Assembly (NCBI GenBank): GCA_946965045.2 | Contig: OX337234.1 | Location: forward strand, 2,790,001-2,854,000 | DNA: 64,000 nucleotides | Direction: 5' to 3' | DNA from: Epithemia pelagica | Lineage: Eukaryota > Protista > Bacillariophyta | In this document: positions 1 to 64,000 of the stretch, in pieces | Layout: the number at the start of each line of letters is the position of its first letter | Numbering within the stretch: the stretch's first letter is position 1 | The notes under the pieces: generated by a model | Databases searched by the model: none | What the model saw: the letters and a program-made list of their open reading frames with translations, nothing else | What the model was told of the DNA's origin: nothing | Position numbers and translations under genes: made by a program

Positions 1-1292
1 TTCTGTGACAGGGTTGGATCTTCAGGCCTTTTCCCACGTTGGGATGTCACAGCCAAGGTTCGTTTGGCGTCGTCGTGACTGATCCTCCATACTTTGGCGA
101 GGTGTTTGGCTCCAATGCCTTGGGACTTGCCAGCATGAACACTTGAGACGAAGAAATCATCAAGGTCTACATCTTCCAACGTGCTCAGGTCAATGTCCAT
201 GTCGTCGTCTGGTTCTCTCTCGCCTTCAGAACTGTCATCGCTATTGTCCTCCTCATCGCCCTCATCCTGGATGGTGGTGGCTCCAATGGCTGCAACTTCT
301 TTGCCATGGACCATTCTCTCCTCCAATCCCAGCGCCATCATGGATTCGACAAGGACCGAAGATATGCCAGATAGATGTCCACTGATTTCATCATATGGCT
401 CAATGGCAGCGGATTTCCGAAGCTCTGCCATGTGGTTCCTCCAATGGTTCCGTGCTGCGCATGTTCGGTCGATTGCATGTGCTTCCATGGAGGATACCCG
501 ATAATCCTGTTCATCATTCGGATCAGGGATATCATCAATTACAATTCGCAACTGGTCCTTTTTTTCCTTGATGTTGCCCTCCCAATCCAACATACTCGCC
601 TCATTTGTCTCATAGGCGTCGGAGTGTGGGTTCCAACGGCTTGGAGTCAGGACGTATACGTCATGTCCTGCAACAAGGTCGTCTTCTGTTGGCTTGACAG
701 TCGGGAAAAAGGAGAAGATTCCCCAAAGACTCAGAGGGATTCGGAAACCCGTGGACGGGAAAATGACCGCATGATCGTCTGTGGTCGGGTCATCAGTGTG
801 GATCTTCGCCCGTTCGTTGACCTTGATGCCTGCCTCTCTCAGAATGAACGGTGGGATCAAGTTGTTCTCCATTGCTTGAACCCACAAGGCGTTTTGAATG
901 ACGAGAAGGTATGGCTTCCCTGCATACGGGCAATCGTAACGGACAATGGCGTCCACCAGTTCCGCTTGCATCGATTTGTATTGGGGTGTGAAAGGACTAA
1001 CGTCGACCTTCCTCCCATGCTTGTTTACAATGTACCCATGCCGCCTGACAACAGGCATATTGGCATGGCTGTCCAGCTCCGTTCGATGCTCCCCATCCAT
1101 GTCCTGCATTTCCTCATCATTGTCCAGTGATGCAGCGGCAACAATCGCAAAGCATCGGTTTGGAACAATGGACTTATGCTGCCTGCATTGGCATTCATGC
1201 TCGAATTGTCCGTGTTTTCCAGGGTCCCATGGTTTTGTGTTGTCCGGCTGCAATATCCCTCCTCTCAAGGATGAGGACATGGCCGGACGCCC
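1..1292 (-). CDS. pol: Copia pol, N-terminal part (aspartic protease and pre-integrase region); partial
   Basis: Manual translation gives 430 open codons from 1292 to the window edge (first ATG at 1280): ...EHRTELDSHANMPVV...MENNLIPPFILREAG...HLAKVWRISHDDAKRTL. Not in the ORF track, presumably because no stop occurs inside the window. Confidence 0.85.
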
Positions 1293-2894
1293 TCACGAGA
1301 ACTTCGCCTGCTTGAGGATGGATTGGAGGGTGGATGGTTTCTTGGGAGCAGCAGCGGGTGGTGCGGGTGGGAGAGCTAACTGTTCCTTGACAGCATTTTG
1401 AACCATGCTTGCAATTTGCGCTTGCAAGTCGGTCGTCTCCTTGTCTTCTTCGATTCCATCCTTTGCGAACTTTTTAAGTTCCTTGGCCACGACGGAAGCC
1501 AGTTGCCGTTTGACAGACTTGTTGCTTTTCCCTTTCTTATCGTTCTGGTTGTTCTTCTTCTTTGAAGGGTTGGCTTTGCGCCATTCTCGCAGTTCATCTT
1601 TCTGCTCATCGGTCAGGTTATCATACTCACTGGGAGTATGGTATCGGAGATGGACCCCCGTCTTCCCAATGCTCTGCTTCTTCGCAGCGGTCGTGGAGCT
1701 CGCTTCAGCTGTCACGGTAGTGTCATCGATCTCAACAGAAGAGATTTGCGCGGCATTGCGCTTGTTATTGGTGGCGGCGGCTCTTTTCTTAGCCACAGGA
1801 TCGTAGGGCAGGAGGTGCGCCGCGCCCTTCTCGAATCTGTTCCGCATCCCATCAGGGTCAGTATCAGTGCGGACACTTGCCATTGCGGCTTGTAGTCCAG
1901 CATCAGAGCATTGAATCCCTTCAAGTAAGTACCCAACACGCGTGTGTTCATTGGGCAATTGATACGAGACATGGTCAGCACACTGTTGCATGGAGACATA
2001 CGCATTTCTGCGCTGCGCAATGAACCCTTCTAACGGAAAGCTGTTCTGTCCTTTCCATACTCGTGTGTGAAGAAGGTCGTCTTGGCGCTTGATCTCAGCC
2101 TCCCATTTGTCTTGTCCTGCATACTGGCTTGTCAAAGCCGTCCATGCGCCTCGACCATCTTTATTTCGTTGATAAGGTTTAATAGACGCTGCATACGTCG
2201 TTCCTCTAGTTGCTTCTTCGAGGTGATAGTATACAGATGCATTGTCTTCTCTGTATAGTTCATGGTCGTGAGATGCGCGTGCAACCAATTCAACTTCAAT
2301 AGAGCCGTACACTATCGAGTGTGGCTTGTTGTTAGCTTGAGTAGGTGGAACCACAGGTACATCTACCTCATGTCGAATCACATATGCCAGAGGAATGGTT
2401 CTCACTCCAATGAGACGGTGGAGGTAGTCCTGGAAAGCTTCGGTCCACTTGATAATAGGTAACGCCTTGCTGATTTTGGGGACATCTGGGTCATCTGAGT
2501 CCTTTCGTGTCTTCAATGCCTTCCATTGGGCTTCAAAGTTCTTCATGACATGGGTCCACCTCATGTTCCCAGAGGTCATATCACGTCCAACAGTGTTATA
2601 ATAGCGTACCAATTCACATGCCACAGTTAGACGGTGTTGTGACTTGGCGCCGAATACGAATGGTGGTGTCGGAATTGTTGCTCCTGCAGCTGCCCCAGGG
2701 TTCGGATCTGGGACTCTGCCACCCGGTTTCCGTAAGTTGTCGGCCACTTGCTGGAGTGTTTCCTTGTCAAAATCAGCTAGGTCAGGGATTGTGCTAATTC
2801 CTTCAACTTGAAGTTGAGTTACCGTTGCTTGGGGAATGCCCATTTGATCGGCATCTTGAAAGAAAGACGTCGTCTGGGCAGCAGTTAGTACCAT
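1293..2894 (-). CDS. gag: Copia Gag-like protein (533 aa from the first ATG)
   Basis: ORF 1293..2909; diatom-copia gag-like motifs (IGVRTIPLAYVIR, DNASVYYHLEEATRGT, GKTGVHLRYHTPSEY); lies between the LTR and pol. Confidence 0.85.
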   Translation of the reverse strand: MVLTAAQTTSFFQDADQMGIPQATVTQLQVEGISTIPDLADFDKETLQQVADNLRKPGGRVPDPNPGAAAGATIPTPPFVFGAKSQHRLTVACELVRYYNTVGRDMTSGNMRWTHVMKNFEAQWKALKTRKDSDDPDVPKISKALPIIKWTEAFQDYLHRLIGVRTIPLAYVIRHEVDVPVVPPTQANNKPHSIVYGSIEVELVARASHDHELYREDNASVYYHLEEATRGTTYAASIKPYQRNKDGRGAWTALTSQYAGQDKWEAEIKRQDDLLHTRVWKGQNSFPLEGFIAQRRNAYVSMQQCADHVSYQLPNEHTRVGYLLEGIQCSDAGLQAAMASVRTDTDPDGMRNRFEKGAAHLLPYDPVAKKRAAATNNKRNAAQISSVEIDDTTVTAEASSTTAAKKQSIGKTGVHLRYHTPSEYDNLTDEQKDELREWRKANPSKKKNNQNDKKGKSNKSVKRQLASVVAKELKKFAKDGIEEDKETTDLQAQIASMVQNAVKEQLALPPAPPAAAPKKPSTLQSILKQAKFS

Positions 2895-2933
2895 GGTGAT
2901 GTAGTTCACTCGAAAAATCGGAACGAATGGGTC

Positions 2934-3105
2934 TGATAAACTGCTAAAAATTCGCTTATCAGAAAGATTATACGTTCATTACAGAGAAAACTATCCTGGC
3001 TCACAGATGGGAGTCGTACACAGCTCCCACCAAAATCGGCCACATAGCCGTGGTAGTTTCCACACATTTGTCGTTCATTGCCAAATATAGGCCACAATTT
3101 CAACA
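2934..3105 (-). repeat. Putative 5' LTR of copia element 1 (inner boundary uncertain)
   Basis: Minus strand begins TGTTGAAA at 3105; a candidate ...TTTATCA end lies at 2934, 40 nt before the gag ATG. The partner LTR is outside the window, so this cannot be confirmed. Confidence 0.5.
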
Positions 3106-3113
3106 CTGAAATA

Positions 3114-3712
3114 AGGGCTGGGGATACCGATCCATGTACATCTAAGTAGGCTCAGTACAAAAGCTACGTAGAGTACATAAAATCACATAGTACACGTCAC
3201 GCCGGAAATGGTCGGAAAAAAATGCAAAAACGCTCGACAATGATGGCGAGATCCGGTGACGCCGAATGCATTCACCCATGCATCGCATAAACATCCAACC
3301 ACCGTAAGTCCTTTGCCTTTATCTTTGAAATTGTTGCCTAAAATTACAGAAGATTTGCCAAGTTGGCTGAAAAGGTACGCTCATTTTTCTGCAGTGATGA
3401 AATCGAACGACCGCCCTAACTCACTCATTTTTCAATGCTGACTCGACCGAATTGAAAGCATAGTCACTCTAGTAGTAAACAATCTTCTTGTCAAAGCGGT
3501 CGAGGCAAGCTCTATTATTGAGGAAGTTATGGCCATGGGGGTGATGGCTTCCATCATTGTCGAGCGATGGCTTCCAATTTGCATTGTTTCTCGTGGCAGC
3601 AAGTTTTCAATTTGAGACCATCCGCCCCACTTGTTACACTGATGAAAATAGTACTACGTAGCTTAATGTACTGAGCCTACTTAGATGTACATGGATCGGT
3701 ATCCCCAGCCCT
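3114..3712. mobile_element. MITE / non-autonomous DNA transposon with long terminal inverted repeats (TIRs) and TA flanks (Tc1/mariner-like TSD)
   Basis: AGGGCTGGGGATACCGATCCATGTACATCTAAGTAGGCTCAGTACA (3114-3159) is a perfect 46-bp inverted repeat of the end at 3712, extending imperfectly to about 60 bp. TA at 3112-3113 and 3713-3714. No coding capacity. Confidence 0.85.
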
Positions 3713-4162
3713 TATCCAATGTCCAATGCGTCCCCATCCAATCACCCAACTAATTTTGGGGGAGTTGATGTATGGGGGCTATTGTATTGTGTGTGTCTCT
3801 TTGGGATTTGGGATTTGGGATTTGGGGGACGGGCTACGGGCTGTCACAAAAACGGCCTCTAATTAGCTTCTACTTAGTTCGATTATCAGCAAGAGAAGTT
3901 TCGATTTTCGATCGATCGGTGGATAGCTCTCTAGGAGTAGTATATAGAGGAGGAGGAGCATCCTAGTTTTTTGGGAAGGCATAGCGGAGGGGCGAAAGGT
4001 GACGTGTTCCTCATCCACAAAAAGATACGCCAAAAAGATCCCCATGGTGGGAATAGTCTATTCTTCCAGCTGCCGCGCCTACCCGCTAGGGTACGGTCGA
4101 CCGACTGCCCTGGCGCCATTACTCTCGGAATCATGGAGCGGGGGTCAAGATCCCCATGGTGG

Positions 4163-4373
4163 TGTTGAAGGATGTCCCGTCATCGGTCGCTGAGACGGAT
4201 GCAAATGCGACCAAGGATACGTCACCTGGAGCACCAGATGGGGCCGAATGGGTGGAAGTTGGACGACGTGGCCAGCAATCGAAGAAAGAGAGCCAGAGAG
4301 CTCATTCTAAGGAGAATACGTAACTTGTAATCGATTGTTGCCTTTACAGCACAGTTGTTAATAGGTTTAAACA
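4163..4373 (+). repeat. 5' LTR of element 2 (211 bp)
   Basis: Matches 9762-10001 except for a 40-bp segment replaced by 11 bp (TCACCTGGAGC) and one substitution near the end (TTTAAACA vs TTTCAACA). Confidence 0.95.
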
Positions 4374-4387
4374 TATTCTCCTTAGAA
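4374..4387 (+). promoter_or_regulatory. Primer-binding-site position, complementary to the element's own LTR (candidate self-priming site)
   Basis: TATTCTCCTTAGAA directly abuts the 5' LTR and is the exact reverse complement of TTCTAAGGAGAATA at 4305-4318. It does not start with the TGG expected for a tRNA CCA end. Confidence 0.75.
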
Positions 4388-4424
4388 ACTAATCTCACAT
4401 TGTGCCGTGAAGTACTGCCGGTCA

Positions 4425-5087
4425 ATGTCTGAGGAACCAAGTCGCCTCACCACGTTATTGAATCAGTTGACTTTGTTATCGATCGAGCAGCAAGATCGCA
4501 TCAACGAGACCTACCGCAGGCACGAACACAACGTGCAACAGCGGGAAGAGGCGTTTTGTGAAGCCGGACGCGAGCTTGAGGATAACCACAAAGACGAGAT
4601 CGCGCACGACCGACGACTTCTCCGCCACGCTAAGGATCGCATTTCCGCCGAAATCCAAGAAAGGCGCAGGAATCTATTGATTCAAATCCGTTCAACTTCA
4701 ACCGGGAGTGGAGAACAAGAATTTGTGCCAAAGGTATCCAGGACCGTACAACAACGCACCTCGGAAGCAGAATTGGATTCATCTCGGGACGAATCTGCTG
4801 ATCTAGCGGACGATATCAGGGAACTAGAGGACGGGCGCATTGAAATCATCATTGAGATTCCAGTTCTCCCCGCAGACGCAACCACCAAACCAAAGAAGCT
4901 GGCGATCGGTAGTGACGTGTGGGTGTTGAATCCCTTGAAGCTCGCTCGTGTTCAAAAACGGACACACCTCAAGGCCAAAGTGATCGGAACCACCCCATCC
5001 GGACAATACAAGCTCCACGTGTGGAACCCAATCCTCAAGGTAAACGAAGAACATCGACGAATCCGGAAGAATCTGGCCCTCAGATAA
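4425..5087 (+). CDS. Extra ORF (ORF0, 220 aa) upstream of gag in element 2; unknown function
   Basis: Intact ORF with a coiled-coil-like N-terminal half and a short beta-rich C-terminal segment (LAIGSDVWVLNP...AKVIGTTPSGQYKLHV). Its TAA stop is 2 nt before the gag ATG at 5090. Confidence 0.7.
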   Translation: MSEEPSRLTTLLNQLTLLSIEQQDRINETYRRHEHNVQQREEAFCEAGRELEDNHKDEIAHDRRLLRHAKDRISAEIQERRRNLLIQIRSTSTGSGEQEFVPKVSRTVQQRTSEAELDSSRDESADLADDIRELEDGRIEIIIEIPVLPADATTKPKKLAIGSDVWVLNPLKLARVQKRTHLKAKVIGTTPSGQYKLHVWNPILKVNEEHRRIRKNLALR

Positions 5088-5089
5088 TC

Positions 5090-8000
5090 ATGTCACGGCA
5101 AGGACAACCACAACCAGACGGAGCCCCATCCTCAACAGCGAGTGGCACGGGGCGATATGGGCGTAATGGTGGCCGCGGACGCGGTCGAGGTAGAGGAGGG
5201 CGTGGATCAGGTGGCCAACAAGGAAATACGAAGTTCCAAGGTCAGGAACCGACCCTTAAAGACTGTATCTTCGATTATTCCGAAGACCCACAGTCCAAGC
5301 GTTATCTTCGGAACGTCGAACACTTGATTGGTTATGTTGGGACAACGTTCAAGAGGTACAATCTCCAATTCCAGCAAGCCCTGGAGGACCTTGATTTACC
5401 AGCACCCGATGAAATTGTGCCTCCCAAGGATACTACCAACACCATCAAGGTCGAAGAATGGAAGATGAAATACAAGATGAGGGAGGAGCAATCGATCGAA
5501 TATCAGAACTTTCGCACTTCCCTATATAGCCTCATCCTGGGTCAATGCACCCAGTTGATGAAGGATAAATTGCAGGCTAAAGCAGAGTTCGACGCAGTAA
5601 AGAACTCCAGAGATGGAATTGAATTGCTCAAGTTAATCAAACGGACCACATTCACCTACGACTCAGGGCGGCTTTATGCTCTGGTGGGCCGTGACAAACT
5701 CAAGGAAGAATTCTACGCGTTGAAACGGAGACAAAATCAAAGTATTCAAAGCTACTACGAGCTTTATCGTGCGAAAGCCAAAGTAATAGAGGAGCTGGGC
5801 ATTCTCCTCTATGACGAGGACCTTGCACAACAAATTGCAGCAGACAACAAGCACACAACGGGGCCCACTGAAGAAGACAAGGAAGAAGCACAGCAACGTT
5901 GCATCGCCATTTGCTTCATTCGCTCATGTGGGGCGAGGGAGTATGAAACACATTTACAAAATACGTTTTTGGACGGACCGAACCATTATCCGAAGACCCT
6001 AGCCGATGCCCGAGCCATGATCGACAATAGACTGTCGGGGCATCGCGGCGGGCACGGGCAGCAACCGATACAAGAGAGTAATGCCACCGGGATGGCTTAC
6101 CATGCCAGAGAAAGCACCAACAATGGCAACGACAATACATCAAGTCTGACAGGAGCCACATTGAACACGACAGGACATCAGAGTGGAGCAGCCAACAATA
6201 ATGGATCACAGCGCAATCCTCCAAACACAAACGGTACAGTGACGGTTAACAGACAGCAAACAGAGCTGTCAGCAAATTCTCACCACTTCTCTTTCGCTTC
6301 CTCCTGTTTTCAGCCTCGTAACCTATCCAAAGAATGGCTCCTCCTTGATAACCAATCCACTGTGGATATCATTCACAGTGGACACCTTCTACTAAACATA
6401 CTCACAGCCACCACTCCCATCACCATCACAAGTCATGCCGGGGAAAGACAACTTACACAGCAAGGATTGTTCCCTGGTTATGGAATAGTATGGTATGATC
6501 CCGAAGGATCAGCCAACATTCTATCTTTGACCAACGCTCAACACCGATTTCGAATCCACTACGACAGCCATGACGGCAACACCTTTCAACTCTTGGACCC
6601 TGCTACGGGCAGACTCAAGCACAAGTTTACTCAGAGCCCACAAGGTCTTTACTACATACATCTCGATTCCCTACAAGGTAGTAGTTTCGTAACTACGGTT
6701 AACGATAACGAAACTCATTACACTGCCACCGAGATCAGTAGGGCCAAGGGCGTACGTGCATAACAAGCTAAGATAGGGCGTCCTTCCACAAGGGATCTCA
6801 TCTACATCCTCAACCACAAGCTCATCCCCAATGTTCCTTTCACCAGCGACGATGCCAGAAGGGCAGAACTCGTGTACGGTCCTAATTTGGGATCGCTAAA
6901 AGGAAAAAGGACCAGAAGGCGTCCACCAGTCGTTGACACGACAGAAACAGTACCACCACGCCTCGCGGAAAAACATAAAGACGTAACGATTGCTTTGGAT
7001 GTGATGCATATCAATAACATCTCCTTTTTGGTTACGACCTCACGCGTGTTTCGGTTTTCCACCATGGATGCCATCAAAGATAAAGAGGAAGACACGCTGA
7101 TTCGGTCGATCAGAAAGACATTGTCCGTATTTTGTCGTGGCGGCCTGCGACCCAGGTTTATTATGGCCGATGGAGCTTTTGCAAGCGACGGAATGGAAAT
7201 GAGTATGGGAAACTTAGGAGTGAAAGAACGAATCAGGAGTGTTTACGCAACTTTGCCGTTCCCGACTCTGCCGAAGATTATGCTGATCGAACTGGCTAAA
7301 TTTGCCACCTTCTGGCTCAATAGCCTCCCCACGCAGAATCATGAGTTGTCAACTACTATGAGCACCAGAGAACTTGTGACAGGCGAAACGCTTGATTTTA
7401 ATCGGCACTGGCACAATTGGCAGCTTCCCAAGAGATGCAACCTGGTCTTGCTTTCGGGAACCGAGATAACCGAATTCTCATGTTAGATGAGGATAATCCC
7501 CTCCTGGAGGACGATGAAAGTGTGTATACGCATGTGGAGGAGGAAGACGATGATCTCCGCTATGATGACGATGTGGTTGATCATGAACTGGAAGACGAGC
7601 CAGATCCGAACGGTCCACCGATGGAATGGGACCAAGATGCTGTTGGAAACCAGGAAAACCAAGGAGTGGATGACCCAGCTGGTGGTTTCGACGACGGTGA
7701 CGGTGAGATGGAACCTGTGGAACAGGGAATCATGGAGGAGCCAATGGAGGTAGAGGCAGGGAATGTGGAGGAATTGATGGATGGGGAAATGGAACAAGAC
7801 AATAATGATAATAATGACATTGCTGTGGCCAAAGAAGAGGTCCAAAACAACAACTATGAAGAAGCGATCGATATGCCGGACAACGAGGAGATGGAGATTG
7901 TCTTCGAACCTGCAAACGACGATGGAGACACAGAAAATGACAACGAGAACCCGAATGAGGGTGACAATAATAATCAATGATACAACCTTCGCCCGAATCG

Positions 8001-9958
8001 TGAGCGCAGTTACGCTCATCGATTTGGGCACACATTCGCATGTGTTGACAGCCTCGAACCGAAACAGCGTTACGATGGATACCTGCTCTGCGGAGTGCTG
8101 TATCTCATTGAGGCAGAGACAAACCTAGCAACCCCACAGATGTCTATGAAGCTAGGGATCAAGATGTTCGGCAACAAAGGAAGAGAAGCCGTTAAAAAGG
8201 AAATAAAACAGCTACATGACCGAGGGGTTTTACGAGCCGTCCACAAAGCCGACTTATCGTGGGAACAAATTAAGCAAGCATTGAATTACCTGATGTTTTT
8301 AAAACGCAAGAGATGTGGAAAAGTAAAAGGTCGGGGCTGTGCTGACGGGCGTAAACAACGAGGTTTTATCCCGAAGGAAGATGCCGCTTCACCCACCGTG
8401 TCGACGGAAGCAGTTTTCATAACGGCAGTCGTGGATGCCGTGGAGAGGCGCTATGTTGTCATAGCAGATATCCCCGGCGCGTTTATGCATTCCGACATGG
8501 ATCCAAATGTCCATATGCGCATCGAGGGATTAATGGCAGAATTGCTCTTGGAAGTCAACTATGAGATGTACAGCAAATATGTGGTATACGAATACAACAA
8601 GCCGGTTATCTATGTGGAAATGTTAAAAGCTTTGTACGGCACCCTCAGGGCTGCTCGTCTCTTCTGGATCAAGCTGAGTGGGGTCCTACAGAGTTGGGGT
8701 TACATCATCAACCCCTACGATCACTGCGTAGCAAACAAGATCATTAACGGAAAGCAATGCACCGTAACCTGGCACATTGATGACTTGAAGATCTCACATA
8801 AGGACCCTGCGGTTGTTGAGTCATTCTTAACCGATCTACAGGCTGAGTTCGGATCTTTGGGAGACATCTCGGTTTCCCGCGGAAAGCGCCATGATTATCT
8901 TGGGATGTTTCTAGATTTCTCCGAGGACGGGATCCTTCAAGTCGACATGCGCCCATACTTACAAACAATTTTTGCCAACATGCCATCCGAGATGGTTGGC
9001 AAAGCCCAAACGCCAGCTGCAAATCACCTGTATCATGTGAACAATGAAGCAACAAAACTCAATGAGCAGGATGCGGAGCGTTTTCACAGTATCACGATGC
9101 AGTTAGCCTACCTAGCACATCGCGGTCGGCCCGATATTCGAACTGCTGTCGCCTTCCTGTCCACGCGAGTGGCACAACCCGATGAAGACGATTACCGCAA
9201 GTTGTCACGAGTGTTGAAATATTTGCAAACCACCGTGGATTTGGTTCTTCGCTTGCAAGGTGCAGCTGATTGGATCATAAGATGGTGGGTGGACGCCTCA
9301 TATGCGGTACACCCCAACACCAAAGGACACACGGGTGGATTCATGAGCCTTGGAAAAGGAACAGTGATCGGCTTTTCAGCCAAACAAAAGTTAGTAGCAA
9401 GAAGTTCCACCGAATGCGAGTTAATTGGCATTCACGACGTGATGCCATCACTCCTCTGGAGTAAGAAGTTCATGGAGGCATGTGCAGGATGTTATACTGC
9501 ATCAAGATAATCAGAGCAGCATCCTCTTAGCCAAGAACGGTAGACTGTCCAGCTCCAAACGAACGAAGCACATTGATGTTCGCTATTTCTTTGTGACGGA
9601 TCGCATCAAGAACAAAGAGTTGCGTGTGGAGTTCTGCCCCACAGAACAAATGATGGCGGACTTCTTTACGAAACCGCTTCAGGGTCGCCTCTTTTACCAA
9701 CTACGGGACCTCATCATGAATATTGCTCCTCACGACAAACATCATTCGTCACATAGGAGTGTGTTGAAGGATGTCCCGTCATCGGTCGCTGAGACGGATG
9801 CAAATGCGACCAAGGATACGGTAGAGTGGGTGAGCGCGGCAGCTGGAAGAATAGATTCAAACCAGATGGGGCCGAATGGGTGGAAGTTGGACGACGTGGC
9901 CAGCAATCGAAGAAAGAGAGCCAGAGAGCTCATTCTAAGGAGAATACGTAACTTGTAA
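5090..9958 (+). pseudogene. gag-pol: Disrupted gag-pol polyprotein of element 2 (Gag, protease, integrase, RT, RNase H)
   Basis: RGG-rich Gag; protease LLDNQSTVD; integrase ALDVMHIN/IMADGAF; RT IADIPGAFMHS, KALYGTLRAA, WHIDDLKISH; RNase H WWVDASYAVH, SSTECEL, HQDNQS, MMADFFTKPLQG. Lesions: in-frame TAA at 6761-6763, apparent deletions near 7222 and 7410, in-frame TGA at 7978-7980, frameshift near 9480. Confidence 0.93.
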
Positions 9959-10001
9959 TCGATTGTTGCCTTTACAGCACAGTTGTTAATAGGTTTCAAC
10001 A
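9762..10001 (+). repeat. 3' LTR of element 2 (240 bp)
   Basis: TGTTGAAGG...TTTCAACA, preceded by a short purine tract (AGGAGTG) and followed by the TSD GGTGG. Confidence 0.95.
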
Positions 10002-10262
10002 GGTGGTGCATCTTTTTCTCTCGAGCAGAAGAAGACAGACAAAACAGACAATCACCGACAGAACCGACGGTCTTGACACAACTCTTCGAGTGAAAGAATG
10101 GGAGTCTTCTCGTTCCCGTCGTCACTCTGGCACACGGTCCACTCGTACCTCCACCAATCGAGTTCCTCCTCCAAGTTTCAGTGCTGGTCGATTCGGAAAA
10201 GAACTTGGACGTCTACTCCTCCAACAACTCTCGTTCCCACCTCGTTTCATTGCAGTCGATTC

Positions 10263-11429
10263 ATGTCGTCGTCAGCAGCAGCAACAGCCACCCAGGATGG
10301 TTCCTTGGAGTTGCAGTGGAAGGAATTGAAACTGCAGCCCGATCCCATTCATGGATCACCTCTGGCGCGAAGTTCGCATGGCGTCTCCTATCTGCCACAC
10401 TCGCACCAATTGTTTGTCTATGGCGGAGAACATGTCGCTCGAACACCGCTCTTGGAAGAACATCATCCGCCCGCTACAACCGACAAGGACGACACGACGA
10501 CGGTGATTTATATCTATGCCTGGTTGGCCGATTTACCCAGTCTCACCTGGAAGGCCTTGACGACGACCTCGTTGGAGGCCATTCCTCCCGTTCGAATTGC
10601 ACATGCCCAAGCCGTGGTGGTCGACGACAATGACACGAATTCTTCGAGCAATGTGTACATTTTTGGTGGACGGGCTGGCATTACCATGCAAGAAAATGCC
10701 ATGAATGATTTGTGGGTGTGGAATTCACACACGCACCTCTGGACCAATTTGACGCCCTCCTCTGGCGACCACAACAACAATGTCCTTCCCGAAGCCCGAT
10801 CCTTTCATCGCATGGTGGCCTTGGATCAAAAACTCTATGTCTTTGGAGGCTGTGGTCAAGAATCGGGTCGGTTGGCCGATTTGCATGCCTTTGATTTACA
10901 ACAACAGACCTGGTCGGCACTGGACGCCTCGTCTCGGTTGGCCGGTCGCGGCGGTCCCAATCTGGTGCCCTTGCAATCGGGCACGTCTCTGGCCGTCGTG
11001 AATGGCTTTGTCGGTCACGAAACCAACGATGGACACGTTTTTGATGTCACGAACCAAGCATGGGCCAACGACCATCTGTCGGGATTGGACGAGATGCGAC
11101 CCCGCAGTGTCTGTGTGGCAGCCTCCTTTTCCAAATTGGGCGTGGCGGTGATTTTTGGTGGCGAAGTCGACCCGTCCGAACGGGGTCATGAAGGAGCGGG
11201 GGGATTTGCCAATGATGTCGTGCTTTTGAACGAAGGGACGGGGGCTCTGGTGGAAACCATTGCGGCTCCGGCGGCATCGTCGTCGTGGCCAGGACCACGC
11301 GGATGGTCGGCGGGCGATGCCTCGGCGACCGACTTGTTTGTCTTTGGAGGCTTGGCCGGAGATGACAAGTTGCCCATTCGACTGAACGATTTGTGGCAAC
11401 TCACACTCTCGTCGAAGACGAGTTCCTGA
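10263..11429 (+). CDS. Kelch beta-propeller protein, nitrile-specifier-protein (NSP5)-like
   Basis: Kelch repeats ARSSHG..LFVYGGE, RIAHAQ..YIFGGRAG, RSFHRM..LYVFGGC, IFGGEVDPSERGHEGAG. ATG at 10263 preferred over the ORF-track start at 10098. Confidence 0.85.
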   Translation: MSSSAAATATQDGSLELQWKELKLQPDPIHGSPLARSSHGVSYLPHSHQLFVYGGEHVARTPLLEEHHPPATTDKDDTTTVIYIYAWLADLPSLTWKALTTTSLEAIPPVRIAHAQAVVVDDNDTNSSSNVYIFGGRAGITMQENAMNDLWVWNSHTHLWTNLTPSSGDHNNNVLPEARSFHRMVALDQKLYVFGGCGQESGRLADLHAFDLQQQTWSALDASSRLAGRGGPNLVPLQSGTSLAVVNGFVGHETNDGHVFDVTNQAWANDHLSGLDEMRPRSVCVAASFSKLGVAVIFGGEVDPSERGHEGAGGFANDVVLLNEGTGALVETIAAPAASSSWPGPRGWSAGDASATDLFVFGGLAGDDKLPIRLNDLWQLTLSSKTSS

Positions 11430-11862
11430 ACACACCATAACGACAACGACAAGAACGACGAGGACGACCGCCACCACAATCCAGGGATATTGCTGCAACT
11501 CGGGTGATTGGGACACTAGCGATTGCCACAATGGTTCTTACTATAGAGTGTTCTGGTGGCGCGCAGGACAAGACGTTATCATTGTTCTACCATGCTGCAC
11601 AACTACCTGATAGGTCAAACAAATGTTTACAACGTTGCGCAACTTATCTCCTTTTCTTGGTTGAAACCGTAGGGAACCAGGAATGTTTAGAACAGGTGTA
11701 TTTTGTGGTTTTAGACACGGCAGCAACAGAACAAAACCCACAAGAATACTTTGGTTCTCCATTCACGCCTCCACAGTCCAGAGGTTGTTTCGCATGGATC
11801 ACCAGAAGCACGACATGGATCACCAGAAGCACGTTCCGACCACGAAACACAGTGGTAGCATC

Positions 11863-14800
11863 TTATCGACCAGAAGTGTCTGAATTCTTTTTCCCCTTCT
11901 TGGTCGTAGTGTTGTTGTTATTGTTATTATTGACATTCGTGCTGTTGGCACTGTCTGTCGTGCTGTTGCTCGTTGCGTTGACACTCGGCATGGTTTCATT
12001 CCCCAATGCCGTGGCATTGGTTGGGGAAGCCGCCGTTGTTGTCGTCGTATCATTGGTGGGACCCGTGGACATTTGATGCGGACGATGCGGTGCCCTGGTG
12101 GGCGCTTTGGGGAGATGCATGCCAATAATTTCTCCCTCGGTACTGCAACGAATGCCTTCCCAGTCACAGACGGGGATGGAGGCATTTTCCCACGTCTCGG
12201 CGTAATGAGCCGGCCAGGTATTACGTCCATCCAGGACGGCATAAATCATGCACAACATGTCGTACGTCGAAAAGGTGCGACACTTGGTCGCCCCCAAATA
12301 CAAGGTCGATTCGCCTTCGGGACAGGCTTTGCAACCCACTTCGTCTCGTCCTGTCGCATAGCCTTGGTCGGTATAGGTTCCCAAGGGACATGCCACTCCG
12401 GAACAGCCATGATGAACCGTGACTCCGCCATTGAGGTGCTTGTTTTCACACAAGGACCGGGGTAAGGGATCGTAAATCATATTGTCCGAGAAACGCAAGT
12501 CTTTGAGAGAGCGGCTCTGACCAAAGGCTTCGGCAATTGTTCCAGACAATTGATTGTCCGACACATCAATCCAGGCGATATGGGGCAATTCTCCGTACTC
12601 TTTTGGAAGAGTTCCGCTTAGGCGGTTGCTCTTGGCATGAAAGATTTGCAATCGCTTGTTGAGCGCGATTTCGGAGGGAAGCGTACCACTAAGCTTGTTG
12701 TTGAAGATATCTATTCTCTTGAGGCTCGTGCATTTACCCAGCTCCTTGGGTAGCTGGCCGGTGAAGTCATTCCCGTATCCTTCAAAGTTGTCCAGCTTGG
12801 TGAGCCTTCCAATTTGGGTCGGGATGGATCCCGATATATGATTCCTGGATAACATGAGTTCCCTCAAATTCGTGGTTCTTATAATGTTGGGCAAGGTTCC
12901 CTTTAAAAAGTTTTTGGTCAAGTGCAGCTTTTCCAACTCTGTGAGGTGGAAGATGCCGGATGGGATGGTCCCCTTGAAAGGACCATGAGAAATAAACAAA
13001 TTTCGGAGCTTGGTGAGACGTGAAAGTTCGCTAGGAATCGATCCTTCCATGGAGGGGCAACTTGAAAAATCTAATGTTTGTAGATTGGTCAGTCGGCCGA
13101 AATGGGTTGGAATCTTTCCGCGCAGATATTGCCTTCGACTGGCTTGGAAGGAATGTAGAGAGGTAAGAAGACCAATTTCGGAAGGGATACCCTGGCAAAA
13201 TCGAAGCGGCCCTGGTTGGGCCCTATCAGCGCTGCCACAAAGATTGGCACCGGACAAATCAATTTTTCGAATTGATTTGTCTTCCGACGCGCATGTGATT
13301 CCCGTCAATTCGCATTCGGGAACAGACATGTCTGCCCACGTTTGATAGGACGGTCCCCAATATCGCCCAATGTTGTCGACAAAAATCAAGCGAAGCACTT
13401 CCCGAGGTGATACAATGCCATCGCCATCAAGATCTCCATGGACATAATCAGTTCCATTGCATTTGACACGGCCTAGTACATTTTCTTCTCCTTCCGGTGT
13501 CGTGTTGCAGTATCGACAGGCAGAGTACAAGGTGGCATGACCACTGGGGTTAAAGGTACCCGGTGCACAAAGAACGGCATCGCAACCAAAATCACGATAC
13601 AAAATGTTGCTGGTTGGAGCCCCTTCCCCACAAAACATGCGAGGTATTGGCTCAGTTATCAAATTGTCGGTGAAGTTTAACCGAAGATTCATATTCATCT
13701 GGAGCATTTCGGTCGGAAGTGTACCTTGGAGACGGTTACTCATGGCATCAATCGTGCGAAGAGATGTCATCAAGCCAATCTCGGTTGGAATGGTTCCATG
13801 AAACCGATTGTTGCTGATATCCAAATGCGACAGACTGGATGCTGTGCCAGCCATTAGAGCTCCTGGGAGCGTTCCATTGAGTTGGTTGTGGCCCATATGA
13901 AGATGACCAATCTTTTGGTGATCCCAGCTGGCGTTAGCCGGGAGCGACCCAGAAAAGTTGTTGTATGACAAGAGCGCCGTGTGCAACCCCTTGATCTCCA
14001 TAAGTTCGGACGGGAAGGTGCCAGTCAAAAAATTGTCGGCAAGATTCAAATCATGCAAATGGACAAAATGACTCAAGCCGGAGGGTATGTTTCCCGTCAG
14101 TAGATTGGTACCAACATCCAGAATTTGCAGATTGGTGATGCGAAAAAGATCAGACGGCAAGGAACCCGAAAACAGGTTATCGCCCATGGACAAAATAGTG
14201 AGATCCGTCATCATACCAAAGTGTTTCGGCACTGTACCCGAAAACTGATTGCGCGACACATCCATTCTGTACAAGGAAATTGAAGAAATGAGAATTAAGA
14301 GTCATTTGCTCGCAAAAGGAGACTAGGAGAATTGATGAACGCGCACACGACACAAAGGGTTACGTACAGCCATAATCGTTTCCATGCACGCATGTTCCGC
14401 GGCAAGGTTCCCGTAAAGTTGTTGTTGTTCAAGTGAATCTGATACATATGTCGTGTTTTGGTCGAGAGTAAGGCAGGGATGGATCCTGTCATGGCATTGT
14501 TGGACAAATCCAAGACACAAAGACCGCTGGCATGGGCCAAAGTGGAAGGAATGGATCCATGGATTTTGTTGTTGCGTAAAATCAATTGACTCAAATATTC
14601 GAGCATGGCCAATTCGGTAGGAATCGTGCCATTCAATTCCAAATTATTCAATTGAATGGCTGTCACGGCATCGTCGGGCGGCGGTGTAGGATTTCGTTGT
14701 CCCAACATGCCCGCCTTGTGTTGGCCCCGAAGTCCACACACAACACCGTACCAATTGCAGACTGTTTCATTGGTGATCCATCGTCCGTCAACTTCCATGG

Positions 14801-15941
14801 CTTTGGTTCCACCAATTTGTTTGAAAAAGAGGTACAGAATTTTGGCCTCGCGTTGGCGCCGAACCTTGGCCTTGAGACGAGGAAGCCGACCCTTTTTTCG
14901 AGGAGTCAACAGTGTCTGAGAAGAAGACGTGGACGCAGTGGAGGGAATAGGTTTCTTAGGCGAAGAAGTGGAGGTGGGTGAAGAGGATATGCTGCTGCTA
15001 CTATCACCGTCACTACTGTCACCGTCAGTACTGGTGCTGCTACCAGTGCTAGTAGTGGCAGTGCTGCTGCTTCCTCCCCTTTTCAGGTTTTCTTCATGAA
15101 CGGACGCCTCCCATGCTTCATCCTGTTGATCAAAGTAGTCCAAGGCCAAATCGATAATTTCCAATTCCGTCAGATTGTTAAACATTTTGGGAATGGGAAA
15201 GGTTTTGAAGTCGTCTTCATCACGTTCAAAGAGTAAGTGATAGTTCATTTCGGCATCTTGTTGCAGGGTCACATCCCAATCGTCAACATTTAATCCATTG
15301 AGCATTGTAAAAAATTCTTCTTCATATTTGGCATACCCCAATTCTTCGGAGGTGGGCAGGGTTACATTGGTAATGTCAAAGTCGTAATACACAGGGATAT
15401 GATGAGGACCGCATTGATCATAAAAATCTTCTTCTTCATCGTCATCCTCGGACAGATAGATACTGTAGACTTCATCGTCATCGAAATCTTCGTCGTGATA
15501 AATCACATCCGCGTCAATCGAATTCGCATTGTCAGTGATTGAGTCGCCTGATGATTCGGTCGATTTCAATGCCGCTGCGGAATCTGTGGTGGCACTTGCA
15601 CTCTTCTGGTTTTTGTTGTTACTGTTTGATTTCTTCTTCTTCACCTTCCTCATCTCCTTTGGCGGTCCAGGATCGTCTTCGGGCGGTGTGCCGATTTCCA
15701 CCACGTGAAACTTCCCCATGCTTACTTCTTCCTCAATCCAGTAATACTCGTAGTAGTCGTCGTCGTCGTCGTTTTCCGTGGTTGGATTCGTTCCCATCTT
15801 TACCGCCTCCAATGACACCACAAAATACGACAAACATATCAAGGATGAGTAAGATAGAAACAGTAGGAACGAAAACAAGCCACGCCGATGCTCATGCCCC
15901 TGGCCGGTGGTCGTTCTAGTAGATGGTGGTTGTAGTGTCAT
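11863..15941 (-). CDS. Large leucine-rich-repeat receptor-like protein (2 exons; intron 14267-14367)
   Basis: Two track ORFs are joined in frame by a 101-bp GTACGT...TACAG intron (KRLWL|MDVS). N-terminal hydrophobic segment, acidic region, plant-type LRRs (LxxLxLxxNxLxGxIP), CxWxGVxC caps and Cys-rich modules (CAPGTF...C, CPLGTY...C). Confidence 0.88.
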
Positions 15942-16640
15942 GCTGGTGTCTGGTGATGGACCCTCGGCAGCAAATCTCGTCACAAGAAAACCGTAACAGA
16001 ATCAATCCCTCAAAGCAGCTACGTATCTTCGTGAACCAGAGAAGGGCCTTGTTCCAATGGCAATCCCATGGATAAGGAGGATACAGAGAAGACAAAGATA
16101 TCTCTCCTCCTCTCCCGTCAATGAATGCTGCCCCCTGCCCCAAGAACACAAAAGTGATGGCTGGCTGTGCTGTCACACAAAATAAACTCCTCAGCAGTTG
16201 TAATGACAATGAATCTAACAAATATATTTTATATATTGTGTGAGACCACTGGAGTTTGAGTTCTACATGAAAACTTTCGTGCCAAAAAGTGATAGGGGGA
16301 TAGCTACTCCTATGACAGAAGAGAATCTAGAGGTATCCGGATCTTCCAACGATGTGGTCCTCGGCTTGGAGTAAGGTACAAATGACTAATGCGCTGGAGA
16401 ATGGAGAATTAAATCGACGAGTCTCTATTTGATTCTCTCTTTCTGTAGTAGATGATGCTTGGCATTGTTCTCTCCTCTCCATGATGCAATCCAGAAGATA
16501 CCGGAATCCACTGCGTAGACGCGGAAGATCATCGGACTGAATCATTCTACCTACAACCCCTCTTCCTTTTTCTTACAACAAGTGATGGTTCTTCTTCATC
16601 AGCAATAAAAAAAGCTTTCTTGTACTCACTCTCTCCTCCC

Positions 16641-17492
16641 CTACAAAACCGCCAAGGACTTTTGGAATTTTTCAATATACCTATTGAGGGCAGCCACAAT
16701 TTCCTCATCCGTCGCTCGTCGTTCCGCCTCTTCTTGCTGCAATTCCATACGCAAGGCGGACAGTTCCGCCTCCAACTCACTGGTGGAATTGGAAAATTGA
16801 CTTTGTCGTTGGGCCGTTTGTTGGTCTACTCGTTCGTGCAATGCTTTCACGGCCGCTTCTCGTTGCGTCCGTTCGGTTTGCCACAATTGAGAATAATGAT
16901 CCGATAATTCCTTCAATTGGTTCGATAAACCTTGCTCTCGTTCTTTTCGAGAAGCATGTTCCAAGTCGGTCTGTTGTTGCACTTTGCGCATGCGTTCACG
17001 AATCTCGCGACTTTCTTTCATAATTTCCTTTTCCAAGGCCAAATGATCTCGTCTCCACCGCTCTTCTACAGCTGTCAACCGGGCTTCCATTTCCTCAAAT
17101 CGAGCATTGGTAAAGTCTTGTTGCGCCTTTATGGATGCTTTCATTCGTTCTTCGACTTGTACCATTTGCAATTTGGCTTGTCGTTGGAGTTCCGAGGTGA
17201 CTGCAATCCGTCGTTTCGTTTCGGCTTGTAAGGCCGCTTCCAAATGATTTACCTGCACCCGTAACGATGCCACTGCCGCATCTTCCCGTTCTCGTCGTTG
17301 GCGACTCTTTTCCCGCAAGACTTGTTCGAAGGAAGTACCGTCGTCCGATGTTGCATCATTGCTTTGAAATGTCGTCAACTGCTGATTGTGAGACAAACTT
17401 GCTACCGCAGATTCCAGAGGAGACTGCACCTTGTGCTCCTCTGATAGTCCACGGTTGGCAGGAGACGAAACAACTTCGACGGAAGACGACAT
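16641..17492 (-). CDS. SF-assemblin/beta-giardin-like coiled-coil protein (283 aa)
   Basis: Ser/Pro-rich head then continuous coiled coil; LEAALQAETKRR and C-terminal ERRATDEEIVAALNRYIEKFQKSLAVL resemble the SF-assemblin family; size fits. Confidence 0.7.
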   Translation of the reverse strand: MSSSVEVVSSPANRGLSEEHKVQSPLESAVASLSHNQQLTTFQSNDATSDDGTSFEQVLREKSRQRREREDAAVASLRVQVNHLEAALQAETKRRIAVTSELQRQAKLQMVQVEERMKASIKAQQDFTNARFEEMEARLTAVEERWRRDHLALEKEIMKESREIRERMRKVQQQTDLEHASRKEREQGLSNQLKELSDHYSQLWQTERTQREAAVKALHERVDQQTAQRQSQFSNSTSELEAELSALRMELQQEEAERRATDEEIVAALNRYIEKFQKSLAVL

Positions 17493-17812
17493 GGTCCGTT
17501 GCAAACAACTTTGAAAGAGGAGACCACGATGAGGTTGCTCCTCCCTCCAAGTGGTCGCGGATAGGTCTACCGAAAGTCGCCCCAAGCTCCACAGGTTGCC
17601 GCAACAAAGAGCAAACTTTGGTGGCATTATCTCTTGTTGGCAAAGCTATTCCGGTGTTCCATCATGCCACGAAAGTAAGTAATCAGTGGGCAATGCTCCT
17701 CATCAAAGGCAGAGCGTTGTGCTTGGATCGCCTGGTGCGACGGGAATTGGAAACGAATGTCTTTCGATTCCCAAAGTGACAGACTCCATTGCAATTTGAA
17801 AGATAGAATTTG

Positions 17813-18506
17813 ATGGTCGCTACATGTTCATATCAGTATCTTGAGTCTCACCACTGGCACACGCTAATGTCTACGCGCTCTCTTATCTATGGTGGCTGTT
17901 TTCTATTCATACAGATCGTCGTTTCAATTTGATCTAAATGTCCGAGAGGGACACGAAGGCTACAATGTGCAAGTCAAATGTGCCTCTCCGCCGGGATATA
18001 CCAATATGCAAAAGCATGAAGCCACATGGACGTCGACGGGCATGTCGGCCTCTCGCCCTCCTGCCTTGACACGAGCCAAACAAGATCAATTAACAGCCAA
18101 ACGCAAAAATATGGCCATGAGTTTGGCCATGAAACCAGGACAACAAATTCTCATGAATGCCTTTATGATGTACATGTCCGGGAATCAATTAAATATCTGG
18201 TCTATCAACATTACCAGTATGGCCGTTCTATCACCCCTGGCCGGATTGTTGTCAGTGGACAAAACTTTTGGACATTTGCAATCGGCCGCCAATGCCAGCA
18301 GTAGTACCAGCAATTCTGAAGATATCTTGCAAATGCCCAAATTGATTTTTATTGCCTTGAATTTGGTCTGGTTGGCCTTGGGCTTGTACAAAATGAGTAC
18401 CATGAGATTGCTGCCCACCACCTCGGCCGATTGGACACATCGCATTGTTTGGAAAGACATGATGGAAACAACCAGTATCCCTCCCGATACCATGATTTTG
18501 ACATGA
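17813..18506 (+). CDS. EMC4: ER membrane protein complex subunit 4
   Basis: AMSLAMKPGQQILMNAFMMYMSGNQLNIWSI, LALGLYKMSTMRLLPTTSADW. A probable short first exon 17813-17835 and 79-bp GT-AG intron (17836-17914) join in frame; the start is tentative. Confidence 0.88.
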
Positions 18507-18724
18507 TCTCCTGACATTGTAATATAAACGAAAACGAACACCTTTTATCAGAGAGTAAAGGGTCTATTATGAAGCAATGGGTTTAGCTATATTGTATGAT
18601 GGCGAGACACAATGCACGACGGGTAGCAACTGATCGTTCCCGTATCCGTAGTATAGGGTATGCATGCACTCATTCAAAAAAGAAAAACTAAAGTCACTTC
18701 GAGATCTAACAGGGAGTGCCTTGC

Positions 18725-20287
18725 TTAGTCACTCGTGTTCTTTTTCTGGAGGATCATGTACCGATTGGCCGCGGACTTGTCTACAACTGTTTCGTCTTCC
18801 GAAAGCAGCTCAAAGCCTTTACTGGAAAGAAAGTCCAACACCTTGGTGCGATGAGAGGGTGTGGCCGATGCCACTTCTTCAATTAGTACATGTTGTACCT
18901 TGGGCCACCACCAATCTTCAATAAAGTCCATGGCGACTCCAATATCCACCTTGAGGAGATCAATCGTATCCGGAAGATCGGTCTTGGTCATGTGAAAGGC
19001 TTGCAGGAGGGATCCCAAATTCACCGAAACCGGTCGCCAACGCCACAAAAAGGCAACCGCCAGTTCACAAACAGCTTGACGCAATCCTTGTAATGGAAGT
19101 CGTTCAATCATGGAACAGAGACTCGGTCTCGATCCCTTGTAATAGTCCAAAAAGGCCTTGTCAGACTGCAGCAATGGTTTGATGCTGGATTCATACTTGT
19201 AGTGCGGGTGCGTAGTACTGGAGGAGGGGGTTTCTTCAAAGTACGTGAGCTTGGTGGGAGAAGGAGACGAGGATGCCGGACGACTTCTCTTTTTGGCTGG
19301 AGCCAAACCCATCTTGGCTACCTGGATCTTGGTGTTGCGGTGCTTTCTCATGGCTCGAGCGGCATTCCGTTCACAGGCCTCAAAGGTGGTGGGGACCGGT
19401 TCCAAACACAAGATAGTCAAGGGTTCCTTCTTGATCGTTGGCTCACGGGATTCATCCTGATCATCATGCTGCGCAGCCACCCATGCTGCAAAAGCACCGA
19501 TATTGGCCCCAATATCCACGACAAACTTGGCATCCTGAACTATTGATCGTGCTTTGGTGTACATTTCTTCTTGAAAGATTTGTTGAACGATTCTCTTGCC
19601 ATCGTCTTCGGATGTACAGGCAATCGAGGAGCTGTCCAGGTATCCTTTACAGTCGTTTGGAAGACGAAGTTCCAACGACCGTTGGGAAGTTTGACCGTAG
19701 GAAGGCAATGCTGAATTGGAAGTAATCAAAGGACTCCACATCCACCAAATGGTATTCAAACTCAGGGACAATGGTGTCGTTCTTCGTTCCGGTGCCCAAT
19801 ACAAGTGAATGGAACCCATAGTCAAATTCCGAAAGACAGAAAGACCATACAATCTCTGCAAGAGAGAAGGGGTCAGTGTTTGCACCATTTGCAATTCAGT
19901 CGCCTTGGCTTTGGTACCCCCCAAAACAGAGACTTCCACAGGATCGTCTTCGGAATGAAAAGAGTCACGTCTGTTGCTGGTAAGAGAAATAGGATCGTTC
20001 ACATGGTCCATCGTCAAGACCTTGTAGGACGAACTGATGGACTCTTGACTGTCGCATCGCGAAATACGAAATTCTGCCCCACCCGATTTCGCAACAATGC
20101 CAGCAGGACTGGATTCTTCCTCGGCCGAACTATCATCTTCAATCAACAACAAGGACGGTTCACTGCCCTCTCCAGACTCTTCTTCTTCCCCTTTGACTTC
20201 TTTGATGGAATCCGAAGATGCCAATGATAAGCTTGATCCCGTCAGGGAAAAATTTGTTTGCTGGCTTGTCTGATACACGAGCTTCAT
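18725..20287 (-). CDS. FkbM-family SAM-dependent methyltransferase with an acidic Ser-rich N-terminal extension
   Basis: VVDIGANIGAF, LCLEPVPTTFEACERN, IDLLKVDI. First plausible ATG at 20287. Confidence 0.8.
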   Translation of the reverse strand: MKLVYQTSQQTNFSLTGSSLSLASSDSIKEVKGEEEESGEGSEPSLLLIEDDSSAEEESSPAGIVAKSGGAEFRISRCDSQESISSSYKVLTMDHVNDPISLTSNRRDSFHSEDDPVEVSVLGGTKAKATELQMVQTLTPSLLQRLYGLSVFRNLTMGSIHLYWAPERRTTPLSLSLNTIWWMWSPLITSNSALPSYGQTSQRSLELRLPNDCKGYLDSSSIACTSEDDGKRIVQQIFQEEMYTKARSIVQDAKFVVDIGANIGAFAAWVAAQHDDQDESREPTIKKEPLTILCLEPVPTTFEACERNAARAMRKHRNTKIQVAKMGLAPAKKRSRPASSSPSPTKLTYFEETPSSSTTHPHYKYESSIKPLLQSDKAFLDYYKGSRPSLCSMIERLPLQGLRQAVCELAVAFLWRWRPVSVNLGSLLQAFHMTKTDLPDTIDLLKVDIGVAMDFIEDWWWPKVQHVLIEEVASATPSHRTKVLDFLSSKGFELLSEDETVVDKSAANRYMILQKKNTSD

Positions 20288-20585
20288 GGTGCCCTTCTTG
20301 TTTTGTGGATATGGATGTGTGTGTGTATTTGCGTGTGGGGACTCGGACTGCGATGCAAAATTTGTGAAAGCGTTTGGGTGTTTCCTCTCCCTCTTCCACC
20401 TCCCCTCCCTTGGATTCGGTCGCACCCATCGCCCCCACTCTCTATCCTCCGTCTCGTCACTGACGCAGTGCAACTTGTCCGCTCGAATTCGAAGCTCAGA
20501 CACAGAAATAGGTTCTGATTCATTAAGTATAACAGAAGGTTTCTGTCACAACTTCTGTCGTAGAGCAACAATCATTAGATGACAA

Positions 20586-21246
20586 GTGACAAGGCCATTC
20601 CGAATCAGGCCATATGGCGAAGGCGTCTGGAAATGGATACCAAGTTCCGAGTTCGGCGAGCACGAACCACTGACCATGAGGGAATTTCCTAAACAGCGCG
20701 TGTGCTACGGGGACGAAAGACTGAAAGACAAAAATGACTACGGCATCAACAACTTGATTAAACAACGGCATGCTACCGATTGATAGCCATGCAAAACCGG
20801 CAATGGTTCATCATGGTGCCACAAGATTTCTTTCATTCCCATTTCCCATTCAAGATGGTGAGGGAAGCGGTGGACCGCTGGTTGTTGTCTTCCGCAAATC
20901 CTGGGGGAAGTTTTCGCCCCAACATTGGTTCGACCAAAAACTCTTTTCCAACTTCCCCCAGAAACATACGTTCGGGTGCCGGAATTCCTCGCTCCACCAC
21001 CCACCAACGCGAACACTCCACTGCTTCCGATACACCCCATCTGTTGTCGCCTTCTTTTGCAAACGGATGGTCCGTGTGACTTGTGGTGGGTGCGTGTGGA
21101 GAGGTGACGTGTTGTGGGGTGGTGGGGAGGATCACAAGCCATACCACGTTGTCCGAATCGAGCGACAACGCGTGGAGGAACTTCTCCGAATACAATACCT
21201 ATCACTCGTAGAAAGATACGGTTTCGATCCATTTGAATGTTTGTAG
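20586..21246 (+). other. Possible small or degraded coding region of unknown identity
   Basis: Overlapping 65-164 aa ORFs on both strands with no recognisable motif, between the FkbM and fusion genes. Confidence 0.2.
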
Positions 21247-21532
21247 TAACTCAATATCTTTAGAAAGCGCACAACGCCTGATAGTGCGCAAAACGAACTT
21301 GCTTGCGTGGCAAAGGCATATGTCTAGGGTTCGCACGTCACACTTCGCGTTGCCAGCTTTCGATGTCTTGGACCAATGAGAGACGAGTGCGACAAGGTTC
21401 GATTTCTGTTTTTCCGTGACGCACTGCTTCCTTCATGTCGCGCCACCAATGCGGGATCTTTGAGGTCAGTCAGAGAAGGGTACCACAAGCAACATCCTCA
21501 GACAGACAAACCACCCAACAAAAGGAGGAGGT

Positions 21533-23701
21533 ATGCACGCAGTTGCAGCAACAAGCATTCGCACAAATTCAAGTTGGAGAGTCTTTCAAACGCGTCTCCA
21601 CCGATTTTCATCATCATCATTCTCGTCCGCCACTTTTGTATCGAGGCATTTTGCATCAAATCCACTTACACGAACAACAATTACAATGGATCCAACGAAG
21701 ACTCAATCCAGCAACTCCCTGACCTCTTTGGCGGGCCTCAAAGAGAGTGACCGAACAGTGTCCACCGTCTCGGACGATTTTTCCTCCGACAGTGGCAGTG
21801 TGAGCGGCAGTGTGGATGGTCGTGGCTACCACGAAGCCGGCGTCAAGTCTCAGTACGACACCCAAGAGAAGCTTGCCTTTTACAATGAAGTCATGGGGGA
21901 TGGCACGGGAAACATTCACTTTGGAAAGTGGGACGGAGTGGACATGGACGAACCCGGCGCTTATGGAAAGGCTTCGGAACTCATGACGGATCACATGTTT
22001 GAGTTGGCCACCAGTTTGTTGAAGAATCCGACCGATTCGTCGGCGGCGGGATCCCCCAAGAAATTGCGCCTGGTAGATCTTGGCGCTGGTACCGGAAGTG
22101 CGGCCCGACGTTTGGCATCGGCCAACGAGAGCCTCGAATGCACCTGCTTGAACTTGTGCGAACGACAAAATGCCATTAGTTGGGAACAAAATGAAGAAAT
22201 GGGATTGAAGGATCGCGTGCAAGTTCTCACTGGAACCTACGAAAAGGCGCCCTTTGACAACTGCTCTTTTGACATTTTGTTCAGTCAAGATGCCCTCATT
22301 CATTCGTACAGCAAGAAGAATGCTTACATGGAGGCCAAGCGCATTGCTCGTCCTGGTGCAGTCTTTATCTTTTCGGATCTCATGGCTGGAGAGCAAGCTT
22401 CCGCCGAAGAACTCGACAGCTTTGCGTCGACCAACATGGTCAAGGATTGGTTGACACCCTCGCAGAACATTGAATGTTTGAAGGAAGTGGGCTTCCGGCA
22501 AGTCACCTTCATTGACATGACTGAAGATATCAAGATGAGCTTTGTTGGAATGCTCAAGAAGGTGGAAGAACTCCTTTCCAACACACAAGATAGTATTGAT
22601 CAAGCCTTGTTGGAAACTTACAAGAAGAATTTGACCAAGAGAATTGAACAGTGCGACCGCAAAATCTTTAGCTGGGGGATTGTTCATGCCAGAAAACCCA
22701 TCAAGGTTGCGATTTATCCTTCCCTACCGGTAGCCTTTGAACCCAAGGTCCCCGAGTTGTTTGAACAATTCCATGGAGAAGCCGATGAAGAGACAGATAC
22801 CATTGTGGTGGACTTTACAACGCGCGTCAATGAAGAAGTTGTCATGGCGCTCCCCAAGCAAGTGTCCTTGATTGTCACCTTGTCGTCCGGTAAGGATCAC
22901 ATTGCCTGTGATACCGCCGCTTCTCGAGGTATTCAGGTTGCTTCCTCCGACAAGACGTGCATTACAGAATCGGTTGCCGAATACGGATTGTGCATAATTA
23001 TCAATGGCCTCCGAAACATTTTTGGCAACATTGGTGTTCCTTTCCCTGGTAAGGCGTGGACACTCAGCTGGAACTGCCAAGGTCTTAGTATGGACCAGGC
23101 AACCATTGGTATCATTGGTATGGGTGACATTGCATCCTTGATGGTCCGGAAATTGAGAGCCTTGTCCAGTTCGCTTCGAATTCTCTACTACGAACCGGAA
23201 CAATTCCGCAAGAAGGACTTTGAAAAGGAAATGAATTTGGAATACTGTTCGTCGCCCATGGAAGTCGCCAAGGGCGATTTGGATATTCTCATGCCATTGG
23301 CACCCCTCATGCCGGCGACGACCAACATGGTGAATGAAGAAATGTTTAGTGTCTTGCCGGAAAAATGTGGCCTCATTAACATTTCTCGTGGACAAGTCAT
23401 CGTGCAAGATGCCTTGGTCCAGGCTCTCAAGGACAAGAAACTGAAATATGCCATTTTGGATGCCACCACTCCTGAGCCTCTGCCGGAAGATCACGAATTG
23501 AATTCCATGTCCAATGTCTTTATTCTTCCCCACTACGCCACCAACACGTTGGAAGTTCGTCAAAAGTTGGTACGTTCTACTTTCGTGACCGATGCGAGGT
23601 TTGTGTTTTCACCAAGAATGATTCTTTCCCTCACTTGTTTCATTGTTCTGTTTCAGGTTGGTGGAATTGAAGGCATTGCCTACAATCACTATCTGCCGTA
23701 A
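21533..23701 (+). CDS. Fusion of a sarcosine/dimethylglycine-type class I methyltransferase and a D-isomer-specific 2-hydroxyacid dehydrogenase
   Basis: One ORF. Methyltransferase: FYNEVMG...NIHFGKW, VDLGAGTGSAAR, FDILFSQDALIH, PGAVFIFSD. Dehydrogenase: GIIGMGDIA, INISRG, LDATTPEPL, ILPHYAT. Probable in-frame 87-bp intron at 23570-23656; 3' end uncertain; second ATG at 21686. Confidence 0.88.
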   Translation: MHAVAATSIRTNSSWRVFQTRLHRFSSSSFSSATFVSRHFASNPLTRTTITMDPTKTQSSNSLTSLAGLKESDRTVSTVSDDFSSDSGSVSGSVDGRGYHEAGVKSQYDTQEKLAFYNEVMGDGTGNIHFGKWDGVDMDEPGAYGKASELMTDHMFELATSLLKNPTDSSAAGSPKKLRLVDLGAGTGSAARRLASANESLECTCLNLCERQNAISWEQNEEMGLKDRVQVLTGTYEKAPFDNCSFDILFSQDALIHSYSKKNAYMEAKRIARPGAVFIFSDLMAGEQASAEELDSFASTNMVKDWLTPSQNIECLKEVGFRQVTFIDMTEDIKMSFVGMLKKVEELLSNTQDSIDQALLETYKKNLTKRIEQCDRKIFSWGIVHARKPIKVAIYPSLPVAFEPKVPELFEQFHGEADEETDTIVVDFTTRVNEEVVMALPKQVSLIVTLSSGKDHIACDTAASRGIQVASSDKTCITESVAEYGLCIIINGLRNIFGNIGVPFPGKAWTLSWNCQGLSMDQATIGIIGMGDIASLMVRKLRALSSSLRILYYEPEQFRKKDFEKEMNLEYCSSPMEVAKGDLDILMPLAPLMPATTNMVNEEMFSVLPEKCGLINISRGQVIVQDALVQALKDKKLKYAILDATTPEPLPEDHELNSMSNVFILPHYATNTLEVRQKLVRSTFVTDARFVFSPRMILSLTCFIVLFQVGGIEGIAYNHYLP

Positions 23702-25795
23702 ATATAGCAGCGAGTGGGCTGCGTTTCGAATCCTTTTTGGTGCGTTGCGCAGTCGCGCGCATCTGTGGGAGAATTACAGACGAAACACGGCTTTCTTTTG
23801 GGTCGGCATGGTAGTTTATAGTTTGGTTGTATACACATGTGTCGTTGCATCATGGACTAACCGTTTATTCCAGCCAATCCATACTCTCGAGAGTATGGTT
23901 GCAAACGACCGCTGTCAAAGATTGACAACACAGTATTCTTTTTAACTTTATGTAACTCTGGTATCATCAGAAGTCGACAGACCATTATTTATTTGCGGGG
24001 GTTGTGTGAAATGGAACTTGGTCCTGTGGTAGCCTTTGCAATTGTCGTTGTTGGTCAAGAACCGTGTGCGTCAACGTAGAGAATTGGACCGAGTCCCAAC
24101 AACACGACGAAGACAAATTCCTTTAGCAATGGGTTCCATGCTAGGAGTTCAGATCTCCTATATCTATGTCTCTCCTTAGGGAGGGAGTAAGGGAGTTGAT
24201 ATGGAGCAACGACAATCACCATACACTTCACATCTTTGGACAATAATTGGCAATGAAAGCAATAGATGATGATTCGACAAGAAATCAGAAAACTAGAGGG
24301 ACCATTACACGAAAGGAGACCAATTTACGACTTCCTACAACGTTACCTACCATAGATACTTGTCATTTCCAGTCAATAGGAGGAATGAATACGTACGGTT
24401 CATCAGGACATGCAAGATGCCTACCGACCGAGAAAGTCAACCAGGTCCATTCGAGGCAGCCCCTTTTGTGGTTGCGGGACAGTTCTAGGGCCCATAGCAT
24501 AGAATAAAATAATATATTATGCGTCTTGGCGTCATCGAAACCGGCCATTTGGGTTTTTAGATGCCCATGCATGCCCCCATGGTCTTCACGGGACTTTGAA
24601 CTCACTAGGACACACCGTGCACATGATGATGTGTGGCTACAAACCTCAAGGATCCGAAGACGAACACGTAAAGTGAAAACTAGGCGACTCTCGGTAAGGC
24701 AGCATCAATAATCGTTGGTAGGAGCTAGGTTGTCAATGGTTTTCGTGTCGGCGTCTTCGTTCACTATCGTCGTAAATGGCTCCTTCTTGTCCATCGAGTA
24801 TACGCTCTCCGCCCGAAGCCTACAACCACGAAGTGCTATCCGTGATCCATCCGTGATGTCCTGGCACATGTCATTATTGTCATTGGCAATAATTATCGAC
24901 ACGTTGGTATAGTGTAGAGCTCGTGCTTAGCTTGTCGTCTCTCCCGAAAACTTCACAAGAACGAAATTGGTGTGGTAGGTATTCTCTCTCTCTACCTACC
25001 TAGTAGAGCTAGAGGAGTTTAGTTGCTCTACCAAAGAGAGCTACCATCATTCCCCCATGTATCAGCGCCCCAGGCCCAAGGTCCCCACGCCCCCCACCTA
25101 TGACCCTTATTGATTGTGTATTGGGCATCGGTCATTCTACGAGTACAATAAATGTTATTTTTTGTTTGTCCTCACCCAACCAGAAACCAGATGTCCAAAT
25201 CCCCCATCACTATCACCCGAGCGGCCCTCTCAAAAAACTCAAAAAGTGTGTGAACGCAAAAACCAGACACCGTCTGTTCTTCCTGGCTCCGTGCAGTCAA
25301 GAGTGGGAAGGAGGATAGAGACTGTGATGCAATCAGGTTTACGGTACCGTATGGATCTTGTTCCCCTCACTCGGGACGATTTATGCCTGTCCTCCTTCTG
25401 AAACACACTCGGAACACCAATGCTTGAGCTCATGTCCATTCGGAAGGTACATGCAAGACGATGTAAGAAGATCGTCCCCCCAGCCAATACAAAAGACGGG
25501 ACAAGATGAAGTAAGACACACATTGTCACGAATCATGACAAAAGACAAGAAAGCCAATTCTAGGTAGGCTTCGTTGGTGAAAGGTGAATACTACTACTGT
25601 GCAGAAGAGACGCAAATTTTGGCGGCTGTTGTATTGAGCCACAAAACGTTTGTCTCTCACACCGTTTGGCTCGAAAACAAAGAGAATTGCCTGTGGCACT
25701 GTTTCTTCCTTGCAACTACCACTGTTTCTTCCTTGCAACTACCATTTTTCCTCACTGGCAACCTTTGCTAAACAGTGGTAATACTCGCATCAACC

Positions 25796-27520
25796 ATGAC
25801 GACGACAACAACAACAACGACACGGAATAGTACAAGTAGTAGCAATGACCTTCGTCTTGCAAAGCCGGGAGCATCCAGTCAACCAGTCTTTTGGCACTTT
25901 GATGCAGAAGAACAAGATCTTTTCATGAACGCGTCGGACGAAGACGAGGAAGTCGCTGTCTCGGTCGTTCAAAAACGACAACCCGTCCGTGTAAACAACA
26001 AGGAAAAACCGAACAAACCAAAAAGCACCAAACAAAAGCACAGCTCGCGTAAGCGCCAGAACGAGGTATCGAGCGTTCCAAGAAACAGCGATAACAGTAA
26101 GGGCTATCGATCGGCTCCATCCTCTCCACATCGCCCCTTGAGAAGATATCCGAGAGCATCCTCGCTGCTTCAAGGTGTGCAACAAAAGCTGCAGCTCTCA
26201 TCCTTGGACGGCGGCAGTGACTTTCGTAGCAACACCACCACCAACAACAACAACAACCGCGAAGAATTCTTGACCGACACACATTCTCCATCCTCACGAT
26301 CTCCTTCCATCTCTACCGCAGCTACGGCCGCCACAACTTCTACCACTTCCTCCTCCTCGTGTTGTCACCGTGACCATTCCGATAGTCCAAGGAGGAGTCC
26401 ATCCAATCATCCCGATAGTCCAAGGAGGAGTCCATCCAATCCTTTTGCCATTCGAAAGACCATTCAACTCACGGACCAATCCGTTCCAGCTACAACTACC
26501 ACAGGAAATACAAACAGTCTTACCTCACCCACCATGGAGCGGACCCCCCTCGTCCACCAGCATCAAGATTTCATGGTAGAAGCTCCTCCTCTTTCACCCC
26601 TGGCTTGTCCCCATTCATCAGAGACTCCTCGCCATCATTGCGACAGAATCGATCACAATATCCAACAACATTTGCAAGAACTGGAACAATTGATGCAAAC
26701 GCAGCACCGACAACGCCAACGAAAGCAAGAAGCACTGGATGCCATTGTTGCCTACTCCTTGGAACGAGAAGAACAAGCACAACGGTATCGCCGTCAACCA
26801 CCAAGGAATCATCATCGTGTCGATTCTCCACTTGCAAGTCCAGACGTGTTGCAGCAGCCGTCTCCTCCACAACTGTCACACATAGGTAATGCGCAAGCAA
26901 CTCACGAGCAGGAAGCCGAATCCACTCGTCCTTGTTCCCCGCATCCTCCCTCATCTCCTCCCGTCCAGGTTCCAGCTGGTTCACAAGTAGTGACCACCAC
27001 CAAAAAAACCTTGCATCAAGATCCCATTACGGGAGCCACGGTAACTACGACAACCATTACCACCACTACTACCACGACTCCAGATGATTCTATTCGGACA
27101 CGGTCTCGAGTTGCATCCGGCAATGACGTCCTTCAACAGCAGCAGCTCCCTAGCTCTCCCGTGCCAGTGGAACCATCTCCCTCCCTCACCGCTTCTCCTG
27201 CTCCTGCTCCTGCTGCTACAAGAACAACCACTCCCAAACAAATTGAAATCTGTCCTGGTTTTTCCATGCCTCTGAGGGGTGCGGAAGAAACCTTGGACTA
27301 TCTAGGTCAAGGCGATCCCTCTCTGATTGCGTCCACCTTTTGTTTTGCCTGTAACCACAATGTACATGTTTTGGCCGATGCAGCCTTGGGTCTTTGTCCC
27401 ACATGTCGATCGGTGATCCCTCTCGAAGACAATGACAATGGTCATGGGGTTTCCTTGGGATTTTTGGCCCACGAAAGGGACGAATTGCAAGCAGTGGCGA
27501 ATTCCTTGAAGATTCAATAG
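25796..27520 (+). CDS. Low-complexity protein with a C-terminal CxxC...CxxC (zinc-ribbon-like) domain
   Basis: Long S/T/P/Q-rich ORF ending LRGAEET...CFACNHNVHVLADAALGLCPTCRSVIP; internal 33-bp in-frame tandem repeat at 26379-26440. Confidence 0.7.
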   Translation: MTTTTTTTTRNSTSSSNDLRLAKPGASSQPVFWHFDAEEQDLFMNASDEDEEVAVSVVQKRQPVRVNNKEKPNKPKSTKQKHSSRKRQNEVSSVPRNSDNSKGYRSAPSSPHRPLRRYPRASSLLQGVQQKLQLSSLDGGSDFRSNTTTNNNNNREEFLTDTHSPSSRSPSISTAATAATTSTTSSSSCCHRDHSDSPRRSPSNHPDSPRRSPSNPFAIRKTIQLTDQSVPATTTTGNTNSLTSPTMERTPLVHQHQDFMVEAPPLSPLACPHSSETPRHHCDRIDHNIQQHLQELEQLMQTQHRQRQRKQEALDAIVAYSLEREEQAQRYRRQPPRNHHRVDSPLASPDVLQQPSPPQLSHIGNAQATHEQEAESTRPCSPHPPSSPPVQVPAGSQVVTTTKKTLHQDPITGATVTTTTITTTTTTTPDDSIRTRSRVASGNDVLQQQQLPSSPVPVEPSPSLTASPAPAPAATRTTTPKQIEICPGFSMPLRGAEETLDYLGQGDPSLIASTFCFACNHNVHVLADAALGLCPTCRSVIPLEDNDNGHGVSLGFLAHERDELQAVANSLKIQ

Positions 27521-27763
27521 AACTTAAGCTCAAAACCAATGGTACATTTTTAATCCATTATAAATTTTGCGATTTTCTCAATAGTTCTAGTCTATGGCCA
27601 TTTTCAACCAAGCAGTCTCATTAGAGCACAATTCTTTCCTCAGGCCAATCGTTGTGACTAGAGAAGAAGACCAAAAGTCAAATCGACGTGTGCATTTGCT
27701 TCTCTCTCATCGAGAAACTGCGCGGCGATGGCTTCAACAACAGCAAATGTGATGCAGAGCCTG

Positions 27764-30700
27764 CTACCCCTGAGTCAGAAGCTTTGTGTCACTTGCGCCT
27801 CCATCGGTCAAAAAGTAGTCGCCAGTGCTGGATGCAGAAGCGGCAATCAAGAGAGAGTGGTCCTGTCGATCATACTTTTTCCAGGCTGGTAGCTCCCCGA
27901 GAACAAGCTGGAACTTTGCCCCATACCCTGGATCCTGACACAAGAGTTTCAAGAGTGAAATCGCGTGAACTTTCGCAGCGGCCGGATCTCGGATTTCGTC
28001 AAACCTGGCATGTTCCAAAAACTGGTTAACCAAAAACTCGCAGAGATTACAAGCCAGTGCTTGTTCCAACAAGACAGTTCGACCAGCAGCTGCGCCTGGT
28101 GCACCGCCAATGGATGCCGCTTGCACATTCGCAGTAATCGTCGGGTCCGTAGGGGACCGAGCGTCAACGCCGGAGCCATGAGTTATACCCATTGTACTCT
28201 CTGACGATTCTGACAAGGGCCGCGACGGTTCATTTTCGTATTCTTCAGCTCCACGATGAGACGCTGGGTGTCCATGGTCATATTGGTTAGTCGATAAATG
28301 ACTCTTTTGTTCAACGTCGGAGGGCAAATGACTCTGATATGATGAAGTTTGGTTGATCACGTGGGAAGATGGCACGGAAAGCTGTGGCGTGGAATGGTCT
28401 CGAAGAAAGAGTGAAGATGATGTGTCTTTAGGGAGTGGGCTTGCTCCGAAAAGCGTCATGGGCGGTGAGAACTCTGTCGAATCATCATATTCATCATCGT
28501 CATCGTTGAATCTAGATAGGTTGTGGCTGGCTGCCGAGTTAACGATCTCTGGCTGAGCCGTCTTGTTCAGCATAGTGGACGGTGGTTGGTTGAAGGATGA
28601 AGCACCTAATGAAGAACCCATACCAAAAGACCCAATAGACGGATTCACATCAGGTTCGTGTGCAGTAAATATGCTCTCCCTCACTGTAGTGGATTGCTCA
28701 GTTTCCATACTGTCAGAATTTCTCTGAGGATATGTATCTGGAGGGTGAGAATGTTCTACTGAGCGGACAGAGTTTACTGCTGATTCAAACAGGGGGTTCG
28801 TATGAGTGGGTTGAGGTGATAGCGCAGATGAGGATTGCAACGATTGTCCTTGTGGAGAAATGAAAGTGTTGCTCATCGTTGCTATGCGAGGGTGTGAGTT
28901 CGACGAAGTGGTGGTACTGTTGGATTGGTATTGTGGCTCCCTTGGTGGAACATGAGAGTAGGGCTGTTTTGGGGAGGCGTGAAACTGTGAGGGAGAAAAT
29001 TTTGGGGCAACAGTAGCGCTAGTTCCATACGACGATGCTCCGGTGTTAGCAGGTTGAATGGGTTGTGAAATTGGGATGGTAGGCTGCACATGCGAAGCTT
29101 GGTGTGCGCCAAGGGGATCTGTGGAGGTTTGTTGTAGAGGTTGAAGGGGATTGTTGGTAGCAAAACTCCTTTCAACCTGGTTCCTGGTTGAGAGATTCCC
29201 CGGCGATACCGTTGTACGTTGCCCAAGGTCCGGATGTGCTGTCGATCCGGTGTTTATGGTATTCCAGTTAGGGGTTGCTTGTAGATATTGTGCCGGACTA
29301 TGATTTGCCAATGGTGACTGGAGGTGAGGTTGAAGGGGATTTTGTTGATTAATCGGGGAGAAGCCTGGGTTCATTGTTGCATGTTGGGGTTGCGGTGCGG
29401 TGTTTGCGGCACTTTGGACACTTCGAGGTTGTCCATGGTCAGGAAATGGGGAACCTCCAAACATTGCAAGAGGATCGTCCCCAAGGCTAACCCGTTCCCT
29501 ATTTCTTTGCACCGGCCCTTCTCCTGGTGCCGGAGATGGTGCCATGGCAACACCAAATGAGCTGAATGCGACACTTCGAATTACAGGCTCATCCCCCGAC
29601 GCTGGGGAGGGCATCATCGCTAGCGGCCCTGGGATTCCACCAAATGCTACTTGACTTAAATCCCCCAATGCGATTTTGTACGTTTTGAGCAGTGTTTCCA
29701 CCATAAAAGAGGAATCGGGGTGAAGGGATTCTTTCCCAATAGCACGAATAATCGAATCCACAATTCCACTTGTTCTGTTGTGGTCCGTTACTGAAGCAAT
29801 TGCATCGACGTTTCCGACGCGATCGGCAGCGACATGTAGTACTCGAATGATTGAAACCAACGGAGTTCCATAAAGTTCCCTTTTTAAAACTCGATCAAGA
29901 GAAGCGATAACACGAGGAATGTAACCCCATTCAGCGAGTTTGTCGCATCTTGATTCCTTGACTTTGCAAACAAAGACGACAGCCGTTGTCGTAACCTGCA
30001 ACACACTTTCTTTGGATTTCGTCAGAGCAGAAGCTTCGGGGTGGCCGTCTCCTCCCTGAAAGTCTGTATGCATGTGAAGTTCCTTCACCCATCGTTGGAG
30101 CAGAGCCTCCAGGAATCCGATGGGATCACGCAAGCTGTACGTCGGGTCCTTCAAGAATCGAGATACGTACACTCCTCCCAAATACAACTCGTCTTCGAGT
30201 TTTGAATATTTTACGTATACGCCTGGATCAAGAACAAATTCTTTGGAATAGTCTGATCCACCTTTTTCTCGATCTGCAATGCACACATCCAATTCACCTG
30301 CCACAACACCACGAAGCTCGGCTCTCATGGAAGAATCCCAAATGAGTTCCGGACTATCAGACTCGTCATCAAAGCTCTTCAGCATGGCCTCAGGTTCCTC
30401 TTTTAACAGGACAACTAAAGACAAGGGTAGAAAGCGTTGGAGCAGAGGGAGCGCTGTGGTCGCCGTTGATGGGTCCCATAACAATCGCGAAAGCGTCTTG
30501 GCGGCTCCCAATCGGGATGTCCATGCCTTGGAGAAACTACCATATCCAACAAGAACTCCGAGTAGCTCCAACCATCCAGTTGAACGAATCATTTGTTGTG
30601 CCACCGACGGTGACGACGACAGAGCTTCCAACACGGACCAAGCGCGGATATGACGTTTACTGCTTTCCAAAGCACTTTGGCCCTCGTCAGTAGAATCCTC

Positions 30701-33700
30701 TGCGTTCTGTGGCCTTTGGAGGACCAACATGACTCTCCAAAGTACACCCTCTTGGACAATCACATCTGCAAACGACTTCTTTGGGCTCACGATTGATAGC
30801 AAATCACAGCAGACATCAAACGCCTCCGACTCCATCGGTAGCTCCAGCAAAGCCAAACTGGTCGATGCGAAAAGAGCAGAGTCCATGAGATAATCATCTG
30901 TCAACAGCTTTACCAGAATTCTGACCGCATTTAACGACATGGAAAATTCTGGTCCAGGAACTTCGACATTTATACCTGCCACTGCGTCATAGATTCTTCT
31001 GTCAATACTGTCCAAAGGAATCTTTCCCCAGCTGGACAGCAGACCCGACTCGTTCAATGAGTTGGCAAGAAATGCAAGAAGCGACTCAGCAAAAAAGAGG
31101 ACATTCTCGATTTTTGCCAATGCTTCCTTTCCTTTCACTAGGAAAACACGAACATAGACGCCGCCAATTACGAACTCATCCTGCAATGATTTGAACCTAA
31201 AGGATCGAACGCGTGCAAGGTCTTGCTCAAGATCATGGAGCCCATTGGATGAGCTTGATCCTTCCAGCTCACCCACAACGAATTCGAGTTCTTTTCTCAT
31301 TGCACTGTTCCAAATAAGATACGGTTCTTCCACGTTGGTGTTAAAGAGTCGCAGCGTTTCTTCGGTACGCTGATTCCGAAGAAGTTTTGCCATGGGTGCT
31401 GTCAACAGCTTATCGAGCGCTTCCAACAAAAAGCCGTTTCTTCCGAAGCTGGTTAGGAGGCCTGAAAGTGCTCCCAGAGCTCGTACTGCAGTATTTGCCA
31501 GTAGATTCATCGAATGCATAGAGAAATCTGTCTTTTCGTCTCCTCCTTGGCTGGCTTCAACGGTGGGATCAAAACGTAAAAGAAGTTTGAGAAGCGGCCA
31601 GCAAACACCGCAATTGACCATGCCTGTTTGCAGTGACTCAAGCTTTGATAGGTTCATAATTCCTTCCAATGCAAAGAGTCGTACCGAGTTGTCTTCGACC
31701 CTCGATGCATTGACAACATTTCCATTCACACATTGCTTCCAGTCCATCAAGAAGCCTGTCACATCGGTCAGTGACGCAATAGTCTCTCGACCATTTTCGT
31801 AAAATGCGACACCGCCCAAAGTCCGTACAATGTGCTCCGTTGTGGAAAGTAAACTCGCACGCGAACGACCCGCCGACTCCCCACAATCCGTCAGAGCATC
31901 CAAGGTTCTGGTTGTGACACGCAACAGTTGGGCCAAAATTGGGACCCCTCCTCTCGAAACCAATTCTTCTGCATTTAAGGGTGACACCAAGCATGTGCGA
32001 TAAACCAGTTCAACTCCATGTCGAATCATTTCAGCTCGCTCCTCTCGGACAAAGCAGGATGCCAGTAGACCCTCTTTGTCCCTGTCGTTCGCGAAGTTGA
32101 TGCAGGAATCTGGGAGCTTTATACATTCCAATAGAACGTCGTATGAGGGATATTTTACTTCGGCCACAGTGCCTTCAAAGCGTCTGTATATAAGAAGCTG
32201 GGCTCGAATCAGCAAGTGCATTAGATTCATCCGACTGAGTCCGCCAGCAAAGCCCTCGGTGGCGCCCGATGTGTCGTGGTAACCGGACTCGCTTTCACTG
32301 GAATAGGACTGAATCTTTTCGCCACTTTCCACGATGGGCAACAATACTTCGTATGCCTTTTGAATAGCCTCAAACATTTCACGACCACCGGGATTCTTAT
32401 CGGGGTGATAGAGTCGTGCCTGTGTTCGATAGGCTCTTCGAAGTTCCTTGCCGCTGTCTCCTTCTTGCAGCTCCAACAATCGTCTGGCCTTTTCTAGCGT
32501 ATCGCTGCTACTATCATCCGACTCGCCCTTTTTGTGTTGAAACTCTTGCAAACACGAACGCAGGACTTCCATGGGCTCTGCAATGGGCCAATCCGGAAAG
32601 CGTTCTTCGTCGCACAAGTTGTGCAAATAGTAATTATGGCAGAAAAGCTCAGGTTGTAGACGCTTGTATGAGATGGCCGGAATGGGACAGTATTCGTACT
32701 CCAAGGTATTGTTCTGGTATAAACGAAAAGGAAAATCTCCCAAATGCTGACGAATCATTTCAATCAAGTGTGTTCTCATCTCCATGGTCCAAATCACTTC
32801 TGGTGTATCAGCATTTCCCAGAAAGACATCGACAAACCTTTGATATCCATAGTTATCCAATACATAGACAAGCCCTTCGGGTAGCATAGTTCCCAAAACA
32901 CTCCGGTCTTTCATGGGGAGTTCCTTCCCTTTGGCCGTCGCCTCGGATCCGGACCGAAAATTTTGATGCAAATGAGTTGCCTGCAATAGTTGAGCCAAGG
33001 CCGAAAAGTTACTGCCGGCATAGCTCAGGATGAAAAAGAAGGCCCCGGTCAAATAGAATTTCGATGTGGCATCGGGATTGTATTGGAGAAGATTGTGTAA
33101 CAACCGGGCCGATTGTTCCACGACGCGACTATCATTGCACAAAAGACCTTGACTCAAAATGGAAAAGGGTCGAGCACCGGCACTGTTGTTCACTTCCACA
33201 GCACGATTCCGGTCGGTCAAGATTCGCTTGGCGGCTGGGATGGGGACATAGGGAACTCCTGCCGCATCCAAACTTTTGTGCAAGTCCACGAGACGATTCA
33301 ATGACTGGAGTGCCAAGAGCGCCACCTCGGCAGGAGCATAAATGCCTGATCGAGTACCATCCGTACACAATTGCCATCGCAGTTGCCACAATTCATTGAG
33401 TCGCTTCCATTTTCCCGTATCCATGTGTTCTTCTCGAACACCGTCCGTGCCGGTGGAATCGTAATCTTGGACCAACGACGATGCCACGAGATCGTACGGC
33501 GACAACTCTCCCTCATCCATGAGTTTGGCCAATTCCGAAACACGGTACGGTCCTCGCACAAATTCCGCCGGTGGTGGAACACGTCCCGTCGAAGCAGTAT
33601 ACCAAACGGCCGGACACGCCACATCACTGGCCGTTGGGGTCGTTTCGGTTGCAGCGTCCTTGACCTCTGTGGTTTTGGTATTCTCCGAAGTGGATCCCAA

Positions 33701-36700
33701 GAGTCGTTTGGTTTCTGTTTGGGTGGCTATTAATGATACACCTCTTCGATTCTGTTGGTCGAGTGGCAGACCATGCGAATGTCCCCAGGCTACAAATTGA
33801 CACAATTGTCCAATACTTTGGGCGGTCAAGAGTTGTTCGGCATTTTCGGGAATTTCGGCCACGGCCCGACCATCCTGGTCGTGCGACGACGACACACCCA
33901 GCAGTGTGGCGAGAAATTGCAAGAGTCGGTGTTGGGTTTCAATACTCTTGGTTGCCGCCATGGAATGGACCAGAATCATCATGTCGGAAAAGGGACCAAT
34001 CCGTGCCGAATGAATGGCATACAATCGTTCGAGGCATTGAATGCACATGACGGCCACGGTTTGATTGCGATCCAATTCACACAAGAAACGTCGAAACAAG
34101 AGTTCCAGCAAGCGGACCGGGTCTTGCCAACTCTGGATAAACCCATCGCCGGCTTGCAACCACAAGCGCATGTACACACTGCCCACCTTGACTTCATGAT
34201 CGAGAGATGGATAGTCCACCTTGAATTGTTGATGATTCCAGGCCACATTTTGTGCGCCCCGCGCCTCTTGTTGTCGTTCAATGTATTGAATTTCGTGTTC
34301 CAAGGCGGCTCGCAATTCCTGTCGGGTCTGTTGGGACCAAATCAAATCGGCCAACGAATGGTCTTGAGTCAAGACGTGAAAAAAGATGCGAAAATTTTCC
34401 AATCGAGGCGTGGTTTGGGGGGCATGATGAAACTGGTGCCGTGATGATTCTGGTGATGGTTGTTGTTGTTGTTGCTGTGAAGAAGTACTAGTGGTTGGCG
34501 GAGCTACCGCGGCCGCACTGGCCCGACGAATCCGGGCCCTCAATCGTGCCGCATTGGCTCCCCCGGGCAGCCGTTGGCTGCTAGTGGTGGTTGTTGTTGT
34601 CGTGGTCGTTCCCGCAAAGACATCGCGTTCCATGGCATCCAATTGATCTTGTTCCATTTTACTCAATCCCGGCATGTTCAAATAGGGCAAAAAGCCCTGC
34701 GGGACCATGCGTTGCAACAATCGTTTTTCGGGACAGTCCAGCGGTCCCGACAACCACAAACTACACACAAAGCGACTCAAAAATCGTTGACCTTCCTGCG
34801 GACTAAACAGGGCGGCTTGAAAATGATGCAACAGGGTACCCGAACTCAGGGCCGCATTGCGAATGGCTTGGGCCGTTGCGGGAGCATGCGTCGAGATCAA
34901 GTGCAACAAGAGGGCGACATTTTCCAACACCACGGGTGTCGTGCAACGCCTTAAGGCCGTCAACAAGGAGGGATAGTGCTGCGCCACGGCTTGCAAAAGG
35001 ACCCGAAAGTGTGTGGGAGAGGTCGTATCGGACGAGGTACACAAGACACTTTGTAAAATGTCACTGGTCACCAGGACAATCAATTCACTGTGAGGATAAT
35101 GATAATGATGGTTCGTGTCGTTATTCGTCGTCGTGGAACCAAACAAGGACGAGACCAAGGCTTGTTGCAAGGCTGTTCCTCCTCGTGTCAAAATGACATT
35201 TTTGTTGACATATTCCGCTTCCATGTCCCGTGACTTGGTGGTCGTCGTGGTGGGCGTTGTGGTGGATGTAGTTGCACTGCTACTGGATGCTCCACGCGCC
35301 GACACGAGGGTTTGAATCAAGGTCCAGGCCCAATACTGACAAAAGACCGCCTGCGAGGACAGTCGTTGTTGTCGTTGTGGTTGTTGTGAGGATGACAATG
35401 GCAATGGCGCCCAAAGGGTGGAACCACAGGCATCCAACCAAACACCAAACGTGTCCAATTCCACCACGGTCCGATATCCCACGGGCGTTTGGACCAAGCG
35501 CACCATGGTTTGCAACAAGGTACCAGCGACCGAGTACGCAGGATTACTACTCGTAGTGTGATGGGTGGTGGATTCGCGTAACAAGTGGGCCACCAAGCCC
35601 GCCAAGGCCCCCAAGGTTCCCCGAATCCATTGGCTCGTCTTGGGATCATCCTCATTGTCTCGGATCGAATCCCACGGTCCTGTCCGTCTTGCATTTGGTG
35701 TCAGGGCCATGGGGACCGTGACATTGAATTCGCGACAGGCGCGTTGCAAGACGGTGGTTTCCGACACAATGCTGGGATTCTTGGCGTCTCGAGCGGCTGG
35801 ACCATTGGTTGCTGTTGTTGCTGTGGTGGTGGGGGAGCGGACCAAGGATTGCAAGTCCTGATAGACATGCGAGACATAGGCATGGGCTTGAGTGGACAAG
35901 GCATAGATGCGTTTGAGGGCCAAGGACGCGGCCGTCGTGTTGTTGTTGGGATTGTGACCCCCCAGTGTTGCATGGTAGGGTTCCGTCGTGACCGGTCCTC
36001 CCAACCAGGTCAAGGCATAACCAGTCGTGGCATGATCCAACAACAAGACGGATACTGGATCGTCGCTTGTTGTGGTGGTGGATTGAATGGCATCGAGCAA
36101 GGACACGACCAGGGCATCCCGAGTGGACGCCATGGATTGATAGACGGTAGGATGACCGTGTCCAAATTCCAAGACCACTTCTTCCCGGACCTGCGGGTCG
36201 TCCTCGTTCGTGTTGATATTGTTAATGGGGGGACGCACCAGGGCCACCAATTCGGACACGTGTCGACACGACACGAGTTCCATGCGGCCACCCGCCGGAT
36301 CCCGTTCCAACAAGTAGCCCTGTGTCGTCCAGGCCAAGGATCGTGTCACGACACCCTCCTCTGGTGATTGTTCTGGTGGTTGGGTCGTCCTCGGAGGACG
36401 ACGCTCGACGTACCGGCCATCGTGTCGATGAGTCGGTTTCCGGACCGTCCATTCTTGAACAATGCATCCCCACAATTCTTCTTGTTTCGCTTGGTCTTGT
36501 TGCTCTTGTTTGTACTGAATCCATTGGGGAATGGAACTCGAGTGTTCCAGGGGAATGCCCTCGCCGGGCACCCCGGAGGATCCATACAAGAGATGCGAGA
36601 CGGTGTCGTGGGCCACGGCAACAAATCGCGACCGTGGCGAGGTGGTGTGCGCATGCAACCCGGCCGCCGACGTCGGAGGCACAAATTCCCACAAGCGAAT

Positions 36701-37615
36701 CGTCCTTTTGGCAGTCGTATTGTTTGAATTGTGGTTCCGCCACAAGTGCACATGCAAGGCATGGTCGTGTCCGGCCGCCAAGGAAAGGGCGGCAATGCGC
36801 GTCCAGGGATAGACTTGCAGAATGGTGCGTCGTCCTTGAGCATTGTTGTGGTTGTTGCTGGTGGACAAGGACGACGACCATTCGACCAGTCCTTGCGGTT
36901 GACATTGCAACACAACGGGATACGTCGTGCCGTGACGCGTCCATCTCAAGGCGGGAAACGACACGGTGGGATCGACCAGAGGGGCTGGTAACAGCGATTG
37001 GGGTGGATGGGGCAAGGACTGTCGTGGTTGCGGCAAGGAGGATGCTCCAAAACACAAGTGCCATTGTTGTTGCCAAATACTGGTCAAGACGACCGATCGG
37101 GGCATGCTGCTGCATTGAAATTTGAGTCGTTCCTTGGTGTCCAAAGTGTGCAAGTACAAGGACTCCCAGTCTTCCTGGTTGTGGTTGTTGGTGGTGGTTG
37201 CCGTATGGGTGTTGGCGGGTGTGACGCGAATCCGCGTCAAGGGCCATCGATTGGTTTCCGTCCAATGCGGATGATCGACGGTCGGATCCAAGGTGAGGAC
37301 ATCGGTTGTGGTCACGACCAACAAACGGGTATAACCCGTCCGCCACGATCGCAATTTGGTCACCAAACATTGCAAGACAATGACCGACGAGGATGACGAC
37401 GATGAAGTAGAAGATGGAGCAGACGTGGGTGTCGCTGGGACGGCTGGTCGTGTGGCCGACGACGGCGTCGTTGTGATTGGTTGTGGTGTGGCACCCGCAG
37501 CAGTGCTGTTGTTGTGGTGGTTGCTGGAAGATACTTGATGCACTTGAGGAACGGAATAGGTCACTCGATCTCGTGGCCCACTTCCTCCTCCTCCGGATCG
37601 TCGCATGAGATTCAT
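27764..37615 (-). CDS. DNAJC13: RME-8/DNAJC13/GRV2 endosomal J-domain protein (3283 aa, apparently intronless)
   Basis: N-terminal [16 protein letters not shown]...[8 protein letters not shown]; GYF_2-like WY...GPYRVSEL; central J domain [45 protein letters not shown]; C-terminal [11 protein letters not shown]...[11 protein letters not shown]. Confidence 0.95.
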   Translation of the reverse strand: [3283 protein letters not shown]

Positions 37616-38159
37616 TTCGCTCTTCCTTTACACTCGTAGTGTCGTCGTCGCTGTTTGCTGTGGATTGTAGATTCCTCGTTTCGTCAATGCCGTTTCTCGT
37701 CGTCGTCGTTGACACACAACGGATCGGAGCGGCATTTTTTGCAGCGTACTGATTGATCCATAGTGACGTCATGATTCAGATGAGTCGCGAAAAGTATCAT
37801 TGAGTCGCTTTAAAGACGAGTTTAGGTCGCGTATAGCAAGATCGATGGATTTTTTCTCCACCATCTCTCATTTGATCATGACGACGTTGATGGAAGTCGA
37901 TCAGACGTTCCCGGTCGAATCCATCCGACGAGAAACAAAAGAAACTCGTGGGTCTATCTCTTTCCTTGTCGCAGTAGGTGACGAAAACGAACGAGGAACG
38001 GTGCTGCTCCTCTACTAGTAGCCCACGGCTATCGTGTAGTCATTTTCTCTCGCGGGGGCGAGAGGACGACGGTCATTACCACCCCACAACAAACCAAACC
38101 AAACAAGACGAAACACGAAACGATTCCCACAAAAACAACCACAACCACAATAACGGACC

Positions 38160-41100
38160 ATGAAATTTGTGGCCTTGGTGTCGGGAGGCAAGGATTCCTA
38201 TCATGCCATTCAACAAGCCATGGCGGTGGGACATGAATTGGTCGTCTGTCTGCACATGGCGGCCAAACCACGTCGGCCGCACCAACGCAAGGACGACAAG
38301 GACAAGGACACATCAAATGACGAAGAAGACGAAGAATCGTACATGTATCAAAGTGCGGGCAGTGAAGTGGTACGACAACAAGTGCAAGACTGCCTCCAAG
38401 TTCCCTACCTGGAATATACACGACGGGGGACCAGTCAACAAACCAGTCTCGTTTATCAATTTGACAATGACGCAAACCAAGAGGCGGATCATCATGTACC
38501 GCCCCCTCTACCATCTGCGCAATCCTCGCACGGTCACGACGAGGTGGAAGACTTGTATCATGCCCTCCGTCTCGTGTTGCAACACTATCCACAAGTCACG
38601 GCCGTGTGTTGCGGGGCCATTTTGTCCACGTATCAACGCGTGCGAGTCGAATATGTGGCTTGTCATGCCTTGCACTTGCATTCCTTGGCCTATCTCTGGC
38701 GGGCTGGATCGCAAGCGCAAGTCTTGGAGGCCATGCTCGAGTCCGGACTCGATGCCGTCGTGGTCCGCACAGCCGCACCGCCCGGCCTGTTGCCGCGGCG
38801 CCATTTGGGCCAACCCCTGTCGCACTTACAATCCTATATTCAACACACATTGTATCCGCGCTATCACTTTCATGTCTGTGGAGAAGGCGGCGAATACGAA
38901 ACCCTGTGCACGGCCTCCCCCTTGTTTGGTGGTGGTGGCGCACATCGACAGCAACACCAAGAACAACGACAGCGACACGAACGACGATTGGTCTTGGACC
39001 GCGTTCAAGTGGACTACGACGATCCAACGGATGAGACCGTGGCCAATTTGCGCATCTTGGCCAGTCATGTCCAAGAGGTGGTAGTGGTGGAAGAACCGAC
39101 CAAGGAGGGGGACGACGACACGGACGACGACAATGACAAGCACAACGACACGGACCATGGAGAGGCTCCCATTCCACAAGCGACCACAACAACGTCGTCC
39201 ACCAAACCACAGGACAACCGAGACCCAACCACCGCATTGAGTGCTACGACTACGACTCCCTCCTCCTCGGTCGTACCACCAACAACAGCAACTTTACCTG
39301 TTCTATCATCACCAACCCAGTATTATTCTTGTTGGCCAACCATCTCGCATGGTTGCGGCGGAGGAGGCTTGTGGCATGTGGGAGAAATTGCCTGTCCTTT
39401 ACCACCAGGCCATGGTCCCATTCACCACGACGATAACGACGACGACGAGTGGGAGGCCGCCTGTTCCGTGGAGGAAGCGCGTCACGTCTTGGCGTTACTT
39501 CAACAAGTCTTAGAGCACGAGTATGACTGTACCACACAGGATGTGGTCATGGTACACTTGTATCTGTCCCAAATGTCGCATTTTGCTCGCATCAATCAGT
39601 ATTACCAATCCTGTTTTGGACGCTTTTTGCCACCCTCTCGATCCTGTATTGCACCCGCTTCCCCCAACGACGACAAGAACAAGAACAATCGTCCTCGGGT
39701 CGTGTTGGATTGTTTGGTCCAACGAGGCAGTGGCCACGCCATGCGACACGTTGGCACGAGTTCAACGACCACGACCACGACCACTCCAAGTCCCCCACAA
39801 CGATCCGTCTTGCATGTCCAATCGCGATCCTTTTGGGCACCCGTCTGTGTCGGACCCTACAGTCAAGCGAATACGCTCTATCACGCCCTCCATTACTTGG
39901 CGGGACAAATTGGATTGGATCCTCCCACCATGACCTTGGTGCAACAACACCCGAACCGTCCCAGCCACAACCACCACAACAAGACTACCACCACCATGCC
40001 CTTGCTACACACCCCTACAGCCACTCCATGGATGTTTCAATTGCAACAAACCTGGACCAATTTGGCACAAGTTCTCGATGCCTTGGATCAAGGCCATTTG
40101 AATCGCAATACCTTGTCCTGTCTCATTTACGTACAACACGACAAGGTCGCGCCATGTCCGAACCAACCGTCGACGACCCAGAACCAACCACACAACAACA
40201 GCAATTCCCGGAATTCGAATCGATCCGACTGGTTGTTCCACCTCCAGACCATTTGTCAATCGAGTCTGGAAGAAAATGGTGGTGTCATTCCCGGATTGAT
40301 TGATTTTGGCGAACGAGTACTCCAGGACCACGACGACAACCAGGACGACTACGAAGACGAAGAAACACGATTGGCCGAAATGGCCGGGACGACCACAACC
40401 GCCACATTCCAAAGGACACCCTTTCCTCCTCTGTTGATTGTGTCGGTACCGGAATTGCCCGTGGGCGCCGAAATTGAAGTCGAGTTGGTGGCAGCCACAC
40501 AACCGGCCGTCACCTCGCTCGGCCGTACCCTCCATGCACCAATTGGTACCATCCACCCAATTTCCCCTTGTCGTAGTACCACGCCGTCCAATCCAACGGC
40601 CGTGTGGCAATGGGATACTGGACAACCAGGGTGGGAGGATTATCCGTCAGCGTTGCTGTCCTCGACGAACAACAACGACAATGACGACGACAGATGGACC
40701 ATTGAATCTCACTTGTGTACGCTGGGACGAGGATGTGCGGGCTATGCCATTGTCACGGCCTGCAAGCCTACCACTCCCTCCATCACTACGACCCTGTCGC
40801 CTTCGAACGCATCATCATTGACCTTTTCCACTCCAACGACACACATGACGATCCTTGCCAATCTCGAGCATGTCTTGGATAAAATGATGCAGACCTTGGA
40901 ACAGTCTTTGGGGCCTGACTTGACATGGAAGGAATTGTTGCACCTTCGCATCTATTATCTGGCCTCTGCCAATGCCGTGTTGGATCGACTCCGTACTGCA
41001 TTGGCCATGGCATGGACCATGCGACAGGCCTCACTTCCACGCCACGACAACAATACTTTGGCAGCCAAGATGCCGCCACCACAACTGCCTGCCACTACTT

Positions 41101-41276
41101 GGGTACCAGTGTATTCCATGCATCTATTGCACTTATTCGATGCCAATGCGACGGACAACCAGAAGAGCACTCAGAATAAGGACGAGGAAGAACAAGACAT
41201 GTTCTTGGCCATTCAGGCAACCTTTATTGAACCCACCAACCTTGAAACTGAATTGTGGATTCGATCCCCTCGATGA
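38160..41276 (+). CDS. DPH6: Diphthine--ammonia ligase with C-terminal RidA/YjgF-like domains
   Basis: MKFVALVSGGKDS, YMYQSAG, GAILSTYQRVRVE, LAYLWR, HVCGEGGEYETL; later HVQSRSFWAPVCVGPYSQA and VPELPVGAEIE. Confidence 0.93.
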   Translation: MKFVALVSGGKDSYHAIQQAMAVGHELVVCLHMAAKPRRPHQRKDDKDKDTSNDEEDEESYMYQSAGSEVVRQQVQDCLQVPYLEYTRRGTSQQTSLVYQFDNDANQEADHHVPPPLPSAQSSHGHDEVEDLYHALRLVLQHYPQVTAVCCGAILSTYQRVRVEYVACHALHLHSLAYLWRAGSQAQVLEAMLESGLDAVVVRTAAPPGLLPRRHLGQPLSHLQSYIQHTLYPRYHFHVCGEGGEYETLCTASPLFGGGGAHRQQHQEQRQRHERRLVLDRVQVDYDDPTDETVANLRILASHVQEVVVVEEPTKEGDDDTDDDNDKHNDTDHGEAPIPQATTTTSSTKPQDNRDPTTALSATTTTPSSSVVPPTTATLPVLSSPTQYYSCWPTISHGCGGGGLWHVGEIACPLPPGHGPIHHDDNDDDEWEAACSVEEARHVLALLQQVLEHEYDCTTQDVVMVHLYLSQMSHFARINQYYQSCFGRFLPPSRSCIAPASPNDDKNKNNRPRVVLDCLVQRGSGHAMRHVGTSSTTTTTTTPSPPQRSVLHVQSRSFWAPVCVGPYSQANTLYHALHYLAGQIGLDPPTMTLVQQHPNRPSHNHHNKTTTTMPLLHTPTATPWMFQLQQTWTNLAQVLDALDQGHLNRNTLSCLIYVQHDKVAPCPNQPSTTQNQPHNNSNSRNSNRSDWLFHLQTICQSSLEENGGVIPGLIDFGERVLQDHDDNQDDYEDEETRLAEMAGTTTTATFQRTPFPPLLIVSVPELPVGAEIEVELVAATQPAVTSLGRTLHAPIGTIHPISPCRSTTPSNPTAVWQWDTGQPGWEDYPSALLSSTNNNDNDDDRWTIESHLCTLGRGCAGYAIVTACKPTTPSITTTLSPSNASSLTFSTPTTHMTILANLEHVLDKMMQTLEQSLGPDLTWKELLHLRIYYLASANAVLDRLRTALAMAWTMRQASLPRHDNNTLAAKMPPPQLPATTWVPVYSMHLLHLFDANATDNQKSTQNKDEEEQDMFLAIQATFIEPTNLETELWIRSPR

Positions 41277-41716
41277 ATGAATGAAATACCAGTGAGGAGG
41301 CCTGTATGTACGGATAATTCCAAATGCGTTTTCCGAATCATTTCTGGCAGAATGACTTCTTGTGGCCGATGGAGAAAGCACCCGAGCTGTCTAGGAGGTG
41401 ATGTCCTTCCGGTGATTTTGGAAAGACCCAGCTACAAGATTTGAGAAAATCAATCATCTATTAAACTAGATAGCACTATGGTGTTTTGGCAGTTAGAACT
41501 AGTGCCAATTTGAGAGGAGTTGCTTCAAAACCTATGGCCAATGTTTTTGCCCTCTCCAACCACAAGCTGTCACTTTCTCGTTTCGTTTTCACCATACCCA
41601 TTTCCATCACCAACTGCCAGAGAACATCCCAGAGGATCTCGCGGCCGCCAGACTGTCCTTCTTGGCAATTTGTATTTTGGTGTTGTGCAACGATTTATCG
41701 TACTGTTTTTGCCTTC

Positions 41717-44230
41717 TCACGACGCCACGTAAAAGACATCGAGAGGATCAATAAAATCTCGCATGGCCATTTGGGCATGCGCCGATGCATCGTATTCCGT
41801 CAATTTGTCAGTGAGGGTATTAAAATCCTCCGTGACGATTCGAATCTTGTATTCTCTTGGATGGTTGTCATTCGTCGTCGACTCTGCCATAGGAGGTTGA
41901 AGTTGCACATCCAACCATCCTGCTTGGGGACTGACAAAGGTGGTCGAGGCGACATTGGTCAAGACGGTGAGTTTGGACCGTTCGTCTTGAATTGCGACAC
42001 TACTGACAAACGCCGTCCGCACGGCGGGTGGATGCAGGGTGGTATGGACATGTCGAAACAAAGCCCCTTCATGATTCCAAATGGGAACTTGCAACCTCAA
42101 CACCAGAGATTCGGTCGTCCGAGTCGATCGAATGGTCAAATCGGTAAATCCACTGTGATGCCAGATCCATCGTTCGATTCCTTGCGTAATGGTATTGGTT
42201 TGCGAAAGCGCATGACCATGACACAATTGGCCACTCTCCGTTTTCGCAGCAACAACCGGTGCCTCATCTCCCACGAGCCATGATTCCAAAAAAGGTTTGA
42301 CAATCAAGGGCAAGGAGGGATCGTTGCTTGTGCACAAGTTTCGCTCAATATGTGTATCTTGAACCGTTTGTTGCGCCGCATTCCATCCGAATGCATACCG
42401 TTTGGCAGAGGCCCATCGACAAGTTCGACATTGTGGGGACGTACGGGTAAAATTCCAGGCACGTTCCAATGCGTCGAGTTGGGTGGCATTGGTCCGCCAT
42501 TTGTGATAGGACTCCCACAGTGTCTTGTTCTTGGCCACGGTTTGAATGTATTGGGCATATTCATCCCAACTCGTACTAAACGACGAGGCATAAATGGCCG
42601 CGTGGGGTGGTAGCAGACCGTCGGCTTCCAAATTGGAGGCCCCCAAAATGGCTGGAACCGCACCCGACAAGAGGGCTTCCCAAACAATTTCCGTGACATG
42701 ATAGGATTCCATGGATTCTTCAAAGGCCAAGACAATGCGACTCCGTTTCATCAAGGCAAGACGATCCTCTTGTTTCGACAAGGACATGCCGGGTGGCACA
42801 TCCGTTGTGTGTTCGCAGGATCCATAAAAATGCACGGTATCCAAATGCGACTTGGCGGCGGCCATCCACTTTTGACGACGTGACGGTGTACCAAAGCAAG
42901 CTTCGTTCGAGACAGATGAGGCGGCATTTTCGGTCGAATCAAAGTCAAGAGCTGGTGCGTTTCGCAAATTGTACTTGTCCCAAGAAAAATCGGATAAAGG
43001 AATGGATGATTTCCATGACATGGTGGCATAATATTCGTTGCGACGATGGGCTGTCCGCTCCATGGTGACATCACGGTCGGGGGCAAACATGAGTTTCCAC
43101 GGCGTGCCCACCACGTACCGGTCTCCCGCAAGAGACAGACCGGCTTCCCATTCACAGGGAGCATCACAGGGTATAGATTCCATCTTGGTATTGGTCGATA
43201 TTGTCGGTGTCGAGGCGACCTGTATGGAAGGCTCTTTCTCATTATTACGGTCCGCATATTCCATGGGCCATAAGGACAGGTCAGGAGCTGTCGGACTTTG
43301 CTCACCAAATACTGTTGGCCACAAATGACAATCGGCATCGACCAGCATGGCAGTCTGTGGCGCCAATTCCTTTCCACAGACATATCGGACAAAGGGTGCT
43401 CCATTGTACACCACGAATCGTGTATCATTGTCATGACAGGTTGCATGCCATTCCAATCGATGCGTCCAACCCGTTGCTTTGGTGGGTGCATTGGGGTCGC
43501 CCGTTTCGGGTACCAACTGTTCGCAGGCATGCAGATTGGGGACGGAAGGTTCCAAGTGTTCCAAAACGTAGCGTTCTAAGTTGGTACAATAGTGCTGGGA
43601 ATCTTCCAAGTCCAGTAATTGGTTTCGAAACGAAGGATGAGACCGTTCCCAGGCAAAATCCGCCACATATCCCACTTTCGTCGGCCCCGAACCTAGCTTT
43701 TTCAGTACCATGTCCGTGGCCTCGTCGCGTTCGTTGTTATTGTTGTCTTCGTCCTCGTGTCCCGATAATTGTTCGTCTGGCTCGTTTTCTTGGTCATCTT
43801 CTTCTTCTTCTTCTGGCGCCGGTGGTGGCCCTCCATCTTCCTTCTCATTCTGTTCGTCATGTTGGCGTTGGGCATCTCGTTCCTCCTCCAATTCATCGTG
43901 TCCCTGGACCTTTTCCGTGAAGGAAGCTCGCTTCTCTTCCTTGCGCGGTGGTGGACGATCCTCGTGTCTGTTGCTCGGATGGATGTTGCTGTTTTGGTTC
44001 TTGTTGGGTTTTGGTTTTTGATTGGAAAACTCTTTGGAGGCATGCAAGACAGATTCCACACTGTTGCCTCCTCCGGCTGGTTTCTTGACAATGGTCGAAC
44101 TATTGTTGCTGGACAGCAAAACGATTCGTACCAGATACAGCCCCACCAAGGCTGGGAGCAGGATCATGCGAGCCGTTGCCAGCATGGAGCCGTTCGCACT
44201 GCGTCGTGGTTTGCGACGAATGGCCACCAT
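41717..44230 (-). CDS. GT10 alpha-1,3-fucosyltransferase-like type II membrane protein
   Basis: N-terminal TM segment and acidic stem; VSNEAC...R, VHFYGSC, IVLAFEES...VTEIVWEALLSGAVPAILG (alpha-1,3 motif, degenerate). Confidence 0.8.
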   Translation of the reverse strand: MVAIRRKPRRSANGSMLATARMILLPALVGLYLVRIVLLSSNNSSTIVKKPAGGGNSVESVLHASKEFSNQKPKPNKNQNSNIHPSNRHEDRPPPRKEEKRASFTEKVQGHDELEEERDAQRQHDEQNEKEDGGPPPAPEEEEEDDQENEPDEQLSGHEDEDNNNNERDEATDMVLKKLGSGPTKVGYVADFAWERSHPSFRNQLLDLEDSQHYCTNLERYVLEHLEPSVPNLHACEQLVPETGDPNAPTKATGWTHRLEWHATCHDNDTRFVVYNGAPFVRYVCGKELAPQTAMLVDADCHLWPTVFGEQSPTAPDLSLWPMEYADRNNEKEPSIQVASTPTISTNTKMESIPCDAPCEWEAGLSLAGDRYVVGTPWKLMFAPDRDVTMERTAHRRNEYYATMSWKSSIPLSDFSWDKYNLRNAPALDFDSTENAASSVSNEACFGTPSRRQKWMAAAKSHLDTVHFYGSCEHTTDVPPGMSLSKQEDRLALMKRSRIVLAFEESMESYHVTEIVWEALLSGAVPAILGASNLEADGLLPPHAAIYASSFSTSWDEYAQYIQTVAKNKTLWESYHKWRTNATQLDALERAWNFTRTSPQCRTCRWASAKRYAFGWNAAQQTVQDTHIERNLCTSNDPSLPLIVKPFLESWLVGDEAPVVAAKTESGQLCHGHALSQTNTITQGIERWIWHHSGFTDLTIRSTRTTESLVLRLQVPIWNHEGALFRHVHTTLHPPAVRTAFVSSVAIQDERSKLTVLTNVASTTFVSPQAGWLDVQLQPPMAESTTNDNHPREYKIRIVTEDFNTLTDKLTEYDASAHAQMAMRDFIDPLDVFYVAS

Positions 44231-44808
44231 GAGATAAGTATACTGTTGTGATGGATGATGATAAATAATTAAGGAGCAACCCAAGGATGCCACTTTGTTC
44301 CGTGGGCACACAAGAAGGGGTTTTCAATGTATGACAAGATGTTCTCGATGGTGTGTGGACAATCTTTGGTCGTTTGTCGTCGTCCTTCGTTGTTGTTGTC
44401 TCTCGTCTCTCGTCGAAAAGACTGTGCGGTTGAAAACCGTCACAAGTGACCCATCAGAGTCACACAACCTCGTCCAAACATCCGGGTTTTCAATGACCAT
44501 TGAAAATACCTGGTAAACTCTCTTGCAAAGCAATGAAGACTGTATGGATCTAATCGACTATATATCTCGAACAGGGTAACCACCAAAGCAGCCTACTGCA
44601 ACCGTTATCTTGTGACACCGAATAAGATCATGGAAAAGCTTTACGCATTACCGATCAGCATGGCATCACCGTTTCCTTCGGTAGCTCCCTCTAGTTTTGA
44701 AATAATCGACAAGTACCCTCGATCAACATCATGTTCCTTGATTGGATCCGTGTAGTCTCCCATTACAGTTTCTATAACATCCCTATAGTCTACGTTCCTC
44801 GTTCTGTT

Positions 44809-47800
44809 TTATCGAAACGATTTGCGAAAGTCATCGACTTTTTGTCGCATTTGACTCAGATCTGATGTGACGGCTTGCACCCGTTCCGTCACGAGCGAGG
44901 CGGAGGAGACACCTCGTGTGGCACCCTTGAGGGCCTTGGCGGGATCCAAGCCAAACTTTTCCAAAAAGACGACTTGTTCCGGACGTTTCATACCCTTGAG
45001 ATTCATCACGACTTGGAGTTCCGCCGCCGTACCACCACTGACACTCTTGAAATTGTCAATCAACAACTCCACTGGAGTGGCGACCAATTTCAACAAGGTT
45101 TCAATCTTGCCAAATTGCTTTTGGACCAATTTGGTATACATGGCAGGAGCAATAGAGCTTCCACGCTTCTTGTTGCTCAACGAAGAAGTAGAAGACAAGG
45201 AGGATTCTTCCAAGACGGGCAACTTGAGAAAGAGCGTCTTGAGATTGTACAAATCCAGCAACAATTGCTGAGTGCCCGGCTCACTAATTCGCTTGAGACG
45301 AATGACCGAATCGTAAAATAGCGTTCCAAAGGCGGCGGCAAACTTGTCGCAAAAGGTACGAAAGTAGGAGGGTGGCAACAAGGATTTGGCGGTACTGCAA
45401 AAGGGTCCCACTTCTTGATGAATGATGCGAACATAGGGCGATTCTTCTCCAACGGATTCCCATTGTTCCCATTTGGTAGCCAACATTTGCTTCAAAGCTA
45501 CATCTTGGGTCCGATGAATCAATCCCGAAACCAAGACCCGAATCGACTTGGCCGTCAAATCGTGAAAGCCTTCTTGTTCGGCTGTCATGTTGACTCTGGA
45601 GCGATACGAGGCTGGCTTTTTGTTGACCAATATCTTTTTGGTATCGTCCATGGTATCGACAATCAATTCTTCCAAGGCTTCGACCGTTTCGGCACAATAT
45701 TCACAGGTCGAAATGACATGACAAATAATCACTTCCTCACCGGGTGGAATTTTGAAACTTTCCAATGTGGATCCATCCGGGGACGAGGACGACGACGAGG
45801 CCCCCGAGGACGACAAGGAGGTTCCCGTTCCACTGGCCCCACTGGCCAGACTGGTGGCAGTCGTTGCCGCCGATTTGCCCAAGCCCGCAATGGTAATTCC
45901 GGCCATGGAACTGGTGGTCAAGGCCGTAATGGGTTTGGGCAATTTGCCATCCAAAATGGAGGCATATTTCCGCAACGCATTGGAAAAGGCTTGGTAGAGT
46001 TGAAAAAAGGGTTTGCCCTTGGTCAAGGCCGTACAACGAGTAATACTGCCCTTGATGTAGACAAACAAATTGGTACTGGAAATAAAGACGGGTAGGGCAC
46101 CTCGATTGTCCACCGTTTGATCCTCCAACGCCTGTGCCAATTGTTCACTCAAGGATTGTTCTTCCAAGGCAATATAGGGTGCCATGTAATTGTCAAAGAC
46201 CACTGATGCCACACCCATGAGAGGTTCTACAGCATTTGTCGCCGACCCATCTTCTTTGTTAGTATTGCCTTGACCCGAGGATTCGTCGCCTCCCGAGGGT
46301 GCAGCGCTGGGTTTGTCGGATTTGTTTTTGGTGTTGGAGGGAGCAAATTCTGTCTGACATTCTCGTACGAGCCAACCCGTAATTTCTTTTTCAAAGACGA
46401 GCGTTTTTTGCAATGCCTTGAGAAGGACCGAGGCTTGAATGGTTGAAGTGTTGTTGTTGTTGTTGGCCGCTCCCCGCGGCGGAGCCGCAGTACTACTCGA
46501 GCTGGCACTGCGCAACAAGTACAAGAAATGATCGTGCGTGACGCGCAAAAAGGATCGTGCCAAGGTCGTTTGCACTTGCCAATTGGTAGGGAAAATGGGT
46601 CCAAAGACGGGATGCAATTCATCTTCCAACACTTGTCGAAACCACAAGAATCGATGTTCGACGGCATCCAATCCCGTCGATTTGGGAGTGGAATCGGCAG
46701 TCGTAGTACTGTCCTTATTGTCGGTCGTTGTTGTCGTGGTGGTGGTTCCGTCGGACGAGTCGGGACTGGGTTCCGTGGTGGCCGGTGGTGCTTGTTTAAA
46801 ACTGGAAATGCGTTTTTGCGGTGGCGGTGCTGGTTCGGACGAGGCTGCTGCTGCCGTGGTGGACTCTCGCGGATTAAACTCCCGCGTATAGGGTCGTAAC
46901 AATTCACGACAAAATTGACGAATAAAGTCTTGACGAATCGATACACCCAAGGCATCGAGATACAAGACACCACCCTGCAATTGTTCCACCGTCCACGAGT
47001 CTGTCATGGTCGTCGTCGTCGTGGTGACGACGGACAATTGAGGTTCCTCCGCCTCGTGGCGAGTCAAAGTGTTGTTATTCGTAGAAGAAGAAGTGGCGGG
47101 CATGCTACTGCTCCGTTGAATCCGATGCGGTGGTACGGCTTTCTTGTTGTGTGATGGCTGTTTTTGTTTTTGTTGTTGTTGCTTTTGCTCTTGTTCCTGG
47201 TATTCCTCCAGGACTTTTTGGGCCTGTTCGGGTCCCAAGGCCTTGTAGCGAAAGCCTTGGACGACTTGATGCAACAATTCTTGTTCCAAGACATGAACGG
47301 TCCAGGCCAATTTTTGCAAGGGTGGTACCTTGGCTTGATAAATATCAAAATGACGACTCAAAATCCGAATCGCCTGGACCAATTGACTGGCCGTTTGAAA
47401 GCAGTCGGTCGAGGACGACGACCCTGTTTTGGAAGAGGAGGCGGCCGCCAAGGCCAAGAGTCGCAATTCTTCCACCGCATGCACGAGCATGTGCAATCGT
47501 TTCAACGTGGTAATGGTGCGTTGCAAATGACGTTTGCTGGTATCGAGTAATTTCATATCGGCCGTGATGTGCAAGACGGCTTGTTCGGATTGGGCCGCCT
47601 TGTCACGGACCAAGGCAATCCGCTCAACCAAGGTTTGAACGGCAGCCTTGGCTGCTTGAATCGACGCTCGAGCTTGGGGGGCACATTCCGATTGTCGCGT
47701 CAGGGCCCCATTCATGCGATCTTCCAAGCGATCCATGCGGGCCGTCACCGCCTCTCGTAACAAGGGTAAGGAATGGGTCAAACTCGCTTCGGTTTGATAC

Positions 47801-48156
47801 TGTTGATTCAAAAATTGTACTGGATCCAACGTGGTGCTCGTGTTTGTGGTGGTGCTACTACTACCAGCCGCAGCAGCTGGGGAGGGACGAAGTCGATGGG
47901 CGTTGCGAGCCCGATCGTACGAATCCAACAAGGCTTGGGGATCCAACCAATTGGTAGTGGTGGTGGTGGTGGTGGATGCAGCAGAAGGAGTGGCAGATAA
48001 TGGTGTGGAGGAAGTTGCCGCCGCATTGCTGGAAGATGGTGGTGGTGGTGGAGGCAATGAGACACTGGTGGCGGTGGGCAATGCGGCCGAGGCCGTTGCG
48101 GCACGTGTATGCAGATTGTTGCGTGGGGGGACGCCACTCGTTTGCGAGGATGCCAT
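44809..48156 (-). CDS. VPS53: GARP complex subunit VPS53
   Basis: LDPVQFLNQQY, ITADMKLLDTSKRHLQRTITTLKRLHMLV, HRFLWFRQ, ISTCEYCAET, ESVGEESPYV, GTQQLLLDLYNLK. Confidence 0.93.
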   Translation of the reverse strand: MASSQTSGVPPRNNLHTRAATASAALPTATSVSLPPPPPPSSSNAAATSSTPLSATPSAASTTTTTTTNWLDPQALLDSYDRARNAHRLRPSPAAAAGSSSTTTNTSTTLDPVQFLNQQYQTEASLTHSLPLLREAVTARMDRLEDRMNGALTRQSECAPQARASIQAAKAAVQTLVERIALVRDKAAQSEQAVLHITADMKLLDTSKRHLQRTITTLKRLHMLVHAVEELRLLALAAASSSKTGSSSSTDCFQTASQLVQAIRILSRHFDIYQAKVPPLQKLAWTVHVLEQELLHQVVQGFRYKALGPEQAQKVLEEYQEQEQKQQQQKQKQPSHNKKAVPPHRIQRSSSMPATSSSTNNNTLTRHEAEEPQLSVVTTTTTTMTDSWTVEQLQGGVLYLDALGVSIRQDFIRQFCRELLRPYTREFNPRESTTAAAASSEPAPPPQKRISSFKQAPPATTEPSPDSSDGTTTTTTTTDNKDSTTTADSTPKSTGLDAVEHRFLWFRQVLEDELHPVFGPIFPTNWQVQTTLARSFLRVTHDHFLYLLRSASSSSTAAPPRGAANNNNNTSTIQASVLLKALQKTLVFEKEITGWLVRECQTEFAPSNTKNKSDKPSAAPSGGDESSGQGNTNKEDGSATNAVEPLMGVASVVFDNYMAPYIALEEQSLSEQLAQALEDQTVDNRGALPVFISSTNLFVYIKGSITRCTALTKGKPFFQLYQAFSNALRKYASILDGKLPKPITALTTSSMAGITIAGLGKSAATTATSLASGASGTGTSLSSSGASSSSSSPDGSTLESFKIPPGEEVIICHVISTCEYCAETVEALEELIVDTMDDTKKILVNKKPASYRSRVNMTAEQEGFHDLTAKSIRVLVSGLIHRTQDVALKQMLATKWEQWESVGEESPYVRIIHQEVGPFCSTAKSLLPPSYFRTFCDKFAAAFGTLFYDSVIRLKRISEPGTQQLLLDLYNLKTLFLKLPVLEESSLSSTSSLSNKKRGSSIAPAMYTKLVQKQFGKIETLLKLVATPVELLIDNFKSVSGGTAAELQVVMNLKGMKRPEQVVFLEKFGLDPAKALKGATRGVSSASLVTERVQAVTSDLSQMRQKVDDFRKSFR

Positions 48157-48364
48157 GATGAGAATGCGCAATTTCGTTTCGAGACACTGGTAGGTAGTAG
48201 AGAGAGAACGAGATGAAAAGCAAGCAACAAACTGCCAGGAGAGATTCCCCGATTGCAGTCGAGAGGGATGCCTTGCACAGCGTGTGGCGCCCGAAGGCGC
48301 CCGAGACGAACACCCCAGTCAGGCTCCAGCTACCGTGCCGACAACGGACGACACTAATAAGTTG

Positions 48365-48470
48365 TTGTGGATACTACCAGAAACACTCCAGCTACAGTGC
48401 CACCTCCAGGCGTCCTATCAGTTTGTGGATACTACCAGAAACACTCCAGCTACAGTGCCACCTCCAGGCG
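48365..48470 (+). repeat. Direct repeat, 48-bp unit x2 with 58-bp period
   Basis: TTGTGGATACTACCAGAAACACTCCAGCTACAGTGCCACCTCCAGGCG at 48365 and 48423. Confidence 0.9.
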
Positions 48471-48610
48471 CCATAAGAGCGACCAAGGAGCGGCTACCAC
48501 CTTTGATGGCAACCCCGTCACAAAAAAAGATCCAAGAGATCTGTCCATTGTCGAAAGAAGAAATCACACCATTACAGAGAAATGAGGACCACAACTACAA
48601 GACACCTACA

Positions 48611-51495
48611 ATGACGAGTTCTCGCAAGGAAGAAGAAGTGTATTTGGCTGGCTATTCCGATCGTTTGTCGGCTTGTCCCGGGGAAACGGTACAATTTCAC
48701 GTGTCGTGTCATGCCCCCTCGACACAACATGTACAAGCATGCTTGACGCACAGCATTTGTGCCGATCCCAATCCAAATGGACCAGGCATGCATGAACAAG
48801 ATGTCAGTGCCTGGTTTTCCCCCATGTCCTTTCCGTCCCGTCGACAGGGCTGGAAACGAGGATCCTGGGCCCAATCGTCTCATCCCATTTCCCTCCTGCC
48901 AACCACAACATCCGAAAACCGACAAATTGAAATGGAGATTTGGAGTTTCCCACCCTCTTGGCATTCTCTTCTTCGTCTTCGTCGTCCTCCTTTCCCTTGA
49001 CCTCTCATGGCGGCCTCCAATTCATGTGTTCGTGGGGACCCATGCACTTGGTCATGACTCCCCAAGGAACGGTCCAAGTGTTGGTGGTATCCCCAGAACC
49101 CACAACTCCAACAGTCCAAACGGATCAAGAGGATGACGGCAAAGATACTGAGTACGAGGAGGACCAGGACGTGAAACAGTACCCAATCGTGTTGGTATCC
49201 AGTCGCAAACGATTGCTCGTGCACCACTGGTACAAGTGTACCGTTCGATTGGTTTGGATCCCATGCACCACCACCACCCGCACCACGGAATCGGACAAGG
49301 ACTGTATCCAAGTTACCTTGACCGTGGCAACCCAATCCAAAACGTACACGTCTTTTCGGGCCACAAACGATTCTGGCGCCCAACCACCGGTACCCACGGT
49401 TCAACCATGGCAGGAACTTCAAGTCACCCTCTCGTCGTTCACGGCGGCCGATCGATTGCACGCTGCCTTTGGCTCCACCACCAACGATACAGACACTACA
49501 ACAACAACAACACCAAAGGGTCACGATTTTTTCTTGTCCACCTTTGGTACCTGGAATGGCAAATTGGAAGCTCCCCGACTCGTCGTGGTCGTCCAGGAAT
49601 AACAACAAGAAGAAATTGCCTGGAACTTGTCGGACGACATGACACAATGGACCATTCCTCCCAGCAGCAGCGAGTCGACCGTGTCGTCATTGGCTCGACG
49701 AAACAACAACCGGAACCAGTTTCCTCCTCCTCCTCCCTCCTTGATTTTGTACAATGCTCCAACCCGGGCAGTGACGGGTCGGTTGTGGAATGGCCAGGTG
49801 ATGGATTGGAAGCAAAATCCTGTACACTATGGTGCCATTTATTTTCATTCGTCCGATGTCTACAATTTTGACTGGCACGTTGACTTTGCCTGGACCATTC
49901 CTCCCACTTGTCCGTCGGGAATTTATCTCATGCGCATTCAAGTACCCAAACCACCACCACCACAACAAGTGGACACTAAAGACCAAGAAAGCAAGAATGA
50001 CGACCACGAGGAGGAGGAGTTTTATTTCGACGCCATGCCCATTTTTGTAACGGCTCCACCCCTCTCCTCTACCACCAAACAACAAGTCGAGCGCCGAAAC
50101 AAGGTGTGTCTCTTGATTTCCACCTTTACCTACATTGTCTACGGCAATCATGCCCGGCCCGATTTCCATCCCTCGTGGCTGCGACGCATTGCCGACTGGA
50201 AGGCCTATCCGTACAATCCAGCAGTCTATCCTGCCTATGGCTGGTCCACCTACAATTATCATGCCGATGGGACAGCCGGGATATGTCATGCCTCGCACAA
50301 ACGACCCTTGTTTAATCTTCGACCGGGATATTCCACCTTTGGGACATGCACCTGTTCGGGGTTGCGTCATTTTCCCGCCGATTCCCACTTGACGGCTTGG
50401 TTCCAGCACCATTCCATTCCCTTTGACGTGGTGACGGATCATGAATTGGACCGATATGGTGTCGACGCCTTGCGGGGCTACGAGTGTCTCGTGACGGGCA
50501 CGCATCCCGAATATCATACGCAAGCCATGTTGAATGCCTTGTACACGTACCGAGACGTGCATAGAGGCAATTTTGGCCTATCTGGGGGGCAATGGCTTTT
50601 ATTGGAAAGTGGTTCGACATACGGAACAAGACGATTTGTTGGAAATTCGACGAGCCGAAGGAGGAATCAGAGCTTGGGCCGCTGAACCAGGAGAATATTA
50701 CATTGGCTTTGATGGCACCTATGGAGGCTTGTGGCGTCGATGTGGACAACCTCCCCAACACTTGGTCGGTGTGGGATTTACTGCACAAGGAACCTTTACC
50801 TCCCTTCCCTACCAACGCGTGCCATTACCATCCTCTGTATCGAAGTCCTTGGCCTGGCTCTTTCAAGGCATTCCTCATGACGAACAAATCTTGGGAGACT
50901 TTGGTTACTCGGGCCATGGAGCAGCTGGATTTGAATTGGATCGGGTGGATCCCCGAGAGTTGGAACGACAATACGCCTCCTCCTCCTCCCACCCCGACCA
51001 TGACAGCCACGACGAAAACGAAGAAGGGCACATTGTCATTGTCGCTCATTCGATTCAAGATACTGGAGATCCACCCAAATTTGTCTTGGTCCCCGAAGAA
51101 GTCTTGACCCATATCACCATTTTGTCGGGCGGAACGACGATCCAAGCCAAGCGTGCCGACATGGTGTATTGGAAACCAACGGCAACCAGTGGTCAGGTCT
51201 TTTCGACGGGATCCATTTGCTTCTATGGATCCTTACCCTGGAACAAGTTTGACAATTCCATATCCACCTGTACGTTGTTGTCGAGTGTGACTGACATGTG
51301 TGTTTGTTCTGGTCGAGAATCTTGTTGCTGTGCTCTATGCCCCTCCTGTTCGCATACCAGTACACTGATGCATCTCATTTTTGAGTCTTTTTTGGTGTTG
51401 TTTGTTGTTGTCGTTGTGATAAACAAAAAATGATGGTCGGACATGCAGTACTTGGAAACGTGATCCGAAAGTTCACCGAGCACCGTAGTGACTGA
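48611..51495 (+). pseudogene. N,N-dimethylformamidase large (beta) subunit-like gene, disrupted in this sequence; one intron (51270-51448)
   Basis: LAGYSDRLSACPGETVQFHVS, GAIYFHSSD, TFTYIVYGNH, STYNYHADG, TGTHPEYHT, YLGGNGFYWK, EIRRAEGG, GFELDR, QVFSTGSI...NSIST|LLGNVIRKF. Lesions: 1-bp loss at 48949-48951, TAA at 49600-49602, 1-bp gain at 50571-50574. Confidence 0.88.
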
Positions 51496-51870
51496 TCCAA
51501 TGAGCAGCATTTAAAGTTCCCGTCGAGCATAGAGACAAAAAGAAAACAGAATAGACGACACAAAAGATCTATAACTCCGCATTCGCTGGTTCTTGGACTG
51601 CATTGTTGATATATTGGAGTTAGGGACACATTCTAACTAAGAGTATTCCTTGAGCCTAGCAACTAGCTAGCATTGCTAGCTGGAAAGACTTTATGTCTAA
51701 GCGTTTAATGTGGATATTTCACTGAATCCTATCTGTTAATAAAGTCCTGAACGCTGAAGATTGGTATCTTTCCTGTTCCGAGTCAGTGCCGCCAATAGAA
51801 TTAATCACGACTTTTTCATTGCTGCCACACTGCTTTTGGATACGGCAATTCCACAAGCAACCAAGTTGAA

Positions 51871-53276
51871 ATGGTATCCTTACTGAGGTGCGGCCTTTGT
51901 CGTGCGGTTTGCCTGGTGGGCCTGGGCTTGTGGCTTGGACAGGACCATGAAAAGGCGTCTCACTCGGCCAATTTTGTCGTCCATGCCTTTGTGTCTCCCA
52001 TGGTAGGACCGAGTCATTGCCGTTTTGGAGGTGCTGCTGTTGTGGAAGATCCTGCCAAGACCATGAACCGAGTCGGACCACATCGAGAGGGCGGCCATCC
52101 AATTTCCACCACTCGGCTCGAATTGGGGTTTGTGGACCGAGCATTGGACCGTGTGCAGAATCGGCTCGTCAGTTGGAGTATCAAAACGTATCAAAAAATT
52201 GGACAAGCCTTACCAGAACGACTCCGAGGTCCAGCCAAGCGCATTGCTGTTTGGGCCAAGGGACGGATCACCACCAAGATTGTTTCCGTCTATGACAAGG
52301 TGGGTATTCTTCGATTGGATGGCGCATCCTATTCGGCCCCGAACTATAGCAAAAAGGCCGTGGCGGGAGACAATGTCGACGGACGCACCTTTTTGGCCCA
52401 ACGCAATGGCTTTGTCGCCGTCTTTTGGCGTCCCGAAGGCTTTACCTTTAGTGTCTGTAAGGCGGGTTTGACACCGGATGGCAACTTTGCCATCCAAGGC
52501 CGAGTCAATATAACAGGTGACATGGAGGACGATACCCACTTGTTTATTCCCTCTCGTGTCCCCCAACAAGAACCTCGCAAACGTGATCCCAGCTGGGTAG
52601 AGCACTGGGAAAACAAGGAAACGGGCCAACGAGGCGTGGTGTATGTGTACGACAGTGACAAGTTACGGGCCAACTTACAGGCCACGATTCGAGACTTGAT
52701 TGATACACAGTGCATGGCCATTTCCAGTTCGTGTGGATTTATGCAAGCCTTTCAAGAAATGGTTGTAGAGTTTGCCAATGATGAGGTACCCGTTCTCATG
52801 TCGAGTTGTTCCTTGCTTCGAGTTGTTCCTTGCTTCCCCTCGTGGCGCAGTCGGTGCAGGGTGACATTATGATTTTGACCGCCAATTCCAATTCCTTTCA
52901 CGAGAACAAGGACTCCTTGGTGGGAAATTCCGTGGACGAAACGCGCTTGGTGATTGTGGGATTGCAAGATTTGCCGGGCTTTGGAGATGAAGTGGCAGCC
53001 GGCACCACGGTGAATGCCACCCTAGCCGAAACGGGCATTGTGCAAAAAGTCAATGAAACTCTAATTGCGTCGGATCATTCCATCAAGGCTATTCTCAGTG
53101 AATGTACCGAGTTACCGGGATATACCAACACGTTGCGTGAAGCCTTTGGGCTACCAGTGGTGGATGCCCTGACTGTTTGTAACAGCATGATGCAAGCCTT
53201 GTTACCACGCAGAGGGCTAGGTGAATTTGCACATCAAGTGGCATCGTTTGATCAGATTCAAGATGAAATTTGGTAG
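51871..53276 (+). pseudogene. Asp/Glu/hydantoin racemase-like (two-Cys) protein with N-terminal hydrophobic leader, frameshifted
   Basis: VGILRLD, AISSSCGFMQAFQ, PVLMSS, ILTANS, AILSECTELPGY, GLPVVDA. A 17-bp tandem duplication (52801-52817 / 52818-52834) shifts the frame; removing it gives a 462-aa ORF. Confidence 0.8.
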
Positions 53277-53727
53277 GAAACTCTATCCAGGGCGGGGATT
53301 TCCTACAGTCTGGATTGGTTGCCGACCATGGAGCAAGGTTCACGCTCAATCAAGTGGCCACGGCTCACGTCTATGAATGGTGATGGGAAGGGGAACACTT
53401 CTCCAAGTGGATAAAGTAAAGCAAGGAATATCGTTCGAAGGAGAGCAGATAAGTGTAAGGAACGATAATTTTGATGTATGCTCCTGTGCTTATTCTTCTT
53501 TTTGTGGACAATTGATCGCATAAGCTACTTCTAGAAGTAAACACAATGGACAATAGACGCAGCTTCTCTACGGGGTAGTTATACCCATAGCAAAAGTGTT
53601 GAGAGGGTAGTGGCAACCGACGGACGGACGATCCCACGAGCAGACAGCGAGACAATGGCGGCGAGTCACGATGTGAAGTCGGCTGTCCCTGCAAACGGTG
53701 ACGAATATCAACGACACGACGACAGGG

Positions 53728-55083
53728 ATGAAACCAACCATTGATGCATCCGCCACTTGTGGAAAGGGCGTAACCGCGAATCAGACTACAGATTCGAATC
53801 CACCAAAGTCAAACGCAGAACCACAACAACAACATCCACAGTTTAAGCTCACTGTAACCTACAACGGATATCGATTCAATGGATTTCAAAAACAGCCATC
53901 GCAACAACGATCCATGGTACCACAAGAAGATGGAGCACAGAAATCACAGGAAGCGTCGTCTTTGGAAGAAACCGTTTGTCTGCGGCCACCTCCCAAACGC
54001 CCTCACTGGGAATCTCCTTCGGGGCGCATGAAACGAGTACCCAATACCATTCAAGATTGTCTCGAATATGCAATTTTAAACTACATTCGTCATTCCATGG
54101 ATAACTCCAAAACAACATCAGTTACCACCGATCCAAGTGACAAACAAGCAAAGGCTAAATCTACGATTGCTTCGTCATTTTCCTTGCATGATTTAATGTT
54201 TGCCTTTGCTGGTCGAACGGACAAGGGTGTTCATGCTTTGGGCCAAGTGGTGACATGTCGAATTCCATTTGTTGTGCAAGATTCTACGAATGAATCAATG
54301 GATCAACGGAAGCAGCAACTTTGTGACATGTTGCAAGGCATCAATAGTCGTTTGCCCAACGACATTTCGGTGAGTCGGATTGCCGGCCCCTTGTCCCACA
54401 ACTTGGATCCTCGACACGATGCCGTGTTAAAACAATACAGCTACACCATCAAGTACCATCGAGCATCTTCTTCGGGCAGTGGCGGTGGAGGAGGAGTTCA
54501 CACGATGCGAAATGCGCTGTTAGACTCTGCCTGTTTATGGTTGGTTCCATGGCCATTGCACGATTCGATTTTCCCCTCTCTTTGCCATGCCTTGTCCGGA
54601 ACGCATGATTACACCCGATTTGCGCACCGAGATGTTCGGGACAAATACGACAATTTCATCATGACCATTGACGTCAAGTTTCACATTGTCTCTTGTCAAC
54701 CCACTCCCTTTGGAGGAGAAATTGTCACGGCCAAGTTCTTGGCACAATCCAAAGGATTTCGACGGACCATGGTACGAAATTTGGTAGGTTTTTCGATCCG
54801 AATGGCAACAACCACCCAACACGACTCCTTGCTCAAGGCCGGGTTGGGGCAACAAGACAATGAATCAACCATACGACCGACAAACGAGGATGGGTGGCAA
54901 CGTTTGATTCTTCCCAATCAACATCTGATTGAAGCAGCTCCTGCGAGTGGGCTGTGCCTCGACTTTGTTCGGTACGATCGCGATCACGAGAGTTCCACGG
55001 AGAGCATGTCCCCATCAATGTCCAACTGCAACGTTGCCAGCATGGATGTTGCTGCTGCTTCAGAAAGCTCTTTGCCATTATGA
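53728..55083 (+). CDS. truA: tRNA pseudouridine synthase, TruA/PUS family
   Basis: KLTVTYNGYRFNGFQKQ, FAGRTDKGVHALGQV (catalytic Asp), GTHDYTRF, GFRRTMVRNLVG, APASGLCL. Confidence 0.92.
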   Translation: MKPTIDASATCGKGVTANQTTDSNPPKSNAEPQQQHPQFKLTVTYNGYRFNGFQKQPSQQRSMVPQEDGAQKSQEASSLEETVCLRPPPKRPHWESPSGRMKRVPNTIQDCLEYAILNYIRHSMDNSKTTSVTTDPSDKQAKAKSTIASSFSLHDLMFAFAGRTDKGVHALGQVVTCRIPFVVQDSTNESMDQRKQQLCDMLQGINSRLPNDISVSRIAGPLSHNLDPRHDAVLKQYSYTIKYHRASSSGSGGGGGVHTMRNALLDSACLWLVPWPLHDSIFPSLCHALSGTHDYTRFAHRDVRDKYDNFIMTIDVKFHIVSCQPTPFGGEIVTAKFLAQSKGFRRTMVRNLVGFSIRMATTTQHDSLLKAGLGQQDNESTIRPTNEDGWQRLILPNQHLIEAAPASGLCLDFVRYDRDHESSTESMSPSMSNCNVASMDVAAASESSLPL

Positions 55084-55882
55084 TAATTGGCGTGCAGTAA
55101 ACAGGGATTTCAATGTTGCGTTTGCAGCAGCTATCACTTGGATCTTGGGACGCTGGATACGGAAGTGGATCAAGGCGAGCAAATAATGCAAATGCGATCC
55201 ATCGGACATTGGACGTTCTGCAATTCACTTTGAGAGGTTGCCTCTCTGTCCTTGTTCTCGTTTCGACGACAGAACGAAATTGATTGAACGAGGAATGTCG
55301 TTCTTGCGTACACGTCTATGACGTTTGCTTCGTCATCTATGAGTTTTCTTACTCTTCTTTACGATTCTTCGTTGACAATAAGAAGTTGTCGCTTCTCATT
55401 TTTGCGGAGGCTTTTTAGGCGATACGGAATACGCACGGAGTGGATCTCATTCACAGATCTCAATCACTCGCGATGGGCGAACGCGACTGAGAACTCAATC
55501 TTTGACACTGTGGAGTGAAAAGAAGAGTATTGAGATCGTGTATCGCCTATTGTGTACGAGTATCCGACCGCGACTGAGTAATTTTCTTTCTTGGGAGTGA
55601 CAGAAGTACGACTGTAGAGCAGATAGTACACTTAGTGGTGAAACGGAATTGAAGCTGGTTCGAGATGTCTTCGGTTTGGATCTCACTTCTCGACCTTCAC
55701 CCACAAAAGTGGTGACAGCAAACGAGACGAAATCGAATTTTGCAACGGAGTCACAACGCGAACGAGAGGTTGCTACATTTGCGATCCGACAATTCACTCT
55801 TGTCGTTGTTGCTGTCGTTGTGGCTGGCACTTGGCATCGCATTTGATCTCATTATTTCTGATTTCCTCAAAACGATAAAAAC

Positions 55883-56380
55883 ATGATGAATGAACGAACC
55901 ACTATTTCCATGGGAGTTGCAATCATTGACGATGACACAACGTCTGCGACCCGCAAGGCTGGACGTAGATCAAGAGCTGCCACCATTTCTGGTACCCAAG
56001 ACAATGACTTTTTCTTCTTTCCCTGCTCGACAAACGAGCTTGTGGAGCAAAAGAAAAAGTTTCTCATTTTCCTGAGGATCCTTCTCAAGTACTTGCAACG
56101 GAGAGATCGAGCACGACATGCCGAGGTGAAGGCAGTACTTCGTGAATTTGCCAACTTTATGAGTCGGCGAAGCAGCCTTTCACCCCACAGCCGACAAAAC
56201 GAAGGATGCAGTCTCTTGAAGATGTACAGTCTTGTCAAGAGTTTGGTGTCCGAGACTCAGTGGAATGATGCTCTCGTGGTCCTTCGAATGTTTCTGATCC
56301 AACGCCGTTGTCGTGCTAGTCATGCGGGCAACGCTCGATCCATGAACCGTTGCGCCATGATTTCCTCGGACGGATCCTAA
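55883..56380 (+). CDS. Small helical protein resembling the diatom-type FLxFxxxLLKYL family (RST-like)
   Basis: KKKFLIFLRILLKYLQRRDRARHAEVKAVLREF...VKSLVSETQWNDA; recognised from memory of diatom hypothetical proteins only. Confidence 0.55.
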   Translation: MMNERTTISMGVAIIDDDTTSATRKAGRRSRAATISGTQDNDFFFFPCSTNELVEQKKKFLIFLRILLKYLQRRDRARHAEVKAVLREFANFMSRRSSLSPHSRQNEGCSLLKMYSLVKSLVSETQWNDALVVLRMFLIQRRCRASHAGNARSMNRCAMISSDGS

Positions 56381-57164
56381 ACCATCGTGCCTCAACCTGA
56401 CGATCGACCCCTCAAGATCTAGCTGCATCCACCGGAAGAGCGTTGTCATTTGTCGAATGGCTACCGTGTGGAATTTGACGACTTTTGACTCCCATTTGCT
56501 TTGTGCTGTATTTACTTGTTTTCCTGACAACAAGCGGCATTCCTGTGACGACCATCGTCCAAACAAAGCGATGGTTTCCCCCGTCCTCTAGACCTGGTAT
56601 CAATTAAGCTGGTGCCCCTGATATTGCCAATAGTGCAATTACGTTTTCCTAGCTATCATTCTGGATGTCCTTTGGAGAAAGAAAGTAGGTACCATGGTCT
56701 CTCAAGGCACCATGATCCAAGGCTAAGATTTCACGTAAAAAACCCAAAGTAGCTTGGGTAACTCAATCGTATTGAGCATACTTCGGATTTTTGGGTGTAC
56801 CCTCGGATTTGGGCGTATTGCGGCATGCCTCCCCGTTGCATCCTTCTACTCTTCGCATAAGGGCATTGATCACTAGGTTTGTTACGGATAATTAGATTCC
56901 GGCAGTTCCCACCCCCTCTTATACATTGTTGCGGGGTGTTTGTGTCAAAATCAGAACCCCAAGGAGGCCAACCTGAACCCCTCGTAGCATCCTCGTCGCC
57001 GTGAGTCCACTGACGTTTGTTTTCGGAGAAGCAATGCGGAGTACAAAAATCCGAACAGGGAATGGTACAACTATTTTTATTTCTCTCTTTCCATATTCCG
57101 AAGGACGAGGCTAGAGGTAATCCCATCAGGACATGCTTCCGATTGACCGAACTCTCATTTTTTC

Positions 57165-57775
57165 CTCCTATGCACAGGCCATGACATTTGCCTTCCCACC
57201 CGAACAATGTTGAGTGGTTCGGATCATTCATCCAACGGTGCATTCAATTCATCAATCAAATGATTGATTGAATGAAGGAACGAGTGACGAATGAATGCGT
57301 CCTCGCTTCGACCTTGCACAGACCCTGGCATGTGCCATCGCACTCGAACAGCAATGCCCAGTGGTTCGGATCACCCATCCACTCGTGTGTATTCATTCGA
57401 TAGGTTGATTGATTGATCGGCAAAGAGTGACGAATGAATGCGTCCTCGCTTCGACCTTGCACAGGCCCTCGCATGTGCCGTCGCACTCGAACAGCAATGC
57501 CCCGTGGTTCGGATCACCCATCCACTCGTGTGCATTCATTCGATAGGTTGATTGATCAGTCGATTGAATGAATAAAGGAACGAGTGACAAGTGAATGCGT
57601 CCCCGCTTCGACCTTGTAGAGACCATGAGATGTGTCGTCCCACTCGAGCAACAATGCCGAGTGGTTCGGATAGCCTGGCAATGCGTTCATTCATTCGACA
57701 GATTGATTGATAAATTGAATGAACAAAAGAACAAGTGACAAATGAACGTGGCTTTTCGTACTTGTAGATGATTCA
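57165..57775. repeat. Minisatellite, about 4 diverged units of 143-157 bp
   Basis: GAGTGAC-type anchors at 57282, 57425, 57582 and 57733. Conserved core CTTCGACCTTG...CACTCGA...GTGGTTCGGAT, with length-variable ATTG/GATT linkers. Confidence 0.9.
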
Positions 57776-58042
57776 ACAAAATTATTCGGGACAATATCCC
57801 CATACACACAGGTGCTTCCGACCTGAACATTTGGCAAGCGGTTCGTCCGGCCTGAGCAGTCATGAGATGGTGATTCCTGGCCTTGTAGAGTAGAAGCGTC
57901 GTTGGATGAAGGTATGGAATTCCTTATAACTCATTCATAGACCATGACATTCGTTTTCTCCTAGCCAACCTTGATGTAGATTGAGAGTTACTGACAGATT
58001 CCACATGTCGTGCCGTTTTCTGTTGAAACGCCTTGCATGTAG

Positions 58043-59197
58043 TTAGGACGATGGAACGAGTGAAAACGGTTCCAACGCAGCACGCAATTCCTTGCGCGAG
58101 GCATCCAAACAGTTCCAATGCGTTTGATTGGTTTGAATCAGATCCAGGAGTTGTTCGACGGATTGATTGGTGGCCAAGAGAGGTGGTGGCAAAATGTCTT
58201 TTTCGTCACTTGGTTGGACAGTCATGCTGGCCAAAATCGTCAACAGATCCTTGTCGGGGAAGACGGTCGGTAACAACGACACTGTCACGGCCAAGGGAAT
58301 GGATCGAGGCAATTGTGATCCAATTAGTCCAAACTCCAAGCAGGAGGTCCCAACCTGTAACAGTTTGTCCGCCACGGCATTGTGAGTCTCTTCGCCAGCC
58401 TGTGAGTCGGTACAAGTGGAGGTCACGAGCAACTGCTTACAGCGCTCCAAAACTTGGTTCGCGTCCTCTTGCACTGAGGTTTCTGTTTGAGTCGATACAG
58501 CATGGGAAAGAAGAGTCATGCAAGCATACAATGCCGTGGCCATGCTTTGCCGTGTCTCTTTTGGATGGTGTTGAAACTTGTCAGGTTCCAACAATGCCAC
58601 GGTCGTGTTGGTGGGTGTCGTCGTCGATGGATGGGGGAGAAGGACATCTTCTTGATCGTGCAGCAAGAGGGCATGGGGATGCACGCACGTCAAGATCGCA
58701 TCCAAAGTATCGGGCACAAGAATGAGTTCCGGTGGGTCTGTATTGTTGTCGTTGTCGATTGTGTTTGATGAAGCAACTTGTGCGGCCACCGCCTTGGCCA
58801 AATCGAGTGAGGCACGACTTCCCACTCCACAGACCGTTCCAGCACCCATGCGGGTGTACAAGTCCACTTGTTCATGAACCGAATCGGCCGTAGGAGCTAC
58901 AAAAGAGGAAGCTCCCGGATGAGTTTTGGCATCGCCGCCATGGCCACCTTTGGATACCAACGTTCGCAACCCCATTTGCTGTGCCAAAATGAGATGTACA
59001 TGTCGACCAGCCAAGGTTTCCACCATGCCACTGCTGCTGTTGCTGATGTTGTTGCTATCTTGCAATGGCGACGAAGTATCTGCTTCAATGAGCAAAATGG
59101 GAGAGGCTGCAAACCGACGTCGGTGGGTTTGAATGTACCGACCAAGCGCTTTGACTCCCTTGACAATATCGTGAGGTCCTTTGGCTGTGACGGTCAT
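58043..59197 (-). CDS. Iron-containing alcohol dehydrogenase-fold-like protein, divergent
   Basis: IVKGVKAL, VCGVGSRASLDLAKAVA (cf. GGGSxxDxAKA), LILVPDTL (cf. IPTT); C-terminal metal-binding His motifs not recognisable; start uncertain. Confidence 0.55.
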   Translation of the reverse strand: MTVTAKGPHDIVKGVKALGRYIQTHRRRFAASPILLIEADTSSPLQDSNNISNSSSGMVETLAGRHVHLILAQQMGLRTLVSKGGHGGDAKTHPGASSFVAPTADSVHEQVDLYTRMGAGTVCGVGSRASLDLAKAVAAQVASSNTIDNDNNTDPPELILVPDTLDAILTCVHPHALLLHDQEDVLLPHPSTTTPTNTTVALLEPDKFQHHPKETRQSMATALYACMTLLSHAVSTQTETSVQEDANQVLERCKQLLVTSTCTDSQAGEETHNAVADKLLQVGTSCLEFGLIGSQLPRSIPLAVTVSLLPTVFPDKDLLTILASMTVQPSDEKDILPPPLLATNQSVEQLLDLIQTNQTHWNCLDASRKELRAALEPFSLVPSS

Positions 59198-59520
59198 TTC
59201 CAGAAGTAGTAGTACCACGGGAATAGAGAAGATGTATCCAAAGAACGTTTCGGGTAAAGGCCAATCCTTCTGAGGTTGCTGCGTTGTTCCAAGTTCAACT
59301 CTCTCATGGCGCGCTTCGCTGAGGACATAACTCTCTGAGACGCTAACAACTAGGAGTATCTACTCTACGGTAGCTAGCTCTAGTGGTTGCGTGTCTGGGC
59401 ATGAGTTAGAGGTGCATTAGTTCTAGGTCGAAACCGCAATGCCAATAGTGGTGAAATGTGCAATAGTTTTGCCTCAACAATCACTGAAAAGAAATAGATC
59501 TCTCTCTCTCTCTCGCTCGC

Positions 59521-60792
59521 TTAGTAGTCCGCATCGCCGCCATCATATCCAAATGATTGGTCATGCTCGGTATCTTCTACCGAGTAGTCCACAAAACCGT
59601 CAGGGATAACACCGTTGAGATCAGCGGCAGTTGGACCACCAGGGGGCATCAATTTGGCTTTCAATTCTTCCAGTCCAGGAGTGAACCTTGGCGCAGCACC
59701 TCGTACAGGACCTCCCGTCATCGCCTGAATCGCCTCCGACAGTACTTTGTGCGTCATCATTAGTATGCCGTACGCCGTCATTCCCTTTGAGTCAATGGCA
59801 TCTTTTCGAGCTCCAGAGGCAAGGAGAAGGTCAATCACGGGCTGATCTCTGGGGAAACCCTTATTAGTTGCGTTCCCGGCAGCCGTCTGGGCAGCGACCA
59901 TCAATGGGGTGACAAACGTCTCGTCTTGGCTCTCGAGAGCTGAAGGATCTGCCCGCAAAATGAATTGGATCATTGGAATATTATTCTTCCCGCATGCAAC
60001 ATGTAGTGCCCTGACTCGTGCCAATGACCCACCTTGGCGCATCAATCGAGCAATATCTGCTTGGTACAAATTAGGGTTACCATTGGAAGAATATTGATGT
60101 GGCCGTTCAATGATCTTGCGTATCTGGGCATCCAATCCAGTTAGAGATGGCGTTGTCGGGGCCTCCAGAAATGGTATTGCCGCAGCTTCGTCATGAGACT
60201 TCAACGGTTGTCTCCAATGACCATAAGCCGCCACCAGGAAGCAGTCACTGCCGTTTTTCACAACGGCACTATCCTGGAAGAAACCGTTGCGGAGAAACTG
60301 AATCGCATGGTTTCTACTCTCGGCATTCTTTGATTCCAAGATGTATATACACGAAGAAGTGCTCCATGCACCATACCGGGACGCGTTTCCCCTGATAAAA
60401 GGATGATGCAGCAACTTTCTCAAGGCATACGTCCCCACATTGGAAGATCCATTGGTTCTGAACTCTTGATTTACACGAAGCGAGCTGATGTAAAGAAAGT
60501 CACACTTCATGTCATCGCCTTCTTGCACAAGAGATTGAAGCTTGCTCCTGCCATACCGAGGTTCAAAGAGACTCACGGAAATATATTGCATGTCGGCGCT
60601 TTCGCCATCCATCACAGAGTAAAAGAATCCCTCGGGAATTTTATTTCGGTTGACGATTTTCCCACGAACGGTTCCAGCAAGTTTCCCATTTACGAAAATG
60701 TCAACATGTATTGTCGTCATGGAACCGTACTCTCCATCAGAGTCAAGCTCATGCTGAAGGCTGATGGTTACATCGTGTTCTGCGATATTCAT
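59521..60792 (-). CDS. GNAT-like domain + ankyrin-repeat protein, copy A (423 aa)
   Basis: FLYISSLRVNQEFRTNGSSNVG (GNAT motif A-like); ankyrin repeats ALHVACGKNNIPMIQFIL, TPLMVAA, LLLASGARKDAIDSKGMTA. Confidence 0.8.
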   Translation of the reverse strand: MNIAEHDVTISLQHELDSDGEYGSMTTIHVDIFVNGKLAGTVRGKIVNRNKIPEGFFYSVMDGESADMQYISVSLFEPRYGRSKLQSLVQEGDDMKCDFLYISSLRVNQEFRTNGSSNVGTYALRKLLHHPFIRGNASRYGAWSTSSCIYILESKNAESRNHAIQFLRNGFFQDSAVVKNGSDCFLVAAYGHWRQPLKSHDEAAAIPFLEAPTTPSLTGLDAQIRKIIERPHQYSSNGNPNLYQADIARLMRQGGSLARVRALHVACGKNNIPMIQFILRADPSALESQDETFVTPLMVAAQTAAGNATNKGFPRDQPVIDLLLASGARKDAIDSKGMTAYGILMMTHKVLSEAIQAMTGGPVRGAAPRFTPGLEELKAKLMPPGGPTAADLNGVIPDGFVDYSVEDTEHDQSFGYDGGDADY

Positions 60793-61546
60793 GTTAATAT
60801 GATCAGGAGGTAGACGGGACAAAGGTTGAATCCAAAGAGGTGAATGTGATGAGCGTTGGGTTTTGTTGGCTGTACCAAAACCTCAGCAGAGAGAGAGCAG
60901 ACAAGACAATCAATAAGGTTAGTCACCAACTGTGTTTCCAGTTCAAGGAAAATGCCAACAACTACCAGCAGCAGGAGAATAGACAGAGATGTGATGAAAT
61001 GGTGAGTTTTATAGATTGTGTGTAAGGTTACTTTTTCTTCCCCATCTCGTTGCTGTCGCCCAATTAGGTTATTGTCCCTGTACTAGAGGTACGTAGATTC
61101 TACGTAGATTCCTTCCCAAATGTACTGTGGCTACGTACGATTCACTGATTCCTCTCTCGAATGTACCATAGCTACGTATCCAATAAGCATTCCTACATGA
61201 TGGTGCATTTCCTAATGACCATTGACTCTCACATGTATGCCAATGTTGGCAATCCCGCCATGGTCGAAGGCCTCCTATCGCATATCGCATACGTAGAAAA
61301 CAAGGTAGGTAGTTATGATAGTTGGAGTCTTGTGTGTGGTGTGTGAAGTGTATAGGAGATAGGAAGTGTACTCCTTATCGACTCGATCGGAAAACCTAAA
61401 CCCTGACCTTGTAGGAGAGTCTTCTAGAGATCTAAGGGACAGTACGAGGACTAGGTTGAAACCGCAATGCCAATATTGGCAAAGTGTGCAGTATAGTTTT
61501 GCCTCAACAATCACTGAAAAGAAATAGAACTCTCTCTCTCTCTCGC

Positions 61547-62815
61547 TTAGTAGTCCGCATCGCCGTCATCATATCCAAATGATTGGTCATGTTCGGTATC
61601 TTCTACCGAGTAGTCCACAAAACCGTCAGGGATACCACCGTTGAGATCAGCGGCAGTTGGACCACCAGGGGGCATCAATTTGGCTTTCAATTCTTCCAGT
61701 CCAGGAGTGAACCTTAGAGCACCTCGTACAGGACCTCCCGTCATTGCCTGCATCGCCTCCGATAGTTCTTTGTGCCTCGCCATCAATATTCCGTACGCCG
61801 TCATCCCCTTTGAGTCAATGACATCTTTTCGAGCTCCCGAGGCGAGGAGAAGGTCAATCACGGGCTGATCTCTGGGGATACCCTTATTAGTTGCGGACCC
61901 GGCAGCCATCGAGGTGGCGACCATCAATGGGGTGACAAGCATCTCGTCTTGGCTGTCGAGAGCTGAAGGATCTGCCCGCAAAATGAATTGGATCATTGGA
62001 ATATTTTTCTTCGCACAAGCAACATGTAGTGCCCTGGCTCGTGCCAATGACCCGCCTTGGCCCATCAATCGAGCAATATCTGCTTGGTACAAATTAGGGT
62101 TGCCATTGGAAGAATATTGACCTGGCCGATCAATGATCTCGCGTATCTGGGCATCCACTCCAGTTGGAGGTGACGTTTCCGGGGCCTCCAGAAATGGTAT
62201 TGTCGCAGCTTCATCATGAGACTTCAACGGTTGTCTCCAATGACCATGAGCCGCCACCAGGAATCGGTCACCACCTTCACTTACAAGGGCACTATCCTGG
62301 AAGAAACCGTTGCGGAGAAACTGAATCGCATGGTTTCTAGTCTCCGCATGCTTTGATTCCAAGATGAATATACACGAAGAAGTGCTCCATGCACCATACC
62401 GGGAAGCGTTTCCCCTGATAAAAGGATGATGCAGCAACTTTCTCAAGGCATACGTCCCCACATTGGAAGATCCATTGGCTCTGAACTCTTGATTTACATC
62501 AAGCGAGCTGATGTAAAGAAAGTCAAACTCCATGTCATCACCTTCCTGCACAAGAGATACAAGCTTGCTCCTGCCGTAACGAGGTTCAAAGAGACTCACG
62601 GCGACATATTGCATGTCGGCGCTATGGTCATCCATCACAGAGTAAAAGCATCGCTCGGGGATTTTATTTCGGTCGACAATTGTCCCCCTTACGTTTCCAG
62701 CAGCTTTCCCATTTACGAAAATGTCAACATTAATTGCCGTCATGGAATCGTACTCTCCATCAGAGTCAAGCTCATGCTTAAGGCTGATGGTGACATCTTG
62801 TTCTGCGATATTCAT
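61547..62815 (-). CDS. GNAT-like domain + ankyrin-repeat protein, copy B (422 aa)
   Basis: Close paralog of 59521-60792 with the same motifs; the 3' flank is also duplicated. Confidence 0.8.
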   Translation of the reverse strand: MNIAEQDVTISLKHELDSDGEYDSMTAINVDIFVNGKAAGNVRGTIVDRNKIPERCFYSVMDDHSADMQYVAVSLFEPRYGRSKLVSLVQEGDDMEFDFLYISSLDVNQEFRANGSSNVGTYALRKLLHHPFIRGNASRYGAWSTSSCIFILESKHAETRNHAIQFLRNGFFQDSALVSEGGDRFLVAAHGHWRQPLKSHDEAATIPFLEAPETSPPTGVDAQIREIIDRPGQYSSNGNPNLYQADIARLMGQGGSLARARALHVACAKKNIPMIQFILRADPSALDSQDEMLVTPLMVATSMAAGSATNKGIPRDQPVIDLLLASGARKDVIDSKGMTAYGILMARHKELSEAMQAMTGGPVRGALRFTPGLEELKAKLMPPGGPTAADLNGGIPDGFVDYSVEDTEHDQSFGYDDGDADY

Positions 62816-63078
62816 GTCGCAACTCAGCAATATGACCAGAGAAAAGAATAGGTCTAAGGTTAGATATGACGACACGGATACGCGCATGCAGCCGCAAAGG
62901 AAACGCGACTAAGTGGATCCATGGCATTGTAGATGGAGCTCAGCTGGTATCGAAGGCCAATGACGACGAAAAGCGCCTTTTGGGCCTCAACAAACGCGTC
63001 TATTTCATACTCCTAGTATTTGCATTCCAATATCCCTCCTTTCTCGCTTACTTTAGTTATCTCTCGCACCGAATCACT

Positions 63079-63831
63079 ATGGAGGATTCCTTTTGGACAG
63101 TGGTGTGGCGTGTGTCGATGTGGTTTCTGTTGGTGGTGGTCTTTCAAGTGGCCGTGGCACAGGTCTCAATCTTCCAAAATCAGAGCAAGGAAGCCAAACG
63201 TCGTTGGCAACATGCCATTACCGGTCATTTGTTGGTTCAAATATCCTACATTTTGCCATTAAGCATCTCGATTGGTGCCTTGTTGGTGGGTGCCAGTGGC
63301 ATTGCCTACCTGTGCTACTGTCAGCCCACCGTCTATTTGCAACACTTTGGACCACTGCTGCGGGCTGAAGAAACTACGGCGACAACAACGACAAAATCCT
63401 CGAAAAATCAAGGTGTCCCTATTACAGGACGATTGAGGCTTCCAGGAGCGTTTTATTTTTTAATTGGAACCGCCCTCACAGCCTGGATGTGTCCACTCAT
63501 GGAAGCTCGATATGCGGTGGAATGTTTGGCCTTGGCCGATCCCATGGCGGCCTGGATGGGACAAGTCATTGAGTCTCCCAAATTTCATGCCAAGGCGTCA
63601 TGGAGTGGATGTACAGCCTGTTTTGTGACAGCCTATGTGACCGGACTATTGTTTCTAAACGACCAGGATAGTGACAAGGATGAAACGCGTTTCTTCTATA
63701 CCACGTTTTTGCGACCCATGGTGGGAGCCTTGGCCTGTACCATTGCCGAAGCCATGCCCTGGGGAAACGACAATTTACTCATTCCGCTCATCACGGGAGC
63801 CGCGGTGACCTTTGTCGTACCGAGAAACTAG
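63079..63831 (+). CDS. CTP-dependent dolichol/phytol/diacylglycerol kinase family membrane protein
   Basis: Multi-TM; KRRWQHAITG, LPGAFYFLIG, LALADPMAAWMG, KASWSG, AEAMPWGNDNLLIP. ATG at 63079 preferred; the track ORF starts at 62866. Confidence 0.82.
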   Translation: MEDSFWTVVWRVSMWFLLVVVFQVAVAQVSIFQNQSKEAKRRWQHAITGHLLVQISYILPLSISIGALLVGASGIAYLCYCQPTVYLQHFGPLLRAEETTATTTTKSSKNQGVPITGRLRLPGAFYFLIGTALTAWMCPLMEARYAVECLALADPMAAWMGQVIESPKFHAKASWSGCTACFVTAYVTGLLFLNDQDSDKDETRFFYTTFLRPMVGALACTIAEAMPWGNDNLLIPLITGAAVTFVVPRN

Positions 63832-64000
63832 GATTGTCTGTTTGCTTCGCCGGGTCGCACTGAGCATGACAGAATCCACAACATTTTTCCCTGCCAAGGG
63901 TCCAGGAAGACACACCAAATACCAATAGCATCCAGGGAATAGGTCGCTGCAAGGTATGCCAAAAAATCTTGCTTTGGTGCCTCTTTATCATGATTGTTCA

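What the first reader, a model, noticed from the sequence alone, without database searches (positions are those of the whole stretch)
21533..23701. Methyltransferase fused to a D-2-hydroxyacid dehydrogenase: candidate two-step DMSP/osmolyte synthesis enzyme
Seen: one reading frame joins a sarcosine/dimethylglycine-type SAM methyltransferase (about 21840-22700) to a D-isomer-specific 2-hydroxyacid dehydrogenase. The latter has an intact Rossmann motif and Arg/Glu/His catalytic positions (INISRG, PEPL, LPHY). Known: algal DMSP synthesis by transamination runs Met to MTOB, then MTOB to D-MTHB (reductase), then D-MTHB to DMSHB (S-methyltransferase). Diatom MTHB methyltransferases (TpMMT, DSYE) are class I enzymes related to betaine-type methyltransferases, and to my knowledge the algal MTOB reductase is not firmly identified. 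Inference: the fusion couples reduction of a 2-oxo acid to methylation of its D-hydroxy product, exactly those two steps. Alternative: glycine betaine synthesis coupled to glyoxylate/hydroxypyruvate reduction.
Basis: partly seen in the sequence, partly recalled or inferred. Interest (0 to 1): 0.82.

Follow-up and report, generated by a model that had tools for sequence, protein, structure and literature searches.

The report
Candidate DMSP reductase–methyltransferase fusion gene
A diatom gene joins a methyltransferase, whose closest tested relative makes the precursor of the climate-relevant sulfur compound DMSP, to a 2-oxo-acid reductase. Its relatives sit beside proven DMSP genes in other diatoms, so it is a strong but untested candidate for the missing algal reductase step.

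Summary
One expressed, spliced gene (CDS 21686-23569 + 23657-23701, 642 aa) fuses a SAM methyltransferase (MT) to an intact D-2-hydroxyacid dehydrogenase (HADH).

The window belongs to an Epithemia-like diatom. Both domains are under strong purifying selection.

The MT is not a glycine/sarcosine enzyme. It lies in a 100/100-supported clade with orthologues of TpMMT, the validated diatom MTHB S-methyltransferase.

The gene is the two-domain form of a wide algal family:
- MT-HADH-classII-aldolase in diatoms and Chromera.
- Phe/Leu-dehydrogenase-MT-HADH-aldolase in cryptophytes and diatoms.

These four enzyme classes match the four steps of the DMSP transamination pathway.

In six other diatom genomes or contig sets, family members lie next to TpMMT orthologues or to DSYE, including the tested Nitzschia inconspicua DSYE. 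In Gynuella, dsyGD is followed by a 2-Hacid_dh gene. DsyG/DSYE-like MTs are independently fused to 2-Hacid_dh or PanE-type reductases.

Best reading (about 0.55): a bifunctional MTOB reductase / MTHB S-methyltransferase that makes DMSHB. Nothing has been assayed. The literature notes these larger "TpMMT-like" proteins only as of unknown function.

On another piece of this genome the scan had already noted a DSYE/DsyG-like MT beside a class II aldolase.

The parts
21686..23569 (+). Exon 1 of the fusion gene, from the conserved start codon (MDPTKTQ...) to the splice donor
   Evidence: Same start as P0001, P0330 and E. clementina P0002. RNA contigs cover 21553-23571.
23570..23656 (+). 87-nt phase-0 spliceosomal intron (GTACGT...TTTCAG) that stays in frame in the genomic ORF
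   Evidence: RNA contigs of X2 and X3 skip these 87 nt, GT..AG. One haplotype has a 2-nt deletion at 23628. E. clementina has a 93-nt intron at the same codon.
23657..23701 (+). Exon 2: last 14 codons (VGGIEGIAYNHYLP) plus the stop
   Evidence: Spliced product ends like E. clementina P0002.
21830..22741 (+). SAM-dependent methyltransferase domain of the TpMMT clade. Motifs: VMGDGTGNIHFGKW 21890-21931, VDLGAGTGS 22073-22099, FSQDALIHS 22280-22306.
   Evidence: Pfam. 52-55% identity to TpMMT orthologues. Trees. Motif alignment.
22775..23569 (+). D-isomer-specific 2-hydroxyacid dehydrogenase domain, continued by exon 2. Motifs: GxGxxA 23108-23134, catalytic Arg 23375-23392, Glu 23468-23485, His 23525-23548.
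   Evidence: Pfam 2-Hacid_dh_C 3.7e-34. GRHPR 2gcg E 7e-34 with R/E/H aligned. Conserved across the family.
21533..21685 (+). In-frame upstream extension of 51 Ser/Arg-rich codons from an earlier ATG; probably 5' leader, not shown to be translated
   Evidence: ORF list. RNA contig starts at 21553. Orthologue models start at the M52 equivalent.
20504..21685 (.). Intergenic region of about 1.2 kb between the fusion gene and the divergently oriented FkbM-like gene; possible shared promoter (inference)
   Evidence: Coordinates of the two ORFs.
18728..20503 (-). Divergent neighbour: 592-aa ORF whose C-terminal ~310 aa is an FkbM-family methyltransferase domain; possible pathway partner
   Evidence: 35% identity, E 5e-42, to the N-terminal FkbM domain of P0201, where it is fused to a DsyG/DSYE-like MT followed by ApbA_C. 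Atlas features 0.96 to FkbM clusters. Pfam itself is silent.

Best explanation
The gene encodes a probably cytosolic, 642-aa bifunctional enzyme of the methionine-transamination route to DMSP. Its C-terminal D-2-hydroxyacid dehydrogenase domain reduces 4-methylthio-2-oxobutyrate (MTOB) with NAD(P)H to D-4-methylthio-2-hydroxybutyrate (MTHB). Its N-terminal TpMMT-clade domain then S-methylates MTHB with SAM to give DMSHB. The last step, oxidative decarboxylation to DMSP, is done in relatives by a fused class-II-aldolase-fold domain with an intact 3-His metal site. In this genome that step must be supplied in trans or be absent. Shown here: the domain identities, intact catalytic and cofactor motifs, one spliced transcript, purifying selection, clade membership, the family's architectures, and the gene neighbourhoods. 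Inferred: the substrates, the order of the steps and the product.
For: (1) The MT domain sits in a 100/100-supported clade (stem length 1.97) with TpMMT orthologues and all fusion MT domains. DsyG, DSYE and the Porphyra DsyG-like protein fall outside it (quick tree). It is 52-55% identical to TpMMT orthologues, against 30% to DsyG and 25% to DSYE. The reference proteins were identified by reproducing published identities: DsyG vs TpMMT 31%, vs the Porphyra protein 38.6%, C. closterium 0.71. (2) TpMMT is bracketed by fusion proteins in the tree, so an MT-HADH fusion is probably the ancestral state. (3) The HADH domain has the intact Arg/Glu/His and GxGxxA motifs, conserved in every family member. 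A D-specific enzyme fits the D-MTHB intermediate reported for algae (established knowledge, recalled from memory). (4) Domain fusions in relatives: cryptophyte proteins add a Phe/Leu-dehydrogenase domain (PDB 1c1d E 2e-21, GGxK and GxGxxG intact), which converts an amino acid to a 2-oxo acid. They and diatom proteins add a class II aldolase domain (HxH...H intact; it hits NovR 9ryg and TqaM 9m09). CloR, NovR and TqaM oxidatively decarboxylate 2-hydroxy acids with O2 (PMC13111500, PMC12006828), which is the chemistry of DMSHB to DMSP. (5) Linkage: TpMMT orthologues lie head-to-head with the 3-domain gene in Thalassiosira sp., a Bacillariaceae MAG, Skeletonema marinoi and Cyclotella cryptica. 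The tested N. inconspicua DSYE lies head-to-head with the 4-domain gene. The closest non-Epithemia 2-domain relative (P0168) lies tail-to-tail with a DSYE gene in three independent marine assemblies. (6) In Gynuella the gene after dsyGD is a 2-Hacid_dh, 31% identical to this domain, and it shares the unusual PH(I/Y)ATNT motif. (7) There are independent fusions of DSYE-like or DsyG-like MTs to 2-Hacid_dh_C (P0232, P0256) and to unrelated PanE/ApbA 2-oxo-acid reductases (P0186, P0198, P0244). (8) The gene is functional: spliced RNA, and dN about 0.09-0.10 with saturated dS against E. clementina in both domains.
Against: No enzyme assay exists for any member. Similar predictions have failed before: the Gynuella 2-Hacid_dh showed no MTOB reductase activity as purified, and the Porphyra DsyG-like/decarboxylase fusion had no MSM or DDC activity. 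Identity to TpMMT orthologues is only 52-55%, below the field's 70% cut-off. Relatives have a separate proven MSM next door, so the fused MT may be redundant or do something else. In 4-domain diatom proteins the MT lacks the GDG..NIHFGKW motif. In this window and in E. clementina no TpMMT, DSYE or aldolase gene lies within about 10 kb. The neighbour here is an FkbM-type MT, which the canonical pathway does not need. Cofactor preference could not be read from the sequence. Whether this diatom makes DMSP is unknown to me.
Confidence: 0.55

Rival explanations
1. Same chemistry, different substrate. The enzyme reduces another 2-oxo acid (for example phenylpyruvate, indolepyruvate, 2-oxoisocaproate or hydroxypyruvate) and methylates that hydroxy acid or a downstream product. 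It would then make a still unnamed methylated metabolite rather than DMSHB.
For: The N-terminal domain of the 4-domain relatives is closest to Phe/Leu dehydrogenases, whose usual substrates are aromatic or branched amino acids. The MT is only 52-55% identical to TpMMT orthologues. An FkbM-type MT is linked or fused to the MT and reductase modules, which suggests more methylation than DMSP needs. Only one TpMMT has ever been assayed.
Against: The only characterised member of the clade is an MTHB S-methyltransferase. Relatives are linked to two different proven MSM families, TpMMT and DSYE. The bacterial dsyGD operon carries the same reductase class.
Confidence: 0.25
2. Only the dehydrogenase half works in DMSP synthesis, as MTOB reductase. 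The fused MT-like domain would be a SAM-sensing or scaffolding domain, or would catalyse a different methylation, while a stand-alone MSM (DSYB, DSYE or TpMMT type) makes DMSHB.
For: Relatives always have a separate MSM beside them. The MT of 4-domain diatom proteins has lost a family-wide motif, and their amino-acid-dehydrogenase-like domain has lost GxGxxG, so pseudo-domains do occur in the family. Earlier notes report DSYB-like and DSYE/DsyG-like genes elsewhere in this genome (untested leads).
Against: In the window's protein all SAM-binding and family motifs are intact. The MT domain is under purifying selection as strong as that on the HADH domain (dN 0.096).
Confidence: 0.1
3. One reading: glycine-betaine synthesis (GSMT/SDMT-type N-methylation) coupled to glyoxylate or hydroxypyruvate reduction.
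For: The best NCBIfam MT model is sarcosine/dimethylglycine MT, and the best dehydrogenase models are glyoxylate reductases. The best PDB hits are Galdieria SDMT 2o57 and human GRHPR.
Against: Scores are far below the equivalog cut-offs: 102-105 against 550, and 125 against 455. Proven S-methyltransferases score the same or higher on the SDMT model: DSYE 140, DsyG 157. SDMT 2o57 gives 64 bits, against about 330-360 for TpMMT orthologues. The MT lies in the TpMMT clade.
Confidence: 0.04
4. A decaying remnant: a truncated copy of the 3-domain gene that lost its aldolase domain and no longer has a role.
For: It lacks the aldolase domain and the MSM neighbour that relatives have.
Against: The ORF and all catalytic motifs are intact. 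It is transcribed and spliced. dN/dS is far below 1 against E. clementina, with a conserved intron position. The same 2-domain form is kept in a distant marine diatom, P0168.
Confidence: 0.03

Closest known systems
TpMMT, the MTHB S-methyltransferase of Thalassiosira pseudonana (Kageyama et al. 2018, as cited in PMC11306096 and PMC10989797)
   Same: Same MT clade (100/100). 52-55% identity to its orthologues, with shared motifs GDGT.NIHFGKW, DLG.GTG, FSQDA.(I/V)H and F.WG..H.(R/K)KP.
   Different: TpMMT has a single domain of about 310 aa. Here the MT is fused to a dehydrogenase. Identity is below the 70% used in the field to call TpMMT. Activity is untested.
[quoted passage not shown]
   Same: Same multidomain family. 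The cluster of 3-domain protein P0159 contains T. oceanica EJK59075, the aldolase part adjacent by accession number to EJK59074.
   Different: Those carry an additional class II aldolase domain; the window's gene stops after the dehydrogenase.
DsyGD and the adjacent predicted MTOB reductase of Gynuella sunshinyii (PMC11306096)
   Same: Same set of activities in one locus. DsyG is a homologous MT (30% identity). The downstream gene is a 2-Hacid_dh, 31% identical to this HADH domain, with the shared PH.ATNT motif.
   Different: In the bacterium the MT is fused to a cupin-type decarboxylase (PF04115) and the reductase is separate. Here the MT is fused to the reductase and no decarboxylase is present. 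The Gynuella reductase was inactive when tested.
DSYE (algal MTHB S-methyltransferase, PMC11306096)
   Same: Same broad SDMT-like MT superfamily. DSYE genes lie next to members of this fusion family in N. inconspicua and in an uncultured marine diatom.
   Different: Only 25% identity and outside the clade. DSYE is described as single-domain, although a DSYE-like MT fused to 2-Hacid_dh_C exists (P0232).
Human glyoxylate/hydroxypyruvate reductase GRHPR (PDB 2gcg, 2h1s)
   Same: Best solved relative of the dehydrogenase domain (E 7e-34), with the same catalytic Arg/Glu/His.
   Different: GRHPR has PHIGSAT where this family has PH(Y/F)ATNT, and GxGxxG where this family has GxGxxA. The domain is far below the glyoxylate-reductase equivalog cut-offs.
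Galdieria sarcosine/dimethylglycine N-methyltransferase (PDB 2o57)
   Same: Best solved relative of the MT domain, with the same class I fold and SAM motifs.
   Different: Weak match (64 bits, E 1.6e-16). It is an N-methyltransferase of betaine synthesis. The window's MT is much closer to S-methyltransferases of DMSP synthesis.

Membership tests
D-isomer-specific 2-hydroxyacid dehydrogenases (Pfam 2-Hacid_dh / 2-Hacid_dh_C) | Both Pfam domains above the gathering score | tested here: met
   118.1 bits against 25.1, and 42.6 against 24.6
D-isomer-specific 2-hydroxyacid dehydrogenases (Pfam 2-Hacid_dh / 2-Hacid_dh_C) | Catalytic Arg-Glu-His and a glycine-rich dinucleotide-binding motif | tested here: met
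   INISRG, PEPLP and LPH align with GRHPR R245/E274/H293. GIIGMGDIA is a GxGxxA variant. All are conserved in the family.
Glyoxylate/hydroxypyruvate reductase (NCBIfam equivalogs PRK13243, GhrB) | Score above the curated equivalog cut-off | tested here: not met
   124.6 against 455, and 91.1 against 492
Glycine/sarcosine/dimethylglycine N-methyltransferases (GSMT/SDMT) | Score above the NCBIfam NF041675 cut-off | tested here: not met
   102-105 bits against 550. Proven S-methyltransferases DSYE and DsyG score 140 and 157 on the same model.
TpMMT-type MTHB S-methyltransferases | Falls in the clade that holds TpMMT orthologues, apart from DsyG, DSYE and SDMT-like proteins | tested here: met
   100/100 clade of 35 rows in the careful ML tree, also in the quick tree. 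T. pseudonana's own sequence was not retrieved; orthologues were identified from published identity values.
TpMMT-type MTHB S-methyltransferases | At least 70% identity to TpMMT and a single-domain architecture (the criterion of PMC10989797) | tested here: not met
   52-55% identity to orthologues and two domains
TpMMT-type MTHB S-methyltransferases | SAM-dependent S-methylation of D-MTHB to DMSHB | not testable with these tools
   Needs an enzyme assay. The SAM-binding and clade motifs are intact.
DSYE | Clade membership and DSYE signature motifs (SCEVLCHA, DFTDRNAT, FAWGIF) | tested here: not met
   25% identity, motifs absent, outside the clade
DsyGD | DsyG-clade MT fused to a DsyD (PF04115) decarboxylase domain | tested here: not met
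   No PF04115. 30% identity to DsyG and outside its clade.
Algal MT-HADH(-aldolase) multidomain family (unnamed; the 'TpMMT-like larger proteins') | Colinear homology across both the MT and HADH domains | tested here: met
   41-80% identity over both domains to P0002-P0005 and P0168
Algal MT-HADH(-aldolase) multidomain family (unnamed; the 'TpMMT-like larger proteins') | C-terminal class II aldolase domain, N-terminal amino-acid-dehydrogenase-like domain | tested here: not met
   Neither is found anywhere in the 64-kb window by tblastn. The stop follows the HADH domain, as in E. clementina.

The most novel reading that the evidence does not exclude
The family to which this gene belongs would hold the long-missing algal enzymes of the DMSP transamination pathway. 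The fused D-2-hydroxyacid dehydrogenase would be the MTOB reductase. The class-II-aldolase-fold 3-His domain of the longer relatives would be a CloR/NovR-like O2-dependent DMSHB decarboxylase. The Phe/Leu-dehydrogenase domain of cryptophyte members would replace the aminotransferase. One polypeptide could then carry the whole route from methionine to DMSP. In diatoms the family would form a conserved two-gene DMSP cluster with TpMMT or DSYE. The window's gene would be the minimal MTOB-to-DMSHB module, perhaps working with its FkbM-type neighbour.
Probability: 0.45. Interest if true: 0.9.

Novelty: new variant of a known kind. Interest (0 to 1): 0.75.

Why it matters
DMSP is made in amounts of billions of tonnes a year and is the main source of dimethyl sulfide. 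Only the S-methyltransferase step is known in algae. According to the 2024 DSYE paper, the MTOB reductase and (outside DsyGD) the decarboxylase have no assigned genes.

This gene and its relatives give concrete candidates that can be assayed directly for those steps. They also give an explanation for the origin of TpMMT as an offshoot of a fusion protein. If confirmed, they add new marker genes for predicting DMSP producers from omics data.

The conserved pairing with TpMMT or DSYE would also be a rare example of a metabolic gene cluster in diatoms.

Tried and rejected
- Merged gene model: rejected. The ORF is continuous, an RNA contig bridges the domain boundary, and more than 60 homologues, including complete transcripts, have the same order.
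- Bacterial contaminant: rejected. The gene has a spliceosomal intron and its relatives are diatom genes.
- Aldolase, amino-acid-dehydrogenase, TpMMT-like or DSYE-like genes elsewhere in the window or beside the E. clementina orthologue: none found.
- T. pseudonana TpMMT by name: it did not appear in the word searches. Orthologues were identified from published identities instead.
- dN/dS: dS is saturated, so only 'much below 1' can be said.
- Cofactor preference (NADH or NADPH): inconclusive from the motif after strand 2.
- Pfam on the neighbouring ORFs: no hits. One call failed because of a wrong frame.
- Co-expression data in the Skeletonema salinity paper: nothing is held.
- The search of earlier findings by sequence and by pathway words: blank.
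- Literature searches for MTOB reductase, for a DMSHB decarboxylase of the class II aldolase type, and for 2-hydroxyacid dehydrogenase with DMSP and diatom: no paper assigns these functions.
- Not done: structure prediction, because it could not settle substrate specificity.
Full report
**Observation.** The window is eukaryotic DNA of about 48-50% G+C. The ORF 21533..23701 (+) of 722 codons exists. It carries class I SAM-methyltransferase Pfam domains at aa 176-291 and both halves of a D-isomer-specific 2-hydroxyacid dehydrogenase at aa 419-681 (2-Hacid_dh_C 3.7e-34). NCBIfam's best models are sarcosine/dimethylglycine MT (102 bits, cut-off 550) and glyoxylate reductase (125 bits, cut-off 455), so neither half is an equivalog of a named enzyme. 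The best solved relative of the MT half is Galdieria SDMT 2o57, but only at E 1.6e-16.

**Gene model and expression.**
- 23570-23656 is an 87-nt GTACGT...TTTCAG intron in phase 0. This is why the genomic ORF reads through it.
- Metatranscriptome contigs of a closely related strain (90-99% alike) skip exactly these 87 nt. They cover 21553-23909 in pieces, and one contig (22681-23045) crosses the MT/HADH boundary.
- One haplotype of the source organism has a 2-nt deletion inside the intron. That deletion gives the unspliced ORF call P0001 a different tail.
- Unspliced ORF calls from the same species (P0001, P0330) and the NCBI model of Epithemia clementina (P0002, 80% identical) all start at the equivalent of M52 (21686). 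P0002 ends with the same spliced tail.
- The product is therefore 642 aa, with a Ser-rich 48-aa N-terminus and no obvious signal peptide (my reading of the sequence).
- Against E. clementina, dN is 0.096 (MT) and 0.093 (HADH) while dS is saturated. The intron sits at the same codon. Both halves are under strong constraint.

**The methyltransferase half.** Searched alone, it finds about 310-aa single-domain diatom proteins at 50-57% identity. These are TpMMT orthologues:
- Thalassiosira sp. P0027 is 73% identical to the only such protein of Cylindrotheca closterium (P0087). The DSYE paper lists one TpMMT copy at 0.71 identity in that species.
- The exhaustive profile search returned a 494-aa MT+PF04115 protein that is 100% identical to a Gynuella DsyGD (P0187), a 458-aa MT+Asp_decarbox protein matching the Porphyra DsyGD-like protein (P0184), and a 305-aa protein 98-100% identical to the N. 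inconspicua DSYE gene (P0268).
- The pairwise identities among these proteins reproduce the published figures.

A careful ML tree of 45 MT domains gives a 100/100 clade with a stem length of 1.97. It holds the TpMMT orthologues and every fusion MT domain. Within it the window, E. clementina and P0168 form a 100/99 two-domain clade. That clade is sister (91/80) to TpMMT orthologues plus the 3-domain diatom proteins. DsyG, the Porphyra-like proteins and DSYE lie outside (quick tree). All SAM-binding and clade-specific motifs are intact.

**The family.** Whole-length searches show that the gene is the short form of a widespread algal family:
- MT-HADH-classII-aldolase, about 860-910 aa: Skeletonema marinoi, Thalassiosira sp., Cyclotella cryptica, Cylindrotheca, a Bacillariaceae MAG, Gedaniella, and Chromera velia (839 aa).
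- A four-domain form, about 1130-1250 aa: Chroomonas CCMP1168 and Baffinella (cryptophytes), Nitzschia inconspicua and many uncultured diatoms.
- MT-aldolase in Chromera.
- MT-HADH alone: the window, Epithemia, P0168 and P0173.

The extra N-terminal domain of the cryptophyte proteins is a Phe/Leu-dehydrogenase homologue (PDB 1c1d, E 2e-21) with the GGxK lysine and GxGxxG motifs. In diatoms it is degenerate. The aldolase domain keeps the HxH...H metal site. Besides adducin and 3ocr, it hits TqaM (9m09) and NovR (9ryg). CloR and NovR are 3-His iron oxygenases that convert a 2-hydroxy acid to the acid one carbon shorter with O2, and TqaM is described as NovR/CloR-like. Amino-acid deamination, 2-oxo-acid reduction to the D-hydroxy acid, methylation and oxidative decarboxylation are the four steps of the transamination route to DMSP, as drawn in the DSYE paper.

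The cluster of 3-domain protein P0159 includes T. oceanica EJK59075. Its accession number is adjacent to EJK59074, one of the larger 'TpMMT-like' proteins that Li et al. set aside as of unknown function.

**Linkage.**
- The TpMMT orthologue and the 3-domain gene are divergent neighbours, 0.4-1.0 kb apart, in Thalassiosira sp. (L001), a Bacillariaceae MAG (L002), S. marinoi (L008) and C. cryptica (L009).
- In N. inconspicua, the DSYE gene that was cloned and tested in the DSYE paper lies head-to-head, 1.5 kb away, with the 4-domain gene. A second copy of the fusion lies 8 kb downstream.
- The closest non-Epithemia relative of the window's gene (P0168; MT 53%, HADH 57%) lies tail-to-tail with a DSYE gene (77% to P0268) in three independent marine assemblies.
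- DSYE is not a close paralogue of the fused MT, so that pairing cannot be a simple tandem duplication.
- In Gynuella the ORF that follows dsyGD has both 2-Hacid_dh domains, is 31% identical to the window's HADH, and shares PH(I/Y)ATNT where GRHPR has PHIGSAT. This is the 'predicted MTOB reductase' of the DSYE paper.
- DSYE-like or DsyG-like MTs are also fused to 2-Hacid_dh_C (P0232, 50% to DSYE; P0256) and to the unrelated ApbA/PanE 2-oxo-acid reductase fold (P0186, P0198, P0244).

Methyltransferases of this superfamily have therefore joined 2-oxo-acid reductases several times.

**The window's own neighbourhood.** No TpMMT, DSYE, aldolase or amino-acid-dehydrogenase homologue lies in the 64 kb, nor within 10 kb of the E. 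clementina orthologue. The divergent upstream ORF (18728-20503, minus strand) ends in an FkbM-type MT domain. That domain is 35% identical (E 5e-42) to the N-terminal domain of P0201. P0201 is one continuous ORF joining FkbM, a DsyG/DSYE-like MT (47% to P0186) and, after a frame break, ApbA_C. The same three modules therefore occur as one polypeptide elsewhere. The pairing is not seen next to the E. clementina gene, so I treat it as a lead.

Earlier notes of this scan report, on other pieces of this genome, a DSYE/DsyG-like MT beside a class II aldolase and a DSYB fusion. I could not read those sequences and use them only as leads.

**Mechanism.** Most likely (about 0.55), the HADH domain reduces MTOB to D-MTHB and the MT domain methylates it to DMSHB. 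Decarboxylation would be supplied in trans. The rivals are:
- another 2-oxo-acid substrate (0.25);
- a working reductase with a non-MSM MT domain (0.10);
- betaine and glyoxylate metabolism (0.04);
- a relic (0.03).

Precedents against over-confidence: the Gynuella reductase and the Porphyra fusion were inactive in vitro, and only one TpMMT has been assayed.

**Novelty.** Within the searchable library, no paper assigns an MTOB reductase or an aldolase-fold decarboxylase in algae, or describes the gene pairing. The larger proteins are mentioned once, as of unknown function. Subscription journals are not covered.

Noticed in passing
window 18728-20503 (-): The divergent neighbour encodes a 592-aa protein with a disordered Ser/Glu-rich N-half and an FkbM-type methyltransferase C-half. 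Its homologue is fused to a DsyG/DSYE-like MT plus ApbA_C in metagenomic protein P0201 (locus L011). The neighbour is absent beside the E. clementina orthologue.
   Followed up: partly
L007 10001-13660 and 21432-23660 (Nitzschia inconspicua); P0112, P0121: In 4-domain diatom proteins the N-terminal amino-acid-dehydrogenase-like domain has lost GxGxxG and the MT domain lacks the GDG..NIHFGKW motif. These may be pseudo-domains that rely on the adjacent DSYE. N. inconspicua carries two copies of the fusion about 8 kb apart.
   Followed up: partly
window 23628: There is a 2-nt deletion polymorphism at about half depth inside the intron. It explains why the two haplotype ORF calls (P0001, P0330) end differently.
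   Followed up: yes
window 21533-21685: An upstream in-frame ATG adds 51 Ser/Arg-rich residues that resemble an organellar presequence. RNA contigs begin at 21553. Whether the extension is ever translated is open.
   Followed up: partly
L001 5400-7498 and L008 6387-8132: A UPF0020 (PF01170) gene lies next to the TpMMT orthologue in both Thalassiosira sp. and Skeletonema marinoi. The synteny block in Thalassiosirales is therefore larger than the gene pair.
   Followed up: no
window 25775-27520 (+): A 581-aa ORF that is Thr/Ser/Pro/Gln-rich, with a Cys-rich C-terminus (CFAC...CPTC) and no Pfam match.
   Followed up: no
P0170 / P0322 (Chromera velia Cvel_6440): Chromera has both an MT-HADH-aldolase protein (P0004) and an MT-aldolase protein without the dehydrogenase. 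The modules are therefore reshuffled within one organism.
   Followed up: no
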